A stretch of DNA of 64,000 nucleotides from Bacteroidota bacterium (GTDB lineage Bacteria > Bacteroidota > Bacteroidia > Bacteroidales > GCA-2748055). The DNA lies in the NCBI GenBank assembly GCA_043797815.1, contig JAZDPG010000004.1:25442-89441 (forward strand). Reading direction: 5' to 3'. Within the stretch, counting starts at the first letter, position 1. Every line of letters starts with the position of its first letter. This document shows positions 1 to 64,000 of this stretch, piece after piece. A program made the position numbers and the translations under genes. The notes under the pieces are model-generated. The model had not been told where the DNA came from, did not search any database, and saw only the letters and a list, made by a program, of their open reading frames with translations.

Positions 1-253
1 GTACCAGTCGGACGGATCGGCAAACAGTGAACTGATTGAAAGGATCATGCAGGAGATTTCTGTCAATAATGTGTTGTGGGAGGCCCCCAACAAGGCGCAG
101 CAGACGATGTTCATCAAGTTGATCGGGCCCAATGTGAACCTTGGCAATATAGCCCCTGCAGAGGTAGTCTCACTTGAGGCTTTAAGGTGTGGTATGCGTG
201 GGGATACATTTTTCGATGTGTTGCCGGAAGAATTCCAATTCAGAAAATTATAA
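1..253 (+). CDS. 3' end of an unidentified protein-coding gene (frame open to window edge)
   Basis: Frame 2 is open from nt 2 to TAA at 251-253. The track ORF 47..253 is only the part after an internal Met. No family motif recognised. Confidence 0.4.
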   Translation, partial: YQSDGSANSELIERIMQEISVNNVLWEAPNKAQQTMFIKLIGPNVNLGNIAPAEVVSLEALRCGMRGDTFFDVLPEEFQFRKL

Positions 254-256
254 AGC

Positions 257-1189
257 TTGAAAACCAACATTAAAAAATATTTGCTCCTTCTCCTGCGGGG
301 TATGGGCATGGGAGCTGCTGATGTGATCCCCGGTGTATCCGGTGGTACCATTGCATTCATTACCGGCATATACGAAGAGCTCATCGATTCAATTAAGAAC
401 ATTAACCTGGCCGCGATGAGGCTGCTTTTCACCGGGAGGTGGAAATCCCTGTGGAAGCAGGTCAACGGGAATTTCCTTCTCACAGTTTTTGGAGGTGTTT
501 TTATCTCGGTACTTTCACTGGCCAAACTCCTGGAGTATCTTCTGGAACACCAGCCTGTTCTGATCTGGTCTTTCTTCTTCGGTCTTATCGTTGCCTCATC
601 CTATGTGGTTTCCAGAAAAATACCCCAATGGAAATATCCCATTCTGGTAGCCCTTGTGGGAGGGATCGGGATCGCATTCTATATTACCAGTGTTACACCG
701 GCAACAACATCTGATGCCTCATGGTTTGTGGTTTTGTCAGGTGCCATGGCCAGTTGTGCAATGATTCTCCCGGGCATTTCGGGTAGTTTCATTCTCCTGT
801 TGCTTGGTAAGTATGAATTTGCCCTTCATGCGGTCAATGAAAGGATCATCCTGGACCTGATTTTACTGGGGTCGGGCGCTGTGATCGGGCTTGTGCTTTT
901 CGCCAACCTGCTTTCATGGCTGCTGAAAAAGCACCATGATGTAACCATAGCAGTCCTGGTGGGTTTTATGATTGGTTCCCTGAATAAAATCTGGCCCTGG
1001 AAGGAAACGCTTCAGACCATCATCGTAAAAGGAGATGTGAAACCGCTTGTGGAGAAGAACATCATGCCTGCACTGGGAAATGCTGATGACCGGGTCTGGA
1101 TGGCCATCCTGATGGCCGTCATAGGTATCGCCCTGATTGTATTGATTGAACTTGTCCTGACTAAAGATTCCATTAAAATAAAGCACTAA
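257..1189 (+). CDS. DUF368-family integral membrane protein (PopT-like polyprenyl-phosphate transporter family)
   Basis: Two copies of the family signature (VIPGVSGGTIAFITGIYEEL and ILPGISGSFILLLLGKYE) and many hydrophobic segments. TTG start at 257; alternative ATG at 302. Confidence 0.85.
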   Translation: MKTNIKKYLLLLLRGMGMGAADVIPGVSGGTIAFITGIYEELIDSIKNINLAAMRLLFTGRWKSLWKQVNGNFLLTVFGGVFISVLSLAKLLEYLLEHQPVLIWSFFFGLIVASSYVVSRKIPQWKYPILVALVGGIGIAFYITSVTPATTSDASWFVVLSGAMASCAMILPGISGSFILLLLGKYEFALHAVNERIILDLILLGSGAVIGLVLFANLLSWLLKKHHDVTIAVLVGFMIGSLNKIWPWKETLQTIIVKGDVKPLVEKNIMPALGNADDRVWMAILMAVIGIALIVLIELVLTKDSIKIKH

Positions 1190-1219
1190 GTACTAAGTAT
1201 TAAGTACTTAGTACTGTGC
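1183..1219. repeat. AGTACT-type heptamer palindrome (15-bp hairpin) between the DUF368 gene and aroE
   Basis: AGTACTAAGTA (1189-1199) pairs with TACTTAGTACT (1205-1215), and GCAC (1183-1186) with GTGC (1216-1219). It overlaps the TAA stop at 1187-1189. No T-run follows. Confidence 0.8.
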
Positions 1220-1233
1220 ACCAGGCACTTATT

Positions 1234-1980
1234 ATGACTTGCTTTGGCTTAATCGGATACCCCCTTGGGCACAGTTTTTCAGTCTCCTATTTTACCAGGA
1301 AGTTTGAAGACCAGGGGATTGACGCATCATACAGGAATTTTCCTCTGGAAAGTATTTCCGGGTTCCGGGAGCTGATTCTAAACGAACCGGACCTGAGGGG
1401 GCTCAACGTCACTGTACCCTACAAAGAGATGGTTATTCCGCATCTGGATGCCCTGGATCAAACCTCCAGGACCATCGGGGCTGTGAATACCATTGCTTTT
1501 TGCAGAATAAACGGACGACTGTCCTTGATTGGACACAATACCGACGTGATAGGCTTTGAACGCTCCCTGAAGGAGCACCTGATGCCTCACCACACAAAAG
1601 CGCTGGTTCTGGGAACCGGAGGATCTTCAAAGGCGGTTGTGTTTGTACTTGATGCAATGGGCATCGGATACCGTGTGATCAGCCGCAGCAGGCGAGAGGG
1701 CTTCATGAATTATGAGGATCTGAGCCGTTCTGTCATATCAGCGTATTCCCTGATCATCAACACCACACCACTGGGGATGCATCCCCATGTGGACACGTGT
1801 CCCGGAATCCGGTACGATGCAATTTCAACAGACCACCTGCTGTTTGACCTGGTATACAACCCGGAAAAGACCCTGTTCCTGTCCCGCGGTGAACAGCAGG
1901 GAGCCACCATTGTAAACGGATATGACATGCTGGTTTATCAGGCGGAAGCCTCCTGGGAGATATGGAACAAAGAAAGGTAA
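1234..1980 (+). CDS. aroE: shikimate 5-dehydrogenase
   Basis: FGLIGYPLGHSFS N-terminus, NVTVPYKE and the NTD motif. I prefer ATG 1234 over the track's GTG 1216, which lies inside the hairpin. Confidence 0.85.
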   Translation: MTCFGLIGYPLGHSFSVSYFTRKFEDQGIDASYRNFPLESISGFRELILNEPDLRGLNVTVPYKEMVIPHLDALDQTSRTIGAVNTIAFCRINGRLSLIGHNTDVIGFERSLKEHLMPHHTKALVLGTGGSSKAVVFVLDAMGIGYRVISRSRREGFMNYEDLSRSVISAYSLIINTTPLGMHPHVDTCPGIRYDAISTDHLLFDLVYNPEKTLFLSRGEQQGATIVNGYDMLVYQAEASWEIWNKER

Positions 1981-2022
1981 GGGTTTGGGGGGTTCAGGGT
2001 TTGGCTTATTAATTGAACTGAT

Positions 2023-2787
2023 ATGGCGTCTTCATTTCAAAAGGAATTCATGGTTTCATCCTACGAGTTAAATCCACGGGGTGAGGCACGTCTTACCACC
2101 ATGGCCAACTATTTCCAGGAGATTGCCTACCACCATGCCAACGAACTTGGTTTCGGGTATGAGGATATGAAAAACCGGAAAACCATGTGGTTGCTTTCCC
2201 GAATGAAGATCCGGATGAAGAAGTACCCGGTATGGGATGACCGGATTACCATTGAAACGTGGCCCAGCGGGGTGGATAAACTATTTGCAGTCAGGGATTT
2301 CAGGGTAATGAATAAACAGGGGGAAGAGATCGGTGCGGCCAGCACCGGGTGGCTGATTGTGGATCTGAATACACACAGGCCCATCAAGCCCAAGGAAGAA
2401 CTTGATGCGTATGCCCGGATCATCTACGGAGCACCGGTATTTGATGGAAGCCTGGAGAAGATCCGGCTTCCGGATCAGCTGGAGGAATTGAACAGGCACC
2501 GTGTATTATATTCAGACCTTGACATCGTAGGCCATGTGAACAATGTGAAATACATGGAGTGGAGTATTGATACAGCCATGTTCATTGGAAACCGGGAGAA
2601 GGAGATACATGAATTTGAGATCAATTTCATGAAAGAGACAAAATTCGGAGATATGATTACCATCAGTGGTTCTCCCGGCATGGTGGTCTCTGCCAATGGT
2701 TCACACCATGTTCTGGTGGGGATCCGGGAGGAAGATGGTGCGGAGGCATTTCGTTCGCTGATCAGATGGGATGACCATGGAGGATGA
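2023..2787 (+). CDS. acyl-ACP thioesterase family protein
   Basis: Double hotdog-like layout, about 250 aa. Start motif FMVSSYELNPRGEARL and second half DLDIVGHVNNVKYMEW are typical of FatA/B-like bacterial thioesterases. Confidence 0.7.
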   Translation: MASSFQKEFMVSSYELNPRGEARLTTMANYFQEIAYHHANELGFGYEDMKNRKTMWLLSRMKIRMKKYPVWDDRITIETWPSGVDKLFAVRDFRVMNKQGEEIGAASTGWLIVDLNTHRPIKPKEELDAYARIIYGAPVFDGSLEKIRLPDQLEELNRHRVLYSDLDIVGHVNNVKYMEWSIDTAMFIGNREKEIHEFEINFMKETKFGDMITISGSPGMVVSANGSHHVLVGIREEDGAEAFRSLIRWDDHGG

Positions 2788-3555
2788 TCAATCAGGGTAT
2801 CCGATATCCACAAGGAACAAAGCGTGTGCCGGAGCTGACTGTCCGGCTTTTCCCCTGTCCCTCGATTCGATGATCGACTGGAAACCCGCACTGTCCAGTT
2901 TTCCCTGCCCTACCTCCAGGAGTGTTCCTACCACTGAGCGGACCATGTTCCTCAGAAAGCGGTCAGCCCTGATCTCAAACAGGTAACCGTTTTCCACCTC
3001 TTTCCACGTTGCAGCCATCACATGACAATTGCCGGTCTTCACATCTGAATGCAGTTTGCTGAAGCTGGTGAAATCTTCGGTGTCCAGCAGGATCTTACAG
3101 CACCTTCCAATCTCTTCCAGGTCGAGCGGTCCGTAGATGAAGTGGCTGTAATGGCGGTTATAAAGAGGCTTCACGGTGCAGAGGTGGTAGTGGTAGGTAC
3201 GGTAGGTAGCAGAATACCGGGCATGCAAATCCCCATCTACCTGCCGGATGTTGTATGCAACAATATCTTCGGGAAGAAAGCGGTTCAGTCTGAACAGGAA
3301 GCGTTCATCATCAGGCCCCGAAAACTCGCCGTTCACCTGGGCATCCCCGCCGGGCAGGAGATCAAAATGGGCCACAAAGAAGGAGGCATGGACACCCGTA
3401 TCGGTCCTTCCGGCCCCGGTTACTGCTATATCCTGCCGCAGCAGCATGGAGAGGGCATGCTGAATCACCTCCTGCACTGTTTTCCCGTTGGGTTGTACCT
3501 GCCAGCCATGATAAGCTGTGCCATCATAGGCCATATGGATGAAATACCTTGGCAT
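2788..3555 (-). CDS. truA: tRNA pseudouridine(38-40) synthase
   Basis: MAYDGTAYHGWQVQP start and the GRTDTGVHA catalytic-Asp motif. Confidence 0.9.
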   Translation of the reverse strand: MPRYFIHMAYDGTAYHGWQVQPNGKTVQEVIQHALSMLLRQDIAVTGAGRTDTGVHASFFVAHFDLLPGGDAQVNGEFSGPDDERFLFRLNRFLPEDIVAYNIRQVDGDLHARYSATYRTYHYHLCTVKPLYNRHYSHFIYGPLDLEEIGRCCKILLDTEDFTSFSKLHSDVKTGNCHVMAATWKEVENGYLFEIRADRFLRNMVRSVVGTLLEVGQGKLDSAGFQSIIESRDRGKAGQSAPAHALFLVDIGYPD

Positions 3556-3636
3556 AAATGCGAATCAATTTATAAAAATACCCTTTTATTAACATTTTTT
3601 AACCTCACATTCCTTTCTATTGGTCATTTTCACAGC

Positions 3637-3644
3637 TATTTTTG
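3637..3644 (+). promoter_or_regulatory. candidate Bacteroidetes -7 box (TATTTTTG) upstream of moxR/bat block
   Basis: Exact TAnnTTTG match 58 nt before ATG 3702. The -33 element is only TTTC (3614-3617). Confidence 0.35.
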
Positions 3645-3701
3645 TCCTCCGCTAAAGCGACGGATTTAAAGAGATGATTATTAACCATAAAGAAGCCACA
3701 C

Positions 3702-4697
3702 ATGAGTCAGGAAGTGAATATTAAAGAACTCAACGAAAGGATCAAGACCGAGAGTGAATTTGTGGATCTGATCACCCTGGAGATACAGAAGGTTATCGTG
3801 GGTCAGAAAAACCTTGTGGAGCGGTTGCTGATCGGGCTGTTGTCGGATGGACATATTCTGCTGGAAGGAGTACCAGGTCTGGCAAAGACGCTGGCCATCA
3901 CCACACTGTCCCATACCATTGATGCCAAATTCAGCAGGATACAGTTCACACCCGATCTTCTGCCGGCTGACTTGTTGGGTACCATGATATACAGCCAGAA
4001 AAAAGAGGAGTTTATCGTAAAAAAAGGACCCGTTTTCGCCAATTTGATCCTGGCTGACGAGATCAACCGCTCTCCTGCAAAGGTGCAGAGTGCATTGCTG
4101 GAGGCCATGCAGGAAAAGCAGGTAACCCTGGGCGAAGAGACCTACAAGCTTGAACGCCCTTTCCTGGTCCTGGCTACCCAGAATCCCATTGAGCAGGAGG
4201 GGACCTATCCGCTGCCTGAGGCCCAGGTAGACAGGTTCATGATGAAGGTGGTGGTCACCTATCCCAGCAGGGAGGAGGAGAAACTGATCGTCAGGGAAAA
4301 CCTGGCCCGTGAATTTCCCCATGCAATGCAGATACTGAAACCGGCGGATATCATGAAAGCCCGGGAAGTTGTCAAGGAAGTCTATCTGGATGAGAAAATC
4401 GAGAATTACATCCTGGATATCGTTTTTGCCACCAGGAATCCTGAACAGGCCGGATTGGCACACTTTGTGCCCTTAATCCAGTACGGGGGATCCCCGCGCG
4501 CCAGTATTAATCTGGCAAGGGCTGCAAAGGCATATGCGTTCATAAAGAGAAGAGGATATGTGGTTCCCGAGGATGTAAGGGCAATTTGCCATGATGTACT
4601 GAGGCACAGGATCGGGCTGACCTATGAGGCAGAAGCGGAAAACATATCCACGGAGAACATTATATCAGAGATACTGAACAATGTAGAAGTACCTTAG
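3702..4697 (+). CDS. moxR: MoxR-family AAA+ ATPase
   Basis: Walker A GVPGLAKT, Walker B LILADEINR, and the LATQNPIEQEGTYPLPEAQ(V)DRF signature. Confidence 0.9.
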   Translation: MSQEVNIKELNERIKTESEFVDLITLEIQKVIVGQKNLVERLLIGLLSDGHILLEGVPGLAKTLAITTLSHTIDAKFSRIQFTPDLLPADLLGTMIYSQKKEEFIVKKGPVFANLILADEINRSPAKVQSALLEAMQEKQVTLGEETYKLERPFLVLATQNPIEQEGTYPLPEAQVDRFMMKVVVTYPSREEEKLIVRENLAREFPHAMQILKPADIMKAREVVKEVYLDEKIENYILDIVFATRNPEQAGLAHFVPLIQYGGSPRASINLARAAKAYAFIKRRGYVVPEDVRAICHDVLRHRIGLTYEAEAENISTENIISEILNNVEVP

Positions 4698-4703
4698 ACT
4701 GAA

Positions 4704-5135
4704 ATGAAAAAAGCACTGGTCATCATCGGAATCATCACGGGATTCGGCATTACTACAGATGCACAAAACCTGGTTGGACTGCCCAAAGAGGAGGTGGTGG
4801 AACTGGTGAAAAAGGATCACAAGGATTTCAGAAAAGATGGATCAGTCATCAAACAACAGTTCAACTATCTGAAATATGTCAACGGTATGAGAACCAAGAC
4901 ATGGATTCTCTACTTTGACGATGATGACATATGCAAGACCTCCAAGATCATATGCGACTATTCCGAGATCAGGGAGATGGAGGAGGACCTTAACAGCAAA
5001 TTTGAACGCACGGGAGAATTCAACTGGGAATACAAGGTCGGATCTGACACCTTCCAGATAGAGCTGATCAGGCAGGAGTGGTATTTTACCATCCGGGAAA
5101 CCAGGAAACAAAGCGAGGAAGTAAAGGCTGATTAA
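4704..5135 (+). CDS. hypothetical exported protein inside the moxR/bat block
   Basis: N-terminal signal-like MKKALVIIGIITGFGITTDAQ. No motif recognised. Confidence 0.5.
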   Translation: MKKALVIIGIITGFGITTDAQNLVGLPKEEVVELVKKDHKDFRKDGSVIKQQFNYLKYVNGMRTKTWILYFDDDDICKTSKIICDYSEIREMEEDLNSKFERTGEFNWEYKVGSDTFQIELIRQEWYFTIRETRKQSEEVKAD

Positions 5136-5141
5136 CACGCG

Positions 5142-6005
5142 GTGGAAACAAAAGAACTCTTAAAAAAAGTACGGAAGATTGAGATCAAGACCAGGGGTCT
5201 GACCAGGCAGATTTTTGCCGGGGAGTATCACAGTGCATTCAAGGGAAGGGGTATGACATTCTCGGAAGTACGCGAATACCAGTACGGAGACGATATCCGG
5301 AACATAGACTGGAATGTGACCGCCAGGTTTAACCATCCCTTCGTAAAAGTATTTGAAGAGGAGCGCGAACTGACGGTCATGCTTCTTGTGGACGTGAGCG
5401 GGTCGGGAGCTTTTGGTACCGAAGTGCACCTGAAGCGGGATCTGATTACCGAGATTTCTGCAGTGCTCTCTTTTTCGGCCATCGAAAACAACGATAAGAT
5501 CGGAGTGATTATGTTCAGTGACCGGATTGAGAAGTTTATCCCTCCCCAAAAGGGCCGCAAGCACATTCTCAGGATTATCCGCGAGCTTCTGGAATTTGAA
5601 CCAGTAAGCAAAGGAACTGATATATCCGAGAGCCTGCGTTTTCTTACCAATGCCATTAAAAAGCGGTGTACAGCATTTGTCATATCCGATTTCAGGGACA
5701 AAGGGTATGCACGTTCACTCCAGGTGGCCAATAACAAGCATGATGTGGTGGCCCTGCACATTTACGACAGGCGGGAGGCTTCGCTTCCGGCGGTGGGACT
5801 TGTCAGGGTACAGGATGCGGAATCGGGAAGAGAGCGCTGGGTAGATACATCCAACCGCAGGGTCAGGGAGAGCTATGTCATGAAATGGGAAAGCCATGTG
5901 GAGATGATGAATGAGATCTTTACCCGTGCAGGGGTGGACAGTGTATCCATCCGCACAGGAGCCGATTATGTGAGACCTTTGATGTGGTTATTTAAGAAAA
6001 GATAG
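5142..6005 (+). CDS. DUF58 domain protein (vWA-like, MoxR partner)
   Basis: VREYQYGDDIRNIDWNVTAR motif and the position directly after moxR. GTG start. Confidence 0.85.
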   Translation: METKELLKKVRKIEIKTRGLTRQIFAGEYHSAFKGRGMTFSEVREYQYGDDIRNIDWNVTARFNHPFVKVFEEERELTVMLLVDVSGSGAFGTEVHLKRDLITEISAVLSFSAIENNDKIGVIMFSDRIEKFIPPQKGRKHILRIIRELLEFEPVSKGTDISESLRFLTNAIKKRCTAFVISDFRDKGYARSLQVANNKHDVVALHIYDRREASLPAVGLVRVQDAESGRERWVDTSNRRVRESYVMKWESHVEMMNEIFTRAGVDSVSIRTGADYVRPLMWLFKKR

Positions 6006-6006
6006 G

Positions 6007-7011
6007 ATGAAGATACACTGGAACCATATGGCAGGGATGGTCCTGCTGGCTGGGACTGTTTCATTGCAGGCCCAGCTGATCAGTGTGAAGTCCGGTCTCA
6101 GTGCCGATTCCATGATGATCGGTGACCAGGTGTTGTTCACCATTCATGTGGAAGCTGCCGGCAAGCTTCCATTTCAGATGCCCGTGATCAGGGATACCCT
6201 CTGCAGGGAGATTGAAGTACTTTTCAAATATGCTTCCGACACATCACATGTGGATGACAGGATTGTCGTTGATCATTCCTATATCATCACCAGCTTTGAA
6301 GCAGGGGTACAAATGATCCCGTCACAGCAGGTTATCTATGAATTCAACAACAGCCTGGATACGGCCCTCAGCATGCCTTTGATCCTCCGGGTCCATGAAC
6401 CTGCGGTGGATACAACCCAGCAGATCAAGGCCATCAAACCGCCCGTGAATACACCTGTTTCCCTGAAAGAGGTGCTCCCATGGCTCGCATTGGGGAGTGG
6501 CGTATGGCTTGTGGGTACGCTGGTCATGGCGCTTATCTGGATGTACAGGCAGCGCAGGAAGGACCCCGAGATCTTCTCCCTCAGGCCACAGGAACCTGCT
6601 CACATTGTTGCTTTCAGGTCACTGGATAAACTCAGGGAAGAAAAACTCTGGGAGTCGGGCAGGGTCAAACTCTATTATACCCGGCTCACCGAAATAACAA
6701 GGCAATATATTGAGCGGCAATATGGAATCCCGGCCATGGAACGGACCACTGAAGAGATTCTGGAGGCGTTCCGGAAATCCAATACCGAGGATCCCCTGCT
6801 GGATGAGATGCTGAAGGACCTGCTTGAGCTGGCCGACCTGGTTAAATTCGCCAAGGAAGATCCGCTTCCCCTTGAAAACCAGACCAATATGAACAACGCA
6901 TACCTGTTTGTACAGAAAACATACCCCTTGTTCTTTGTGGAAAGATCTGAGGAAAAGGAGAAAGCCGAAGCAAAGAAAGAGCCTGACGGAAAGGAGGAGA
7001 ATAATGAGTAA
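6007..7011 (+). CDS. membrane protein of the bat locus (BatD-like N-terminal region + DUF4381-like C-terminal region)
   Basis: Signal peptide, one central TM segment (WLALGSGVWLVGTLVMALIW), and a helical C-terminus with TTEEIL. The family assignment is tentative. Confidence 0.5.
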   Translation: MKIHWNHMAGMVLLAGTVSLQAQLISVKSGLSADSMMIGDQVLFTIHVEAAGKLPFQMPVIRDTLCREIEVLFKYASDTSHVDDRIVVDHSYIITSFEAGVQMIPSQQVIYEFNNSLDTALSMPLILRVHEPAVDTTQQIKAIKPPVNTPVSLKEVLPWLALGSGVWLVGTLVMALIWMYRQRRKDPEIFSLRPQEPAHIVAFRSLDKLREEKLWESGRVKLYYTRLTEITRQYIERQYGIPAMERTTEEILEAFRKSNTEDPLLDEMLKDLLELADLVKFAKEDPLPLENQTNMNNAYLFVQKTYPLFFVERSEEKEKAEAKKEPDGKEENNE

Positions 7012-7999
7012 CATGGCATTTGCATACCCTGCTTTCCTCTATGCCCTGATCCTGATTCCGGTGATGATTGGTTGGTATATATGGAGGGGGAGAAAAAGTA
7101 CCAGTTCCATGACCCTGTCTGGTTTTGAAAATCTGGATGAACGGGTGGGATCGTCAAGAATCTGGCTCAGGCACCTGCTTTTTGTTTTCAGGCTGGTCAT
7201 GGTCATACTTGTGGTCATTGCAATGGCAAGGCCCCAGTCCTCCAACCAGTGGGAACAGGTAACCACCGAAGGAATTGATATTGTGATGTGCATGGATGTA
7301 TCCGGAAGCATGCGTGCCATGGATTTCAGGCCAAACCGGCTTGAAGCAGCTAAAAACGTGGGTATTGAGTTTGTAAATGCCCGTCCGAACGACCGGTTCG
7401 GACTGGTTGTTTTTGCCGGGGAGAGTTTTACCCAGTGCCCCATGACCACCGACAGGGCAGTAATGATCAATTTCCTGAAGGAGATTGATTTCGGTATTAT
7501 CGAGGACGGAACGGCCATAGGAATGGGCCTGGCCACAGCCGTGAACAGGATCAAGGAGAGCAATGCCATAAGCAAAGTAATTATCCTGCTTACCGACGGG
7601 GTGAACAACAGGGGGGATGTGGGGCCTTTAACAGCAGCCGAAATTGCGGCCAGTTACGGAATCAGGGTTTATACAGTCGGTGTGGGAACCCAGGGCAATG
7701 CACCGGTCCCCGTACAGGATGCATTCGGCAGAACAGTGACCAGGAGCATGCCAGTGGAAATTGATGAGGATGTGTTGAAGAAGATCGCAGAATCAACGGA
7801 TGGGACCTATTTCAGGGCCACCGATAATCACAAACTGAGGGAGATCTATCAGCAGATCGACGAAATGGAGAAAACCAGGCTTGATGTGAAACAATTCAGC
7901 AAGAAGAAGGAGGAGTATTTCCCTTTCCTTCTGACAGCCATGTTGATCCTCATGTTTGAAATGATGCTCAGGTATACCATATTTAGAACCATTCCGTAA
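7004..7999 (+). CDS. batA: vWA-domain aerotolerance protein BatA
   Basis: N-terminal TM segment and MIDAS motif DVSGSM, at the expected operon position. The start is ATG 7004 or 7013; the track start 6908 overlaps the upstream gene. Confidence 0.85.
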   Translation: MSNMAFAYPAFLYALILIPVMIGWYIWRGRKSTSSMTLSGFENLDERVGSSRIWLRHLLFVFRLVMVILVVIAMARPQSSNQWEQVTTEGIDIVMCMDVSGSMRAMDFRPNRLEAAKNVGIEFVNARPNDRFGLVVFAGESFTQCPMTTDRAVMINFLKEIDFGIIEDGTAIGMGLATAVNRIKESNAISKVIILLTDGVNNRGDVGPLTAAEIAASYGIRVYTVGVGTQGNAPVPVQDAFGRTVTRSMPVEIDEDVLKKIAESTDGTYFRATDNHKLREIYQQIDEMEKTRLDVKQFSKKKEEYFPFLLTAMLILMFEMMLRYTIFRTIP

Positions 8000-8000
8000 A

Positions 8001-9053
8001 ATGATACAATTCGCACATAAAGGCATTCTCTGGTTCCTGTTTGCCACGCTTCTGATGCTGGTTGGTTATCTGCTGTACTGGAATCACAGAAAAAGATCGT
8101 TGAGAAAGTTGGGTGACCGTGAATTGATGGAAAAGCTCATGCCTGATGCATCCAGTTCAGCCCATCACTGGAAATTTATACTCCTCCTGCTGGGAACAGC
8201 ACTTCTGATCATCGCAGCATCGGGTCCCAGAATAGGTTCAAAACTGGAAGAGATAGAGATGAAGGGGCGTGAGATTATCATCGCCCTGGATGTGTCCAAC
8301 AGCATGCTGGCAGAGGATATCAAGCCTTCCCGCCTGGAACGGTCCCGTCAGATGATCAACCGGATGGTGGACCGGATGACCAATGATAAGATCGGCCTGA
8401 TCGTTTTTGCAGGAGACGCCTATACCCAGATACCGATTACCGATGATTATCCCAGTGTGAAAATGTTCCTCGCAGGCGCAGGTCCGGATATGGTATCCAA
8501 ACAGGGAACGGCCATTGGAGCAGCCATCAATTTGGCTGCCAGGTCCTTCTCTTCCTCTTCGGAATCGATGTCAGATGTTCAAAGCAAATCCAGTCAGGCC
8601 ATTGTGGTCATCACCGACGGGGAGAACCATGAGGATGATGCAGTGGGTGAAGCCACGGTTGCTGCCCAGAAAGGGATCCGGGTATATACGGTTGGACTGG
8701 GTGATCCCAACGGAGTGCCTATACCGGTAAAACCCGGAAGCAAATCCAACAGACGGGACAGCGAAGGCCAGGTGGTGGTGAGCAAACTTAATGAAAAATT
8801 ACTGCAGGAAGTGGCCAGTGCCGGGAATGGGGCATATATTGAAGGGGACAGGATCAACAGCCTTGTGGATGAGTTGGATAAGCTGCAGAAGAGGGACCTG
8901 AATACGAAGGTCTTCTCAGAATTTGCAGAAAGGTTCCAGTACTTTGCAGGATTTGCACTTTTGTTCCTGGTGCTTGAATTTATTTTGCGTTCCCGCAAGA
9001 ATCCCCTGTTGAAGAGGTACAACCTGTTTAAAACCAGCGAAGATGAAAAATAG
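8001..9053 (+). CDS. batB: vWA-domain aerotolerance protein BatB
   Basis: Two N-terminal TM segments, MIDAS motif DVSNSM, and a C-terminal TM. Confidence 0.85.
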   Translation: MIQFAHKGILWFLFATLLMLVGYLLYWNHRKRSLRKLGDRELMEKLMPDASSSAHHWKFILLLLGTALLIIAASGPRIGSKLEEIEMKGREIIIALDVSNSMLAEDIKPSRLERSRQMINRMVDRMTNDKIGLIVFAGDAYTQIPITDDYPSVKMFLAGAGPDMVSKQGTAIGAAINLAARSFSSSSESMSDVQSKSSQAIVVITDGENHEDDAVGEATVAAQKGIRVYTVGLGDPNGVPIPVKPGSKSNRRDSEGQVVVSKLNEKLLQEVASAGNGAYIEGDRINSLVDELDKLQKRDLNTKVFSEFAERFQYFAGFALLFLVLEFILRSRKNPLLKRYNLFKTSEDEK

Positions 9054-9801
9054 GAAGGAAATCATCAGTTTCAGCCTGTTTTCGAGGGTCATGTGGCTCA
9101 GCCTTTTGATGTCACTCTTTTTTACGCTGCAGGCGCAGAACGAGCGGAAAGTGATACGTCAGGGTGTGAAATCCTACGAGCAGGGGGATTACAGTGAGGC
9201 GGAGGTGCAGTTCAGAAAGGCGGCAGATATCAATCATCAGTCTTTCGAAGCTGGATTCAATACAGGAGCAGCGCTTTACGGACAGGAGAAATACGAAGAG
9301 ACCGCCAAAGAATATGCGGAATTGGTTGATCAGGCAAAAGATCCCGAATCCATGGCACATGTATGGCATAACATGGGGAACAGCCTGCTCGAAGCCGGGA
9401 AATACCAGGAAAGCATCGATGCATATAAAAACAGCCTCAGGATGAATCCGGGAGACCAGGATACAAAATACAACCTGGCTTACGCAAAAAAGAAACTGCA
9501 GGATCAACAACAGCAGCAACAGAACAATGATCAGCAGCAGAACAAGGACCAGCAGCAGAACAAGGACCAGCAGCAGGACAAGGACCAACAGCAGGACAAG
9601 GACCAGCAACAGGAGCAGAAGCAACAACAAAATCAGGATCAGCAGGATCAACAGCAGAACCAGCCCCAACCGCTGCAGATCTCAAAAGAGGATGCCGAAC
9701 GGATGCTGAGTGCCATCCAGCAACAGGAAAAAGATGTGAAGGATAAAGTGGATAAGAAAAAAGCTGCTGTTGCCAAGGTTAAAACTGAAAAGGATTGGTA
9801 A
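9043..9801 (+). CDS. batC: TPR protein BatC with Gln-rich low-complexity tail
   Basis: Signal/TM segment, TPR-like repeats (YNLAYAKKK), then DQQQNK-type repeats. Confidence 0.75.
   Translation: MKNRKEIISFSLFSRVMWLSLLMSLFFTLQAQNERKVIRQGVKSYEQGDYSEAEVQFRKAADINHQSFEAGFNTGAALYGQEKYEETAKEYAELVDQAKDPESMAHVWHNMGNSLLEAGKYQESIDAYKNSLRMNPGDQDTKYNLAYAKKKLQDQQQQQQNNDQQQNKDQQQNKDQQQDKDQQQDKDQQQEQKQQQNQDQQDQQQNQPQPLQISKEDAERMLSAIQQQEKDVKDKVDKKKAAVAKVKTEKDW
9503..9666 (+). repeat. CAG/CAA-rich coding microsatellite-like tract (18-nt units GACCAGCAGCAGRACAAG)
   Basis: Visible tandem units at 9541-9612 inside a longer Gln-codon run. Confidence 0.85.
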
Positions 9802-9821
9802 ATTAAACGCCGGGAACAGAG

Positions 9822-11657
9822 ATGAATCTGAAGAACCGTATATGGTCAATTGTGCTGCTTTCAGCTTTTTCAGTGCTGAATGCGCAGGATGGTAACTTCA
9901 GTGCCACAGCTCCGGCAATGGTCCGGCTGGGTGACCAGTTTCAGTATGTTATCGAAGGATCCGAACAGGGTGACGTTACACTTCCCTCGCTGGAGGGATT
10001 CCAGCTCATGGCAGGACCATTTTCTTCCTATTCCTCCCATTCGCAATGGATCAATGGCAAAATGACCATGGAGAAAGTGGTCACCTATACCCATATTTTG
10101 AGGGCCACCAAGCAGGGAACCCTGACCATTCCCCCGTCAACGGTCAAAGTCGGCAGAAAAGAGTATAAAACCAATCCGGTTCAGATAAGCGTGAACCAGG
10201 GATCAGAACCTGCCCCGGCGGGAGGACAAAGCCAGCCTTCCCAGGGCGAAGGTGAATCTGCACAGGAAACCGATGCCTCCGACCAGGTTTTTCTCAGGGT
10301 GATCCCCTCTAAAAAGGAAGTTTATGTGGGTGAGCAGCTTGTCAGTGCATTAAAGGTATACACACGGGTCAATACAAGGCCTGCTTCAGCCGCCAAGGAT
10401 TTGCCTTACGAGGGTTTCTATAAGAAATCCCTGGATCCGGATGACGCGGCCCAAAGGCAGGATATTGACGGACAACAGTATGTTACCCAGGTGATACAGA
10501 GGCATATACTGATCCCGCAGAAGTCTGGTAAAATTGTGATTGAACCCTACGAGTCGGAATGGATGATTCAGCAGCGGGTCCAGCGAAGGAGCAGCAACAG
10601 CGTGTTTGACAGTTTTTTTGATGATCCCTTCTTCAGCGGGGTCCAGGAAGTGCCGGCCACACTTTCCACCAGTCCCGTTACCATCAACGTCAAACCACTT
10701 CCCGGCAGCGCCCCTGAGGGATTTACCGGGGCAGTGGGCAGTTTTACGATGAAAGCTGAATTGTCGGCCAATGAGATTGATGTGAATGAGGCCCTCAGTC
10801 TGAAGGTAAAAATCCATGGAACAGGAAATTTGCCTCTGATGGGTGAACCGCTTGTGAATCTCCCCCTCGATCATGACCTGTATGATGTATCCAGAACGCT
10901 GGATATCAGCACCTCCGGAAACAGGATCAGCGGCGATATGACCTTTGAATACCCAATTGTTGCAAGGCATGCAGGCAGGTTCAGGATCGCTCCCATTCAG
11001 TTTACCTGGTTCGATCCCTCCAAAGAGAGATACATGACGGAAACTACGGATGAATTTAGTTTTACCGTATTGAAAGGGGAGGCTGAAGCGGGCAACGGGG
11101 CTGTTTATATTCCCGGGGTGATGCATGAAAACGTGGACAACATCGGAACGGACATCCGGGATATTATCAGACCGGTTCCGGAACTGACTCCCATCGCAAG
11201 CTCCCTGCTTGGGAAGGTCTGGTACAGGTTGCTGTTCTTGCTGGTGGCCCTTCTTGCGCTCCTGGTCTTCATCCTGATTAAAATCATGACCAGAAGAAAT
11301 ACGGACCTGAGGCTGGTGAGGAACAGAAAGGCCAGCAGGTCGGCCAGAAGCAGGTTGAAAAAAGCTGAGAAATACAGGAAGAGCGGAGACGTGGACCGGT
11401 TTTACGAAGAGATCGGGAAAGCCATTTGGGGATATCTTGCAGATAAACTGAATATAGAGACCTCGGCTTTGTCCAGGGAAGTGATCACTACCGAACTGGC
11501 TTCCAGGGGAGTGGAAGAGGAATTGCTTACGGAGTATTCAAGGATCCTGGATGACAGTGAATTTTCCCGTTTTGCTCCCAGTTCAGAGAAAAGTGACATC
11601 AATCAGCTCTATAAAGAAGCCGCATTATTAATCAGAAACCTGGAAAACAGCCTGTGA
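9822..11657 (+). CDS. batD: BatD-family oxygen-tolerance protein
   Basis: Signal peptide, large beta-rich ectodomain, one C-proximal TM (LLFLLVALLALLVFILIKIM), at the expected operon position. Confidence 0.8.
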   Translation: MNLKNRIWSIVLLSAFSVLNAQDGNFSATAPAMVRLGDQFQYVIEGSEQGDVTLPSLEGFQLMAGPFSSYSSHSQWINGKMTMEKVVTYTHILRATKQGTLTIPPSTVKVGRKEYKTNPVQISVNQGSEPAPAGGQSQPSQGEGESAQETDASDQVFLRVIPSKKEVYVGEQLVSALKVYTRVNTRPASAAKDLPYEGFYKKSLDPDDAAQRQDIDGQQYVTQVIQRHILIPQKSGKIVIEPYESEWMIQQRVQRRSSNSVFDSFFDDPFFSGVQEVPATLSTSPVTINVKPLPGSAPEGFTGAVGSFTMKAELSANEIDVNEALSLKVKIHGTGNLPLMGEPLVNLPLDHDLYDVSRTLDISTSGNRISGDMTFEYPIVARHAGRFRIAPIQFTWFDPSKERYMTETTDEFSFTVLKGEAEAGNGAVYIPGVMHENVDNIGTDIRDIIRPVPELTPIASSLLGKVWYRLLFLLVALLALLVFILIKIMTRRNTDLRLVRNRKASRSARSRLKKAEKYRKSGDVDRFYEEIGKAIWGYLADKLNIETSALSREVITTELASRGVEEELLTEYSRILDDSEFSRFAPSSEKSDINQLYKEAALLIRNLENSL

Positions 11658-12409
11658 TGAAGCTTTTACATATATGCCTGATTCTCCTGGTTGGAACCAT
11701 CCAACTGTCTGCCGCCACCGATTCGCTCTATAAAGAAGCCATCGAGCTTTATGAAAAAGGAGCGTTCGAAAATGCCATCCTGCAGTACAAGGAGATTCTG
11801 GATTCGGGATATGAGGCTGCAGATCTGTACTATAACATGGGGAATGCAGCCTTCCGTTCCAACAATATCGGGTATGCTGTGCTCTATTTTGAAAAAGCAC
11901 TCAAAATGAATCCTTCCCACCAGGATGCGGCCTACAACCTGGAATACGTATCAAAATATATTGTGGATGCTTTTGAGGAGGTTCCGGAACTTTTTATCAG
12001 GAGATGGATCTCTGCAGTGGTGCACCTGTTGCCTGAGCAAACCTGGAGTATCATGGCACTTGTTGGCTTTGTGCTCATACTTGCATCCTTATTGTTATAT
12101 TTGTTTACCAAAGGACTGGCTCTGAAAAAAGCCGGTTTTTTTGCGGCTCTGACAGGTCTGATCTTTTTCATTTTCACTTTCTCATCAGCCCTGTCACAGC
12201 ATCGCAGCATCGTTCATCCTGGTTACGCGATCATTATTTCCCCTTCGGTGGTTGTTAAAAGCACCCCAAGCCAGTCAGGTACAGAACTTTTTATCCTGCA
12301 TGAAGGAACAAAGGTGGTTGTGAATGAAGAGCTTACCGGTTGGCAGAACATCCGGATCATTGACGGAAGGGAAGGATGGATTCCCTCCGGTGATTTTGAA
12401 AAAATTTAA
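11654..12409 (+). CDS. batE: TPR + SH3b protein BatE
   Basis: TPR motif (LYYNMGNAAFRSNNIGYAVLYFEKALKMNP), two TM segments, and a C-terminal SH3-like GWQNIRIIDGREGWIPS. Confidence 0.75.
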   Translation: MMKLLHICLILLVGTIQLSAATDSLYKEAIELYEKGAFENAILQYKEILDSGYEAADLYYNMGNAAFRSNNIGYAVLYFEKALKMNPSHQDAAYNLEYVSKYIVDAFEEVPELFIRRWISAVVHLLPEQTWSIMALVGFVLILASLLLYLFTKGLALKKAGFFAALTGLIFFIFTFSSALSQHRSIVHPGYAIIISPSVVVKSTPSQSGTELFILHEGTKVVVNEELTGWQNIRIIDGREGWIPSGDFEKI

Positions 12410-12421
12410 ACTTCAGCTTGC

Positions 12422-13570
12422 ATGGCCGTCCATAAAAGTATCGGGGAGATCAATGACAAAATAAGAAAAGGCCAGGCTGTTGTGTTTACTGCCGAGGAGG
12501 TTTCTGCCATGAGCAGGGAGATGACGCCGGCTGAGGTGGCAAGCAAGGTGGATGTGGTCACCACAGCCACTTTCGGACCCATGTGTTCCTCTGGCATGTT
12601 CATTAACGTAGGGCATTCAAATCCACCCATACGGATGGAGAAAGCCACGCTGAACGGGGTTCCGGTCTTTACTGGGATCGCTGCAGTGGATCTCTATATC
12701 GGGGCCACAGAGAACCATCCTGAAAATCCATGCTACGGAGGGGCGCACCTTATAGAAGCGCTTATAGAAGGGAAGGACCTGGAGCTGATTGCCCATGCCA
12801 AAGGGACCGATTGCTATCCCAGAAGGGATATTCATACCACCATCAACCGGGAGAACATCAACGAGATGATGATGTTCAATCCACGAAATGCATATCAGAA
12901 TTATCCGGCTGCAGTGAACACCTCCAACCGGATCAGGTATACTTACATGGGCAGCCTTCTTCCCAAACTGGGCAATGCCAATTACAGCACTTCGGGGGAG
13001 TTAAGCCCCCTGCTGAATGACCCGGAACTGCGTACAATCGGAATGGGAACCAGAATCTTCCTGGGAGGTGCCACCGGTTATGTAGGGTGGTACGGTACCC
13101 AGTTCAAAACCGATGCTGAATTGAATGAGTTCGGAATTCCGGTTTCCAATGCGGCTACCCTGTCGGTGATCGGTGATGCACGCCAGATGAGTACCTCATT
13201 TATTAAGGCAGCATACTATGAAAAGTATGGCGTATCCATGTTTGTGGGAATCGGAATCCCCATACCGGTACTGGATGAAGAGATGGCTTCCAGGGTAATG
13301 ATCCGCAACGACCAGATCACTACCCGCATCCTGGATTATGGTCATCCCGATCATCCCGAACTGGGACGGGTCAATTATGATCGATTGGTGTCGGGTGAAA
13401 TTGAACTAAATGGAAAAATGATCAAAACATCTTCTATGTCAAGTATATACAAGGCAAGGGAGATTGCTGATATCCTAAAAATGAAGATAAGCAAAGGGAG
13501 TTTCCTGTTGTCGGAACCGGTTGAGATGTTTCCTGCAGGCAAAGGGTTGAATTCTCTTGAGGTCAGGTAA
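12422..13570 (+). CDS. DUF39/COG1900 homocysteine-biosynthesis (sulfur incorporation) protein
   Basis: N-terminus KSIGEINDKIRKGQAVVFTAEEV...VDVVTTATFGPM matches the methanogen COG1900 family as I remember it. Confidence 0.8.
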   Translation: MAVHKSIGEINDKIRKGQAVVFTAEEVSAMSREMTPAEVASKVDVVTTATFGPMCSSGMFINVGHSNPPIRMEKATLNGVPVFTGIAAVDLYIGATENHPENPCYGGAHLIEALIEGKDLELIAHAKGTDCYPRRDIHTTINRENINEMMMFNPRNAYQNYPAAVNTSNRIRYTYMGSLLPKLGNANYSTSGELSPLLNDPELRTIGMGTRIFLGGATGYVGWYGTQFKTDAELNEFGIPVSNAATLSVIGDARQMSTSFIKAAYYEKYGVSMFVGIGIPIPVLDEEMASRVMIRNDQITTRILDYGHPDHPELGRVNYDRLVSGEIELNGKMIKTSSMSSIYKAREIADILKMKISKGSFLLSEPVEMFPAGKGLNSLEVR

Positions 13571-13581
13571 AATCAGTTCAC

Positions 13582-14004
13582 ATGAAAAGAGTCAAAAAAA
13601 GAATGGTGTTGCATTTTCCTGCCGAAACCGTCAATGAACCCATCACTTATATCCTGATCAAAGAGTATGATGTGCAGGTGAACATACTCAACGCAGATAT
13701 TACCCACGGGAAGGAAGGAAACCTGCTCATCGAAATGAGCGGTTTAAAAGAGAGCGTTGACGAGGCACTTGTTTACCTGAAAAAGAAGCAGGTAAAGATC
13801 TCGCCTGTCATGAAGACCATCCTTTTCAACAAAGATCAGTGCATCCATTGCGGTGCCTGTTCTTCTGTATGTTTTCCGGGTGCGCTGACCATGGACAGCT
13901 CTTCAAGAAAACTGAAGTTCTCGCCCGATCTTTGTGTGGCCTGTGAGCTCTGTATCAAAGCTTGTCCGCTGCAACTGTTCGAACTGAATTTTGGCATCAA
14001 CTGA
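13582..14004 (+). CDS. NIL-domain / 2x[4Fe-4S] ferredoxin protein
   Basis: NIL-like N-terminus, then CIHCGACSSVC and CVACELCIKACP cluster motifs. Confidence 0.8.
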   Translation: MKRVKKRMVLHFPAETVNEPITYILIKEYDVQVNILNADITHGKEGNLLIEMSGLKESVDEALVYLKKKQVKISPVMKTILFNKDQCIHCGACSSVCFPGALTMDSSSRKLKFSPDLCVACELCIKACPLQLFELNFGIN

Positions 14005-14754
14005 TTGTACCAGCCCCGCTTATACAGAGAAGGGATGAACTCGGAACGGTTCCGGTTCTTTTCTTCCGTCTTCAGGGAATCAGACCTGTTGATTGGGGTA
14101 CCGCACAAAGACTTTCACCCAGACATGCCGGCCCTGAGCCGCAAGGAGCAGATCAGGCTTTATAAACTTCTGTCTGATCATGATGCATCCCACCCGGGAT
14201 TTATGAGCAGCCTTGAGCCACTTCCTGTTCCCGATGGGCTTCCCGGCTTTTCACCTGAGTTGGAACTGATGTACAAATGCGGCATTCAGTCGGGCACAGG
14301 CCCCATGAGTGCAGTTGCCGGATTGTTTGCAGAGGCGGTTGCCCGAAAACTGGATGCATCCTTCGGTATTTCGGAAATGGTGGTTGAGAACGGGGGGGAC
14401 CTGTATATCAGGAACGGGTCTGACCTGTTATCGGTCATTTACGCAGGATCCTCAGCCCTGTCAGAGAAACTGGCCCTGCTCATTCCCGGGGGTAAGTGGG
14501 GGGTATGTACCTCCAGTGGCACTTTGGGGCATTCCTTCAGCAGGGGAAAAGCCGATGCACTAACCGTAGTCGCCAGGAGCACACCGATGGCCGATGCCTG
14601 GGCCACTGCACTGGCCAACCAAGTGCGGGATCTCTCAGATATTGAACCGGTACTGGAAAGGATTGCGCATATTCCGGAGATCCTGACCTGTGTGGTGATC
14701 GTGGGGGACCGGGTGGGTGTACGTGGTGAATTAGAGGTAAAACTTTTATCTTAG
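14005..14754 (+). CDS. UPF0280/COG2122 (ApbE-like) protein
   Basis: YQPRLYRE...FRESDLLIGV N-terminus and position after COG1900/NIL-Fd. TTG start directly after the TGA stop at 14002-14004; alternative ATG at 14035. Confidence 0.65.
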   Translation: MYQPRLYREGMNSERFRFFSSVFRESDLLIGVPHKDFHPDMPALSRKEQIRLYKLLSDHDASHPGFMSSLEPLPVPDGLPGFSPELELMYKCGIQSGTGPMSAVAGLFAEAVARKLDASFGISEMVVENGGDLYIRNGSDLLSVIYAGSSALSEKLALLIPGGKWGVCTSSGTLGHSFSRGKADALTVVARSTPMADAWATALANQVRDLSDIEPVLERIAHIPEILTCVVIVGDRVGVRGELEVKLLS

Positions 14755-14758
14755 TATC

Positions 14759-16462
14759 ATGAACAGCCTGCTCCTGGTCATCCTTTCACTCATCGGGTAT
14801 GTGCTGGCCTACAGGCTTTACGGCAGATACCTGGGCAGGAGGGTCCTCCGCTTGTCCGATGGCCGGAAAATGCCTTCTCATGAATTACAGGACGGAGTGG
14901 ATTATGTGCCCACCAAACGTCATATCATTTTCGGACACCATTTTACCACGATAGCCGGACTGGGTCCCATAGTTGGTCCGGCCATCGGGATCATATGGGG
15001 TTGGTTGCCTGCATTTCTCTGGGTTTTCCTGGGCAGCATCTTCATGGGGGCGGTCCATGATTTCACCACCCTGGTGGTATCAGGAAGGAACAGGGGGAGG
15101 TCCATCGGGGAACTTACCGGCGAAATCATCAGTCCTTCCTCCAGATATGCCCTGCAATTGATTATGCAGCTGCTTCTTTTTATTGTCCTTGCAGTTTTTG
15201 CCATGATTGTGGGTACCTTGTTTGTCATGTACCCTGAAACGGTGATCCCTGTCTGGTTCCAGATTCCAGTGGCGGTCTGGCTTGGATGGCAGATCCGCAG
15301 GGGAAAGAGCGACCTGGTTTATTCAATTATTGCGTTGCTCATGCTCTATGGTTTTATTATCCTCGGCGTACGCTTCCCCGTTTCTCTTCCGTGGGACCAC
15401 CAAACTTCTGTGGTGGTGTGGTGCATCATCCTGTTTATCTACGTCTTTTTTGCCTCCACCATCCCGGTTCAGAAACTATTGCAGCCCAGGGATTATATCA
15501 ATTCCCACCAGCTGTTGGTGGCCATGGCATTCCTGATCCTGGGTGTGATCATAGCACATCCTGTGCTTGCTGCACCGGCCATCAACCAGGCCGCATTTGC
15601 CACCGGTTCTGATGTGCCTGATCTGGCACCCTTCCTCTTCATCATCATTGCCTGCGGGGCCATATCCGGATTCCACTCCCTGGCCAGTTCGGGGACCACA
15701 GTAAAACAGGTGGACAAAGAGCCGGATACCCTGGCGGTGGGTTATGGTGCCATGATCACGGAGAGTCTGCTTGCCGTTCTTGTGATCGTGGCTGCAGGTG
15801 CAGGCCTTGGTATGGGCCTGGAGATCGATGGCCATGTTTTTACCGGTCTGGAAGCCTATCAACACCACTATGCTTCCTGGTCATCGGCCAGCGGCCTGAC
15901 AGCCAAACTGGATGCATTTATCATCGGTTCAGCCAACCTGTTTTCATCTTTCGGTCTGCCACTTCAATATGGAGCTGCATTTGTTGTGGTGTTCATCGTT
16001 TCATTTGCCAATACGACACTGGATTCAGCGGCCAGGATCCAACGAATTTCACTCCAGGAGATCTTTACAAATTCCCAGGGCAGGATCGCCCGGCCAGTTC
16101 ACAACCGCTATTTCGCCACTGCTGTGGTGGTAGTGTCTGCTGCTGCAATGACCTTCTTTAAACCGGGGGGACAGGGAGCCATGGTCCTCTGGCCGCTGTT
16201 CGGTTCCCTGAACCAGCTGATGGCCGCACTTGCACTGGGCGTGGTATCTGTCTATTTTTATATGAAAAAAATCTCCCTGGTTTACACGCTGATTCCCATG
16301 GTTTTGATCCTGGCTATGACCCTGTGGGCCATGGTGAACAATCTGGCTGGTTTTATCAGGGAAGGTGAGGTATTGCTGGGGGTGTTTTCGGGTTTGATCC
16401 TCTTGCTGACCCTCTGGCTTGCTACAGGCAGTCTCCTTGCCCTTGTCGGAAAAAAGGTTTAA
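14759..16462 (+). CDS. cstA: carbon starvation protein A family transporter
   Basis: Polytopic protein. HHFTTIAGLGPIVGPAIG and ACGAISGFHSLASSGTT motifs are typical of CstA. Confidence 0.85.
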   Translation: MNSLLLVILSLIGYVLAYRLYGRYLGRRVLRLSDGRKMPSHELQDGVDYVPTKRHIIFGHHFTTIAGLGPIVGPAIGIIWGWLPAFLWVFLGSIFMGAVHDFTTLVVSGRNRGRSIGELTGEIISPSSRYALQLIMQLLLFIVLAVFAMIVGTLFVMYPETVIPVWFQIPVAVWLGWQIRRGKSDLVYSIIALLMLYGFIILGVRFPVSLPWDHQTSVVVWCIILFIYVFFASTIPVQKLLQPRDYINSHQLLVAMAFLILGVIIAHPVLAAPAINQAAFATGSDVPDLAPFLFIIIACGAISGFHSLASSGTTVKQVDKEPDTLAVGYGAMITESLLAVLVIVAAGAGLGMGLEIDGHVFTGLEAYQHHYASWSSASGLTAKLDAFIIGSANLFSSFGLPLQYGAAFVVVFIVSFANTTLDSAARIQRISLQEIFTNSQGRIARPVHNRYFATAVVVVSAAAMTFFKPGGQGAMVLWPLFGSLNQLMAALALGVVSVYFYMKKISLVYTLIPMVLILAMTLWAMVNNLAGFIREGEVLLGVFSGLILLLTLWLATGSLLALVGKKV

Positions 16463-16731
16463 TATTTCACTGTGAAACCTTGCAAAGTTTCCGGGTCCTT
16501 TTCAGAGATATCCACACTTTCGACCCAACCGTATCCCGGGCCCTCCCTGCACCACTGGAAAAAGGCCATGCATTTTTCAGGATGGCCCTGCACCACGGCA
16601 TAAACCGAACCGTCGGGACGGTTCTCCACCCAACCCTTCAGACCGAGTATTCTGGCCTGGTTACGGGCTGCATACCTGAATCCAACACCCTGGACCCGGC
16701 CATATACTTTGATCTCATACTGCCTGATCAT
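16459..16731 (-). CDS. acyP: acylphosphatase
   Basis: 90 aa with the VYGRVQGVGFR motif. Confidence 0.85.
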   Translation of the reverse strand: MIRQYEIKVYGRVQGVGFRYAARNQARILGLKGWVENRPDGSVYAVVQGHPEKCMAFFQWCREGPGYGWVESVDISEKDPETLQGFTVKY

Positions 16732-16816
16732 GACCCTGTAAAGATCATAAAAATAGATCCAGTGAACAAGGGATCGGCACGGTTGTTATTTTGTAATAAT
16801 TCTTAGATTTAAAACG

Positions 16817-17362
16817 ATGAAAAAAATTACATTCCTTTTGATCACCCTCATGCTTGTCTTGCCAGCCATGTCGCAGGAACGGAAAAGCTTCCATGATTTT
16901 ACCGTGAAGGATATCAGCGGGGAAGATTTCAAACTCTCCCAGCTCAAAGGCAAAAAGGTCCTGGTGGTCAACACAGCCTCCAGGTGCGGACTGACACCGC
17001 AATATGAAGACCTGGAGAAGTTATACCGGGAGTACAGGGACAAAGGGCTGGTGATTGTTGGTTTTCCCAGCAACGATTTTGCCAGCCAGGAACCAGGTAC
17101 CAACGAAGATATTGCTACCTTCTGTACCGTTAATTACGGTGTGACTTTTCCCATGATGTCAAAAATATCTGTAAAGGGTGATGAGATACATCCCCTCTAC
17201 AAATGGCTCACAGAAGCATCTGAAAATGGTGTGGAGGACAGTAGCGTAGCCTGGAACTTTCAAAAATACATGATCGATGAGCAGGGGAACCTGGTGGGGC
17301 ATGTGCCTCCAAGAAAGAAACCCGACACCAAGGAGATCATCGATTGGCTGAACAAAAGCTAA
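16817..17362 (+). CDS. gpx: glutathione peroxidase (Cys-type), exported
   Basis: NTASRCGLTPQY active site, WNFQKYMI, and an N-terminal signal. Confidence 0.9.
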   Translation: MKKITFLLITLMLVLPAMSQERKSFHDFTVKDISGEDFKLSQLKGKKVLVVNTASRCGLTPQYEDLEKLYREYRDKGLVIVGFPSNDFASQEPGTNEDIATFCTVNYGVTFPMMSKISVKGDEIHPLYKWLTEASENGVEDSSVAWNFQKYMIDEQGNLVGHVPPRKKPDTKEIIDWLNKS

Positions 17363-19614
17363 AGCACGATCAGTGAATAGTGCAGTTCATCCTTTAAATC
17401 GGTACGTATAATAATCACATCCCTCTTCTCTTTTCTCCCATCCGGGAATCCTATTTCCTGTGCGGCATGAAGCCCCGGGGGTTTGGATCTGGCCGGATCA
17501 GCAAATTGGGTGATCAACCGGGAACTGTTCGCTTCGCTGAACAACTGATCGGCCTTTCTGCCCAGGACATCCTTCTGTTTCAGATTCCATTGGTTCTCGG
17601 CATACCTGTTAAAAAAGAGCACAAATCCCAGGTTGTTTATGGTGATTACCGAATGGGGTAATTCATTCAGTACGTGCGTAAACTGAGTGGTCTGTTTCTC
17701 GAAGCGTTCCTTCTCCTCCCTCCGTTTCAGATTGGTTTCTTCCAGCCTCTTCTTCAGATCCAGGCTGGCCAGCCTGATCTCCTCTTCCTTCCTGATCAGC
17801 TGCTCGTGCTGTTTCCGCGAAGCCAGTTCCATCTCTTTCTCTTTGGTGATCTCATTGGCAAGGAAGATGACTTTTTCCACCTCTCCGTACATGTCATTCA
17901 CAGACAGGAAGGTGGCCCTGAACCAGAGTTCCTCTTCATATTTCGACTGCATCTTCAACTGCCCCTGAAAAGCCTCGCCCTGGATTACTTTTTCCCATAT
18001 TTCATTGAACCGTTCCTGTTCGCCGGTACCGAAAAAGTCAAATACATTCATTTGATTCAGCTCCATGTCGGTATATTTCAGGGTTTTGCTAAACAGTTTA
18101 TTGCTCAGAATCAGTTTGCCGTCCGGGTAAAAGACAGCTTTTGCATTGAGCCTGTCGATGGCTTCGATCTGTCCCTCATAATCAAGGCTCTGTTTCTTCT
18201 GTTCCGTTGAATCGATGGCCAGAAACAGGATCTTGTCCACTTCGCCATCATCACGCCTTACGCAGGTATAGGTGGCCATAGTCCACAGGTCCTGACCAAG
18301 TTTGGTTTCGTGCTTCATATACCCCTCGAAATGGCGTCCTCCAACCGAAAGCTTGCTCCATAGTGAATTGAACCACAACCGGTCCTTTTCATTGATAAAC
18401 ATGGAGATGTGCTTTCCCTCCACCTCCCTGTTTCCGGAATACCCCAGCTTCTTCAGGAACCTGGTGTTGGCATAGAGAAGAATTCCTTCTGTATCATACT
18501 CGGCACGCATGAGGGTATGGTTCACCGTATTGGTGAAACTGATGAAGATCTCACCCTGTTTGGCAGCCTCCTCCTGGGCCAGTTTCAGTGCTTCCATATT
18601 CTGCCTGACCTGCTCCTCCTGCACCGCCAGCTTATCGGCCTGTGCCTGGGTCTCTTTCAAAAGCTGCTCTGTTCGAAGGTTGCTCTCCATGGTATTGAGG
18701 GTGGTGGCAATATTTTCAGCAACCCGTGCAACGAATTGAATTTTATAATCTTCAATCGGGTTGAAGGAGGCAATTTCGATGATGCCGAAAACCCTGTCAC
18801 TCCAGATCAGGGGTTCAATGATAAGATAACGTGGATTTGCCTTGCCAAGTCCCGAGGTGATGGTCAGGTAGCCATCGGGGATCTTATCTGTATAGAATCC
18901 CTTTTTCTCCATGGCCACTGCACCGATCAGACCGTCACCCCAGGCGATGGATTTATCAGGGAATTTTTTTCTGTCATAGGCATGACATGCGATCATCCGG
19001 AGACGTTTATCATCCCCTTCCTCCTGGGTCATGTAGATGGCTCCCTGATTGGCCCCCAGGTATCTTACCATCCCCGATACAACCATGTAGGCCATGGATT
19101 CGAGCTCCCGGGAATGGGTGCGGAGTATATCCCCAAACTCTGCCAGTCCTTCGGATATCCAGTTTCTCAGGCGTTCATCCAGGCGCCGCTGCCGTTCTAC
19201 CTCCCTGTTCCTGACCAGGGTATCCTTCAGCTTGTTCAAGGAATCCGAGAGGGCCTGATCCATATCCTCAAATGAAAATAAGGTGTTCAGATCACCAGCG
19301 ATCAGTGAATGCGTAAAACGCCTGATTTCGCTGTTCTTCTTGGTTTCATTCCGGATTCTGGCTTTCAGCTTATCAAGCTGTTTGAACCTCCTGTTACCCA
19401 GCCAAGCTCCCAGAATGACTGAGACAATCGGAAGGGTATCCAGCATATAAAGAAACCAAAGCACCCGGTGCATGTGGCCCAATCCGGGGAAGGTGAATCC
19501 TTCACCCATTGCACTGAATAACACCAGGTAAATGAGCAGGATGATCAAAAAACCCAGTGCAAATCCGACGGCACTGCACCTGATGATCATCTCTTTTTTA
19601 TTCAATTCCCCCAT
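17359..19614 (-). CDS. membrane-anchored GAF + multi-PAS sensor protein without recognisable output domain
   Basis: Two N-terminal TM segments, a coiled coil, a GAF-like block, then about three PAS-like blocks reaching the C-terminus. No H-box, GGDEF or HD motif seen. Confidence 0.7.
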   Translation of the reverse strand: MGELNKKEMIIRCSAVGFALGFLIILLIYLVLFSAMGEGFTFPGLGHMHRVLWFLYMLDTLPIVSVILGAWLGNRRFKQLDKLKARIRNETKKNSEIRRFTHSLIAGDLNTLFSFEDMDQALSDSLNKLKDTLVRNREVERQRRLDERLRNWISEGLAEFGDILRTHSRELESMAYMVVSGMVRYLGANQGAIYMTQEEGDDKRLRMIACHAYDRKKFPDKSIAWGDGLIGAVAMEKKGFYTDKIPDGYLTITSGLGKANPRYLIIEPLIWSDRVFGIIEIASFNPIEDYKIQFVARVAENIATTLNTMESNLRTEQLLKETQAQADKLAVQEEQVRQNMEALKLAQEEAAKQGEIFISFTNTVNHTLMRAEYDTEGILLYANTRFLKKLGYSGNREVEGKHISMFINEKDRLWFNSLWSKLSVGGRHFEGYMKHETKLGQDLWTMATYTCVRRDDGEVDKILFLAIDSTEQKKQSLDYEGQIEAIDRLNAKAVFYPDGKLILSNKLFSKTLKYTDMELNQMNVFDFFGTGEQERFNEIWEKVIQGEAFQGQLKMQSKYEEELWFRATFLSVNDMYGEVEKVIFLANEITKEKEMELASRKQHEQLIRKEEEIRLASLDLKKRLEETNLKRREEKERFEKQTTQFTHVLNELPHSVITINNLGFVLFFNRYAENQWNLKQKDVLGRKADQLFSEANSSRLITQFADPARSKPPGLHAAQEIGFPDGRKEKRDVIIIRTDLKDELHYSLIVL

Positions 19615-19680
19615 CCAAGCGAGCTGTAAGCACTAAAATTAGTTAATATTTTCTATTTTTATCCTCCTTATCACCTTGCC

Positions 19681-20058
19681 ATGGGTAACCTGCGAATTCT
19701 GGTTGTTGATGATATTTATACCAACCGTTACCTGTTGTCTGAACTTATTAAAACAACAGGCAACGAGGTGGTGCTGGCCGAAAATGGACAACAGGCCATT
19801 GAAATTCTGAAAGCCCAGGAGATCCATCTGGTCTTTATGGATATTGAAATGCCGGTGATGAACGGGATCGAAACCACCCAGTACATCCGCAATAAGTTGC
19901 CATCGCCACTGAACGGTTTGCCGGTCATCGCACTTACTGCCCACAATCCCGAACTTTTCTTTGAAGACTACTCAGATGTAGGATTCGATGAGTTGATCAC
20001 CAAACCATATTCTGTGGAGAAAATCAGGCTGAAGATTCAGAATTTTGCCGGTATATAA
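19681..20058 (+). CDS. stand-alone response-regulator receiver protein
   Basis: ILVVDD...VFMDIEMPVMNG...ALTA...KP receiver signature. 125 aa with no output domain. Confidence 0.85.
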   Translation: MGNLRILVVDDIYTNRYLLSELIKTTGNEVVLAENGQQAIEILKAQEIHLVFMDIEMPVMNGIETTQYIRNKLPSPLNGLPVIALTAHNPELFFEDYSDVGFDELITKPYSVEKIRLKIQNFAGI

Positions 20059-20518
20059 GGCCCACGATCCTCTCCAGGTTCTTGCTATCCAGGTTGGAGA
20101 ATGCATCAGGACTATCTGAGTCCACATCAAATACGGCAGTAAGCGTCCCGTTATTATCTCTCACCGGCAGGGTCAGCTCCGACCGGGACCTGGAATCACA
20201 GGCAATATGTCCGGGAAAGTCGTGCACGTCCTTTACCAGGACTGGTTCATTTCGGTCTACAGCAGCCCAGCAAACACCCTGATGAGGTTCCAGTTCCTGG
20301 CAGGCAACCGGACCCTGGTAAGGTCCGACCACCAGCCGGCCTGACTTATAAAAGTAGAAGCCTGTCCAAAAAAAATGATCCATTTTATGGTGTAGCACCG
20401 CACAAATGGTTGACATCCGTGCCAGTGGATCATCGGTAAGGGCAGTCAGTGCCTCCAGTTGGGTATAAATCCTGCCATATCTTCCCTGCTTCTTTCGTTC
20501 GTCCATGATATAATGCAC
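20024..20518 (-). CDS. msrC: GAF-domain protein, free methionine-(R)-sulfoxide reductase-like
   Basis: GFYFY...VGPYQGPVAC and HIACDSRSRSEL motifs. The 3' end overlaps the receiver gene by 35 nt. Confidence 0.7.
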   Translation of the reverse strand: MHYIMDERKKQGRYGRIYTQLEALTALTDDPLARMSTICAVLHHKMDHFFWTGFYFYKSGRLVVGPYQGPVACQELEPHQGVCWAAVDRNEPVLVKDVHDFPGHIACDSRSRSELTLPVRDNNGTLTAVFDVDSDSPDAFSNLDSKNLERIVGLIYRQNSESSA

Positions 20519-20572
20519 TTTAACGGATTTAAAAATAGGATTTAATACTAACTTTGCCGCTTATTTTGGTGT

Positions 20573-22150
20573 ATGAAATTATCGGACGAAATTTCCCGAA
20601 GAAGAACCTTTGCCATTGTGAGTCATCCCGATGCCGGGAAAACTACGCTCACTGAAAAATTCCTCCTTTTCGGGGGGGCCATCAATGTAGCCGGTGCTGT
20701 TAAATCCAATAAGATAAGGAAGACTGCTACCTCCGATTTTATGGAGATTGAGAAGCAGCGCGGCATCTCGGTAGCCACTTCGGTCATGGGTTTCGAATAT
20801 GGTTCCAGGAAAATTAATATACTGGATACACCGGGTCACCAGGATTTTGCCGAAGATACATTCAGGACCCTTACCGCTGCAGACAGTGTGATCATCGTGA
20901 TCGATGCAGCCAAGGGTGTGGAGGCGCAGACACGCAAACTGATGAATGTGTGCCGAATGCGCAGTACGCCCGTGATGGTCTTTGTAAACAAACTGGACCG
21001 TCCCGCTCAGGATCCTTTCGAGTTGCTGGATGAGATCGAAAAGGAACTGGAGATCCATGTGCATCCGCTCAGCTGGCCGGTGGGGATGGGTGTTGAGTTC
21101 AAGGGAGTATACAACCGGTTCGAGTCCGTTTTCAGGTCTTTCAGCGGAAACAGCAAACAGACCATCGGGGAAATGGTGGAATTCAGGGATCTGCAAGATT
21201 CCCGGTTTAAAAAACAGATCGGTGACCATGCAAAGCGCCTGGAAGAAGAGCTTGAGCTGATTGGCGGCGTTTATCCGGAATTCGATCGTAATTCATACCT
21301 GGCCGGAAAGACTGCTCCGCTTTTTTTCGGAAGCGCACTGAATAATTTCGGGGTAAAGGATATCCTGGATTGCTTTATCCAGATTGCACCTTCTCCGGGT
21401 CCCGTTACCACACTCAGCCGGGTCATCGCTCCCGATGAAGATAAATTCTCTGGATTTGTATTTAAAATCCACGCCAACATGGATCCCAACCACCGGGACA
21501 GGATTGCTTTTATCAAGATTGCCTCAGGCGTGTTTGAAAGGAACAAAGGCTATGTACATGTGCGAACAGGCCGCCAGATGAAATTCGCCAATCCCACCTC
21601 CTTTATGGCTGAAAAGAAATCAGTGGTTGAAAAGGCTTATCCTGGAGACATCGTCGGGGTCCACGACACCGGGAACTTCAAGATCGGGGATTCGGTGACT
21701 GAGGGTGAGAAGCTGCAGTTCCAGGGAATGCCCTCCTTCTCACCGGAAATGTTCCGTTATGTGGAAAATGACGATCCCATGAAGTTCAAGCAGCTTTCAA
21801 AGGGACTTGTCCAGCTGATGGATGAAGGTGTGGCGCAGCTGTTTGTCAGCGTTGGAAATGGACGAAAGATCATTGGTACCGTAGGGGCCCTTCAGTTTGA
21901 TGTGATCCAGTACAGGCTGGAACATGAGTACGGAGCCAGGTGCCGTTATGAGCTGCTGCCCATGTACAAGGCCTGCTGGATTGAGACAGATCACGCAGGG
22001 AAACTGAAAGATTTCAGGCTGAGAAAATACCAGCAACTTGCCACCGACAAAGCGGGCAGGGAGGTTTATATGGCAGAATCACCCTATGCCCTGCAGATGG
22101 CCCAGGAGAAATTTCCTGAGATCACCTTTCATTTCAATTCAGAGTTCTAG
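20573..22150 (+). CDS. prfC: peptide chain release factor 3
   Basis: RRTFAIVSHPDAGKTTLTEK, DTPGHQDF and NKLD GTPase motifs, with RF3 length. Confidence 0.9.
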   Translation: MKLSDEISRRRTFAIVSHPDAGKTTLTEKFLLFGGAINVAGAVKSNKIRKTATSDFMEIEKQRGISVATSVMGFEYGSRKINILDTPGHQDFAEDTFRTLTAADSVIIVIDAAKGVEAQTRKLMNVCRMRSTPVMVFVNKLDRPAQDPFELLDEIEKELEIHVHPLSWPVGMGVEFKGVYNRFESVFRSFSGNSKQTIGEMVEFRDLQDSRFKKQIGDHAKRLEEELELIGGVYPEFDRNSYLAGKTAPLFFGSALNNFGVKDILDCFIQIAPSPGPVTTLSRVIAPDEDKFSGFVFKIHANMDPNHRDRIAFIKIASGVFERNKGYVHVRTGRQMKFANPTSFMAEKKSVVEKAYPGDIVGVHDTGNFKIGDSVTEGEKLQFQGMPSFSPEMFRYVENDDPMKFKQLSKGLVQLMDEGVAQLFVSVGNGRKIIGTVGALQFDVIQYRLEHEYGARCRYELLPMYKACWIETDHAGKLKDFRLRKYQQLATDKAGREVYMAESPYALQMAQEKFPEITFHFNSEF

Positions 22151-22197
22151 CTCCGGAAGTCTTGCTTTTGACAAAATTGGACATAACATTATAGAAG

Positions 22198-23232
22198 ATG
22201 AAAGAAAACAGGCGCGGATTTGCATCCGACAACAATGCCGGGGTCCATCCCTCCATTTTGAAGGCGATGGTTTCGGCGAATGAAGGCCACGTAATTGCTT
22301 ACGGAGAAGATCCTTACACCGTGAAAGCCATCCGCAGGATGAAGGATATGTTTGGCGGAGCGTGTGAGGTCTTTTTTGTATTTATCGGGACAGCTGCCAA
22401 TGTCCTGGGCCTGTCGGCCGCTACAGAATCACACCATGCAGTCATATGCCCCGGTACAGCACATATTCATGTGGATGAATGTGGTGCTCCCGAGAAATTT
22501 ACCGGTTGTAAATTACTGACCGTTCCCACAATGGATGGAAAGATGACGGTGGATATGGTAAGAACACACATGCATGGCATTGGTTTTGAACACCATGTAC
22601 AACCCAGGGTCCTGTCCATTACCCAATCCACGGAACTTGGAACGGTGTATACATTGGAAGAGATCCGGAAAATCTCTGCGTTTGCCCACCAAAACCAAAT
22701 GATCGTCCATATGGATGGCGCCAGGATCAGCAACGCCGCTGTGGCACTGGATGCTGATTTTTATAAGATGACCGGCGGGGCCGGGGTGGATATCCTTTCG
22801 TTCGGGGGAACCAAAAACGGCATGATGTATGGGGAAGCGGTGGTGTTTTTCGACCGGGGCCTGGCCGGCAACTTCAGGTACCGAAGGAAGCAGGGTATGC
22901 AGCTGGCTTCCAAAATGAGATATATTGCCACCCAATTCGATGCCTTTCTTGAAAATGATCTCTGGAGATCAAATGCCCTGCATGCCAATGCAATGGCTCT
23001 GAAGCTGTATGAAGCTGTCCGGGATATACCAGGTTTGGAAGTAACGCAGAAAGTGGAGTCAAACGCTGTGTTTGCAACCATCCCAGCAGAAATTATTCCC
23101 CTGCTTCAGGAGCAATACTTCTTTTATGTATGGGATGAGGAGCGTTCGGAGGTCAGATGGATGTGCTCATTTGATACCACAGAGGAGGATATCAACGGAT
23201 TTGTCACGCTTCTAAAATCCCTTATGACCTGA
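22198..23232 (+). CDS. ltaE: low-specificity threonine aldolase family (PLP)
   Basis: FASDN N-terminus and the GGTKNG PLP-lysine motif. Confidence 0.8.
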   Translation: MKENRRGFASDNNAGVHPSILKAMVSANEGHVIAYGEDPYTVKAIRRMKDMFGGACEVFFVFIGTAANVLGLSAATESHHAVICPGTAHIHVDECGAPEKFTGCKLLTVPTMDGKMTVDMVRTHMHGIGFEHHVQPRVLSITQSTELGTVYTLEEIRKISAFAHQNQMIVHMDGARISNAAVALDADFYKMTGGAGVDILSFGGTKNGMMYGEAVVFFDRGLAGNFRYRRKQGMQLASKMRYIATQFDAFLENDLWRSNALHANAMALKLYEAVRDIPGLEVTQKVESNAVFATIPAEIIPLLQEQYFFYVWDEERSEVRWMCSFDTTEEDINGFVTLLKSLMT

Positions 23233-24468
23233 TCAGATGGATTCGGGAAGCAGCATGGAGCTGTCCCCGTAACTAAGAAAACGATAATTGTTCTCCATGG
23301 CTTCCCTGTAAACCTTTTTCCAATCCTCTCCAATCAGGGCAGCAATCAGAAGCAAAAGTGTGCTACCCGGCATATGAAAATTGGTGATCAGGCCCCTGAT
23401 GGTCCTGAAACGGTATCCTGGAACGATCATCAGGCTGGTGGAAAACCGGAACTGGTTAATCCCGCTGATTTGACAGAAACCGATCAGTGCGCCAAGGCTC
23501 TCCTGAAGCGTGATATCCTGTGGAAGCATATCATTTTCCCACTGTTTGAATTCGGTAAGTACAGGATGAAGTGATTTCCCTGAAAGGAGTCTTACACCAA
23601 GCCAGTAAAGGGTCTCCAGGCTCCTGGTAGAGGTAGTTCCTACGGCAAGCGGAGCTGTTTCTCTGCCTGCCCATGCCTCCAGGAATTTCTTTGAAACCAG
23701 AACTGTTTCGGCATGCATGGCGTGATGCCTTGCATTTTCCTGTTTGACGGGCACAAAGGTGCCTGCGCCCACGTGCAGGGTTAGTTCACAGGTTTCAATC
23801 CCCTGGTCTTTCAGTTGCTTCATCATCCTTGTGGTAAAATGCAGGCCGGCGGTAGGGGCAGCCACCGACCCGGGATCCCGGCTGTAAACAGTCTGGTAAC
23901 GGACCTTGTCCGATTCTTCTGCTTTTCTGTTCAGATAGGGGGGTATGGGTGTGGAACCGGCGCTTTCGATAATCTCACTGAAAACACACTGTTCTGCATC
24001 CCATTCGAACCTTACTATAAAACTGTCTCCTTCGGCCTTCATGGCGGTCGCATTCAGAACCACATCCTTGCCCGATACCCTGGTTTGAAGCGAGACACTG
24101 CCTGATTTCCATTTTTTTGCATTTCCGACCATACATTTCCATGTGCAGCTCCTTGTGGATTCAAAGGACATCTGGTATTCGGCAGGCTTCACCGGTTCAA
24201 GGCAAAAAACCTCAATTCGTGCTCCGGTGGGTTTGTGAAAAGTGAGTCTGGCCTGGATCACTTTGGTATTGTTAAATACCAGCCAGGAGCCCTCAGGAAG
24301 CAGGACGGGAAGCTCATAAAACTTCCTGTGCCCCACCATACCCTTCTTATACACCAGTAGTTTGGATTGTTCCCGGTCTTGTAATGGATACCTGGCAATG
24401 GCCGACTGGGGCAAATGGTAACGGTACTGATCGATGAAAATTTGGTCGGTGCCTGTCATTGAAATCAA
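23233..24468 (-). CDS. queA: S-adenosylmethionine:tRNA ribosyltransferase-isomerase
   Basis: YRYHLPQSAIARYPL, TPIPPYL and AAPTAGLHFT motifs. It is longer than typical QueA, with extra internal sequence. Confidence 0.85.
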   Translation of the reverse strand: MISMTGTDQIFIDQYRYHLPQSAIARYPLQDREQSKLLVYKKGMVGHRKFYELPVLLPEGSWLVFNNTKVIQARLTFHKPTGARIEVFCLEPVKPAEYQMSFESTRSCTWKCMVGNAKKWKSGSVSLQTRVSGKDVVLNATAMKAEGDSFIVRFEWDAEQCVFSEIIESAGSTPIPPYLNRKAEESDKVRYQTVYSRDPGSVAAPTAGLHFTTRMMKQLKDQGIETCELTLHVGAGTFVPVKQENARHHAMHAETVLVSKKFLEAWAGRETAPLAVGTTSTRSLETLYWLGVRLLSGKSLHPVLTEFKQWENDMLPQDITLQESLGALIGFCQISGINQFRFSTSLMIVPGYRFRTIRGLITNFHMPGSTLLLLIAALIGEDWKKVYREAMENNYRFLSYGDSSMLLPESI

Positions 24469-24514
24469 TCAAGTCCGCAAAATTAGCTAATTTTGCAAAG
24501 ATCTTTGACATTTG

Positions 24515-24847
24515 ACAGCAGTTGGCTCTGTCGCTGCAGGTACATTTCACCCTGCAGAGGAAAGTCCGGGCAGCAAAGGGTGCCGCACTGTTGAAAAACA
24601 GGTATCTGCGAAGGTAGGGTAACAAAGAAGAAAACAACCGCCCTCGATGAGGGTAAGGGTGAGAAGGTGGGGTAAGAGCCCACCAGTGCAGCGGGTGACT
24701 GTTGCAGCTGTTTGTCCTGCGGGCTGTAAGGCCATGTATACCGGCGTTAAAAAAGCTACCCGCTTCTGCCGGGGGGTAGGCCGCTTAGAAAAATGACAGG
24801 GATCCTGTTTATTCAGGATACAGAACCTGGCTTATACAACTGCTGTT
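24515..24847 (+). ncRNA. rnpB: RNase P RNA, bacterial type A
   Basis: Universal P4 strands GAGGAAAGTCCGGGC (about 24548-24562) and ACAGAACCTGGCTTA (about 24821-24835). P1 pairing of ACAGCAGTTG (24515-24524) with CAACTGCTGT (24837-24846). Confidence 0.85.
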
Positions 24848-24853
24848 TTAAAA

Positions 24854-24896
24854 AAGGTTGTTTCAGTACATTGCTGGGACAACCTTTTTATTTTTC
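24854..24896. terminator. bidirectional intrinsic terminator (rnpB on +, kdsA on -)
   Basis: Long stem AAAGGTTGTTTCAG / CTGGGACAACCTTT, flanked by an A-run (24851-24856) and a T-run (24886-24896). Confidence 0.7.
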
Positions 24897-24916
24897 AGCG
24901 TGTTGCTCATACAGGA

Positions 24917-25783
24917 TCAACTGGTTTTGCGGTTCCCTGAACGGATATGTATGAATGTCTCTCTGAGCTGAACCAGTTGGAGCATCAGCCCGTCAAGCTG
25001 TGAAAGGGGCAGCATGTTGGATCCGTCAGAAAGGGCTGAAGGCGGGTCCGGATGGGTTTCAATAAATATTCCGTCCGCACCTGCAGCAATTCCCGTCCTG
25101 GCCATATGCCCGATGAGTGCCGGTGTTCCTCCTGTAATGCCAGACTGCTGGTTGGGTTGCTGCAATGAATGGGTCACATCCAGGATCACAGGTACCCCGA
25201 GCTGCTGCATAACAGGGATTCCCCGGAAATCAACCACCAGGTCCTGGTATCCGAATGTGGTGCCCCGTTCCGTGATCATTACTTTCCGATTCCCTGACCC
25301 GGTGACCTTATCCACAGCAAATTTCATTGCATCTGGTGCAAGAAACTGACCCTTCTTGACCGAAACGGTCTTCCCGGTTTTTGCACAGGCCACAAGCAGA
25401 TCCGTCTGTCTGCACAAAAACGCCGGAATCTGAAGCACATCAACAAACTGAGCCGCCATACCAGCTTCTTCCGGGCTATGAACATCAGTGATCACGGGAA
25501 TGCCGAAGGTCTCCCTGACCTCGGCCAGGATCTTCAGAGCCTTTTCATCTCCGATCCCCCTGAATGAATCCAGGCGTGACCGGTTTGCTTTCCGGTAGGA
25601 AGCCTTAAAGACATAGGGGATTTTGTAGCGGTCACTGATCCCGCTGATGACCCTGGCAATATCCAGTGCCATTTCACGGCCTTCGACCACACAAGGTCCT
25701 GCGATCAACAGGAAATTGTCTCCGGCTGTATGGCGGAGGGAGGGGATCAGCGAACTCAGGTCTGGTAATTTATTTCTTTCCAT
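24917..25783 (-). CDS. kdsA: 3-deoxy-8-phosphooctulonate (KDO8P) synthase
   Basis: LLIAGPCVVE start and the KASYRKANRS and DVTHSLQ motifs. Confidence 0.9.
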   Translation of the reverse strand: MERNKLPDLSSLIPSLRHTAGDNFLLIAGPCVVEGREMALDIARVISGISDRYKIPYVFKASYRKANRSRLDSFRGIGDEKALKILAEVRETFGIPVITDVHSPEEAGMAAQFVDVLQIPAFLCRQTDLLVACAKTGKTVSVKKGQFLAPDAMKFAVDKVTGSGNRKVMITERGTTFGYQDLVVDFRGIPVMQQLGVPVILDVTHSLQQPNQQSGITGGTPALIGHMARTGIAAGADGIFIETHPDPPSALSDGSNMLPLSQLDGLMLQLVQLRETFIHIRSGNRKTS

Positions 25784-27095
25784 AGGTTTTCATCTCTTGC
25801 CACAACCTTTCAAGACGTTTGCGGATCTCATCTTCCCTGGGATTGTCCGCAGGAGTAAATATCTGCTGGTTGTTCAATTGCTCCGGAAGATAATGATCCT
25901 TTACAAAATGGTCTTCATAGCTGTGGGCATATTTATAATCCTTGCCATAGCCCAGGTCTTTCATCAGTGCCGTAGGGGCATTCCTTAAATGAAGGGGAAC
26001 AGGCACATTGCCGGTCTTACGAACAATGTCCATGGCCAGATTGATGGCTGCATAGGCTGAATTGCTTTTGGGTGATGTGGCAAGATAAATACTTGTCTCA
26101 GAGAGAATGATACGGGCTTCCGGCATCCCGATCATGTGAACTGCCTGAAAACAGTTGGTTGCCATCAGCAGGGCATTGGGATTGGCAAGGCCGATATCTT
26201 CCGATGCCAGAATCACCAGCCTTCTGGCAATAAACTTTATATCCTCGCCTCCCTCAAGCATCCTTGCCAGCCAGTAAACAGCTGCATCCGGATCACTTCC
26301 ACGTACCGATTTGATGAATGCAGAAATGATGTCGTAATGCATCTCCCCATTCTTGTCATAAATGGCCATGTTCTCCTGGAGGCGCTCTTTTACCTGGTCG
26401 TTGGTGATGGTAATTTGACGGTCCGGGCTGAATGCCTGATCGGAGGCCTCTGACTTGATTACCAGTTCCAGAGTATTCAGTAACTTCCGGGCATCCCCTC
26501 CTGAATACTGAAGTATGGCCTCGTGCTCCTTCACCTCCACCTTCAGTTTCTTCAGATAAACATCCTTTTGGAGTGCCCGCTGGATCATCTGCATCAGGTC
26601 AGCCCGTGTAAGCCCGTTCAGAATATAAACCTGGCACCTTGACAGAAGCGGTGAAATCACTTCGAAGGAAGGATTTTCAGTGGTAGCACCAATCAGGGTG
26701 ACAATTCCTGTTTCCACTGCCCCAAGCAAAGAATCCTGCTGGGATTTGCTGAAGCGGTGTATCTCATCGATAAACAGAACAGGATTGGGTTTGTTGAAAA
26801 ATTGCAGCTTCTTTGCCTTCTCAATGGTCTCTCTCACATCTTTTACGCCGGAATGCACCGCACTAAGGCTGTAGAAGGGCCGGTCCATCTGTTTTGAGAT
26901 AATTGAGGCCAGGGTGGTCTTTCCCACACCCGGAGGTCCCCAAAGAATAAATGAACTTAGGGAACCTGAATGCAACATCTTGCGTATAACTGCACCGGGA
27001 CCAACCAAATGCTCCTGGCCAATGAACTCATCGAGCGTTCCGGGACGCAAACGGTCAGCCAGCGGCTGGTTGGGAAAAATGAATCCTGGAGCCAT
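25770..27095 (-). CDS. rarA: replication-associated recombination protein A (AAA+)
   Basis: Walker A GPPGVGKTTLA, Walker B FIDEIHRFSKSQQD, and a MgsA-type C-terminus. Overlaps kdsA by 14 nt. Confidence 0.9.
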   Translation of the reverse strand: MAPGFIFPNQPLADRLRPGTLDEFIGQEHLVGPGAVIRKMLHSGSLSSFILWGPPGVGKTTLASIISKQMDRPFYSLSAVHSGVKDVRETIEKAKKLQFFNKPNPVLFIDEIHRFSKSQQDSLLGAVETGIVTLIGATTENPSFEVISPLLSRCQVYILNGLTRADLMQMIQRALQKDVYLKKLKVEVKEHEAILQYSGGDARKLLNTLELVIKSEASDQAFSPDRQITITNDQVKERLQENMAIYDKNGEMHYDIISAFIKSVRGSDPDAAVYWLARMLEGGEDIKFIARRLVILASEDIGLANPNALLMATNCFQAVHMIGMPEARIILSETSIYLATSPKSNSAYAAINLAMDIVRKTGNVPVPLHLRNAPTALMKDLGYGKDYKYAHSYEDHFVKDHYLPEQLNNQQIFTPADNPREDEIRKRLERLWQEMKTYGKK

Positions 27096-27144
27096 GATGA
27101 CAAATTTAGTTTTTTTATTTTTGCTAATTAAACAAGGCTGAGAT

Positions 27145-28245
27145 ATGAAAAAGATAACAAGCAGATGGTTGATTATTCTCCTGGCATTGAACCTGGTAGC
27201 AGCAAACCCGGTCAGGGGTCAGATGCCGGGGCTGGACTTTGTATATGGAGGTGTGGAAGATGCTGAAAAGATTTTGCAGGCCTACCTGGAACCATTTGCA
27301 AATATCCTCGGCTCTGACCTGAATGCGGGATGGTACAATACTGCCAGGCCACACCAGCTTGGGGGACTGGATATTACAGCCACGGTAAGCTGGGCCAAAG
27401 CCCCCTCAGGCCTGTTGGTATTTGACATGGCTGCACTGGATTTAAACGGGAATATGGAACCGGGTGCCTCCACAATGGCCCCCACTGTTTCCGGGGATAT
27501 GGATGACAGGCCCGCACTCACTTACAGCGAGACTGTGGATCTGGGGGGTGGAAACCTGCAGGATATTGAATATGCAAAATTTGCCCTGCCCAATGGAACC
27601 GGGATTGATTTTTTCCCGCTCCCCATGGGACAACTTTCAGTGGGACTGCCTTTCGGTACTGATGTCTCAGCCCGCTTTATTCCCATGATTCAATTGGGCG
27701 ATTACGGCGAGATCGGACTCTGGGGTGTGGGAGGGAAGCATTCTGTTTCCCAGTGGATTCCCGGTATAAAAAATTTGAAATTCCTGGATATTGCTGTCCA
27801 GGGAGGGTATACAAAAGTCACTTCATCAGCCAATGTGAATGTGGAACCGCTGGATATGGACGGTTTGGTGGACCCGGATCCCAATTTTGACTGGGATGAC
27901 CAGTTCGTGGTTCAGGAGGTGGCCGGATGGACCCTGAACCTGATCACCTCACAGACCATCTCCGTACTCACTGTCTATGAAGGGATCGGCTATGCCAATT
28001 CCCAGGTGGAGATGGCACTCCATGGGCATTATCCCATTCCTGCTGTCATTACCGGGGGAGAAAATACCGGGAAACCTACCTATGAAATCGTGGAAGATCC
28101 CTTTGAGCTCAATTACGAAAACCTCAACAACCTGCGACTGAACATCGGTGTCAGGATCAAGCTGAGCGTATTTACGCTGCATTACGATTTCACCCACACA
28201 CTCTATGCAACACATTCTGTGGGCATAGGTGTTTCATTCAGGTAG
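27145..28245 (+). CDS. hypothetical exported, probably outer-membrane beta-barrel protein
   Basis: Signal peptide, alternating beta-like pattern, C-terminal ...GIGVSFR. No family recognised. Confidence 0.4.
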   Translation: MKKITSRWLIILLALNLVAANPVRGQMPGLDFVYGGVEDAEKILQAYLEPFANILGSDLNAGWYNTARPHQLGGLDITATVSWAKAPSGLLVFDMAALDLNGNMEPGASTMAPTVSGDMDDRPALTYSETVDLGGGNLQDIEYAKFALPNGTGIDFFPLPMGQLSVGLPFGTDVSARFIPMIQLGDYGEIGLWGVGGKHSVSQWIPGIKNLKFLDIAVQGGYTKVTSSANVNVEPLDMDGLVDPDPNFDWDDQFVVQEVAGWTLNLITSQTISVLTVYEGIGYANSQVEMALHGHYPIPAVITGGENTGKPTYEIVEDPFELNYENLNNLRLNIGVRIKLSVFTLHYDFTHTLYATHSVGIGVSFR

Positions 28246-28267
28246 ATTGCTGCAGAGCGGTTCAGCA

Positions 28268-29869
28268 TCAGAATCCGTTCAGTCTGATGGTTACTGTAGG
28301 AATCAGCAACAGCCATCCCAGGATAATCAGCAGGATCATGAAAGGCAGGACCCACCGGAGCCATTTTTCATAAGGAATCCTGGCCACACCCAGTACACCG
28401 ATCAATACCGCAGAGGTCGGTGTAATCATGTTGGTAAAACCGTCCCCCAGCTGGAAAGCCATCACTGTAGCCTGCCTTGAAACTCCGATCAGGTCGGAGA
28501 ATTGCGACATGATTGGCATGGTCAAAGCGGCTTTGGCCGAACCACTGGGGATCACCACATTGATCATGGTCTGAATCAGGTACATCATGCTTACCGATGC
28601 CAGCTTTCCAAACTCCTGCATGGATTGGGCCATCTGGTAGAGCAATGAGTCAATCACCTTACCGTCTTCCAGGATCACAAGGATTCCCCCCGCCAGACCC
28701 ACAACCACTGCTGCTGAGAGAATATCCCTCATGCCCTCGATAAAAAGCTTTGTGATCCGGTTGGCGCCCTGGCTCATGGCAATACCAGAGAAAATACCCA
28801 TAACAAAGAAGAGGGTAGCAATTTCCTTCACAAACCACCCATATCCCATCACCCCGATGATCAGATAGACAATCGTAAAAGCCAGCAGGTTCAGAATGAA
28901 AAAATGAACCGATTTGCGAAGTGAAAAAATGCTGGTGATGGCAAACAGTCCGGCTGTGAGAGGCAGGAACCAGAAAGTGTATTCACTGTTTCCAATGCGC
29001 AGGGTGGTGGAGGGTTCAAAAACTGCAAATACCACCATTCCGGCCAGCAGGATGAAGAATGTGATCCAGGCCGAAACCGGTGTGTGGTATTGAAGTGAAT
29101 TCAGATCCACGTGCTCCTTGTCCCTCCAGTACCCATCTGAGTGGTACACAGGAGACCGATTCGCATTTTTCTTAATTCTTGAAGCATACCGGAGTACCCA
29201 GCCTACGCCAACCACATTGATTACCAGCCATACGAAAAGTCTGTATTCAATACCGGAAAAGAGCGGAAGGTTTGAAAGTCCCTGAGCAATGCCGATGGTG
29301 AAAGGATTTAACAGGCCGCCTGCAAATCCCAGACCCGCTCCAACGAAACACATGCTAACACCCACGATGGAGTCATACCCCATGGAAATGGCCAGGGGGA
29401 CAAAGATGATAATGAACGCGATGGTTTCTTCGCTCATCCCAAATGTTGCTCCAAATGCGCTAAATACGAGCATGATCAGGGTAATAATCATATTGTCGAC
29501 ACCGATCAGCCTGAAAATCCGGATTTTTTCAAGCCTTTTTACCTTCAACAGGAAAGACTGGATTCCCACATCGATGGCTTTGCTGTCGTTCATGATCCAG
29601 AATGCACCCCCGATGATCAGGATGAAAACGATGATGTCTGCCTTCCCTGCAAACCCGTCAAAAAGGGCACTGAAAACCTGCCAGGTCTGGGGGGCTTTTT
29701 CTGATGAATGAAACGATCCTTCAATGATTACCTCCCTGGGGGTACCGTTCACATCAATGGTTTTCCTCTCAAATTCTCCACCCGGCAGAATCCAGGTCAG
29801 CAGGGCCGCACCGATGATAAGTGCAAATATAATCACATAGGTATGAGGGATTGCGATCCTTCTTGACAT
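28268..29869 (-). CDS. YfcC/DcuC-like anaerobic C4-dicarboxylate/basic amino acid carrier family membrane protein
   Basis: Polytopic protein with a start typical of YfcC-like proteins (RIAIPHTYVIIFALII...WILPGGEF). I prefer ATG 29869 over the track start 29938. Confidence 0.7.
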   Translation of the reverse strand: MSRRIAIPHTYVIIFALIIGAALLTWILPGGEFERKTIDVNGTPREVIIEGSFHSSEKAPQTWQVFSALFDGFAGKADIIVFILIIGGAFWIMNDSKAIDVGIQSFLLKVKRLEKIRIFRLIGVDNMIITLIMLVFSAFGATFGMSEETIAFIIIFVPLAISMGYDSIVGVSMCFVGAGLGFAGGLLNPFTIGIAQGLSNLPLFSGIEYRLFVWLVINVVGVGWVLRYASRIKKNANRSPVYHSDGYWRDKEHVDLNSLQYHTPVSAWITFFILLAGMVVFAVFEPSTTLRIGNSEYTFWFLPLTAGLFAITSIFSLRKSVHFFILNLLAFTIVYLIIGVMGYGWFVKEIATLFFVMGIFSGIAMSQGANRITKLFIEGMRDILSAAVVVGLAGGILVILEDGKVIDSLLYQMAQSMQEFGKLASVSMMYLIQTMINVVIPSGSAKAALTMPIMSQFSDLIGVSRQATVMAFQLGDGFTNMITPTSAVLIGVLGVARIPYEKWLRWVLPFMILLIILGWLLLIPTVTIRLNGF

Positions 29870-29941
29870 GACAGGTTTTTTAAAAACACCCCACAAAGTA
29901 TTAAAATTTCTTATTTTTAAAGCCCGAAAACTTGCCACGGC

Positions 29942-32218
29942 ATGAAAAAATCCACTGCTCTGCTCTTATGTATGATCCTGGTTGCGCCGGCACAAAGCTC
30001 TGGACAATTTACCCTCATCATAGACAGCCTGCTTACTGAACTGGGGACCCGGACTACCGATTCAGCCCGCTGCCGGCTGATGCTGGAGATAGCCACCATC
30101 TATAAAACCACTGATACCATTTCTGCAATACAGTATCTGGAAGAGGGACGGCGCCTTGCAGATGAAGCAGAGGATAAAAACTGCCTGGGGCGCTACTACG
30201 AGATCAGGGGAGAGATGCATGCCCAGGCAGGGCTTTATGACCGCGCCATCATTGAGTATGACAGGGCCCTGAGTTCCTATAACGAAGCTGATAATGATAT
30301 TGGCTATTATGAGGCCCTGAAGGATAAAGGCAATGTATACCTTTTCAAGTCAGAGTACACCCAGGCCATGAGCTATTACGAAACAGCACTGGACTATTAC
30401 AGGAGAAACGGAATGGTCCAGGGAGCGAGCCGCTGCCTGAATAACATGGGGATCATTTATAAGAACAGGGGAGCGTATGTGGATGCACTTACCGTATATG
30501 ACGAATCCATCAAATTCTTGGATGAAGAAAAGGAACCCATGTTGGTTGCCCAGGGATACATCAACATGGGAAATGTGTTTGTATTTCTGGGAAGTTATGA
30601 AAGGGCACTTGAATATTTTGAAATGGCACTGGATATTTCAGAAAGGGAACAGAGCGAGAAGGAAATTGGTCTATGTCTTCTGAATTCTGGGGTGATACAG
30701 AATAAATGCGGCCATTTTGCAGAGGCAAATGACTTTTACGGTCGGGCGCTGTCACTCGGAAAAAGACTGGGGGACCCGGTAATGATCTCCAACAGTTTGA
30801 TCAATATCGGAACGAATTACGCTGAAATGGGCAGGCTTGGGGAGGGACTTGGGTATGTGGAACAGGGCATGAACATGAAAATTGAACTGGGGGATGAAAG
30901 GACCATTTCGAATTGCATCATCAACCTGGCTGAGATATACTATAAAAAAAAGGATTTCAACCGGGCCATTGAACTTTTCAATGAGGCCATTCCTGTCAAA
31001 GTGGAGCTGGGGGACCAGGAGGGTCTGGTGAGAAGCTACCTGGGTCTGGCCAGGGTAAATGCTGACCAGAGAAATTATCAGACTGCCGACTTCATGTCTG
31101 ATCAGGCACTTGCCATTGCCGTGGAGATCGGTTCGCTGGAGCATAAGGCTGTGGGCTATGGCCTTAAACAGAAGATCGCAGAAGCCAGGGGCGATTACCG
31201 CTCAGCATACCAATATGCCATGGAATATTACAGGACCAATGACAGCCTGATGGATGCAAGCACCACCAGAGCAGTCATGGAAATGGAGTTCAGGCACAGG
31301 TCAAAAGTACTTGAGAAGGAGAATGAAAACCTGCGTATCCAGTCAGGCCTCTCTTCAGAGCTGATGCAGAAGAAAAATGCATTGATGTACAGCATTGCCG
31401 GGATCGCCATCCTGTTGGCTGCAGCCATGCTGCTTGGCACTTATTTTCTGCGAAGGCTGAGATTCTCATCCCTCAAGCTGGAAGAAAAGAACCTGGTCAT
31501 CACAAAACAAAACCTGAAGCTAGATGCAATGAACCGGACCAAAGACCGGATGATGTCTATCATTGCCCACGATCTTCGGGGTACCATAGGCAACCAGTTG
31601 ACAGCCATTGAGGTGCTGCACCGTGTGGAAACTTCAAATCCACAGGGCATCGACAGGAAAAGGCTGCTCGGTAACCTGAAACATTCGGCTTCCTACTCTC
31701 TGGAATTGCTTGAAAATCTGCTGCACTGGTCGAGACTTGATGAAAACAGCAACTATTTTCATCCCGAGGAGATCAATCTGGGTGTGGTGGTTTCCGGCTG
31801 CATATCCTTGTTTGATGAGACGGCCCGTCAAAAAAATATAACCATGGTGCAAGAGGTTGACAAATCCATCAACATTCATGCAGACAGGATCATGCTTGAG
31901 ACCATTGTGAGAAACCTGCTGTCCAATTCCATAAAATTTTCTGAACCGGGCGGTTCCATCTCTGTTTCTGCGGTGGAAAATGATGGTGGCATTAATTTTG
32001 AAGTAACGGACCAGGGGATTGGAATGACCGGGGAACAAATCAACAAAGTCCTGCACAATGGGGGATACACCAAGAGAGGAACAGCCAATGAGAAGGGGGC
32101 TGGCATCGGAATGACGTTGGTCAGGGAATTTACCCACCTGCATAAGGGAGTACTCACCATTGAAAGTAAACCCGGTGAGGGTACAAGAATGAAAATCACT
32201 TTTCCCAAACTGATATGA
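29942..32218 (+). CDS. TPR-repeat sensor histidine kinase
   Basis: Signal peptide, long TPR array, one TM, H-box SIIAHDLRGT, and N and G boxes (GIGMT, GAGIGM). Confidence 0.8.
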   Translation: MKKSTALLLCMILVAPAQSSGQFTLIIDSLLTELGTRTTDSARCRLMLEIATIYKTTDTISAIQYLEEGRRLADEAEDKNCLGRYYEIRGEMHAQAGLYDRAIIEYDRALSSYNEADNDIGYYEALKDKGNVYLFKSEYTQAMSYYETALDYYRRNGMVQGASRCLNNMGIIYKNRGAYVDALTVYDESIKFLDEEKEPMLVAQGYINMGNVFVFLGSYERALEYFEMALDISEREQSEKEIGLCLLNSGVIQNKCGHFAEANDFYGRALSLGKRLGDPVMISNSLINIGTNYAEMGRLGEGLGYVEQGMNMKIELGDERTISNCIINLAEIYYKKKDFNRAIELFNEAIPVKVELGDQEGLVRSYLGLARVNADQRNYQTADFMSDQALAIAVEIGSLEHKAVGYGLKQKIAEARGDYRSAYQYAMEYYRTNDSLMDASTTRAVMEMEFRHRSKVLEKENENLRIQSGLSSELMQKKNALMYSIAGIAILLAAAMLLGTYFLRRLRFSSLKLEEKNLVITKQNLKLDAMNRTKDRMMSIIAHDLRGTIGNQLTAIEVLHRVETSNPQGIDRKRLLGNLKHSASYSLELLENLLHWSRLDENSNYFHPEEINLGVVVSGCISLFDETARQKNITMVQEVDKSINIHADRIMLETIVRNLLSNSIKFSEPGGSISVSAVENDGGINFEVTDQGIGMTGEQINKVLHNGGYTKRGTANEKGAGIGMTLVREFTHLHKGVLTIESKPGEGTRMKITFPKLI

Positions 32219-32219
32219 A

Positions 32220-34424
32220 ATGTCGGCTTTGAATAAATTCAGTGAGGAGTTTCAGAAAGAGATCCTTTCCAGCTACAGGGAGCTGATTCGTATCTGCAGG
32301 GAAACGTACGACCAGGAAGGAATAAAACTGATCCGAAAATCACTGGATTTTTTGATTGACCATGCACCCGGTGGTCAGACCAGCCCTGACCCGCATATGG
32401 TTATCCATGCCATTCAGCTGGCAAGCATGACAGTAAAAAAGCTTGGCCTTGATGCCTTGGGTGTATCATCGGTGTTGATGGTTCATTGCATTGAACAGGG
32501 CTCTGCTACCCTGAATGATGTGAAGCTTGCGTCGGGTGACCGCACAGCCGGTATTGTCGGGGAATTGCTTAAGATCAGCCATCTTGATACCAACACCACC
32601 AGCAGTCAGGCAGAGAACATGCGCAACCTGATTCTCACCCTGGCTACTGATTTCCGGGTTATCCTGGTGAAGATCGCAGAAAGGTTGTTCATGATGAGAA
32701 AAATGGTGAACCTGGATGAGAAGCAGCAGATAGCCCTTGCATGTGAAGCAAAGTATATATATTCACCTCTGGCACACAGGCTGGGCCTGTACAATGTGAT
32801 GTCGGAAATGGAAGACATCTCAATGAGCATTCTGGAGAAGGAGGCATACGAAGATATTGAGGCAAAACTGAAAGCCACCCACTCCAGAAGGAACCGGTTT
32901 ATCAGGGAATTTATCCAACCTATACAGGCGGATCTGGAAAAGGAGAAATTCAAGGTTGAGATCAAGGGGCGTCCCAAGGCCATCTCTTCCATCTGGAGAA
33001 AGATGAAAAAGCAGAAGGTGGAGTTTGAAGAGGTCTATGACAAATTTGCCATCCGGGTTATTATAGATACACCCCTGAAGCGGGAAAAAGCCGATTGCTG
33101 GAGAGCCTACTCCATCATCACCGACCACTACCAGCCCAATCCGGAGCGGCTGAGGGACTGGATTTCAGCACCCAAATCCAATGGGTACGAATCCCTTCAT
33201 ACCACTGTGGTTGTTCCCGGGGGCGATTGGGTGGAGGTACAGATCAGAACCCACAGGATGAATGAAATCGCTGAGAAAGGCCTTGCAGCCCACTGGAAAT
33301 ACAAAGGAATCAAAGGTCAGGACGGCATTGACCAGTGGATCAGCAAGGTACGCGAAGCACTGGAAAGTTCTGATGAGGATGCAAACAACTTGATTGAAGA
33401 CCTGAAACTCAGTCAGTTCAGCAAAGAGATCTTTGTATTCACCCCCAACGGAGATTTGAAAAAATTCCCTGAAAATTCAACGGTACTTGATTTTGCATTT
33501 GATATACATACCGATGTGGGTGCTTCCTGCGTGGGTGCAAAAGTAAATGGGAAAAATGTACCCATCCGCTACATCCTGAAAAACGGTGACAAAGTGGAAA
33601 TTCTTCGCTCCAAGAACCAGAAGCCCAAAATGGATTGGCTGAATGTGGTGGTCACCTCCAAAGCCAAAGGCAAAATCAGGCAGGCCCTGAAGGAGGACAA
33701 GCTCAAAGAGGCGGAACACGGGAAGGAGATACTGAAAAGAAGGTTGAGGAACTGGAAGGTGGAATTCGATGACAGCAGCATCAGGAAGGTCATACAACAT
33801 TACAAATACCGCGATGCCATCGATCTCTATTTTGATGTGGCCACTGAGAAGCTAGACTTGCTTCATATCAAGGAGTTGCTGACTACGGTGAAGAAACCGG
33901 CTGAGTCGAAGCCAGGGAAGATTGACGAAAATGCAGTGGAACGCATCGTCAGCAAGGCCCCGGTTGAAACCGGTGATTTCCTGATCATTGACGAAAAACT
34001 GGCCAATGTGGAGTACAAACTGGGGAGATGCTGCAACCCCATTCATGGTGATTCCATTTTTGGTTTTGTGACCATCAGCTCCGGTATTACCATCCACCGG
34101 AAGAACTGTCCCAATGCACAGCAATTGCTTTCAAGATATGCATACCGTGTGGTGAAGGCCCGCTGGAATGAGACGGAAAAAGGAAGCTCCTTCCCGGTGA
34201 CGCTGCAAATCACTGGAATGGATGACCTGGGAATCGTAAGCAATATTTCGGATGTAATCTCCAGAGACCTGCAGGTGAATATGCGTTCCATTTCCATTGA
34301 CTCAGGAGATGGAATGTTTGAAGGGAGCATTACCCTGTTTGTGAAGGATACCCAGAACCTGGAAGCCCTCATCCGCAAGCTCAAAAAGGTGAAGGGTGTG
34401 AACAGCATTCGCCGTATAAGTTAA
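32220..34424 (+). CDS. relA: RelA/SpoT-homolog bifunctional (p)ppGpp synthetase/hydrolase
   Basis: 734 aa. Synthetase motif SNGYESLHTTV, with TGS and ACT regions. Confidence 0.9.
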   Translation: MSALNKFSEEFQKEILSSYRELIRICRETYDQEGIKLIRKSLDFLIDHAPGGQTSPDPHMVIHAIQLASMTVKKLGLDALGVSSVLMVHCIEQGSATLNDVKLASGDRTAGIVGELLKISHLDTNTTSSQAENMRNLILTLATDFRVILVKIAERLFMMRKMVNLDEKQQIALACEAKYIYSPLAHRLGLYNVMSEMEDISMSILEKEAYEDIEAKLKATHSRRNRFIREFIQPIQADLEKEKFKVEIKGRPKAISSIWRKMKKQKVEFEEVYDKFAIRVIIDTPLKREKADCWRAYSIITDHYQPNPERLRDWISAPKSNGYESLHTTVVVPGGDWVEVQIRTHRMNEIAEKGLAAHWKYKGIKGQDGIDQWISKVREALESSDEDANNLIEDLKLSQFSKEIFVFTPNGDLKKFPENSTVLDFAFDIHTDVGASCVGAKVNGKNVPIRYILKNGDKVEILRSKNQKPKMDWLNVVVTSKAKGKIRQALKEDKLKEAEHGKEILKRRLRNWKVEFDDSSIRKVIQHYKYRDAIDLYFDVATEKLDLLHIKELLTTVKKPAESKPGKIDENAVERIVSKAPVETGDFLIIDEKLANVEYKLGRCCNPIHGDSIFGFVTISSGITIHRKNCPNAQQLLSRYAYRVVKARWNETEKGSSFPVTLQITGMDDLGIVSNISDVISRDLQVNMRSISIDSGDGMFEGSITLFVKDTQNLEALIRKLKKVKGVNSIRRIS

Positions 34425-34492
34425 AAGGTGCAAGGAGAAAGGAAAAAGTTGGAAGTATCCTTTCTTACCTTTTCCCTTGTCCCTTGTCCCTC
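34425..34492. terminator. imperfect purine-arm/pyrimidine-arm hairpin between convergent relA and dnaE2 (contains CCCTTGT x2)
   Basis: AAGGTGCAAGGAGAAAGGAAAAAG faces CTTTCTTACCTTTTCCCTTGTCCCTTGTCCCT. Several bulges and no clean T-run. Confidence 0.4.
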
Positions 34493-37456
34493 TCAGTACC
34501 TGGGGTCTGGTTGATAGGGGAGCTTGGCCATCTTCTCCACGGTCATGCCGGGAAATCCGAATTCCTCTGTGATTTCGCCATAGATCAGGTAAATGCCCTG
34601 GCCCTTATAGGGATACCGTTTCAGGGAGTCAGGAAAATTCACCACATCGAAGAATTCGCCCTCGGCATCCAGGAAGCATCCGAAATGCATCCATTGATGG
34701 TGTTTGGTACGCACATATTTGATGGTGACCAGGTTGCCCAGCATGCGTACCTTCCTGCCCAGGTGCTGCAGCATCTGGCGCGCCATGACCTTGCCCCGGA
34801 AGCTGGTCTGGAGAAGCTCGAAGGCCGGAATGGTAACGGAGAAGCCCAGCAGTTCCATCTCATCATAGCTGTTTTCCAGTGCGGTCTGCTCCAGTTCAGG
34901 AAGCCGGAACTCCCGCTTTTTAACGGGAAAAAGCTCTCGTATGGGATCTTTCTTCTTCTGGTTCCCCAGGATCAGGTGTGCATCCCACAACAATTCCTTC
35001 TTGCTTCTCCCTGTGAAACGGAAGGCATCGATCCGGATCAGGATGACCACTTGCTCCAGTCCGGCCGGGACCCGCTCCAGGAAATCCTCCAGGCTCTGAT
35101 AATCCCCGCGTTCGCTGCGCTCATCGATGATCATTACGGCCACCTGTTGTTCCAGGTTCTGCAGATGGATGAACCCGATGAAAATATCCTTGCCGGAGAT
35201 CGAAGTCTTGTACTCGCTGCGGTTGACACAGGGAAGGTTGATGGTGGCCCCCCACCGCCTGGCCTCATTGAAGTAGACCCAGGTCCGGTAGAAGCCTCCG
35301 AAATTATTGATCACGGCGGTCATGAATTCAAGCGGGTAGTGGACCTTCAGGTAGAGTGACTGAAAACTCTCCACGGCGAAGGAGGCGGAGTGTGCCTTGG
35401 AAAAGGAGTAACCGGCAAAGGAACTGATCTGTCGCCACACCTCCTGGGTGAGCTGATCGGAATAGCCGCGGTCGCGGCAGTTGTCAAAGAAGCGTTGGGC
35501 AATCTGGTCAAACTCCTTTCGGGAGCGGTATTTCCCGCTCATGGCACGCCGCAGCACATCCGCATCGGCCAGGTCAAGTCCTGCGAAGTGGTGGCAAACC
35601 TTGATCACATCTTCCTGGTAGACCATCACCCCGAAGGTCTCTTTCAGCTGTTCCTCCATGATGGGGTGGAGGTACTCAAAATCACCGGGTTGGTGAAAAC
35701 GGTGGATGTACTCGCGCATCATGCCCGACTGGGCCACCCCGGGCCGGATGATGGAGCTGGCCGCCACCAGGGAGCGGTAACTGTCGCATTTCAGTTTGGT
35801 AAGCAATCCGCGCATGGCCGGACTCTCGATATAGAAACAGCCGTTGGTCTCACCGGTTTTAAGCTGCTCCAGCACCGCCTTGTCCTTCTTGAATTCATCC
35901 ACCCGGTGTACATCCACCCGGATGCCCCTGTTGCGTTCGATGATCTCGGCGCTCTCCCTGATATGGCCGATGCCGCGCTGGCTGAGGATGTCCAGTTTCT
36001 CGAAACCCAGGGCTTCGGCCACATACATGTCAAACTGGGTGGTGGGAAAACCCTTGGGAGGCATATCCAGGGCCGTATAAGCAGTGAGCGGCTCTTCAGA
36101 GATCAGCACACCTCCTGCGTGAATGCTTCTCAGGTTGGGGAAATCCATCAGAAGGCTTCCCGCTTCAAAAATGCGCCGGGTGATGTGGTTTTCGTTCAAG
36201 GTGCTTTCGGGCTCCTTTACCAGCCGGTCGATCTCCTCCTTGGGAAGGCCGTACACCTTGCCCAGTTCCCTGAAAATGGACCGGTCGCGGAAAGTGGAGA
36301 TGGTCCCGATGAGCGCTGTATGTTTCCGCCCGTACCTTTTAAAAATATAGTCAAGCACCTCGTCACGCTCTTTCCAGGAGAAATCGATGTCAAAATCGGG
36401 GGGGCTGGTCCGCTTGGGATTGATGAAGCGCTCGAAGTAGAGGTCCAGGTCAATGGGGTCCACATCGGTGATGCGCAGGCAATAGGCCACAATGGAGTTG
36501 GCCCCGCTTCCCCTCCCCACGTGATAGAACCCGCGCGACATGGAGTAGCGGATCACATCCCAGGTAATCAGGAAATAGGAAGAGAAACCGAGCCGGTCGA
36601 TGATCTCCAGCTCATGTTTCACGCGCCGTTGCGCCTCTTTGTTCCGGGGTCCGTACCTGTATTCCATTCCCTCCCTGGCCAGTTTCTCCAGCAGGACCTT
36701 GTCGTCATGCCGTGTACCTGTAAATGTAAGCTTGTTTTTCACCGTGGTGAAGTCAAAATCCATCCAGCAATCTTTCACAATCCGCTCGCTGTTGGTCCTG
36801 ATCTCCGGATGGTCGTCATAGGCGCAGCGAAGCAGGTCGGGAGAGATCAATACCTCACTCTGATCAGCGAGATGCCGGGGTTTCAGCTGGCTCAGCAGAA
36901 TGTTGTGGTCGATGGCCCGCAGGTGCCGGTGCAGGGCATGGTCCCGCTCATGAAGGAAGGTCACCGGATGCCGTACCACCAATCTGGAAAGATCGGAACT
37001 CCACCGGGAACTCAGGATCCTGTTCACCTCTCCGGGACGCACCCCGATCACCTCCCCGTCCCGCATCTTCTTCCCGCGCCCCAGTTGTTCTTCCTTCCAG
37101 GGATTGTCCGAAAAATCATACATAAACCAGACATTCTCCAGGGGAGGCGCCCGGTCGGGGAGGGCAAGCCCCGATTCGTTGTGGTAGGACAAAAAGCCGT
37201 TCAGTTCCCTGAACCCTTTGGGGTTCCGGGCAATGCCCGTATAGAGGTGCCGGTCCCCGCTGCGGAACTCGATCCCGGCAATGGGCCGGATGCCATGCTC
37301 ATGGCAGGCCTTCACAAAATCCACCATCCCCATGGAGTTGTTGATGTCGGTAAGCGCCATGGCCTGGATGCCCAGTCTGGCCGCTTCCCCCACCAGGGTC
37401 TCCACTGCCATGGTCCCGTAGCGCAGGCTGTAGTATGAATGGTTGTTTAAATACAT
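34493..37456 (-). CDS. dnaE2: error-prone DNA polymerase III alpha-like subunit
   Basis: PHP start MYLNNHSYYSLRYG and Pol IIIa core motifs (GRGSGANS, FDIDF). 987 aa, downstream of a Y-family polymerase. Confidence 0.8.
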   Translation of the reverse strand: MYLNNHSYYSLRYGTMAVETLVGEAARLGIQAMALTDINNSMGMVDFVKACHEHGIRPIAGIEFRSGDRHLYTGIARNPKGFRELNGFLSYHNESGLALPDRAPPLENVWFMYDFSDNPWKEEQLGRGKKMRDGEVIGVRPGEVNRILSSRWSSDLSRLVVRHPVTFLHERDHALHRHLRAIDHNILLSQLKPRHLADQSEVLISPDLLRCAYDDHPEIRTNSERIVKDCWMDFDFTTVKNKLTFTGTRHDDKVLLEKLAREGMEYRYGPRNKEAQRRVKHELEIIDRLGFSSYFLITWDVIRYSMSRGFYHVGRGSGANSIVAYCLRITDVDPIDLDLYFERFINPKRTSPPDFDIDFSWKERDEVLDYIFKRYGRKHTALIGTISTFRDRSIFRELGKVYGLPKEEIDRLVKEPESTLNENHITRRIFEAGSLLMDFPNLRSIHAGGVLISEEPLTAYTALDMPPKGFPTTQFDMYVAEALGFEKLDILSQRGIGHIRESAEIIERNRGIRVDVHRVDEFKKDKAVLEQLKTGETNGCFYIESPAMRGLLTKLKCDSYRSLVAASSIIRPGVAQSGMMREYIHRFHQPGDFEYLHPIMEEQLKETFGVMVYQEDVIKVCHHFAGLDLADADVLRRAMSGKYRSRKEFDQIAQRFFDNCRDRGYSDQLTQEVWRQISSFAGYSFSKAHSASFAVESFQSLYLKVHYPLEFMTAVINNFGGFYRTWVYFNEARRWGATINLPCVNRSEYKTSISGKDIFIGFIHLQNLEQQVAVMIIDERSERGDYQSLEDFLERVPAGLEQVVILIRIDAFRFTGRSKKELLWDAHLILGNQKKKDPIRELFPVKKREFRLPELEQTALENSYDEMELLGFSVTIPAFELLQTSFRGKVMARQMLQHLGRKVRMLGNLVTIKYVRTKHHQWMHFGCFLDAEGEFFDVVNFPDSLKRYPYKGQGIYLIYGEITEEFGFPGMTVEKMAKLPYQPDPRY

Positions 37457-37472
37457 GCTCCCTTCATTCGCA

Positions 37473-37600
37473 TTAAGTGCCTAGTGCCCAGTACTTAGTG
37501 CCCAGTACTTAGTGCCTTGTTCGTTTTTACTGAGTACTGAGCACTAAGTACTGAGTACTGAGTACTGAGTACTGAGTACTGAGCACTGAGTACTGAGTAC
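37473..37600. repeat. heptanucleotide (AGTGCCY / AGTACTG) tandem arrays forming a long imperfect palindrome
   Basis: The left arm carries CAGTACTTAGTGC twice, and the right arm carries its exact complement GCACTAAGTACTG followed by about 8 units of CTGAGTA. It fills the dinB-dnaE2 intergenic gap. Confidence 0.85.
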
Positions 37601-38859
37601 TACCTGTACCAATACCTATATCGCCGGTTCTTCAGATTATCCACCTGCTGGCGCTCCTCGGGGGATGGAACCGCTTTTTTCTGATCCGATTGTTCCGTGC
37701 GCTCCTCCAGGTCACTGAGCTGTATGCCGCTGGCCCTTTTGACGGCATCTGATCCATAGCGCCTGCGCAGTTTATCCACGGCCAGGTAGAGGTGTACCAT
37801 TTCCGAAGTATCCTCGAACAGATTCAGCTGCTGCACACCACGGATCAGCCCGGAAAACCGGACCCCCACAAGTCTGATCAGCATGCGCCGCCGGTAAAGA
37901 CGGTCGAACAGCTCCTTTGCAACGGGCATCAGCACATGGTCAAAGGAGGTGTAGGGAACCCGTTTCTGGAGGGTGTGTGTATCGAAATTGGAGTAGCGGA
38001 TCTTCACAGTAACAATGGAGGTAAGCTTCTCCTCCTTGCGCAGCTGGAAAGCCAGTTTTTCCACCATGGAAATAAGCAGATCGTGTAACCCGGACACATC
38101 CATGGTATCGTGCTGGAAGGTTCTTTCACTTCCGACGGACTTCCTTTCGGAATACTGGACCACAGGAGTGGTGTCAATGCCATTGGCCTTTTTCCAGATC
38201 ACAACGCCATTTTTCCCCAGCAGGCTGTCCATCATCTCCATGGGAATCTGGCCCAGTGTGCCAATGGTGCCGATACCCATGGAACGAAGCAGGTGAAAGG
38301 TCTTGTTCCCGATCATGGGGATCTTCCGGATCGAAAGGGGGGAGAGGAAGGGTTTTACCTGCATGCCCGGGATCTCGATCTCACCATTGGGTTTGGCCTC
38401 ACCGGTGGCAATCTTGGATACGGTCTTGTTGATGGAAAGCCCGTAGGAGATGGGCAGGCCGGTCTCTTTCATGATACGCTGCCTCAGCTCATGGGTCCAC
38501 TGCATGCATCCGAAGAAGCGGTCCATCCCGGTGATATCCAGGTAGTGTTCATCGATGGAAGCCTTCTCATACACCGGTGCCTGTTCGGCAATAATATCAG
38601 TCACCATCCGGGAGTAGCGGCTGTAGGCATCCATATCTCCCCGGATCACAATGGCTTCACTGCAGAGCGATCGTGCCATCTTCATGGGCATGGCCGAATG
38701 CACACCAAACCGGCGGGCCTCATAACTGCAGCTTGAAACCACACCCCGGTCCGACATGCCCCCGATGATCACGGGCTTTCCCTCAAGCTTGCTGTTTGCC
38801 AGCCGCTCCACCGACACAAAGAAGGTGTCCAGGTCCAGATGTACGATGTTGCGTGTCAT
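37600..38859 (-). CDS. dinB: Y-family DNA polymerase IV (catalytic residues intact)
   Basis: HLDLDTFFVSVE and SIDEHYLD catalytic motifs. I prefer the start MTRNIVHLDLD (ATG 38859) over the track start 38940. Confidence 0.8.
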   Translation of the reverse strand: MTRNIVHLDLDTFFVSVERLANSKLEGKPVIIGGMSDRGVVSSCSYEARRFGVHSAMPMKMARSLCSEAIVIRGDMDAYSRYSRMVTDIIAEQAPVYEKASIDEHYLDITGMDRFFGCMQWTHELRQRIMKETGLPISYGLSINKTVSKIATGEAKPNGEIEIPGMQVKPFLSPLSIRKIPMIGNKTFHLLRSMGIGTIGTLGQIPMEMMDSLLGKNGVVIWKKANGIDTTPVVQYSERKSVGSERTFQHDTMDVSGLHDLLISMVEKLAFQLRKEEKLTSIVTVKIRYSNFDTHTLQKRVPYTSFDHVLMPVAKELFDRLYRRRMLIRLVGVRFSGLIRGVQQLNLFEDTSEMVHLYLAVDKLRRRYGSDAVKRASGIQLSDLEERTEQSDQKKAVPSPEERQQVDNLKNRRYRYWYR

Positions 38860-38940
38860 AACTCGCTGCGCTCGTGTTAGGATGCCCGCTGCGCGGGCGT
38901 TAGTATGCTTGCTTCGCAAGCGATAGTGGGTTAGCTTCAA

Positions 38941-38983
38941 ACCCTTAATAACTTAATAACCCAAACCCTTAATAACTTAATAA
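38941..38983. repeat. 19-nt direct repeat x2 (ACCCTTAATAACTTAATAA), each containing TTAATAAC-type sub-repeats
   Basis: Copies at 38941-38959 and 38965-38983, in the dinB/lexA-like divergent region. Confidence 0.85.
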
Positions 38984-38991
38984 TTTTTTCC

Positions 38992-39038
38992 TATATTTGA
39001 TTATATTATGATCAATAATATGATTACAATATAATCAA
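38992..39038 (+). promoter_or_regulatory. candidate -7 box (TATATTTG 38992-38999) overlapping an 11-bp perfect inverted repeat (candidate operator)
   Basis: TTGATTATATT (38997-39007) and AATATAATCAA (39028-39038) are exact reverse complements separated by 20 nt. Located between divergent dinB and the S24 repressor gene. Confidence 0.45.
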
Positions 39039-39077
39039 CCATTTTATTTCATGCAACAGTTAAAGGAGGATTTTAAC

Positions 39078-39893
39078 ATGTATTTTGATTCGAATATCAA
39101 GCTTCTGCGCAAACGCAGAAACCGTACCCAGGATGAGGTGGCCGGGCAGCTGAAAATGAAACGCTCTACCCTGAGCGGCTACGAGAACAGGGTGGCACAA
39201 CCGGGGGTGGAAGTGCTTTTGCTCTTCTCTGAATACTACAAGGTTGCCGTGGATACGCTGCTGAAAGTGGATCTTTCCAGATTGAGTGAAACACAACTCA
39301 GGCAGCTTGAACACGGCGAAGATGTGTTTCTGCGCGGGGGAAACCTGAGAATCCTGGCATCAACGGTCAACAACAAGAACCAGGAGAACATTGAACTGGT
39401 ACCTGTGAAAGCACAGGCTGGCTATACAAACGGTTTTTCCGATCCGGAGTACATCAGCGAGTTGCAGGTTTACCATTTGCCTTTCCTGTCCGGCGAAAAG
39501 AAATACAGAACTTTTCAGCTGCAGGGAGATTCCATGCTTCCCATCCCAGCGAAGGCCTGGGTCACCGGGGCTTATGTGCAGGACTGGATGACTCTGAAAA
39601 CAGGAGAGGCTTGCGTGGTGCTGACTGTTAGTGACGGGATTGTCTTTAAGATTCTGGAGAACAGGATTGAAAATGACGGTAAGCTTATCTTATACTCTTT
39701 AAACCCGCTTTATGAACCCTATGAGATCGACATACATGAAATAAGGGAAATATGGAGGTTTGTACACTTCATCAGCAACGAGATCCCGGATCCCATTCTG
39801 CCGGAAGACCAGCTTGTACGCACGGTAGCCAGCTTAAAACAGGATATGGACCGGATGAAAATGAAAATGAAAGGAGAGGGGAGTGGCAGCTAA
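39078..39893 (+). CDS. XRE-type HTH + S24 peptidase (LexA/CI-like autocleaving repressor)
   Basis: HTH region RTQDEVAGQLKMKRSTLSGYENRVAQP and S24 catalytic motif LQGDSMLP, with a downstream Lys (VFKIL). AGGAGG lies 8 nt before ATG 39078. Confidence 0.75.
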   Translation: MYFDSNIKLLRKRRNRTQDEVAGQLKMKRSTLSGYENRVAQPGVEVLLLFSEYYKVAVDTLLKVDLSRLSETQLRQLEHGEDVFLRGGNLRILASTVNNKNQENIELVPVKAQAGYTNGFSDPEYISELQVYHLPFLSGEKKYRTFQLQGDSMLPIPAKAWVTGAYVQDWMTLKTGEACVVLTVSDGIVFKILENRIENDGKLILYSLNPLYEPYEIDIHEIREIWRFVHFISNEIPDPILPEDQLVRTVASLKQDMDRMKMKMKGEGSGS

Positions 39894-40501
39894 TTCAGCC
39901 CAAAGTCATTTCCCAGAAGGGTTTCCTGGTTGCGGATCATCCTCATGTACCTTAGTTGTCCTGCCAGATATCTCTCTTTCTGTCTCCAATCCGGCATACA
40001 AACAAACTTGAATTTATCATCAGAGGGAAGGTTCAGGGCTTTCATCACATCCTGGCGGGTAATCCCGGTATGCTCACAATAATTCAGAAAATCTTTATCA
40101 ATAAATTCGGTGTAGTTGGCAATCAGTTCTTTAAGCTCCTTGCTTTCTACAGGTTCGGAACAGGGCATCCGCCTGATGCCTCCGCCGGAATAGAGTTTTC
40201 CTTCCATGTGTTTATTGAAACTGATGATCTGCACAATGGCCACGGATCTTACCGTGATCACCATTCTTCCACCGGGATTCTCTGCAACTATTTCTACCAG
40301 GCTGACCTCACATCCAAATTCCTGCAATTCCTGATCAATGATGTAGGGAATGACAAAAGTATATCCCGTATTGCGGATATCCTCTATCAATTGTTTGTAT
40401 CTGGGTTCAAATATTCGCAGGGGAATATCTTCCCCCGGAAAGAGGAAAACACCCAAAGGAAAGAAAGGAAGTATTTCTGGTTTTTGTTCCATTGCAGGCA
40501 A
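39890..40501 (-). CDS. Lon N-terminal (LON substrate-binding) domain-only protein
   Basis: FFPLGVFLFPGEDIPLRIFEPRYKQLI signature. 203 aa with no AAA or protease module. Confidence 0.75.
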   Translation of the reverse strand: MPAMEQKPEILPFFPLGVFLFPGEDIPLRIFEPRYKQLIEDIRNTGYTFVIPYIIDQELQEFGCEVSLVEIVAENPGGRMVITVRSVAIVQIISFNKHMEGKLYSGGGIRRMPCSEPVESKELKELIANYTEFIDKDFLNYCEHTGITRQDVMKALNLPSDDKFKFVCMPDWRQKERYLAGQLRYMRMIRNQETLLGNDFGLN

Positions 40502-40598
40502 CTATGAAGGATTAACAATTCATATTTCATATTTGTTTAACTTTTAACTTTTCCATTAATTCTTTTTCCCTTTCCCTTTCCCCTTGTACCTTTGTGTT

Positions 40599-41324
40599 AT
40601 GTGCTTTACAATTGAAGTTCATCTGACGAGGAAAGCCATCGAAAAAAGGTTCTCGGTAGACACATCTGCCCTGTACGATTTTGATTTTAACTATTTCTAC
40701 CGGGCTTTTGCCAATCCAATGATTCCGGTGATTACAGGAGATCAACCCGGACTGGTGAACCTGATGCAATGGGGATTGATCCCTTCCTGGGCCGGAAACA
40801 GAGTGAAAGCCGAACAGATAAGAAAGGGGACTTATAACGCAAGGGCAGAGTCGCTCCATGAAAAACCCTCCTTCAGGGAACCTCTTGTTAAAGGAAGGTG
40901 CCTGATTCTTGCACATGGATTCTTTGAGTGGCAGCATAAAAAGGATGCCAGGATACCCTGGTACATCAGGCTGAAAGATGATAAACCATTTGCATTTGCC
41001 GGACTGGCCGATTCCTGGCGGGATCCGGAAGACGGATCAGTTCACAGGACCTGTACCATTGTTACCACGGAGGCCAATCCACTGATGGAAAAGATACATA
41101 ATACAAAAAAAAGAATGCCGGTCATTCTTCAACCTGAGAATGAAAGAGACTGGATATCCGGTGATATTTCACTGCTTAAGGCCAGGCAAATGTTGTTGCC
41201 CTTCAATCAGGATGAGATGGTTGCCCATACAGTATCTCCTGCCATTTCCGGTTTACATGCCGATCCGGGAGACCCTGAAATCATTCAACCCTATAATTAT
41301 CCGCTTCCAGAAACGTTGTTTTAG
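40599..41324 (+). CDS. SOS response-associated peptidase (SRAP/YedK family, abasic-site sensor)
   Basis: Starts Met-Cys (MCFT...), as this family requires. TYNARAES, HGFFEW and TTEAN...KRMPVIL motifs. The track start 40584 (TTG) is rejected. Confidence 0.85.
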   Translation: MCFTIEVHLTRKAIEKRFSVDTSALYDFDFNYFYRAFANPMIPVITGDQPGLVNLMQWGLIPSWAGNRVKAEQIRKGTYNARAESLHEKPSFREPLVKGRCLILAHGFFEWQHKKDARIPWYIRLKDDKPFAFAGLADSWRDPEDGSVHRTCTIVTTEANPLMEKIHNTKKRMPVILQPENERDWISGDISLLKARQMLLPFNQDEMVAHTVSPAISGLHADPGDPEIIQPYNYPLPETLF

Positions 41325-41430
41325 GCGAGCGGTTCAATTTTACTATTTTGATATAAAATTAGTTACAGGCTTATTAACCATTTGTTAATAAATCATGTTG
41401 ACTCAATGTTCAATTCTTCGACTGATTTTC

Positions 41431-41462
41431 TTTGGTGCGAGACCACAAAGCGTATATTTTTG
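41431..41462 (+). promoter_or_regulatory. Bacteroidetes-type promoter (TTTG, 20-nt spacer, TATTTTTG)
   Basis: TTTG at 41431-41434, a 20-nt spacer, and a TAnnTTTG match at 41455-41462. Confidence 0.45.
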
Positions 41463-41467
41463 ATTCT

Positions 41468-41893
41468 ACCAAGTGAGCGATAAAAGGCCACTCAGTTCTT
41501 TAAATGATTCGATCATAAGTAGCCGGGGCAACCCGGAAACGTGAACAGAGTCACCAGGACAGATAAACAGGTATTGATTCTGTCCCCGCCGGTCTTCGGA
41601 CCGGGCTGTTGACTGGAGTACCGGATGAGCTGTAAAGGCTCATCAGGAGATTCAAAACGGAAACCGTAGAGTACCTGAAAACGCGGAAGAAGTTGTTAGC
41701 AGTTGAGCAAGGGAAACTGTCTTCGGACAGCAAACTTGCAAGTTATCCGATTCGTCGGATGGCAAAAGGGAATTCAGGACTTCGGTCCGGTCTTCCGGTC
41801 ACAATAACCGTAGCTTGGCACGACTTAGCGACTACGGTAACTAACGAGTGGAATGGGAACCAGATGCAAATTTGGCTCCCATTCGTGTTTTAT
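41468..41893 (+). ncRNA. unassigned, highly structured ~420-nt RNA candidate
   Basis: Nine compact hairpins, four with UUCG loops and one with GCAA, plus a terminator-like hairpin at 41852-41883 followed by GTGTTTTA. No credible ORF. The 5' end is inferred from the promoter only. Confidence 0.5.
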
Positions 41894-41902
41894 ACCCCCC
41901 AA

Positions 41903-42018
41903 CTCAGTGCCCAGTGCCCAGTGCCCAGTGCTCAGTGCCCAGTGCTCAGTGCCCAGTGCCCAGTTTCCAATTCAAACTTTTTTTGCACACCAAGTACTAA
42001 GACTGAGTACTGAGTACT
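41903..42018. repeat. heptamer array (CYCAGTG x9), spacer, then AGTACTG-type units
   Basis: Read directly: CTCAGTG CCCAGTG CCCAGTG CCCAGTG CTCAGTG CCCAGTG CTCAGTG CCCAGTG CCCAGTT ... GTACTAAGACTGAGTACTGAGTACT. Confidence 0.85.
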
Positions 42019-42242
42019 CCCTTCTTTTGATAAAAGCGGGCAGTTTTATTATAAATGGCGCCAAAACCTCCCACCAAAGAACCTTTACTTGTGCGAAGAG
42101 GGGCTACGTGTTAAACCACATTGTATCTTCGCATATATTTATATATCCTCATTATCATTTGGATACCAGGTTATTAGAACAATTAACAGGAAAGGGTTGA
42201 TATCCCATGAATGAACTTTTCCTTCCATTTTTGTTATAACAG

Positions 42243-42293
42243 TAGCTTTGTAAAAGAGACAAGAGTTTTGTAGAAGAAGCAAGTGTATTGTAG
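42243..42293 (+). promoter_or_regulatory. TAGCTTTG -7-like box plus three TTGTAR hexamers phased every 20 nt
   Basis: TTGTAA at 42248, TTGTAG at 42268 and TTGTAG at 42288. The 17-nt units TTTGTAAAAGAGACAAG and TTTGTAGAAGAAGCAAG are similar. Lies 18-65 nt before GTG 42311. Confidence 0.3.
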
Positions 42294-42310
42294 TTCGTAT
42301 TCCATTCAAT

Positions 42311-43639
42311 GTGAAGAAATTTTTGGTATTTATTTTTCTGTTGTTTCTCTTCTTTTTTGGTGAGATAGCGCTAACCTTTTCGGATAAAGGTTATCCTTCG
42401 CTGCTGCATGATGAAGAGGTTCCTTTTTCCCTGATGCTTGATAATCAGTTTTCCTCTTTTCAGGAGACGGATGTCATCGATAACCAGGTGAGCAGCTTTC
42501 TGAGCAGATGGAGGATACAGGGCGCCAGTGTGGCCATTGCCAAGGATGAGCGGCTTGTTTATGCCAAAGGATTTGGTATTGCCAATACCGAGACTGGTGA
42601 AGAGGTGAAACCGGGACACCTGTTCAGGATCGCTTCCGTTTCAAAGCTGATAACAGCAGTTGCAATTATGAAATTGGTTGAAGACGGATTCCTGGATCTT
42701 GATGAGCAGGTTTTCGGTGAAAATGGGATACTGAACGATACGGTTTATCAGAAATACAGGGATGTAAGAATTGAAGAAATTACCATCAGACATCTTCTGA
42801 ACCATACTGCCGGGTGGTCAAGGTATTCGGGAGATCCCATGTTCAGTTCATTGTATATTGCCAGGAAGATGGATGTGGAGGCTCCGGCAGATTTCAGCCA
42901 TGTGCTTCAATTTGCCCTTTCCAGAAGACTGGATTATAAACCAGGAACAAAGTACAGTTATTCAAACCTGGCTTATGGTATCCTGGGGGAGATCATAGCA
43001 AGGAAAAGTGGTATGACATACCAGGACTACGTGGTAATGAATCTGCTTTTACCTCTGGATATTCATGACATGCATATTGGCAGGAGCTTCTATCAGGACA
43101 AATATCCCAACGAAGTAGGGTACCACAGCAGCGCAGGAAAGATGACGGCCTATTCAATCGATGGTTCAGGGGAGAAGGTACCCATTTATTATGGTGGAAA
43201 CAATATAGAGTTGCTTGGTCCGGCCGGTGGATGGGTGGCTTCGGCTCCCGAACTCATTAAATTCCTGACAGCCATAGATGGATTTCCGGGACAGCCTGAT
43301 ATTCTGAAGGAAGAGACCATTCAGCTCATGGCGGATCCTGGGTTTTCTGGCAGGGGATTGTTTGGATGGCGTGGAAGCGACAAGTATGGTAACTGGTGGA
43401 GAACTGGTTATCTGACCGGATCAACTGCCTTGATGGTCAGACAACAGGATGGATTGGACTGGGTGGTGATGATGAATACAAGCACTTATAAGCATTCAAG
43501 AATTCAAAGGTATGTCTCTGGAATGATGTTCGGCGCAGTAAACCATGTCAGCGACTGGCCTTCCATTGACCTGTTCAGCATGGAGACCGATAACCCGAAT
43601 CCCATTACAGAAATTCCTGCAGCGAATCCCAAACTTTAA
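42311..43639 (+). CDS. serine hydrolase, beta-lactamase/PBP4* (class C-like) family
   Basis: N-terminal TM/signal segment, S-x-x-K motif ASVSK, and YSN motif (YSYSNLAYG). Confidence 0.8.
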   Translation: MKKFLVFIFLLFLFFFGEIALTFSDKGYPSLLHDEEVPFSLMLDNQFSSFQETDVIDNQVSSFLSRWRIQGASVAIAKDERLVYAKGFGIANTETGEEVKPGHLFRIASVSKLITAVAIMKLVEDGFLDLDEQVFGENGILNDTVYQKYRDVRIEEITIRHLLNHTAGWSRYSGDPMFSSLYIARKMDVEAPADFSHVLQFALSRRLDYKPGTKYSYSNLAYGILGEIIARKSGMTYQDYVVMNLLLPLDIHDMHIGRSFYQDKYPNEVGYHSSAGKMTAYSIDGSGEKVPIYYGGNNIELLGPAGGWVASAPELIKFLTAIDGFPGQPDILKEETIQLMADPGFSGRGLFGWRGSDKYGNWWRTGYLTGSTALMVRQQDGLDWVVMMNTSTYKHSRIQRYVSGMMFGAVNHVSDWPSIDLFSMETDNPNPITEIPAANPKL

Positions 43640-43697
43640 GACAGATTATATCGCAGGCTGGGATTTTCCTTATATATTTAGGGCTTCAGTACTGAAC

Positions 43698-44621
43698 ATG
43701 GAACTATCGTCCATACATCATGTAGAATCAGAAAAACTTACTGATTTTCAAGCCGATCTGTTTGTATCGACTTTGAGTCACGAATCCCGCTGCATAGCCA
43801 TTGCAAAAATGCTGGAAGGTATGTCATGCCGGAAAGTTGCTCTTTCCTCTGCTGATGAACTCAATGATTTCGCCTACAAGGAGAATCTGGATTATTACAA
43901 CTTGCACGGTTTTGAAGTCATGTCAATTCATCATGAAATTCCGGATATAGGTCAGATCATGAAGGGGATTGATTCAAAAGAGGTGCGGATTATATTTGAT
44001 TGCACCAGCATGTCCCAAAGATGGTACTATGAGTTTTTCAGCTGGTTTGCTGAGAGCCAGGACAGATTTGAAAACGTTACCCTGAGATTTGTCTATACCT
44101 TGGCAGGATATGTAAATGATGACTCCCCGAAAAAAGTAAAAAAGGTCAAGGAATTCCTGAAAATTGAGTCCCGGAAAAAGAAGTTGAAAAAGGCTTTGAT
44201 TCTTGGACTTGGACATGAGGCCAATGTTTCAGAATCCATATACAAAATTGAAAAGCCGAACCTCGTCTATCTCTATTATGCTGATCCTCCTGTTGACAAA
44301 CGGTTCGTTGACCAGGTTTTTGTGAACAACCATGCACTGATCAATTCAACACCCATACGTAACCTGATTGCCTATCCCATAAACAACGGACAGTCTATCT
44401 ATCAGAGCCTGATTGATACAATCCTTCCTATCCGTGATGAATACTCCATTACGCTGATTCCCCAGGGTCCGAAGATCTTCTCTGTGGCATCCATGTTGGT
44501 GCAGATAGGATACCCCGATATAATGATCAGTTATCCTGTATTCAAAAAGACACAGTTAAGTGACCGGCAGCCTTGCGGTGAGCCGGTTGTACTCGACGTT
44601 TATTTTGAGGAGGAAGAATAA
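43698..44621 (+). CDS. hypothetical protein, no recognised family
   Basis: ATG 43698 avoids the overlap with the upstream gene. 307 aa. Two alpha/beta-looking halves joined by a Lys-rich linker (KKVKKVKEFLKIESRKKKLKK). AT-rich. Confidence 0.5.
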   Translation: MELSSIHHVESEKLTDFQADLFVSTLSHESRCIAIAKMLEGMSCRKVALSSADELNDFAYKENLDYYNLHGFEVMSIHHEIPDIGQIMKGIDSKEVRIIFDCTSMSQRWYYEFFSWFAESQDRFENVTLRFVYTLAGYVNDDSPKKVKKVKEFLKIESRKKKLKKALILGLGHEANVSESIYKIEKPNLVYLYYADPPVDKRFVDQVFVNNHALINSTPIRNLIAYPINNGQSIYQSLIDTILPIRDEYSITLIPQGPKIFSVASMLVQIGYPDIMISYPVFKKTQLSDRQPCGEPVVLDVYFEEEE

Positions 44622-44691
44622 GAAACAATTTCAAAGTATCGTTGTTATACCTTCGAATTTTAATTACACACCACACCCAAAATTTATTTTC

Positions 44692-45996
44692 ATGGCAAGT
44701 TTTGATATTATCATGCCAAAAATGGGTGAGAGTATTGAAGAGGCAACCATTACAAACTGGTTTGTGAAGGAAGGTGACAAGGTAAAAGAGGATGATGTTC
44801 TTCTTGAAATCGCCACCGATAAGGTTGATTCTGAAATACCATCACCGGTTGAAGGGATTGTAAAGAAGATATTGTTTAAAAAGGATGAGGTTGTTCCGGT
44901 TGGGACAGTGATCGCAATCATCGATATGGATGGAGAAGCTGTAAGCGATGATGTCAAACAGGCTTTTCCTGTTGCAGAGAAGGAAGACTCCGAAGAAGAG
45001 CCAGCCCCGGAAAAGGCAGGTGAGATACCCACGTTGATCTCTGGTGGGGATCGCTTCTATTCACCATTGGTGAGAAAGATCGCAAGTGAAGAAAGTATAT
45101 CCCGGGAGGAACTGGATTCCATTGAGGGAAGTGGCCTGAATGGAAGGATTCAGAAAAAGGATGTCATGCTGTTTCTGGAGAACCGTGGCCAATTGAAACC
45201 TCAGTCTGCAACAGGCCAGAAGGTGCCAAGGATTGTAAATGAACCGCATTCTGTTTCTGTTTCTGTTCCTGCTCCCGGGACTGAAGACGAAATCGTTGAG
45301 ATGAGCCGTCTTCGCAAACTGATTGCAGGACATATGGTGAAATCCAAGCAGGTTTCTGCCCATGTTACCAATATGATCGAAGTGGATGTAAGCAATGTGG
45401 TCAACTGGCGCAACAGGGTGAAAGATGAGTTTCTGAAGAGAGAGGGTGTGAAGATTACCTATCTTCCCGTATTTCTGGAAGCCACTGTAAAAACACTGCG
45501 GGAATTCCCTCAGATCAATGCTTCAGTGGACGGGGATAAGATCATATTAAAGAAAAGAATAAACCTTGGAGTAGCGGTTTCCCTGCCGGACAACAACCTG
45601 ATCGTACCCAATATCAAGGATGCCGATTCGCTCAATCTCACGGGGATTACCAAGCGGATGAACGAACTTGCGGGTGCCGCACGGAGCAATAAACTGGGGC
45701 CCGATGATATCAGCGGGGGAACTTTCACAGTCACCAATTTCGGGTCCTTTCAGAATGATATCGGGACTCCGATTATCAACCAGCCCGAGGTGGCGATCCT
45801 TGCAGTAGGAGCCATCAAGAAGAAACCGGCTGTGCTTGAAACCGAACATGGTGATGTTATTGCCATCAGACAAAAAATGTGGCTTTCACTCACCTACGAT
45901 CACAGGATCATAGATGGTGCGCTGGGAGGTGCGTTTTTGAAACGGCTCGGAGACCTGATAGAATCATTTGACCCGGTTCGAGGTAACTTCAAATAA
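44692..45996 (+). CDS. 2-oxoacid dehydrogenase E2 (dihydrolipoamide acyltransferase)
   Basis: Lipoyl motif EIATDKVDSEIPSP, a peripheral-subunit-binding region, and catalytic DHRIIDGA. Confidence 0.85.
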   Translation: MASFDIIMPKMGESIEEATITNWFVKEGDKVKEDDVLLEIATDKVDSEIPSPVEGIVKKILFKKDEVVPVGTVIAIIDMDGEAVSDDVKQAFPVAEKEDSEEEPAPEKAGEIPTLISGGDRFYSPLVRKIASEESISREELDSIEGSGLNGRIQKKDVMLFLENRGQLKPQSATGQKVPRIVNEPHSVSVSVPAPGTEDEIVEMSRLRKLIAGHMVKSKQVSAHVTNMIEVDVSNVVNWRNRVKDEFLKREGVKITYLPVFLEATVKTLREFPQINASVDGDKIILKKRINLGVAVSLPDNNLIVPNIKDADSLNLTGITKRMNELAGAARSNKLGPDDISGGTFTVTNFGSFQNDIGTPIINQPEVAILAVGAIKKKPAVLETEHGDVIAIRQKMWLSLTYDHRIIDGALGGAFLKRLGDLIESFDPVRGNFK

Positions 45997-46005
45997 GTGC
46001 AGATT

Positions 46006-48048
46006 ATGTCAACGAAGAAAAAATATAGCATAAAGCATACCGATAAAGAGACCCTGGCAAAATGGTTCAAGCTCATGTTGGTGGGCCGGGCCATCGATGA
46101 CAGGGCTCCCAATTACCTGAAACAGGCTATTGGCTGGTCCTATCATGCCCCCTATGCAGGACATGACGGAATTCAGCTGGCCATTGGACAGGTATTTGAG
46201 AGGGAAAGCGACCACCTGTTCCCCTATTACATGGATATGCTTACCACCCTTTCGGCCGGACTTACTGCCGAGGAACTGATCCTGAACGGTATCTCAAAGG
46301 ATAACGATGTGGCCGGCGGCGGACGCCATATGTCGAACCACTTTGCCAAACCGGCCTGGAACATCCACAATGTCTCCTCCTGTACCGGGAACCATACCCT
46401 GCATGCGGTTGGAGTAGCGAGGGCCATTAAAAAATACAAAGTTCCCGGAGTAGCCATAAGCTCCCAGGGTGAATCATCGGTTTCAGAAGGATATGTGTAC
46501 GAGGCCATCAACGGTGCTTCCAACGAGAAGCTACCGGTGATTTTTGTATTCCAGGACAATGGGTACGGGATTTCTGTACCCAAGGCAGACCAAACCGCCA
46601 ACCGGAAAGTCGCCAACAATTTCACAGGTTTTAAAAATCTCAAAATCTTCCACTGCAATGGCAAAGATGTATTCGATAGCATGAATACCATGGCTGAAGC
46701 CAAAGCCTATGTCATCGAGCATGAGCACCCGGTTATCGTCCAGGCCAATTGTGTCAGGATCCATTCCCATTCCAACTCGGACCGGCATGATCTCTACCGC
46801 GACGATTATGAACTGAATTATGTGCATGCCTACGATCCCCTGGCGAAATTCAGAAGGTTGCTTCTCAGGTACGAACGGTTTTCAGAGGCCGAGATCGATA
46901 TGCTTGAAAACGAAGCGAGGGACATTGTGAAGGCAGCCCATAAAGTGGGGATGAATGCTCCCAATCCATCTCCCGAATCCATTTACGATTTTGTAATTCC
47001 TGAACCCTATGTGAGTGAGAAGTATCCCGATGGGCTTCACGATTATGAAGGAGAACCCAAAAAACTGATCGAGGGATTGAATGAAACCCTGAAAGCCGAA
47101 TTCCGCTATAATCCCGACTCATTCATCTGGGGCCAGGATGTGGCAAACAAAGACAAAGGTGGTATTTTCAATGTGACCAAAGGAATGCAGCAGGAATTTG
47201 GCAAGGAGAGGGTATTCAATGGTCCCATTGCCGAAGATTTCATTATGGGAACTGCCAACGGGATGAGCAGGTTCAATGACAAACTCCGGATCGTTGTTGA
47301 GGGCGCTGAATTTGCTGATTACTTCTGGCCGGCCATGGAGCAATTCGTGGAGACCACCCATGAATACTGGCGTACCAAAGGCCAGTTTTCTCCCAACATC
47401 ACCGTCAGGCTGGCATCGGGAGGATATATCGGAGGCGGCCTTTACCACTCCCAGACCATCGAAGGGTCCCTTGCAGGTTTACCGGGGGTAAGGGTGGTCT
47501 ATCCATCCTATGCTGATGACGCGGCCGGACTGCTGCGAACCAGCATGAGGTCGAGGGGAATGACGCTTTTCCTGGAACCCAAGGCACTGTATAACGCTCC
47601 CAAAGTGGCAGCACCGATTCCTGATGACTTCGAGGTGCCATTTGGAAAGGCCCGTGTAAGAAAAGAGGGTACCGATCTGAGTATCATAACTTACGGGAAT
47701 ACCACACCCATGTGTGTAGAGCTGGCTGATAAATTTGAAAAAGAGGGAACTGCCAGCCTGGAGGTGTTGGATCTCAGATCGCTTAGTCCACTGGATACGG
47801 ATGCCATACTTGCCTCGGTAAAGAAGACTGGTAAAGCCCTTGTGGTACACGAAGATAAAGTCTTCGGCGGTTTTGGAGGGGAGGTGGTCTCGCAGATCAA
47901 TGACCTGGCCTTTGAACATCTGGATGGTCCGGTGAAGAGGGTTGGATCAACATTCACACCCGTGGGCTTTAACAGGATTCTGGAATCAGCTGTACTTCCC
48001 GATTTGAAAAGAATCGAAAAGGTTGCCATTGACCTTCTGAACTACTAA
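46006..48048 (+). CDS. 2-oxoacid (branched-chain type) dehydrogenase E1, fused alpha/beta subunits
   Basis: About 680 aa. TPP-binding alpha-like N-half and transketolase-like beta C-half (FNGPIAEDFIMGTANG). Start at ATG 46006, or GTG 45997. Confidence 0.8.
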   Translation: MSTKKKYSIKHTDKETLAKWFKLMLVGRAIDDRAPNYLKQAIGWSYHAPYAGHDGIQLAIGQVFERESDHLFPYYMDMLTTLSAGLTAEELILNGISKDNDVAGGGRHMSNHFAKPAWNIHNVSSCTGNHTLHAVGVARAIKKYKVPGVAISSQGESSVSEGYVYEAINGASNEKLPVIFVFQDNGYGISVPKADQTANRKVANNFTGFKNLKIFHCNGKDVFDSMNTMAEAKAYVIEHEHPVIVQANCVRIHSHSNSDRHDLYRDDYELNYVHAYDPLAKFRRLLLRYERFSEAEIDMLENEARDIVKAAHKVGMNAPNPSPESIYDFVIPEPYVSEKYPDGLHDYEGEPKKLIEGLNETLKAEFRYNPDSFIWGQDVANKDKGGIFNVTKGMQQEFGKERVFNGPIAEDFIMGTANGMSRFNDKLRIVVEGAEFADYFWPAMEQFVETTHEYWRTKGQFSPNITVRLASGGYIGGGLYHSQTIEGSLAGLPGVRVVYPSYADDAAGLLRTSMRSRGMTLFLEPKALYNAPKVAAPIPDDFEVPFGKARVRKEGTDLSIITYGNTTPMCVELADKFEKEGTASLEVLDLRSLSPLDTDAILASVKKTGKALVVHEDKVFGGFGGEVVSQINDLAFEHLDGPVKRVGSTFTPVGFNRILESAVLPDLKRIEKVAIDLLNY

Positions 48049-48068
48049 TCCATAAAACCCTTATACCA

Positions 48069-48575
48069 GTGAAAAAAACTGCAATCATATACAGTTTCAA
48101 TACCAAGAAAACAGGCAAAGTAGCCGAACGCATCAGGGATGTTTTCGGAGACGACAAGGTGGAAATGGTCAATGCTGAAGATTTGTCCGAAGAGGTATTT
48201 ATGTCCTATGGCAGGATCATTATGGGTGTTGCAACGTGGTTTGACGGTGAACTTCCCAACTTCTGGGATGAATTTGTACCTGCCCTGGAAGATCTGGACC
48301 TTTCAGGAAAAAAGATCGCCCTTTTTGGCTTGGGCGATCAAAAAGGTTACCCGGAGAACTTCCTGGATGGAGTGGGAATAATGGCAAAGATCCTGGAGGA
48401 GCAGGGAGCTAAACTGGTGGGCTTTACCAGTGTGCAAGGATACGAATTTGAAAGTTCCCTGGCTCAGCGGGAAGACCGTTTTGCAGGCCTTGCCATTGAC
48501 TATGAAAACCAAGGCTCCATGAACAAAGACAGGGTGGCAGCCTGGGTAGAGCAACTAAAAGAGGAGTTCGCCTAG
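48069..48575 (+). CDS. fldA: long-chain flavodoxin
   Basis: IIYSFNTKKTGKVAE FMN-phosphate loop and GVATWFDGELPNFWDEF. GTG start. Confidence 0.85.
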   Translation: MKKTAIIYSFNTKKTGKVAERIRDVFGDDKVEMVNAEDLSEEVFMSYGRIIMGVATWFDGELPNFWDEFVPALEDLDLSGKKIALFGLGDQKGYPENFLDGVGIMAKILEEQGAKLVGFTSVQGYEFESSLAQREDRFAGLAIDYENQGSMNKDRVAAWVEQLKEEFA

Positions 48576-48705
48576 GAAAGGCGATTTCTGCCCGCCCGAA
48601 GCAGTATTTGACCCCAGAATTGCCATTTTAATATATGTTGAATAGCATATATTGTATTAATTTGCTTTTTTTGTGTTGAAATTATCGTCAGGAAAAACTA
48701 CAATC

Positions 48706-50205
48706 ATGCCAAAAGACCGCGTTTACATTTTCGACACCACATTAAGGGATGGAGAGCAGGTTCCCGGATGCCAGCTGAATACCATTGAGAAAATCGAAGT
48801 CGCCAAGGCACTTCAGGAACTCGGTGTCGATGTCATTGAAGCGGGTTTTCCCATTTCAAGTCCAGGTGATTTCAATTCTGTGGTTGAGATCAGTAAAGCC
48901 GTTAGCGAACCTGTGATCTGTGGTCTCACGAGAGCTGTTAAAAAGGACATAGAAGTTGCAGCAGAATCCCTGAAATTCGCCAAGCGGCCCAGGATCCACA
49001 CAGGGATCGGCACCTCCCACTTTCATATTTACAATAAGCTGAACAGTACTCCTGAGGAGATATTGGTAAGGGCGGTGGAGGCTGTGAAGTATGCCAAATC
49101 TTTCGTGGAAGATGTTGAGTTTTATGCGGAAGATGCAGGCCGTTCCGAAAACAAGTACCTGGCCCAGGTCATTGAGGCTGTGATCGCAGCAGGTGCCACT
49201 GTGGTGAATATCCCTGACACCACAGGATATACCCTCCCGGACGAGTACGGTAAAAAGATCAGGTACCTGGTGGAACATGTGACCAACATTGACAAAGCGA
49301 TCATTTCAACCCACTGTCACAATGATCTGGGAATGGCTACGGCCAATACCATGAGCGGGGTAATCAATGGTGCCAGGCAGGTGGAAGTGACCATCAACGG
49401 CATCGGGGAGCGTGCAGGGAATACATCCCTGGAAGAGGTTGCCATGATTATGAAAAGCCGAAAACACCTGAACCTGGTTACTAACATCAATTCCAAAAAG
49501 ATCTACAGTACCAGCAGGCTGGTTTCGACTCTGATGCGGATGCCTGTCCAGCCCAACAAAGCCATCGTTGGAAGGAATGCATTTGCGCACTCATCGGGAA
49601 TCCACCAGGACGGGGTTTTGAAAAAAAGAGATAATTATGAAATCATCAATCCCAGAACTGTTGGTATCAGTGAGTCCTCCATTCTGCTGACCGCCCGAAG
49701 CGGGAGGGCGGCTTTGAAACACAGGCTGGAAAAACTGGGGTACACATTCACAAAACCAGCCCTGGATCTGATCTATGATGAGTTTCTCAAACTGGCCGAT
49801 TCCAAAAAAGAAATTGTTGATGAGGATTTGAAAATGCTTGCCGGAGCCAATGCGCGTGATATAAAACGAAATCTTCACCTGAATAGTCTTCAGGTTGTTT
49901 GTGGTAAGGGAACCACCCCCGTGGCTACGGTGAACCTTGTATGGCAAGGAGTTTGCCACACCGCAACAGCAAACGGCAATGGGCCTGTTGATGCAGCCAT
50001 CAATGCAGTAAAGTCGATCCTGAAAAACAAGGTCAGGATCGAAGAGTTCCTGATCCAGGCCATCACCAGAGGCAGCGATGATATGGGCAAGGTACACATG
50101 CAGGTAGAGCATAAAAACGTGGTTTACTACGGTTTCTCAGCTTCCACAGATATTATCACTGCTTCGGTGGAAGCATTTATCGATGCCATGAGCCAGATTG
50201 TCTGA
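48706..50205 (+). CDS. leuA: 2-isopropylmalate synthase
   Basis: [14 protein letters not shown] and [12 protein letters not shown] motifs. I prefer ATG 48706 over the track's GTG 48673. Confidence 0.9.
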
Positions 50206-50257
50206 CAGCCCATACCCGCCACGGGCAAATGGGGTACCGGGTGAGATAGGTCACTCA

Positions 50258-50287
50258 ATAAAAACAGGGTGTCCTTGTGAGACACCC
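50258..50287 (-). terminator. intrinsic terminator for the minus-strand gene ending at 50315
   Basis: GGGTGTC (50267-50273) pairs with GACACCC (50281-50287). A T-run follows on the minus strand (complement of the A-run at 50258-50265). Confidence 0.5.
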
Positions 50288-50314
50288 CATTGATTCAGAC
50301 TTTTTTCCTTTATA

Positions 50315-51205
50315 TTAGTAGATTCCAACCTGGCGCATGTTTTTCACAATAATCTCGGGTGTTCCGTCATAGGTTGTGATCAGTCCTGTAACGGTAAGGT
50401 GTTCCCCCAGGAAGAACCGTTCCGGCCTCCAGTTGAATTTTCTTGCAATATGGCCCGGCAGAACCACCGTGAACTGCTGGTTGGGGTAGTCCCCTCCGAA
50501 GAAAAGCAGATAGTCGTCAGTCTCCCTGTTGCGCCAGGTGGCATAAACCCTTCCGTAGACCATGGCGACTTCACCCAGGTTGTATTTGGCATCAAAGGCG
50601 GAGATTGTATTGATCCTGTATCCGTAATCGTATCTCCATCTGTAATTGGGATACCACCTTGTATAGTCGCGGTACATGTTCCTTGTCCAGTAGATTTCAT
50701 TGTAGGCGGGATGGTAGAGTACATTGTAATGATGGATGTAGGTGTCATGGTGATAGTTGGTACTGATCCTGCCTGTCGGATGGGTATTGTGGTAGTGATT
50801 CCCGCTGTAATAATTTTCCCCTGAATAGCTCTTATGCCTGGCATAAACCTTGGTTTCCGGCGTACGGTAGTCAGACCTGGGATTGTTTGCAGTACTGATG
50901 CTTACAGGCCGTTTGACCTGCGCCACCTGGTTTTCACGCGGTTCATCTTGCCTGTAACCTTTGCTGTTGGCAGCTTGTCTCTGAACCTGCTGCTGAACGG
51001 GCTGGCGCTCTACCTGTTGTTTCTGTACGGGCTGGCGCTGTACCTGCTGCTGAACGGGCTGCCTGGTGCTGGTATGTGCTTGTTTCACAGTGGTCTGCTC
51101 CCTTTGGGTTTGGGATTCACTGCGTACTGCCCTCTGGCCGTTTATGGTGGTGAACCCAAAAATCAGAACCGTCAGGATTGCTGCTGTATATTTATTTGCT
51201 TTCAT
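50315..51205 (-). CDS. hypothetical exported protein with Q/V/R-rich repeats and Tyr/His/Asn-rich middle
   Basis: Signal peptide, QPVQQQVQRQ-type repeats, and a globular C-terminus. No family recognised. Confidence 0.5.
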   Translation of the reverse strand: MKANKYTAAILTVLIFGFTTINGQRAVRSESQTQREQTTVKQAHTSTRQPVQQQVQRQPVQKQQVERQPVQQQVQRQAANSKGYRQDEPRENQVAQVKRPVSISTANNPRSDYRTPETKVYARHKSYSGENYYSGNHYHNTHPTGRISTNYHHDTYIHHYNVLYHPAYNEIYWTRNMYRDYTRWYPNYRWRYDYGYRINTISAFDAKYNLGEVAMVYGRVYATWRNRETDDYLLFFGGDYPNQQFTVVLPGHIARKFNWRPERFFLGEHLTVTGLITTYDGTPEIIVKNMRQVGIY

Positions 51206-51330
51206 GATTTCCCGGTATTAATGTTTGACTTATTTGCCTATTGAAAATCAAAATCAATGCCAAAAACTAAAAGTGTACAAAATACACAAGTAGCACATTC
51301 TTTGTATATTACTGATTTGTTGAGTTTTGA

Positions 51331-51366
51331 AATAAAAATAAAGTCCCGGCTTTTTTAAACCGGGAC
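51331..51366 (-). terminator. intrinsic terminator after the blaR1-like gene
   Basis: GTCCCGG (51343-51349) pairs with CCGGGAC (51360-51366). TTTATTTTTATT follows on the minus strand. Confidence 0.55.
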
Positions 51367-51452
51367 AGTTATGTGTAGATTTAGTTTTAGGGTCGGTGAC
51401 TATTTTATTGCAGTCCTTTCCCCATCAGGTTGAGCAAATATAAAGGATATTA

Positions 51453-53141
51453 TTAGAATTCCAAACGATCCCGGACTTCAATTTTCATGGGCAATTCCTC
51501 CAATTCTTTCATGAAGGGTGCCTTATCTAAATCAAAATCAAAGTCAAAATCCAGGTCCTGGTCAAAATCAAAATGCATTTCCGGATAAAAATCAAGATTT
51601 TTCAATACAGAGTCCAAATGAATCCTGACAGATCCCATCTCCCTTTGGATCTCATCCCAGTCGATGGATTCCATGGCATCAACTTTTGCCTGCTCCATCT
51701 CCTTCCTGATCTCTTCCCAGTCGATGGATTCCATGGCATCAACTTTTGCCTGCTCCATATCTTCCTTGATCTTTTCCCAGTCGATGGATTCCATGGCTTC
51801 AACTTTTGCCTGCTCCATCTCCTTCCTGATCTCTTCCCAGTCGATTGATTCCATGGCTTCAACTTTTGCCTGCTCCATATCTTCCTTGATCTTTTCCCAG
51901 TCAATAGATTCAAGGGCCTCCCTGGCTTCCTCCATCTCATTCCTGATCGCTTCCCGATCTGCCTCCTCATTTACTTCACCAGCCTGATCATGTGGACGGA
52001 CTGTATCTTGTTGAACCGCCGGTGCAGACAGGGGGGACCGGACCGGCTCCACAGCTGCTACAGCTTGAACCACCTGTAACGCTTCGGAAGATTCAGGTTG
52101 CCCGGACACATCATCAGGCTGACTGTTGTATCTGGTTATAGAAAGTGCCGAGCTGAATCCTGACATGATGAGTACAATCAGAAATGCTCCGGTCAGAAGA
52201 GCCATCGCTGACAATTTTTCACGAATATTTGTTTTCATGCTTGCTGGGTTTAATATTCTTTGAATTCGGTTCCTTAGTTGTCCACTGTGGTTGCCCGTTG
52301 CAGCCGGGACCAGAGATGGGAGTTTTCTTTGTTCCAGGGCCAGTTTATATAATGCCCTGGCATAGTCCAGTGGCTGAGGGCACACCGTCAATACCATGTC
52401 ATCGCAGCAGAACTCCCTTTCCTTGCGGACGATCCGGGAAAGGATCCAAAAGGCCGGATTATAAAAGAAAAGTATCTCAACAATCCTCTGGAATAAGTTT
52501 ACTACGTGATCCAGTCGTTTCAGGTGAGAAAGTTCATGTACCAGTATTATTTCCACCTGAGAAAAAGGGAGTTGTGCAATCATTCCTGTGGGAATTACAA
52601 TGGCGGGTTTGATGAAGCCAGACAGGAAAGGGGTGTCAATGCGATCTGATTCCAGAAGCAACACATCCGGAATTCTTCCTGCTTTCTTCTTCAATTTCAT
52701 AAACCGTTCAAGCCACATACCCGTGACAGGTTCTCCTCCCTTTCTGATGGACCGGATATGACAATAAGAAGAGAGTGTATGGAGGATGATAAAGAAAATC
52801 CCCGTGAAATAGACATAGGTGCTATAATAACAACAAAGTATTAACCAGTCGTTTACGGTCAAAGTCTGATTGTACAAAAGGAGGGTATTCCGGCTTCCGG
52901 CTACCGTCGTTTCTGAACCTCCTGCCGGGTCATAAAAATAGAGAAACAAGGCAATCATGGAACCAGCAAACAGGAAGAGCCATGTGGTTGCGATCCGATA
53001 GCGAACCAATACAAAGCGGGGAAGGATAAAAAGAAAGGCCAGTTTCAGCACTGCAAGGAAAAATACACCTGCCCAGAGGCTGTGCAACAGTGTTCTGCCC
53101 AATGCCATGATCCAGCTTGGACTGCTATCAAATATTACCAT
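51453..53141 (-). CDS. BlaR1/MecR1-like M56 peptidase signal transducer with repeat-containing C-terminal domain
   Basis: Four or more N-terminal TM segments, the HELSHLKRLDH zinc motif, and a C-terminal 5 x 20-aa repeat. Confidence 0.75.
   Translation of the reverse strand: MVIFDSSPSWIMALGRTLLHSLWAGVFFLAVLKLAFLFILPRFVLVRYRIATTWLFLFAGSMIALFLYFYDPAGGSETTVAGSRNTLLLYNQTLTVNDWLILCCYYSTYVYFTGIFFIILHTLSSYCHIRSIRKGGEPVTGMWLERFMKLKKKAGRIPDVLLLESDRIDTPFLSGFIKPAIVIPTGMIAQLPFSQVEIILVHELSHLKRLDHVVNLFQRIVEILFFYNPAFWILSRIVRKEREFCCDDMVLTVCPQPLDYARALYKLALEQRKLPSLVPAATGNHSGQLRNRIQRILNPASMKTNIREKLSAMALLTGAFLIVLIMSGFSSALSITRYNSQPDDVSGQPESSEALQVVQAVAAVEPVRSPLSAPAVQQDTVRPHDQAGEVNEEADREAIRNEMEEAREALESIDWEKIKEDMEQAKVEAMESIDWEEIRKEMEQAKVEAMESIDWEKIKEDMEQAKVDAMESIDWEEIRKEMEQAKVDAMESIDWDEIQREMGSVRIHLDSVLKNLDFYPEMHFDFDQDLDFDFDFDLDKAPFMKELEELPMKIEVRDRLEF
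51651..51947 (-). repeat. five tandem 60-nt coding repeats (alternating A/B variants)
   Basis: Units at 51651-51710, 51711-51770, 51771-51830, 51831-51890 and 51891-51947. They encode MESIDWE(K/E)I(K/R)(E/K)(D/E)MEQAKV(E/D)A. Confidence 0.9.
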
Positions 53142-53514
53142 GCTGTTGTTTTTCTATTTTCTCAATCAGCGCTTTGATTTCAGACAGCTCCTGTTGGGAT
53201 GCTGTATGGTTCCCTAATGCGTGAAGGACCAAACTGGAAGTATTTCCGTTGAATGCTGTTCTGAGCACATGATCCAGAACGGTGGACTGAATAGCCTCCG
53301 GTTTCACTGCCGGGGTATAAACATGAGACCGCTGGCCTGTATCCCTGGTCAGGATCCCCTTCTCAGTCATAATTTGCATAATCTTCAGGGTAGTGGTGTA
53401 ACCCACTCTGCGCACTTTGTTCAGATTATCGTTGATTTCCCTGACTGTAAGGGGTCCTTTCTCCCAAAGTATGTGCATAATCTCAAGTTCTGAATCACTT
53501 GGTTTTCCCGGCAT
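53128..53514 (-). CDS. BlaI/MecI/CopY-family winged-helix repressor
   Basis: SDSELEIMHILWEKGPLTVREI...GYTTTLKIMQIMTEKG motif. Overlaps the M56 gene by 14 nt. Confidence 0.85.
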   Translation of the reverse strand: MPGKPSDSELEIMHILWEKGPLTVREINDNLNKVRRVGYTTTLKIMQIMTEKGILTRDTGQRSHVYTPAVKPEAIQSTVLDHVLRTAFNGNTSSLVLHALGNHTASQQELSEIKALIEKIEKQQHGNI

Positions 53515-53516
53515 AG

Positions 53517-53586
53517 TACGAAGTATTTCGTATCAAAAATATACCATGGTTTTGATATTTCCAAATGAATTACGAAATTCTTCGTA
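53517..53586 (-). promoter_or_regulatory. promoter (TTTG, 20-nt spacer, TATTTTTG on minus strand) bracketed by two TACGAA-N4-TTCGTA operators
   Basis: O1 TACGAAGTATTTCGTA at 53517-53532 and O2 TACGAAATTCTTCGTA at 53571-53586. The -7 box is the complement of 53534-53541 and the -33 box is the complement of 53562-53565. Confidence 0.55.
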
Positions 53587-53599
53587 TTATTAAGATTTC

Positions 53600-54166
53600 T
53601 TAACAATCCTGTTGGTACTCCTCTGAGTTGAATACAAAGGCCTCATAGGTGTAGAGTTCGGCAGTTTTCCATCCTTCCCAACCCAGGCCGGCCTTGTACT
53701 TGGAGCAGTTACCCAGGAATTGTTCAACATTCCAGTTCTGTTTGAGTGCAACCTGGGGAAGCAAAGTGCCACGGTATTCGCCGTTCTGGATGTAAATGCC
53801 ATGGGTTCCCAGAACAATTTCTTCCGGACGAGAAATTTTTTTCCTGGGAGAGAGGACGCTGATCTCAATTATCAATTGTTTAAGCTCGCTTGCCTCAATG
53901 GGGGAGAATCTTGAATCGGAGACAGCAGCAGAGAGTGCCATTTTTCTTACATTGACATAAAGCATTTCATTTTCGGAAAATGTACCTATGCAGCCTCTCA
54001 GATCATTTTTAACATAGAGACTGACAAATGCACCGCAACGGATCCGGACCGATTCGGGAATCCCGGACTCTGAAACTTGTTTCCCGCGCTCAGGAGCAAG
54101 ATGCTCCTCAATGCGTTGCCTGGCCATTTGAAGCAGCAGCCACTTATCACTGTCTGGGATCAACAT
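53600..54166 (-). CDS. AmmeMemoRadiSam system protein A (AMMECR1 domain)
   Basis: LRGCIGTF motif. I prefer the start at ATG 54166 (189 aa), which overlaps the Memo gene by 7 nt. Confidence 0.8.
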   Translation of the reverse strand: MLIPDSDKWLLLQMARQRIEEHLAPERGKQVSESGIPESVRIRCGAFVSLYVKNDLRGCIGTFSENEMLYVNVRKMALSAAVSDSRFSPIEASELKQLIIEISVLSPRKKISRPEEIVLGTHGIYIQNGEYRGTLLPQVALKQNWNVEQFLGNCSKYKAGLGWEGWKTAELYTYEAFVFNSEEYQQDC

Positions 54167-54996
54167 CGGTACAAGATCATTGAGATGTAATCTACCACCT
54201 CGGGTGAAGGGCTCACATCCCCCGAATTTCCCCGGGCAAGTATCCTGATGAGATATCCTGGATTGATCATGGCAGTATAAGACATCAGGGCCATGATAGG
54301 CCCGTAACCACACACCGATACCCTGTGATCATTCACAGCATCTTCAACTCCTTTTGGATTCCTGGCAAGAATTTCATCCACCACATACTGATCCTTTTTT
54401 CTTCCCTCCCCGGGCGGAAGGAAGTGGGAAAAATCACAGGAGGCAAGAACCATGATCTCCCTGCCGGTCCGGGTGGCTGTTTCATGGATTTTTTCTGCAA
54501 CAAGGACCGCCTGATCATATCCCTGGTTTCCCATACAAACTGGAACTATGGAAAAGAAATGATCCTCCAGGTAATACTGGAGGTAAGGAATGATCACCTC
54601 GGCAGCGTGTTCCCTTGCATGGGCCTTACCGTCAAAAGGAAGTCCCATTTCCAGGGCAAATTCCCTGTCCAGGGGAACTTCCCCCACATCATTGACCCAC
54701 ATATGGGCATCATCAACCGCCAGTGGAAGGCCCTGGCCCGTATGGTTTGGGTGAACAATCACAAAGGTGGCAGGAAATTTCTCCTGCTTTCTCAGCAGCT
54801 GAAAAAAGGGGATGGTCTGAGGACCGGAATAGATATGCCCTGCATGGGGCAGCACGGCTCCATAAATGCTCTCGGGCCGGATATCCGCCTCGGGATACCT
54901 GGCTGCCGATTCAATCTCCCTGATCTGATCAAAGATCTTACGTTTCGATGAAGGATAAAACCTGCCTTCTACTGCAGCTTTTCTTTTGCTCATCAA
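54160..54996 (-). CDS. AmmeMemoRadiSam system protein B (Memo-like)
   Basis: GAVLPHAGHIYSG motif and His/Asp/Cys metal-site-like residues. About 278 aa. Confidence 0.8.
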   Translation of the reverse strand: MMSKRKAAVEGRFYPSSKRKIFDQIREIESAARYPEADIRPESIYGAVLPHAGHIYSGPQTIPFFQLLRKQEKFPATFVIVHPNHTGQGLPLAVDDAHMWVNDVGEVPLDREFALEMGLPFDGKAHAREHAAEVIIPYLQYYLEDHFFSIVPVCMGNQGYDQAVLVAEKIHETATRTGREIMVLASCDFSHFLPPGEGRKKDQYVVDEILARNPKGVEDAVNDHRVSVCGYGPIMALMSYTAMINPGYLIRILARGNSGDVSPSPEVVDYISMILYRC

Positions 54997-56009
54997 TCCA
55001 TGGTTTTGAATACTCCTTTAATCTTGAAATTGCAGTGATTGCAATGCCCTTCCCCGGTCAGACCCGGAATCCTGGTATGATACATCTCTCTTTCAATCAG
55101 CAGGGAACCACAACCCGGGCAAAAAGTATGGGATTCAATCTCGGGGTTGTTCCCGGCATATACATATTGTATTCTCTCCTTCGCTGCCAGTATAAATTGC
55201 TTCATGGTCCCGGTCGGAGTGGGGGAACTGCGCAGCTTATGGCGCGGGAAATATTTACTGACATGCAGAATGGTGTCCTGTCCGCAATTTTCCTCAATCC
55301 ACCTGATCATGTCTCTCCATTCCGGTTCCGTATCGTTGTGTCCCGGAATGATAAGGAAAGTTAGTTCCAGGTGACTGACCGATCCGGCTACCCTGGCAAT
55401 GGTGTCCAGTACCGGTTTCAGTTCAGCCGAAGAGCGCTTGTGATAGAATTCATCCCGGAATGACTTCAGGTCAATGTTAAATGCATCCATGAAAGGCAAA
55501 ATCTCTTCAAGCGGCTCTTTGTTGATATATCCGTTGGTGACCATTACATTCATCAGCCCATGTTCTTTCAGCCTGGAGGCACATTCAAGCATGTACTCAA
55601 AATAGGTGGCAGGCTCATTGTAGGTGTAAGCAAGTCCGATGTTGTCCTTGTAAAGCTGGGCTTTTTCCACCATGTCGGAAGGTGTCCTGACGGGATATCG
55701 GGAAAAAACATCTTCTTCGATTTGCGAAATGTTGCAGTTCTGGCAAAAATCACACCTGAAATTGCATCCGAAACTTCCAATGGAAAGAACGGAACGGCCC
55801 GGAAGAAAATGATAGAGGGGCTTTTTCTCCACCGGATCTCGTGAAATGGCGGAAAGAACCCCATAACTCAATGAATATAACTTTCCTGCCCTGTTGACCC
55901 GTGTTCTGCATTTCCCGGTCTGTCCCGGAAGAAGCAGGCAGGCATGGGGACAAAGTTTGCACTGGACCTGAAGACCAACCGTATTCTTATAATAGGAGGC
56001 AGGGTGCAT
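54993..56009 (-). CDS. AmmeMemoRadiSam system radical SAM enzyme
   Basis: CNFRCDFCQN CxxxCxxC motif, an N-terminal CKLCPHAC and a C-terminal CPGC...CNHC cluster-like motif. Confidence 0.85.
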   Translation of the reverse strand: MHPASYYKNTVGLQVQCKLCPHACLLLPGQTGKCRTRVNRAGKLYSLSYGVLSAISRDPVEKKPLYHFLPGRSVLSIGSFGCNFRCDFCQNCNISQIEEDVFSRYPVRTPSDMVEKAQLYKDNIGLAYTYNEPATYFEYMLECASRLKEHGLMNVMVTNGYINKEPLEEILPFMDAFNIDLKSFRDEFYHKRSSAELKPVLDTIARVAGSVSHLELTFLIIPGHNDTEPEWRDMIRWIEENCGQDTILHVSKYFPRHKLRSSPTPTGTMKQFILAAKERIQYVYAGNNPEIESHTFCPGCGSLLIEREMYHTRIPGLTGEGHCNHCNFKIKGVFKTMD

Positions 56010-56105
56010 GATATAAAGTTACAACGAAATAGTCATGAAATCCAATCGCAAACAAAACCGTGTTCATATGGTTATTGTAGTACGATGTTATAAAAGCCTG
56101 CTGTC

Positions 56106-56723
56106 ATGAGAAAAAGTACAATTGCTATATTTACATTTTTATTGATCACTTTGAATGCAATGAGTCAGACTGAGCAAAAAGGAGCCATGGGGAAAAGCGA
56201 AATTGCCACTTTGGGCGGGGGATGCTTCTGGTGTGTGGAAGCCATATTCGAACGCTTGAAAGGAGTTGAAACTGTTGAGTCAGGTTATTCTGGCGGACAT
56301 GTGAAAAATCCTGCTTACAGCCAGGTAAGCACTGGAGAAACAGGGCATGCCGAGGTGGTCCAGATAAAATATGACCCCTCACAAATCAATTACAGGGACC
56401 TTCTGAAAGTATTTTTTGAAACACACGATCCCACCACCCTGAACAGGCAGGGAGCGGATGTGGGGACCCAGTACCGGTCCACGGTGTTTTATCACGATGA
56501 AAATCAGCGACGGATTGCTGAAAGTGTGATCAGGGAACTGGATGGTGCAGGGATATGGAACGATCCCATCGTTACCACTGTAGAGCCATTTCAGGCATTT
56601 TACAGCGCAGAAGGATACCACCAGGAGTATTTTGAGAACAATCCCAACCAGGGATATTGCCGGGTCGTCATTCAGCCCAAGGTTGAGAAATTTGAGAAGG
56701 TCTTTAAGGAGTTGTTGAAATAG
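56106..56723 (+). CDS. msrA: peptide-methionine (S)-S-oxide reductase, exported
   Basis: GGGCFWCVEA active site with an N-terminal signal peptide. Confidence 0.9.
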   Translation: MRKSTIAIFTFLLITLNAMSQTEQKGAMGKSEIATLGGGCFWCVEAIFERLKGVETVESGYSGGHVKNPAYSQVSTGETGHAEVVQIKYDPSQINYRDLLKVFFETHDPTTLNRQGADVGTQYRSTVFYHDENQRRIAESVIRELDGAGIWNDPIVTTVEPFQAFYSAEGYHQEYFENNPNQGYCRVVIQPKVEKFEKVFKELLK

Positions 56724-56725
56724 TA

Positions 56726-58774
56726 CTACTTCTTCTCTGACACGGGAAGCGTCACAATGAAACTGGAACCATTGCCCGGTTCGCTCTCCACCCGGATCCC
56801 GCCCTTATTTTTCTCCAGAAATTCCTTGCAAATAACCAGTCCGAGTCCCGATCCTGACTCCCCGGTTGTTCCGGGAGTGGAAACAACCTCATTGGCATTA
56901 AAAAGCTTTTCCTGTATCTCCTGTTGAATTCCGATCCCTTCATCGGTCACAATGATGTTGCAGGTTTCTCCCTTCAGCTCCGAACTGATCCAGATCTTCC
57001 CACCCGGAAAACTGAACTTGATGGCATTGACAATCAGATTTCTGAATACGGTATGGATCATGGCTTTATCGGCATAAACTTTGCAGCCACGGTCAATTTT
57101 CACCAGACAGCTTACTTTTTTATAATCCAGGTTGGTCTTCAGTTCTTTTACACATGCACCCAACACTCCCTTGATATTCATTAGCTCCGGCTCGAATTTG
57201 ACAGCTTTCATCTGCGTTCGTGCCCATATAAGCAGGTTTTCCAGCAGGTTCTGGATCCTCTTGGTCCCATGGACAATCTGAAGCAGGTATTCCTTCTGGG
57301 TATCAACCGTGAATTCTTCGAAATTTTCGTAGAGTAATTCCGAAAAGCCGGTGACTGCTGCCACCGGATTCCGGAGGTCATGGGCCACCACGGTAAAAAT
57401 CCTGTCTTTCGATTTATTTAATGTCTGCAACTCCTGTTCAGATTCACTTAATTTACTTACAGCACTTGAAATCTGAATATTACGCTCAGCAAGCATCTGG
57501 TTGGTTTTTTTCTTGGCTCTCAGGTTCACTGTGATAATGATCACAAGACCGGTGATGACTACAATGAATATGATGAACACTTTGTTCAACATTCTCTGTA
57601 CCTGCGATTCGGATTGGAGCTGCTCAATTTCACGGTCTTTTAGCTCCTGTTCATACCGTGCACGAAGCCGCGCAATCTGTTCGGACTGATTTTCATTGAA
57701 CAGTTCCTTATAGACCGTATCATAACGCAGAAGCCAGTTGTAGGCAGAAGCATAGCTGCCGATTCCTGCATGCAACAGGGATAACTCATCATAGGCTTCC
57801 ATTTCCAGATGCCTGAAACCCATGTCCTTGGCAATTCGAAGTGACTGGTGCAGATAGAAAAGGGCTGAATCCTGTTGTTTCAATTTACCGTAAATGGACC
57901 CCAGGTTGGTGTAGACAGAACCGATATTGTACAGATCATCAGTCTTTCGGGCCAGTGAAAGCCCTTTCAGCAAATAGGAAAGTGCCATCTTGTATTCTCC
58001 CTGATCCGAATAGGCCAGGGCCATGTTGTTATATACACCCGAAAGAATATGCTCTTCGGTGTCGGAGCCGGGAGTTTGGGTAGTTAAAAGTTCAGCCGCC
58101 TCCTTAAAATAGATAAGAGCCGAATCCAGAACCTTCCGGTCATACAGGATGAGCCCGATGTTGTTCATGGAGCGGCACTGGTCGGCCACCGTTCCCTGAT
58201 CCCTGTAAATCTCAAAGGCAATCATATAGTGCTTCCTGGCCTCTTCCAGCTTTCCCATCTCATGGGCCACAATTCCCAGGTTGTTCTGCATTTTGGCGAT
58301 CCCCATCCGGTTGCCCTCTCTTTCAAAAGCATTGAGACTGTGCATATAGAAATAATAGGCTTCGCTGAAATCTCCCAACTCATAAGACAGATTTCCCAGG
58401 ATCTGGGCACAGCGTCCAGTTTCCTGCTTGTTTTCAAGCCGGATAAATCCGTCATATGCTTTCCGGTAATAGAACAGGCTTCGGTCATTGACCTTTTTCA
58501 TATGATAAATCTTTCCCTTTTGTTTAAACAGGGCAGGAAGCAGGTTTTCCGGATCATTTTTCAGAAGAAGGACCTCAGCCTGGTCGGCAAAATAGAGTGA
58601 GCTGTCAGGATGTGAGTCCAGCAGCTGAACCGAGCGTTCGTAATAGGCAAAGGCAAGATCGTTTCCGGAGGTGTTCCTGCTGATGGCCTTCAGGCTGTCA
58701 CTTGTGGGATTCTGCGCCAGGATGGCAGTGAACATCAGAAAAACGGCAGCTATTTGCAGGAGGATCTTCTTCAT
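56726..58774 (-). CDS. TPR-repeat sensor histidine kinase
   Basis: Signal peptide, TPR array, one TM, H-box VVAHDLRNP and G boxes (GIGI, GSGLGL). Confidence 0.8.
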   Translation of the reverse strand: MKKILLQIAAVFLMFTAILAQNPTSDSLKAISRNTSGNDLAFAYYERSVQLLDSHPDSSLYFADQAEVLLLKNDPENLLPALFKQKGKIYHMKKVNDRSLFYYRKAYDGFIRLENKQETGRCAQILGNLSYELGDFSEAYYFYMHSLNAFEREGNRMGIAKMQNNLGIVAHEMGKLEEARKHYMIAFEIYRDQGTVADQCRSMNNIGLILYDRKVLDSALIYFKEAAELLTTQTPGSDTEEHILSGVYNNMALAYSDQGEYKMALSYLLKGLSLARKTDDLYNIGSVYTNLGSIYGKLKQQDSALFYLHQSLRIAKDMGFRHLEMEAYDELSLLHAGIGSYASAYNWLLRYDTVYKELFNENQSEQIARLRARYEQELKDREIEQLQSESQVQRMLNKVFIIFIVVITGLVIIITVNLRAKKKTNQMLAERNIQISSAVSKLSESEQELQTLNKSKDRIFTVVAHDLRNPVAAVTGFSELLYENFEEFTVDTQKEYLLQIVHGTKRIQNLLENLLIWARTQMKAVKFEPELMNIKGVLGACVKELKTNLDYKKVSCLVKIDRGCKVYADKAMIHTVFRNLIVNAIKFSFPGGKIWISSELKGETCNIIVTDEGIGIQQEIQEKLFNANEVVSTPGTTGESGSGLGLVICKEFLEKNKGGIRVESEPGNGSSFIVTLPVSEKK

Positions 58775-58903
58775 ATGGTTTTCATCACCATTCCGGCTGG
58801 AGCGAGATAAAGATACTTATTTTGGTATGAAATGGGCCATTCTGGGACCGCCAAATTCTGATTGTCGTGGCAAACCCTCTATTTTTACCGGAAATACGAT
58901 TCC

Positions 58904-59560
58904 ATGCAATCAAATAAGAAATTTACAAAGGCCGAGGAACTGGCCAATGGCATCTCACATTTATCAGGAGCCCTGCTAGCGGTGGCCGGACTGATCCTGA
59001 TGATCAACAAAGCATCTTTACATGGAAATGCATTGCACATCATCAGCACCGGTGTCTTCGGGATCACCATGATTGTCCTTTATGTTTCCTCCACAATGAC
59101 CCATATCCTGCCTATGAGCAGGCTCAAAGACCGGTTTTTTAATTTTGACAGGATTGCTATCTATTTTCTGATTGCAGGAACCTACACGCCGCTGGCTCTT
59201 GTGGCCATTGGTGGAACAATGGGCTGGATTATTTTTGGTGTGGAGTGGGCATTCGCGCTTGTTGGAACCACCTTGATTCTTGCAAAACCGGGAGATTATA
59301 ACACCGGAGTCAATATATACTATGTGGTCTCTTATGCCGTGATGGGTTGGCTCATTCTGATTGCCGCCGGTACTGTGATTCAGGTTCTGCCGGTCATGGG
59401 ATGGGTATGGATTATTATCGGGGCATTCTGTTACTCACTGGGAATTGTATTCTTTACCATGGCCAGGTTTCGGTACCACCACCTGGTCTGGCATCTGCTT
59501 GTGATCGGAGGAACTTTAAGCCATTTCTTCGCAGTATATTTCCATATTATCCCGGGCTGA
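58904..59560 (+). CDS. hemolysin III / PAQR family membrane protein
   Basis: Seven TM segments, EELANGISH start and HLLVIGG...H end motifs. I prefer ATG 58904. Confidence 0.8.
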   Translation: MQSNKKFTKAEELANGISHLSGALLAVAGLILMINKASLHGNALHIISTGVFGITMIVLYVSSTMTHILPMSRLKDRFFNFDRIAIYFLIAGTYTPLALVAIGGTMGWIIFGVEWAFALVGTTLILAKPGDYNTGVNIYYVVSYAVMGWLILIAAGTVIQVLPVMGWVWIIIGAFCYSLGIVFFTMARFRYHHLVWHLLVIGGTLSHFFAVYFHIIPG

Positions 59561-59641
59561 TATAAATTGTTATTAAACTATTTGTGTTTTTGGTTTTAAA
59601 ATGTATTACTTTTACACAGTTATTAATCATCAATTTATACA

Positions 59642-59833
59642 ATGAAAGAAGGTAAAGTAAAATTCTTCAATGAATCCAAAGGTTATGGCTTCATTAAAGA
59701 CGTCGAATCTGACGAAGAGTATTTTGTCCACGTATCTGGTCTGATCGATAAGATCAAGGAAGATGACGATGTAACTTTTGAACTTACAGAAGGACGCAAA
59801 GGATTAAATGCAGTGAACGTCAAACTTATATAG
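59642..59833 (+). CDS. cspA: cold-shock domain protein
   Basis: GKVKFFNESKGYGFI (RNP1) and FVHVSGL (RNP2). Confidence 0.9.
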   Translation: MKEGKVKFFNESKGYGFIKDVESDEEYFVHVSGLIDKIKEDDDVTFELTEGRKGLNAVNVKLI

Positions 59834-59862
59834 TTGACAAAGTCATTCCGTCTTAATCTAAA

Positions 59863-59890
59863 CCCCCCGCTCCAGCGAGGGGTTTTTTTT
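59863..59890 (+). terminator. intrinsic terminator after csp
   Basis: CCCCCGC-TCCA-GCGAGGGG followed by T8. Confidence 0.7.
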
Positions 59891-59964
59891 GATCTGTTTA
59901 TTTTTGTCAAAAAAATCCGCGTTCGTTTTATTTTCCGATTACTTTTACAATAAACACTTCACCC

Positions 59965-60783
59965 ATGAATGTAAACCGTCGAAAATTCCTTGCCAGTTCT
60001 GCAACTGTTGCAGTGGGGGCAGGCCTTGGGCTCAAAGCAAAAGAACCACATGGTTCGGGCCATATGTTCAACAATCCTGAAATGCCTTCGCTGCTAGACA
60101 GGAAGATCCTTTACACCCATGGTGGATGGAAAGGGCACGAACCGGATGAGTCCGTTGATTTATTTAAGCCATGGCTTGAAAGTGAAGGGGCCCTGGTAGA
60201 CGTTTACGATACATTGGATCCTTATGCCGATGCGGAGTATATGAAAGATATTGACCTGGTCATCCAGATCTTTACCATGGCTGAAATTTCCAATGAGCAG
60301 GAATCGGGACTTCTGGCTGCTGTAAAAGGAGGGATGGGAATTGCAGGATGGCACGGCGGACTATGCGATTCTTTCAGGCAAAACGTGGCATTTCAGTTCA
60401 TGGCCGGAGGTCAGTGGGTAGCCCATCCGGGAGGTGTCATTGACTATGAAGTCAGGATCAGGGATAAAAAGGATCCGGTAACCATGGGATTAAAAGATTT
60501 TAAGATGCACAGCGAACAGTATTATATGCATGTGGATCCCAACATGAAAGTACTTGCCACAACTGAATTCAGCACCGAACATGCCGATTGGATCGGAGGA
60601 TGTACCATGCCGGTTGTATGGAAGAAAATGTATGGTCAGGGACGGGTCTTCTACAGTTCGCTTGGTCATGTGATGAGTGATTTTGAGGTGCCCGAGGCCC
60701 TTGAAATTCAGAAACGGGGCATCAGGTGGGCAGCGGCCAGCAAGTATGCTCCGGCGGAACCCTGGAAAGATCCTGTATATTAA
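59965..60783 (+). CDS. ThuA-like domain protein with Tat-type signal
   Basis: RRKFLASSATVAVGAGLG twin-Arg signal, and GGWKGHEP / GIAGWHGG motifs resembling the ThuA family. Confidence 0.6.
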   Translation: MNVNRRKFLASSATVAVGAGLGLKAKEPHGSGHMFNNPEMPSLLDRKILYTHGGWKGHEPDESVDLFKPWLESEGALVDVYDTLDPYADAEYMKDIDLVIQIFTMAEISNEQESGLLAAVKGGMGIAGWHGGLCDSFRQNVAFQFMAGGQWVAHPGGVIDYEVRIRDKKDPVTMGLKDFKMHSEQYYMHVDPNMKVLATTEFSTEHADWIGGCTMPVVWKKMYGQGRVFYSSLGHVMSDFEVPEALEIQKRGIRWAAASKYAPAEPWKDPVY

Positions 60784-60849
60784 AAAAAACACCTTCCGGG
60801 TTAGGACATTAAAAAAAAATTTCTATTTTCGGAAATATATTCTGAACCA

Positions 60850-60936
60850 ATGAATAATTATACCGTAATAAACGTCTGGCGATGGCATTGGTGGCAGTTC
60901 ACCAGGAATGCTTCGTGGGCGATGGACGGATTATAA
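60850..60936 (+). CDS. Trp-rich leader peptide (28 aa: MNNYTVINVWRWHWWQFTRNASWAMDGL)
   Basis: Five TGG codons, four of them within six codons (60877-60894). Lies directly upstream of a terminator and trpB2. Confidence 0.6.
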   Translation: MNNYTVINVWRWHWWQFTRNASWAMDGL

Positions 60937-60995
60937 TGAATTCATCATATAAAGTATACACGGGGCATGTTCAGTTAACAGCCCCGTTTTTTTTT
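60908..60995 (+). promoter_or_regulatory. transcription attenuator: antiterminator (60908-60917 with 60959-60968) versus terminator (60960-60987 + T9)
   Basis: Terminator ACGGGGC-ATGTT-CAGTT-AACA-GCCCCGT followed by TTTTTTTTT. AUGCUUCGUG can pair with CACGGGGCAU (10 bp, two G-U). Confidence 0.6.
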
Positions 60996-61034
60996 GAAGG
61001 AATCTTAAATACCTCACCTTAAAACCAAAAGAAG

Positions 61035-62411
61035 ATGACTAGAATTAAAAAGATTTACCTGGATGAAAAAGAGATGCCCAGGCAATGGTATAACATTGCT
61101 GCCGATATGCCGGGAACCCTGAATCCCCCCTTGGGGCCAGACGGAAATCCCATCGGACCTGAGATGCTGGCTCCGGTATTTCCCATGAACCTGATCGAGC
61201 AGGAGGTAAGCACCCAAAGATGGATCGATATCCCGGAAAAAGTCCTGGAGATGCTGACTATCTGGCGTCCGGCTCCGCTGGTCAGGGCCTATGCGCTGGA
61301 AAAAGCACTCGGAACGCCAGCAAAGATATATTACAAGAATGAAAGTGTATCTCCTGCCGGCAGCCACAAACCCAATACAGCTGTGGCCCAGGCCTACTAT
61401 AACAAAGAATTTGGAATAAAGAAGTTGACTACCGAAACCGGTGCAGGACAGTGGGGGAGTGCACTCGCTTTCGCATGTTCACTGCTGGGCCTTGAGTGCA
61501 AGGTTTTCATGGTCAGGGTCAGTTTTGACCAGAAGCCATTCAGGAAAATGATGATGCAGACCTGGGGCGGAAGCTGTATTGCCAGTCCCAGTATGGAAAC
61601 ACGGGCAGGGCGGGCTGTGCTCGCTGAGCACCCGGATACACCGGGAAGTCTGGGTATTGCCATCAGTGAGGCAGTAGAGGCAGCCGTGACCGATGAAACC
61701 GGTCAGACCAGGTATTCGCTTGGAAGTGTGCTGAACCATGTCATGCTTCACCAGACCATCATCGGGCTGGAAGCCAAGAAGCAACTGGCGAAGATCGGAG
61801 AAAAACTTCCGGATGTGGTCATCGGTTGTGCCGGAGGCGGAAGCAACTTTGCCGGGCTCAGTTTCCCGTTCCTTCAGGACAAGATCCACGGAGCAGAGAT
61901 CGATGTGATCGCCGTGGAGCCTTCCAGCTGTCCCACACTGACCAAAGCACCCTTTGCCTATGACCATGGGGATATTGCCAAAATGACCCCGCTGCTGGCC
62001 ATGAATTCACTGGGTCATGGTTTTATTCCTCCTCCCATCCATGCCGGAGGGCTGCGATACCACGGCATGTCACCGCTTGTGAGCCATGCAGTAAAAGAGG
62101 GATTGGTTCGGGCAGAGGCCATTCAGCAACTGGAGTGTTACGAAGCCGGGATGCTCTTTTCACAAACCGAAGGGATTATACCTGCACCGGAGACAACCCA
62201 CGCCATCGCTTCCACCATCCGGGAAGCCAAAAAAGCCAAAGAGGAGGGGAAGGAGAAGGTGATCCTCTTCAATTTCAGTGGCCACGGTCTCATGGACCTG
62301 GTGGGATATGATAAGTACCTCCATGGAGAGCTGAAGAATCATGAACTCTCACAAGCGGATTTTGAGCAATTCACTGCTGTACTGAAGAACCATCCTTCAC
62401 CCATTCTTTAA
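61035..62411 (+). CDS. trpB2: TrpB2-type tryptophan synthase beta-like PLP enzyme
   Basis: EMPRQWYNI start typical of TrpB2, PLP-lysine motif GSHKPN, and GGGSNFAG. Confidence 0.85.
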
Positions 62412-62438
62412 ACTGCAGGAACCGGATGTCAATCAATA

Positions 62439-62470
62439 CCGGCCCGTGGATTCTTCCCGGGCCGGTTTTA
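62439..62470 (+). terminator. intrinsic terminator after trpB2
   Basis: ACCGGCCCG (62439-62447) pairs with CGGGCCGGT (62459-62467), followed by TTTT. Confidence 0.65.
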
Positions 62471-62471
62471 A

Positions 62472-63047
62472 ATGAGCACAATGAAAAGTATTTCGGTTTA
62501 CTGCGGGTCCAGTTCGGGAAGCAAGGGAGTCTATATTGAAGCGGCAAAGAAGCTGGGAAGGATCCTTGCAGAGAGGAAGATTCAACTGGTTTTTGGAGGA
62601 GGAAAGGTTGGGCTGATGGGCATCATGGCCGATGCCGCCCTGGAAGCTGGCGGGAAAGTGACCGGTGTGATCCCCCGCTTTCTTCACGTAAAAGAGGTGG
62701 CCCATGACGGCCTGTCAAAAATGATTACAGCGGAAACCATGCATGAGAGAAAAATTCTGATCCATGAAATGAGCGATGCTGTCATTGCACTCCCGGGTGG
62801 ATTTGGTACCCTGGATGAACTGTTTGAAATGCTCACATGGGCACAGTTGGGGCTTCATCAGAAGCCTGTCGGAATCCTGAATGTGAACGGTTACTTCACG
62901 CACCTGCTTCAAGCCATTGATACAATGGTGGATGAAGGATTTCTGAGACCAGTGAACCGTGAGATAGTGCTGGTCAGCGATAATGTTGATGAATTGCTGG
63001 ATAAAATGGATTACTACGTTGCGCCCTGCATACCCAAATGGATTTAA
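62472..63047 (+). CDS. LOG-family nucleotide 5'-monophosphate nucleosidase (TIGR00730-like)
   Basis: GGGKVGLMG and PGGFGTLDELFE motifs. Confidence 0.85.
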   Translation: MSTMKSISVYCGSSSGSKGVYIEAAKKLGRILAERKIQLVFGGGKVGLMGIMADAALEAGGKVTGVIPRFLHVKEVAHDGLSKMITAETMHERKILIHEMSDAVIALPGGFGTLDELFEMLTWAQLGLHQKPVGILNVNGYFTHLLQAIDTMVDEGFLRPVNREIVLVSDNVDELLDKMDYYVAPCIPKWI

Positions 63048-63066
63048 ACCCCTGGGGGAAATTTCC

Positions 63067-63486
63067 TTACAGCAGGGTTGCGGTCAACCGAATGTCAGCT
63101 GCAGCCACAAGCCTCGAAATGGGGCACCCCGCTTTGGCAGCAGCGGTCAGTTCTTCAAACTTCTCCCGTGAGAGTCCATCACATTGAACCACACTGTTCA
63201 GTTCAATGGTGGTGATCACCGGACCTTTATCATCTTTCCCCAGGTGGACCGTAGCGGTTGTCTCCACACTTTCGGGTGTGAGTTTTTCTCCTGCGATCAG
63301 GGCTGCCAGAAACATGGAATAGCAACCCGAATGAGCTGCACCAATGAGTTCCTCAGGGTTGGTGCCTTCTCCTTCCTCAAAACGGGATGCGAACGTAAAC
63401 GGCCCGCTGTAATTGCTGAAATTCATGGTGCCCTTTCCTGAAGCCAGGGTGCCTTTCCATTGTGATTTTGCTGTTCTTATGGACAT
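63067..63486 (-). CDS. osmC: OsmC-family peroxiredoxin
   Basis: 139 aa with the two conserved Cys contexts (HSGCYSM, AGCPIS). Confidence 0.85.
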   Translation of the reverse strand: MSIRTAKSQWKGTLASGKGTMNFSNYSGPFTFASRFEEGEGTNPEELIGAAHSGCYSMFLAALIAGEKLTPESVETTATVHLGKDDKGPVITTIELNSVVQCDGLSREKFEELTAAAKAGCPISRLVAAADIRLTATLL

Positions 63487-63589
63487 ATCCGGGATTTATT
63501 TATCGTTGGTATTCTCTTAACAATAGATAAACCCGGATGGGGTTGAATTGTTCGATTCAGCCTGACCCTTCTTTCTAGTTGCTTACCTT

Positions 63590-64000
63590 TTAGTTACGTC
63601 CTCTGCCCCGGGCAGGCCTTTCAGCTTCAGCTGGCTGGCCTCCCTGTTCCCGCTGTTCTCTCATCTGACTGCGGCGCTGTTCCTGGATTTCCAGGAATTT
63701 TTTCATTTGTTCGGGAGTAAGGACCTCCTTGTACTTTTCATTCCTTTCATCCCGTGCTTTCATCATGGCTGCTCGCATGGCATCGCGGTCTCCCATGTGT
63801 TTTTCTCGCTCCACCTGCATTTTGGTATAAAATTCCATATCATAATCCAGGATTTTCTTATGCTGGTCCGCATTGAGCGAAAGGGTTTCCGCCAGGTTGT
63901 CCACATTTTCCTTGATGTTTTCTTCGGTCATCTGAAATCCCCGTCCGGGCCCTCCGGGCCCTCCCGGCCCATCGGGAGGGGGTCCTCCTGGTTGCTGGGC
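63590..64000 (-). CDS. Spy/CpxP-like (LTxxQ motif) periplasmic protein, 5' end possibly beyond window
   Basis: LTPEQMKKF motif in a K/E/R/Q-rich helical sequence. The frame stays open upstream of Met 63931 to the window edge (a Gly/Pro-rich stretch). Confidence 0.5.
   Translation of the reverse strand, partial: AQQPGGPPPDGPGGPGGPGRGFQMTEENIKENVDNLAETLSLNADQHKKILDYDMEFYTKMQVEREKHMGDRDAMRAAMMKARDERNEKYKEVLTPEQMKKFLEIQEQRRSQMREQREQGGQPAEAERPARGRGRN

Follow-up and report, generated by a model that had tools for sequence, protein, structure and literature searches.

RNase P RNA has a conserved P4 and a universal core and is encoded by one gene per genome, the termini of tmRNA form a tRNA-like domain and its sequence includes a reading frame for a tag peptide, and 6S RNA adopts a rod-like fold of ∼180–200 nt with a large central bubble, binds the RNA polymerase holoenzyme, and supports synthesis of product RNA. 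The raiA motif RNA, OLE, ROOL, and GOLLD are large bacterial structured non-coding RNAs whose function is unknown or only partly known. To our knowledge, large and deeply conserved structured RNAs are rare, and all of those characterized (RNase P, tmRNA, SRP, 6S, OLE, ROOL, GOLLD, and raiA) revealed new biochemistry.

The locus considered here lies in a 64,000-nucleotide stretch of Bacteroidota DNA (the window), between an SRAP gene (40599–41324, plus strand) and a gene for a β-lactamase-family serine hydrolase (42311–43639, plus strand). The interval holds numerous short G+C-rich hairpins with UUCG or GNRA caps, and a preliminary description of the window proposed that it encodes an undescribed plus-strand RNA of ∼420 nt. 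Comparative analysis bore this out, as no Rfam family matched, homologues were abundant, and covariation was strong. Positions 41468–41891 of the plus strand very probably constitute an independent gene whose product would be a highly structured non-coding RNA of ∼425 nt, stable and acting in trans, the founding member of a family inherited vertically in environmental Bacteroidales/Bacteroidota. The sequence comparisons make it appear almost certain that a structured RNA is genuinely encoded here and that its gene is new.

When the whole window was searched with the 4227 models of Rfam 15 at the gathering threshold, only a full-length class A RNase P RNA passed (24515–24850, 203.7 bits), in agreement with the earlier remark that this RNA is encoded elsewhere in the window. 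A relaxed search of 41300–42320 (E ≤ 10) returned three chance-level matches, none of them relevant, and no matches were obtained in 18 diverse relatives at the gathering threshold or in 15 more at E ≤ 1. The Rfam scan that had been named as a check, now run on the window and 33 relatives, thus matched no family in the interval. ARAGORN detected neither a tRNA nor a tmRNA anywhere in the window, and no description of the RNA was found in the literature searched. Given that no match was provided by the searched literature or by any of the 4227 families in Rfam 15, the family was classed as a new RNA class, comparable in standing to raiA, OLE, ROOL, and GOLLD, yet unrelated to them.

Individual candidates were also rejected on their own features. 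The interval gave no match to the RNase P model, and the canonical gene is present at 24515–24850. The tRNA-like domain, tag reading frame, and CCA end of tmRNA are missing, as is any match to the Rfam tmRNA model. With respect to 6S RNA, the folds of nine sequence clusters are multi-branched and span 333–546 nt, and neither the 6S nor the 6S-Flavo model matched. A broader proposal is that one of the housekeeping RNAs (a 6S-like RNA polymerase regulator, tmRNA, or SRP RNA) is represented here by a functional analogue or by a form so divergent that the Rfam models miss it in this lineage. Single copy number, vertical inheritance, and housekeeping contexts, for example the end of an rpoA-rplQ-eno cluster, are in keeping with such an origin, as are the pairing of the ends and the strength of the promoter. 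However, 6S, tmRNA, and SRP models gave no match even at E ≤ 10, ARAGORN detected neither tmRNA nor tag, RNase P RNA is accounted for elsewhere (24515–24850), and the core is multi-branched rather than a 6S rod with a central bubble and is devoid of an acceptor/T-arm or CCA end, which makes this origin very improbable.

Boundaries and transcription signals of the RNA gene

The extent of the gene (41468–41891, plus strand, ∼425 nt) was set from conservation boundaries, promoter spacing, the fold, and the profile match. Promoter spacing and conservation place the 5′ end at or beside A41468, one base ahead of the closing helix P1, and the 3′ end probably falls within the U tract at 41886–41891. 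The gene matched the family profile with an nhmmer E value of 5e-156 and is present as one copy in the window. Among relatives, the conserved block corresponds to 41371–41895, with conservation of 100% at 41471–41490 and 41851–41870, 99% at 41871–41890, and a sharp loss beyond 41895. Heptamer repeats that occur downstream, outside the RNA, are a genome-wide intergenic feature. The plus strand has a predicted folding energy of −157.7 kcal/mol (z = −6.2), a stability reached by none of 100 dinucleotide shuffles, and the minus strand fold has a z score of −4.2.

A Bacteroidetes-type promoter that had been proposed upstream of the RNA was confirmed by reading the sequence, with a −33 element TTTG at 41431–41434 and a −7 element TATTTTTG (consensus TAnnTTTG) at 41455–41462, both on the plus strand. 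Among the matches listed, the TAnnTTTG box was present in 153 of 160 loci, always 3–5 nt ahead of the first conserved RNA base, and TTG or TTTG occurred at the equivalent −33 distance in 136 of the 160. The terminator-like hairpin noted at the other end of the gene was equally evident, its arms AATGGGAACCA and TGGCTCCCATT lying at 41852–41883 and being followed by GTGTTTTA; the complete element (41851–41891, plus strand) comprises a hairpin at 41851–41884 and the U tract at 41886–41891. A simple terminator scan missed this hairpin because its loop exceeds the limit of the tool. In the lower stem, AAUGGGA/UCCCAUU, six of seven pairs were identical in 121 of 121 family-wide sequences among the matches listed, and the seventh, the top A-U pair, was AU in 113, GU in 7, and GC in 1 of these. 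By contrast with this sequence identity, the upper stem covaries across the family (AU56/UA56 and CG58/UA39, among the matches listed). Both promoter and terminator are kept family-wide, and it is proposed that the canonical Bacteroidetes promoter drives the RNA and that the intrinsic terminator ends the transcript.

A protein-coding explanation, either a decayed gene or a small open reading frame, was rejected. No credible open reading frame is present between the SRAP and hydrolase genes, as had been claimed from the window itself, and the relatives showed no coding signal either: gap runs across them measured 1, 2, 4, and 5 nt, and variability by frame position was 0.135, 0.110, and 0.113, with no 3-nt periodicity. 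Open stretches were modestly longer than in mononucleotide shuffles (median of 95 versus 76 amino acids).

Folded architecture of the RNA

Sequences were aligned with MAFFT (L-INS-i or E-INS-i) and folded cluster by cluster with RNAalifold, and covariation statistics were obtained from these alignments with custom scripts that included shuffle and slide controls. Folding nine clusters separately yielded one common plan each time. Window coordinates given below are plus-strand positions and refer to the cluster that contains the window (56 unique sequences).

The RNA is predicted to be closed by helix P1, in which CCAAGU (41469–41474) pairs with GCUUGG (41813–41818), which ties the 5′ end to a position ∼70 nt short of the 3′ terminus. 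Among the matches listed, one P1 pair was A-U in 80 and G-C in 41 of 121 family-wide sequences, with zero mismatches, and another varied as CG66/UG28/UA27. P1 is followed by an asymmetric internal loop, the "clamp," with a 5′ strand GAGCGAUAAAA at 41475–41485 and a 3′ strand ACAAUAACCGUA at 41801–41812 (family consensus AauAAC.GUA). The 5′ strand of the loop was invariant or almost so in a 42-sequence alignment and in a cluster-weighted consensus of 125 sequences among the matches listed. Short pairs placed inside the loop by RNAalifold showed no covariation. Beyond the loop, helix P2 (GGCC at 41486–41489 with GGUC at 41797–41800) surrounds the variable core, and its four pairs were represented family-wide, among the matches listed, as GC101/AU8, GU63/GC53, CG117, and CG51/UG38/UA3.

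The core (41490–41796) is a multi-hairpin region whose length and content vary from cluster to cluster. In the window cluster, its predicted hairpins lie at 41504–41516, 41523–41536 (GCAA loop), 41557–41585, 41589–41604 (UUCG), 41616–41653, 41664–41686, 41707–41739 enclosing 41717–41730 (UUCG), 41742–41763 (UUCG), and 41769–41796 enclosing 41778–41787 (UUCG). A pseudoknot is predicted between CAGGUAU (41568–41574), in the loop of hairpin 41557–41585, and GUACCUG (41671–41677). Its seven contiguous pairs were 98–100% paired in the 56 sequences, and the pair 41571/41674 was G-C in 52 sequences and A-U in the other 4, which represent three different sequence backgrounds. On the 3′ side of P1, a hairpin with a UACG-capped tip (41819–41850) adjoins both P1 and the terminator, leaving zero unpaired bases between the three elements. 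The stem of this hairpin covaries (for example, CG26/AU19, and GU/AU/GC at its base), and the C(UNCG)G tip is retained.

Most of the stems listed in the preliminary description agree with this consensus, whereas three, the proposed closing helix among them, do not. Covariation in the 56 close relatives supports all four UUCG-capped stems that had been read by eye (41589–41604, 41717–41730, 41745–41760, and 41777–41788), the third of which lengthens to 10 bp at 41742–41763. The same holds for GCAAG/CTTGC (41707–41711 with 41735–41739), stacked on 41717–41730, for CCGGG-GCAA-CCCGG (41523–41536), and for GGACAGA/TCTGTCC (41557–41585). The GATGAGC/GCTCATC stem is partly kept, the consensus pairing being shorter than that first drawn. 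ACGG-AAA-CCGT gives way to a different helix, in which CCGU (41664–41667) pairs with GCGG (41683–41686) with compensatory changes. ACCGTAG/CTACGGT is likewise replaced, its first arm falling in the conserved junction and closing helix and its second arm forming the tip of the 3′ hairpin. The closing helix CCACTC/GAGTGG was misassigned: CACUC (41490–41493) pairs locally with GAGU (41548–41551), and the RNA is closed by P1 instead.

Statistical support for the fold was obtained at two levels. In the window cluster, 126 pairs were 96.8% paired, and 47 pairs, with 294 cells, carried double changes, compared with maxima of 30 pairs and 112 cells in column shuffles; sliding the partners by one or two columns reduced pairing to 28–43%. 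Across the family (121 sequences among the matches listed, each consisting of the 5′ end joined to the 3′ end), 95.2% of the clamp cells were paired, and double-change cells numbered 389 versus a shuffle maximum of 176.

Distribution, genomic context, and the upstream palindrome

Homologues were sought among 79 SRAP-anchored loci from species-representative genomes, mostly Bacteroidales, Bacteroidia, or Bacteroidota metagenome-assembled genomes (MAGs) with a few from other phyla. By nhmmer, 43 of the 79 contained a full-length homologue, always on the SRAP strand and usually 110–180 nt past the SRAP stop codon, this distance increasing to 1–4.5 kb in more distant loci. The invariant 5′ motif AYCARGTGAGNGWWWAAARGCYNC matched 42 of these loci and at least 120 metagenome contigs; all 120 of the contigs listed were confirmed by the profile, 116 of them at both the 5′ and 3′ ends. 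Two carriers reached through enolase have 5′ variants that fall outside the motif pattern, so the family is larger still. In total, at least 144 full-length copies were recovered, at least 125 of them unique, with lengths of 333–546 nt. A 70% identity threshold divides them into at least 17 clusters, and the architecture was the same in those clusters that were folded. Three features define the family, namely the motif AYCARGUGAGNGWWWAAARGCYNC at the 5′ end, its pairing with RCYUGR close to the 3′ end, and the AAUGGGA...UCCCAUU terminator, and all three are present at 41468–41891 of the window. In the loci sampled, carriers are all uncultured MAGs or metagenome contigs with coarse taxonomy. 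A search with enolase homologues for a cultured carrier returned MAGs only, and exact-protein look-ups with the two flanking proteins gave no record.

The RNA is single copy per locus, vertically inherited, and free of mobile-element association. The 5′ motif gave no match in a scan of viral contigs, and BLAST of phage records and plasmids returned nothing similar. These observations bear on the notion that the RNA serves a defence system or mobile element as its guide or template, in the way of an omega RNA, a bridge RNA, a retron, or the remnant of a group II intron. In its range of sizes and the structure of its ends, the RNA bears a superficial likeness to these. However, genes for a transposase, nuclease, or reverse transcriptase are not present nearby, the locus is single copy and syntenic, viral, phage, and plasmid matches are missing, and no Rfam intron or HEARO model matched; the notion is largely refuted and scarcely credible. 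The more specific candidates of this kind, namely omega RNA/HEARO, TnpB reRNA, IS110 bridge RNA, retron non-coding RNA, and a group II intron, were rejected on the identity of the neighbours, which are SRAP, serine hydrolase, enolase, and UbiD.

In the window, the RNA adjoins a mutagenesis cassette comprising dnaE2, a Y-family polymerase, a LexA-like HTH-S24 protein, and SRAP, and a connection to these damage-response genes had been raised with reservation. However, SRAP adjacency is limited to the closer clusters. SRAP is missing from at least 44 metagenome loci for which 900 nt or more of upstream sequence is available, and in at least ∼30 carriers, including one 4.27-Mb and one 2.15-Mb contig, the RNA lies between rpoA-rplQ-eno and ubiD-PP2C. 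In the remaining carriers the flanking genes are different again, some of them being encoded on the opposite strand. Neighbours change between lineages and are housekeeping genes, and among the loci examined no protein gene was consistently adjacent. The promoter of the LexA-like gene has a conserved twin TGATTA-N5-TAATCA operator that is missing from the RNA promoter, and the palindrome upstream of the RNA matches neither of the LexA motifs reported for Bacteroidetes, GGA-N5-TCC and CTAA-N5-TTAG (PMC8565304). Repeats of TTAATAAC at 38945–38976 are not conserved in relatives. Given the SRAP-less loci, the eno-ubiD placement, and the missing LexA operators, an SOS link is not supported by the sequence comparisons.

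The same contexts bear on whether the RNA is a cis-acting leader, that is, a riboswitch or attenuator whose conserved terminator would govern expression of the downstream gene. Conservation of the terminator stem sequence, as in some expression platforms, would fit such a role, and at eno-ubiD loci the downstream gene is as close as 63 nt (the representative open reading frame over-extends upstream). Nevertheless, the downstream gene varies, being a β-lactamase-family gene 420 nt away in the window, ubiD elsewhere, and an opposite-strand gene in others, no conserved alternative pairing with the terminator was found, and both the size and the closed architecture are atypical of leaders, so that control in cis is highly improbable. 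Riboswitches and cis leaders were rejected as candidates on this diversity of downstream genes (β-lactamase-family, ubiD, and others, some on the opposite strand).

Upstream of the promoter lies a palindrome, TTATTAAC-CATTT-GTTAATAA (41371–41391, unstranded), a 20-bp element with a 5-nt spacer that is presumed to be an operator. Its family consensus is TTATTAACAATTGTTAATAA, centred ∼86 nt ahead of the RNA 5′ end, and its positions were near-invariant over 17 clusters in cluster-weighted logos of the matches listed. Among these matches, 140 of 157 loci contained the TTGTTNATAW core, and in 124 of these 140 the distance between the core and the RNA 5′ end was 85–86 nt. A search allowing up to three substitutions in 2.0 Mb of fetched loci located 65 copies upstream of the RNA and 2 elsewhere, and the two off-position copies proved to be additional palindromes upstream of the RNA in loci L055 and L082. 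Between the palindrome and the −33 element are two GTTnAT-like direct repeats on the plus strand (41397–41415), TGTTGAC at 41397–41403 and TGTTCAAT at 41408–41415, and tGTTnAT and GTtnAt blocks are conserved in the cluster-weighted upstream logo.

The palindrome is presumed to be a private operator for a DNA-binding regulator, and its position together with the two direct repeats upstream of the promoter suggests that a dedicated regulator sets the level of the RNA. No description of the palindrome was found in the literature searched. The palindrome does not appear to be a general feature of stable-RNA promoters, as the RNase P promoter lacks it. A replication origin or DnaA-box cluster was rejected as an explanation of the upstream repeats, as there is no GC-skew switch and the palindrome accompanies the RNA through differing gene contexts.

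Possible modes of action and relation to known RNAs

The invariant sequence of the family lies mainly in the P1-loop-P2 clamp and in the lower stem of the terminator, whereas the body varies by more than 200 nt. In the proposed arrangement, P1 would close the RNA, followed by the invariant asymmetric loop and P2, and these would enclose lineage-variable, tetraloop-capped hairpins locked by the loop-to-strand pseudoknot. Given that the clamp and terminator stem are invariant while the body varies, it is suggested that the two together provide the surface on which a conserved partner docks, a protein being the likeliest candidate. The RNA might then act as a ribonucleoprotein scaffold or sequestering RNA, and not by base pairing to mRNA or by control of a neighbouring gene, with a dedicated DNA-binding regulator at the private palindrome setting its level. 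We tentatively favour this mechanism, at somewhat less than an even chance. It is drawn from the pattern of conservation only, and that pattern is also compatible with a ligand pocket, the core of a ribozyme, or an interface for RNA-RNA assembly.

One such alternative is that the RNA is a ribozyme or forms a protein-free RNA assembly in the manner of ROOL, GOLLD, and OLE, the clamp being a catalytic or RNA-RNA interface. The RNA is large, pseudoknotted, and tetraloop-rich, with an invariant internal loop and no linked partner protein gene, and there is a cryo-EM precedent for RNA-only complexes (bioRxiv 10.1101/2024.12.08.627333). On the other hand, there is no similarity to Rfam models of ribozymes or ornate RNAs and no evident substrate or cleavage site, and the body that would build an assembly is itself variable, from 333 to 546 nt. 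A ribozyme or RNA-only assembly is considered unlikely.

A further proposal takes the RNA as a new ornate bacterial class with a dedicated transcriptional circuit, in which the clamp would be a catalytic or ligand-sensing core or, alternatively, a decoy that titrates the palindrome-bound regulator. The RNA strand CAUAAUAAC and the operator half-site GTTAATAAC have TAATAAC in common. If correct, this would represent a feedback switch between RNA and protein for which no counterpart has so far been described in Bacteroidota, although we regard the proposal as speculative and rather improbable.

The family would add one more large structured RNA to Bacteroidota, a phylum with poorly charted RNA biology. 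Annotation based on Rfam misses this conserved RNA gene of 330–550 nt in many environmental Bacteroidales genomes. With more than 120 diverse sequences, a covariation-supported pseudoknotted fold, predicted ends, and a putative private operator, the RNA is ready for experimental and structural work.

In comparison with RNase P RNA and tmRNA, the new RNA has a similar closing helix at the 5′ end, conserved core sequences, variable peripheral hairpins, pseudoknotting, and vertical inheritance. It differs from both in that its conserved sequence resides in the clamp and terminator and not in an internal catalytic core, and from tmRNA in having no tRNA-like domain, tag frame, or CCA end. Features in common with 6S RNA (and Ms1) include a trans-acting, abundant-type gene with paired ends, its own strong promoter, and plausible protein sequestering. 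However, the new RNA is approximately twice the size of 6S RNA, its core is multi-branched where 6S RNA forms a rod with a central bubble, and no 6S model matches it.

Like raiA, OLE, ROOL, and GOLLD, the new RNA is large, strongly conserved, and pseudoknotted, and its free-standing gene came to light through comparative analysis. As with raiA RNA, the contexts are housekeeping loci, and the neighbours do not reveal function. Neither sequence nor structure matches the Rfam models of these four RNAs, which are found mainly in Bacillota and Actinomycetota, whereas the new RNA belongs to Bacteroidota. Many copies of ROOL and GOLLD are phage-associated, unlike those of the new RNA, which is further set apart from all four by its distinctive closed 5′/3′ clamp and its invariant terminator stem.

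Putative operator upstream of the RNA gene

Inspection of the DNA upstream of the RNA promoter revealed a conserved 20-bp palindrome, with the family-wide consensus TTATTAACAATTGTTAATAA, accompanied by two GTTnAT direct repeats. This block occupies window positions 41371-41415, has counterparts in about 140 related loci at the corresponding site, and lies at a constant distance from the promoter. Across the fetched DNA, which amounts to 2.0 Mb, the palindrome was confined to the site upstream of the RNA. The block is probably a private operator for some regulator.

The operator half-site GTTAATAAC, which reads GTTAATAAA in the window (41384-41392), has the 7-mer TAATAAC in common with the invariant 3' strand of the RNA's clamp, (C)AUAAUAAC (41801-41809). 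This match may have arisen by chance in A/T-rich sequence; alternatively, the shared 7-mer may hint at operator mimicry.

Carriers that escape the scan pattern

The RNA was also located between eno and ubiD at 5400-5800 of L200 and 5450-5925 of L201, which are fetched carrier contigs of 4.27 and 2.15 Mb, respectively. The RNAs of these contigs carry the 5' motif variants AAAAGTCC and AAAAGACA, both of which are missed by the scan pattern built on the invariant 5' motif. The pattern-based count therefore underestimates family size and is a lower bound. Ribosomal-protein genes of L201 appear fragmented, probably as a result of long-read frameshift errors.

Tandem repeats and neighboring genes

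Just past the RNA terminator lies (CAGTGCC)x8.6 (41905-41964), followed shortly by (AGTACTG)x3.9 (41993-42018). Related repeats, (TACTGAG)x10.6 and TAGTGCCCAGTACT x2.5, are present at 37482-37601, in the spacer that separates dnaE2 from the Y-family polymerase gene. Among 130 homologous loci, just 16 showed a tandem repeat of any kind on the downstream side of the RNA, and the heptamers look like a genome-wide intergenic repeat type.

Further downstream, the end of the hydrolase gene is overlapped by an ORF of 358 aa (43545-44621, plus strand), which had no Pfam match and is conserved in 51 related loci, where it likewise lies two genes downstream of the RNA. During checks of A/T-rich motif matches, a gene for a cold-shock (CspA-family) protein was also encountered, starting at 59643 on the plus strand (MKEGKVKFFNESKGYGF...).

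Promoter of the LexA-like gene

At 38945-38976, in the gap separating the Y-family polymerase gene from the LexA-like gene, a 24-nt tandem duplication contains TTAATAAC three times without change and a fourth time as TTAATAA. These repeats are probably a local duplication, since they are not conserved (48 of 55 relatives have none).

The promoter of the LexA-like gene (gene, 39051-39893; promoter, about 38993-39040) comprises a -7 box, TATATTTG, directly followed by two palindromes of the form TGATTA-N5-TAATCA, the first of which is degenerate in the window (TGATTATATTATGATCA). The pair is kept upstream of the LexA-like gene in those upstream regions that were looked at, which came from a subset of the 55 related loci, and is probably the SOS-type operator of the mutagenesis cassette. 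The half-sites of these palindromes differ from those of the published CTAA-N5-TTAG motif.
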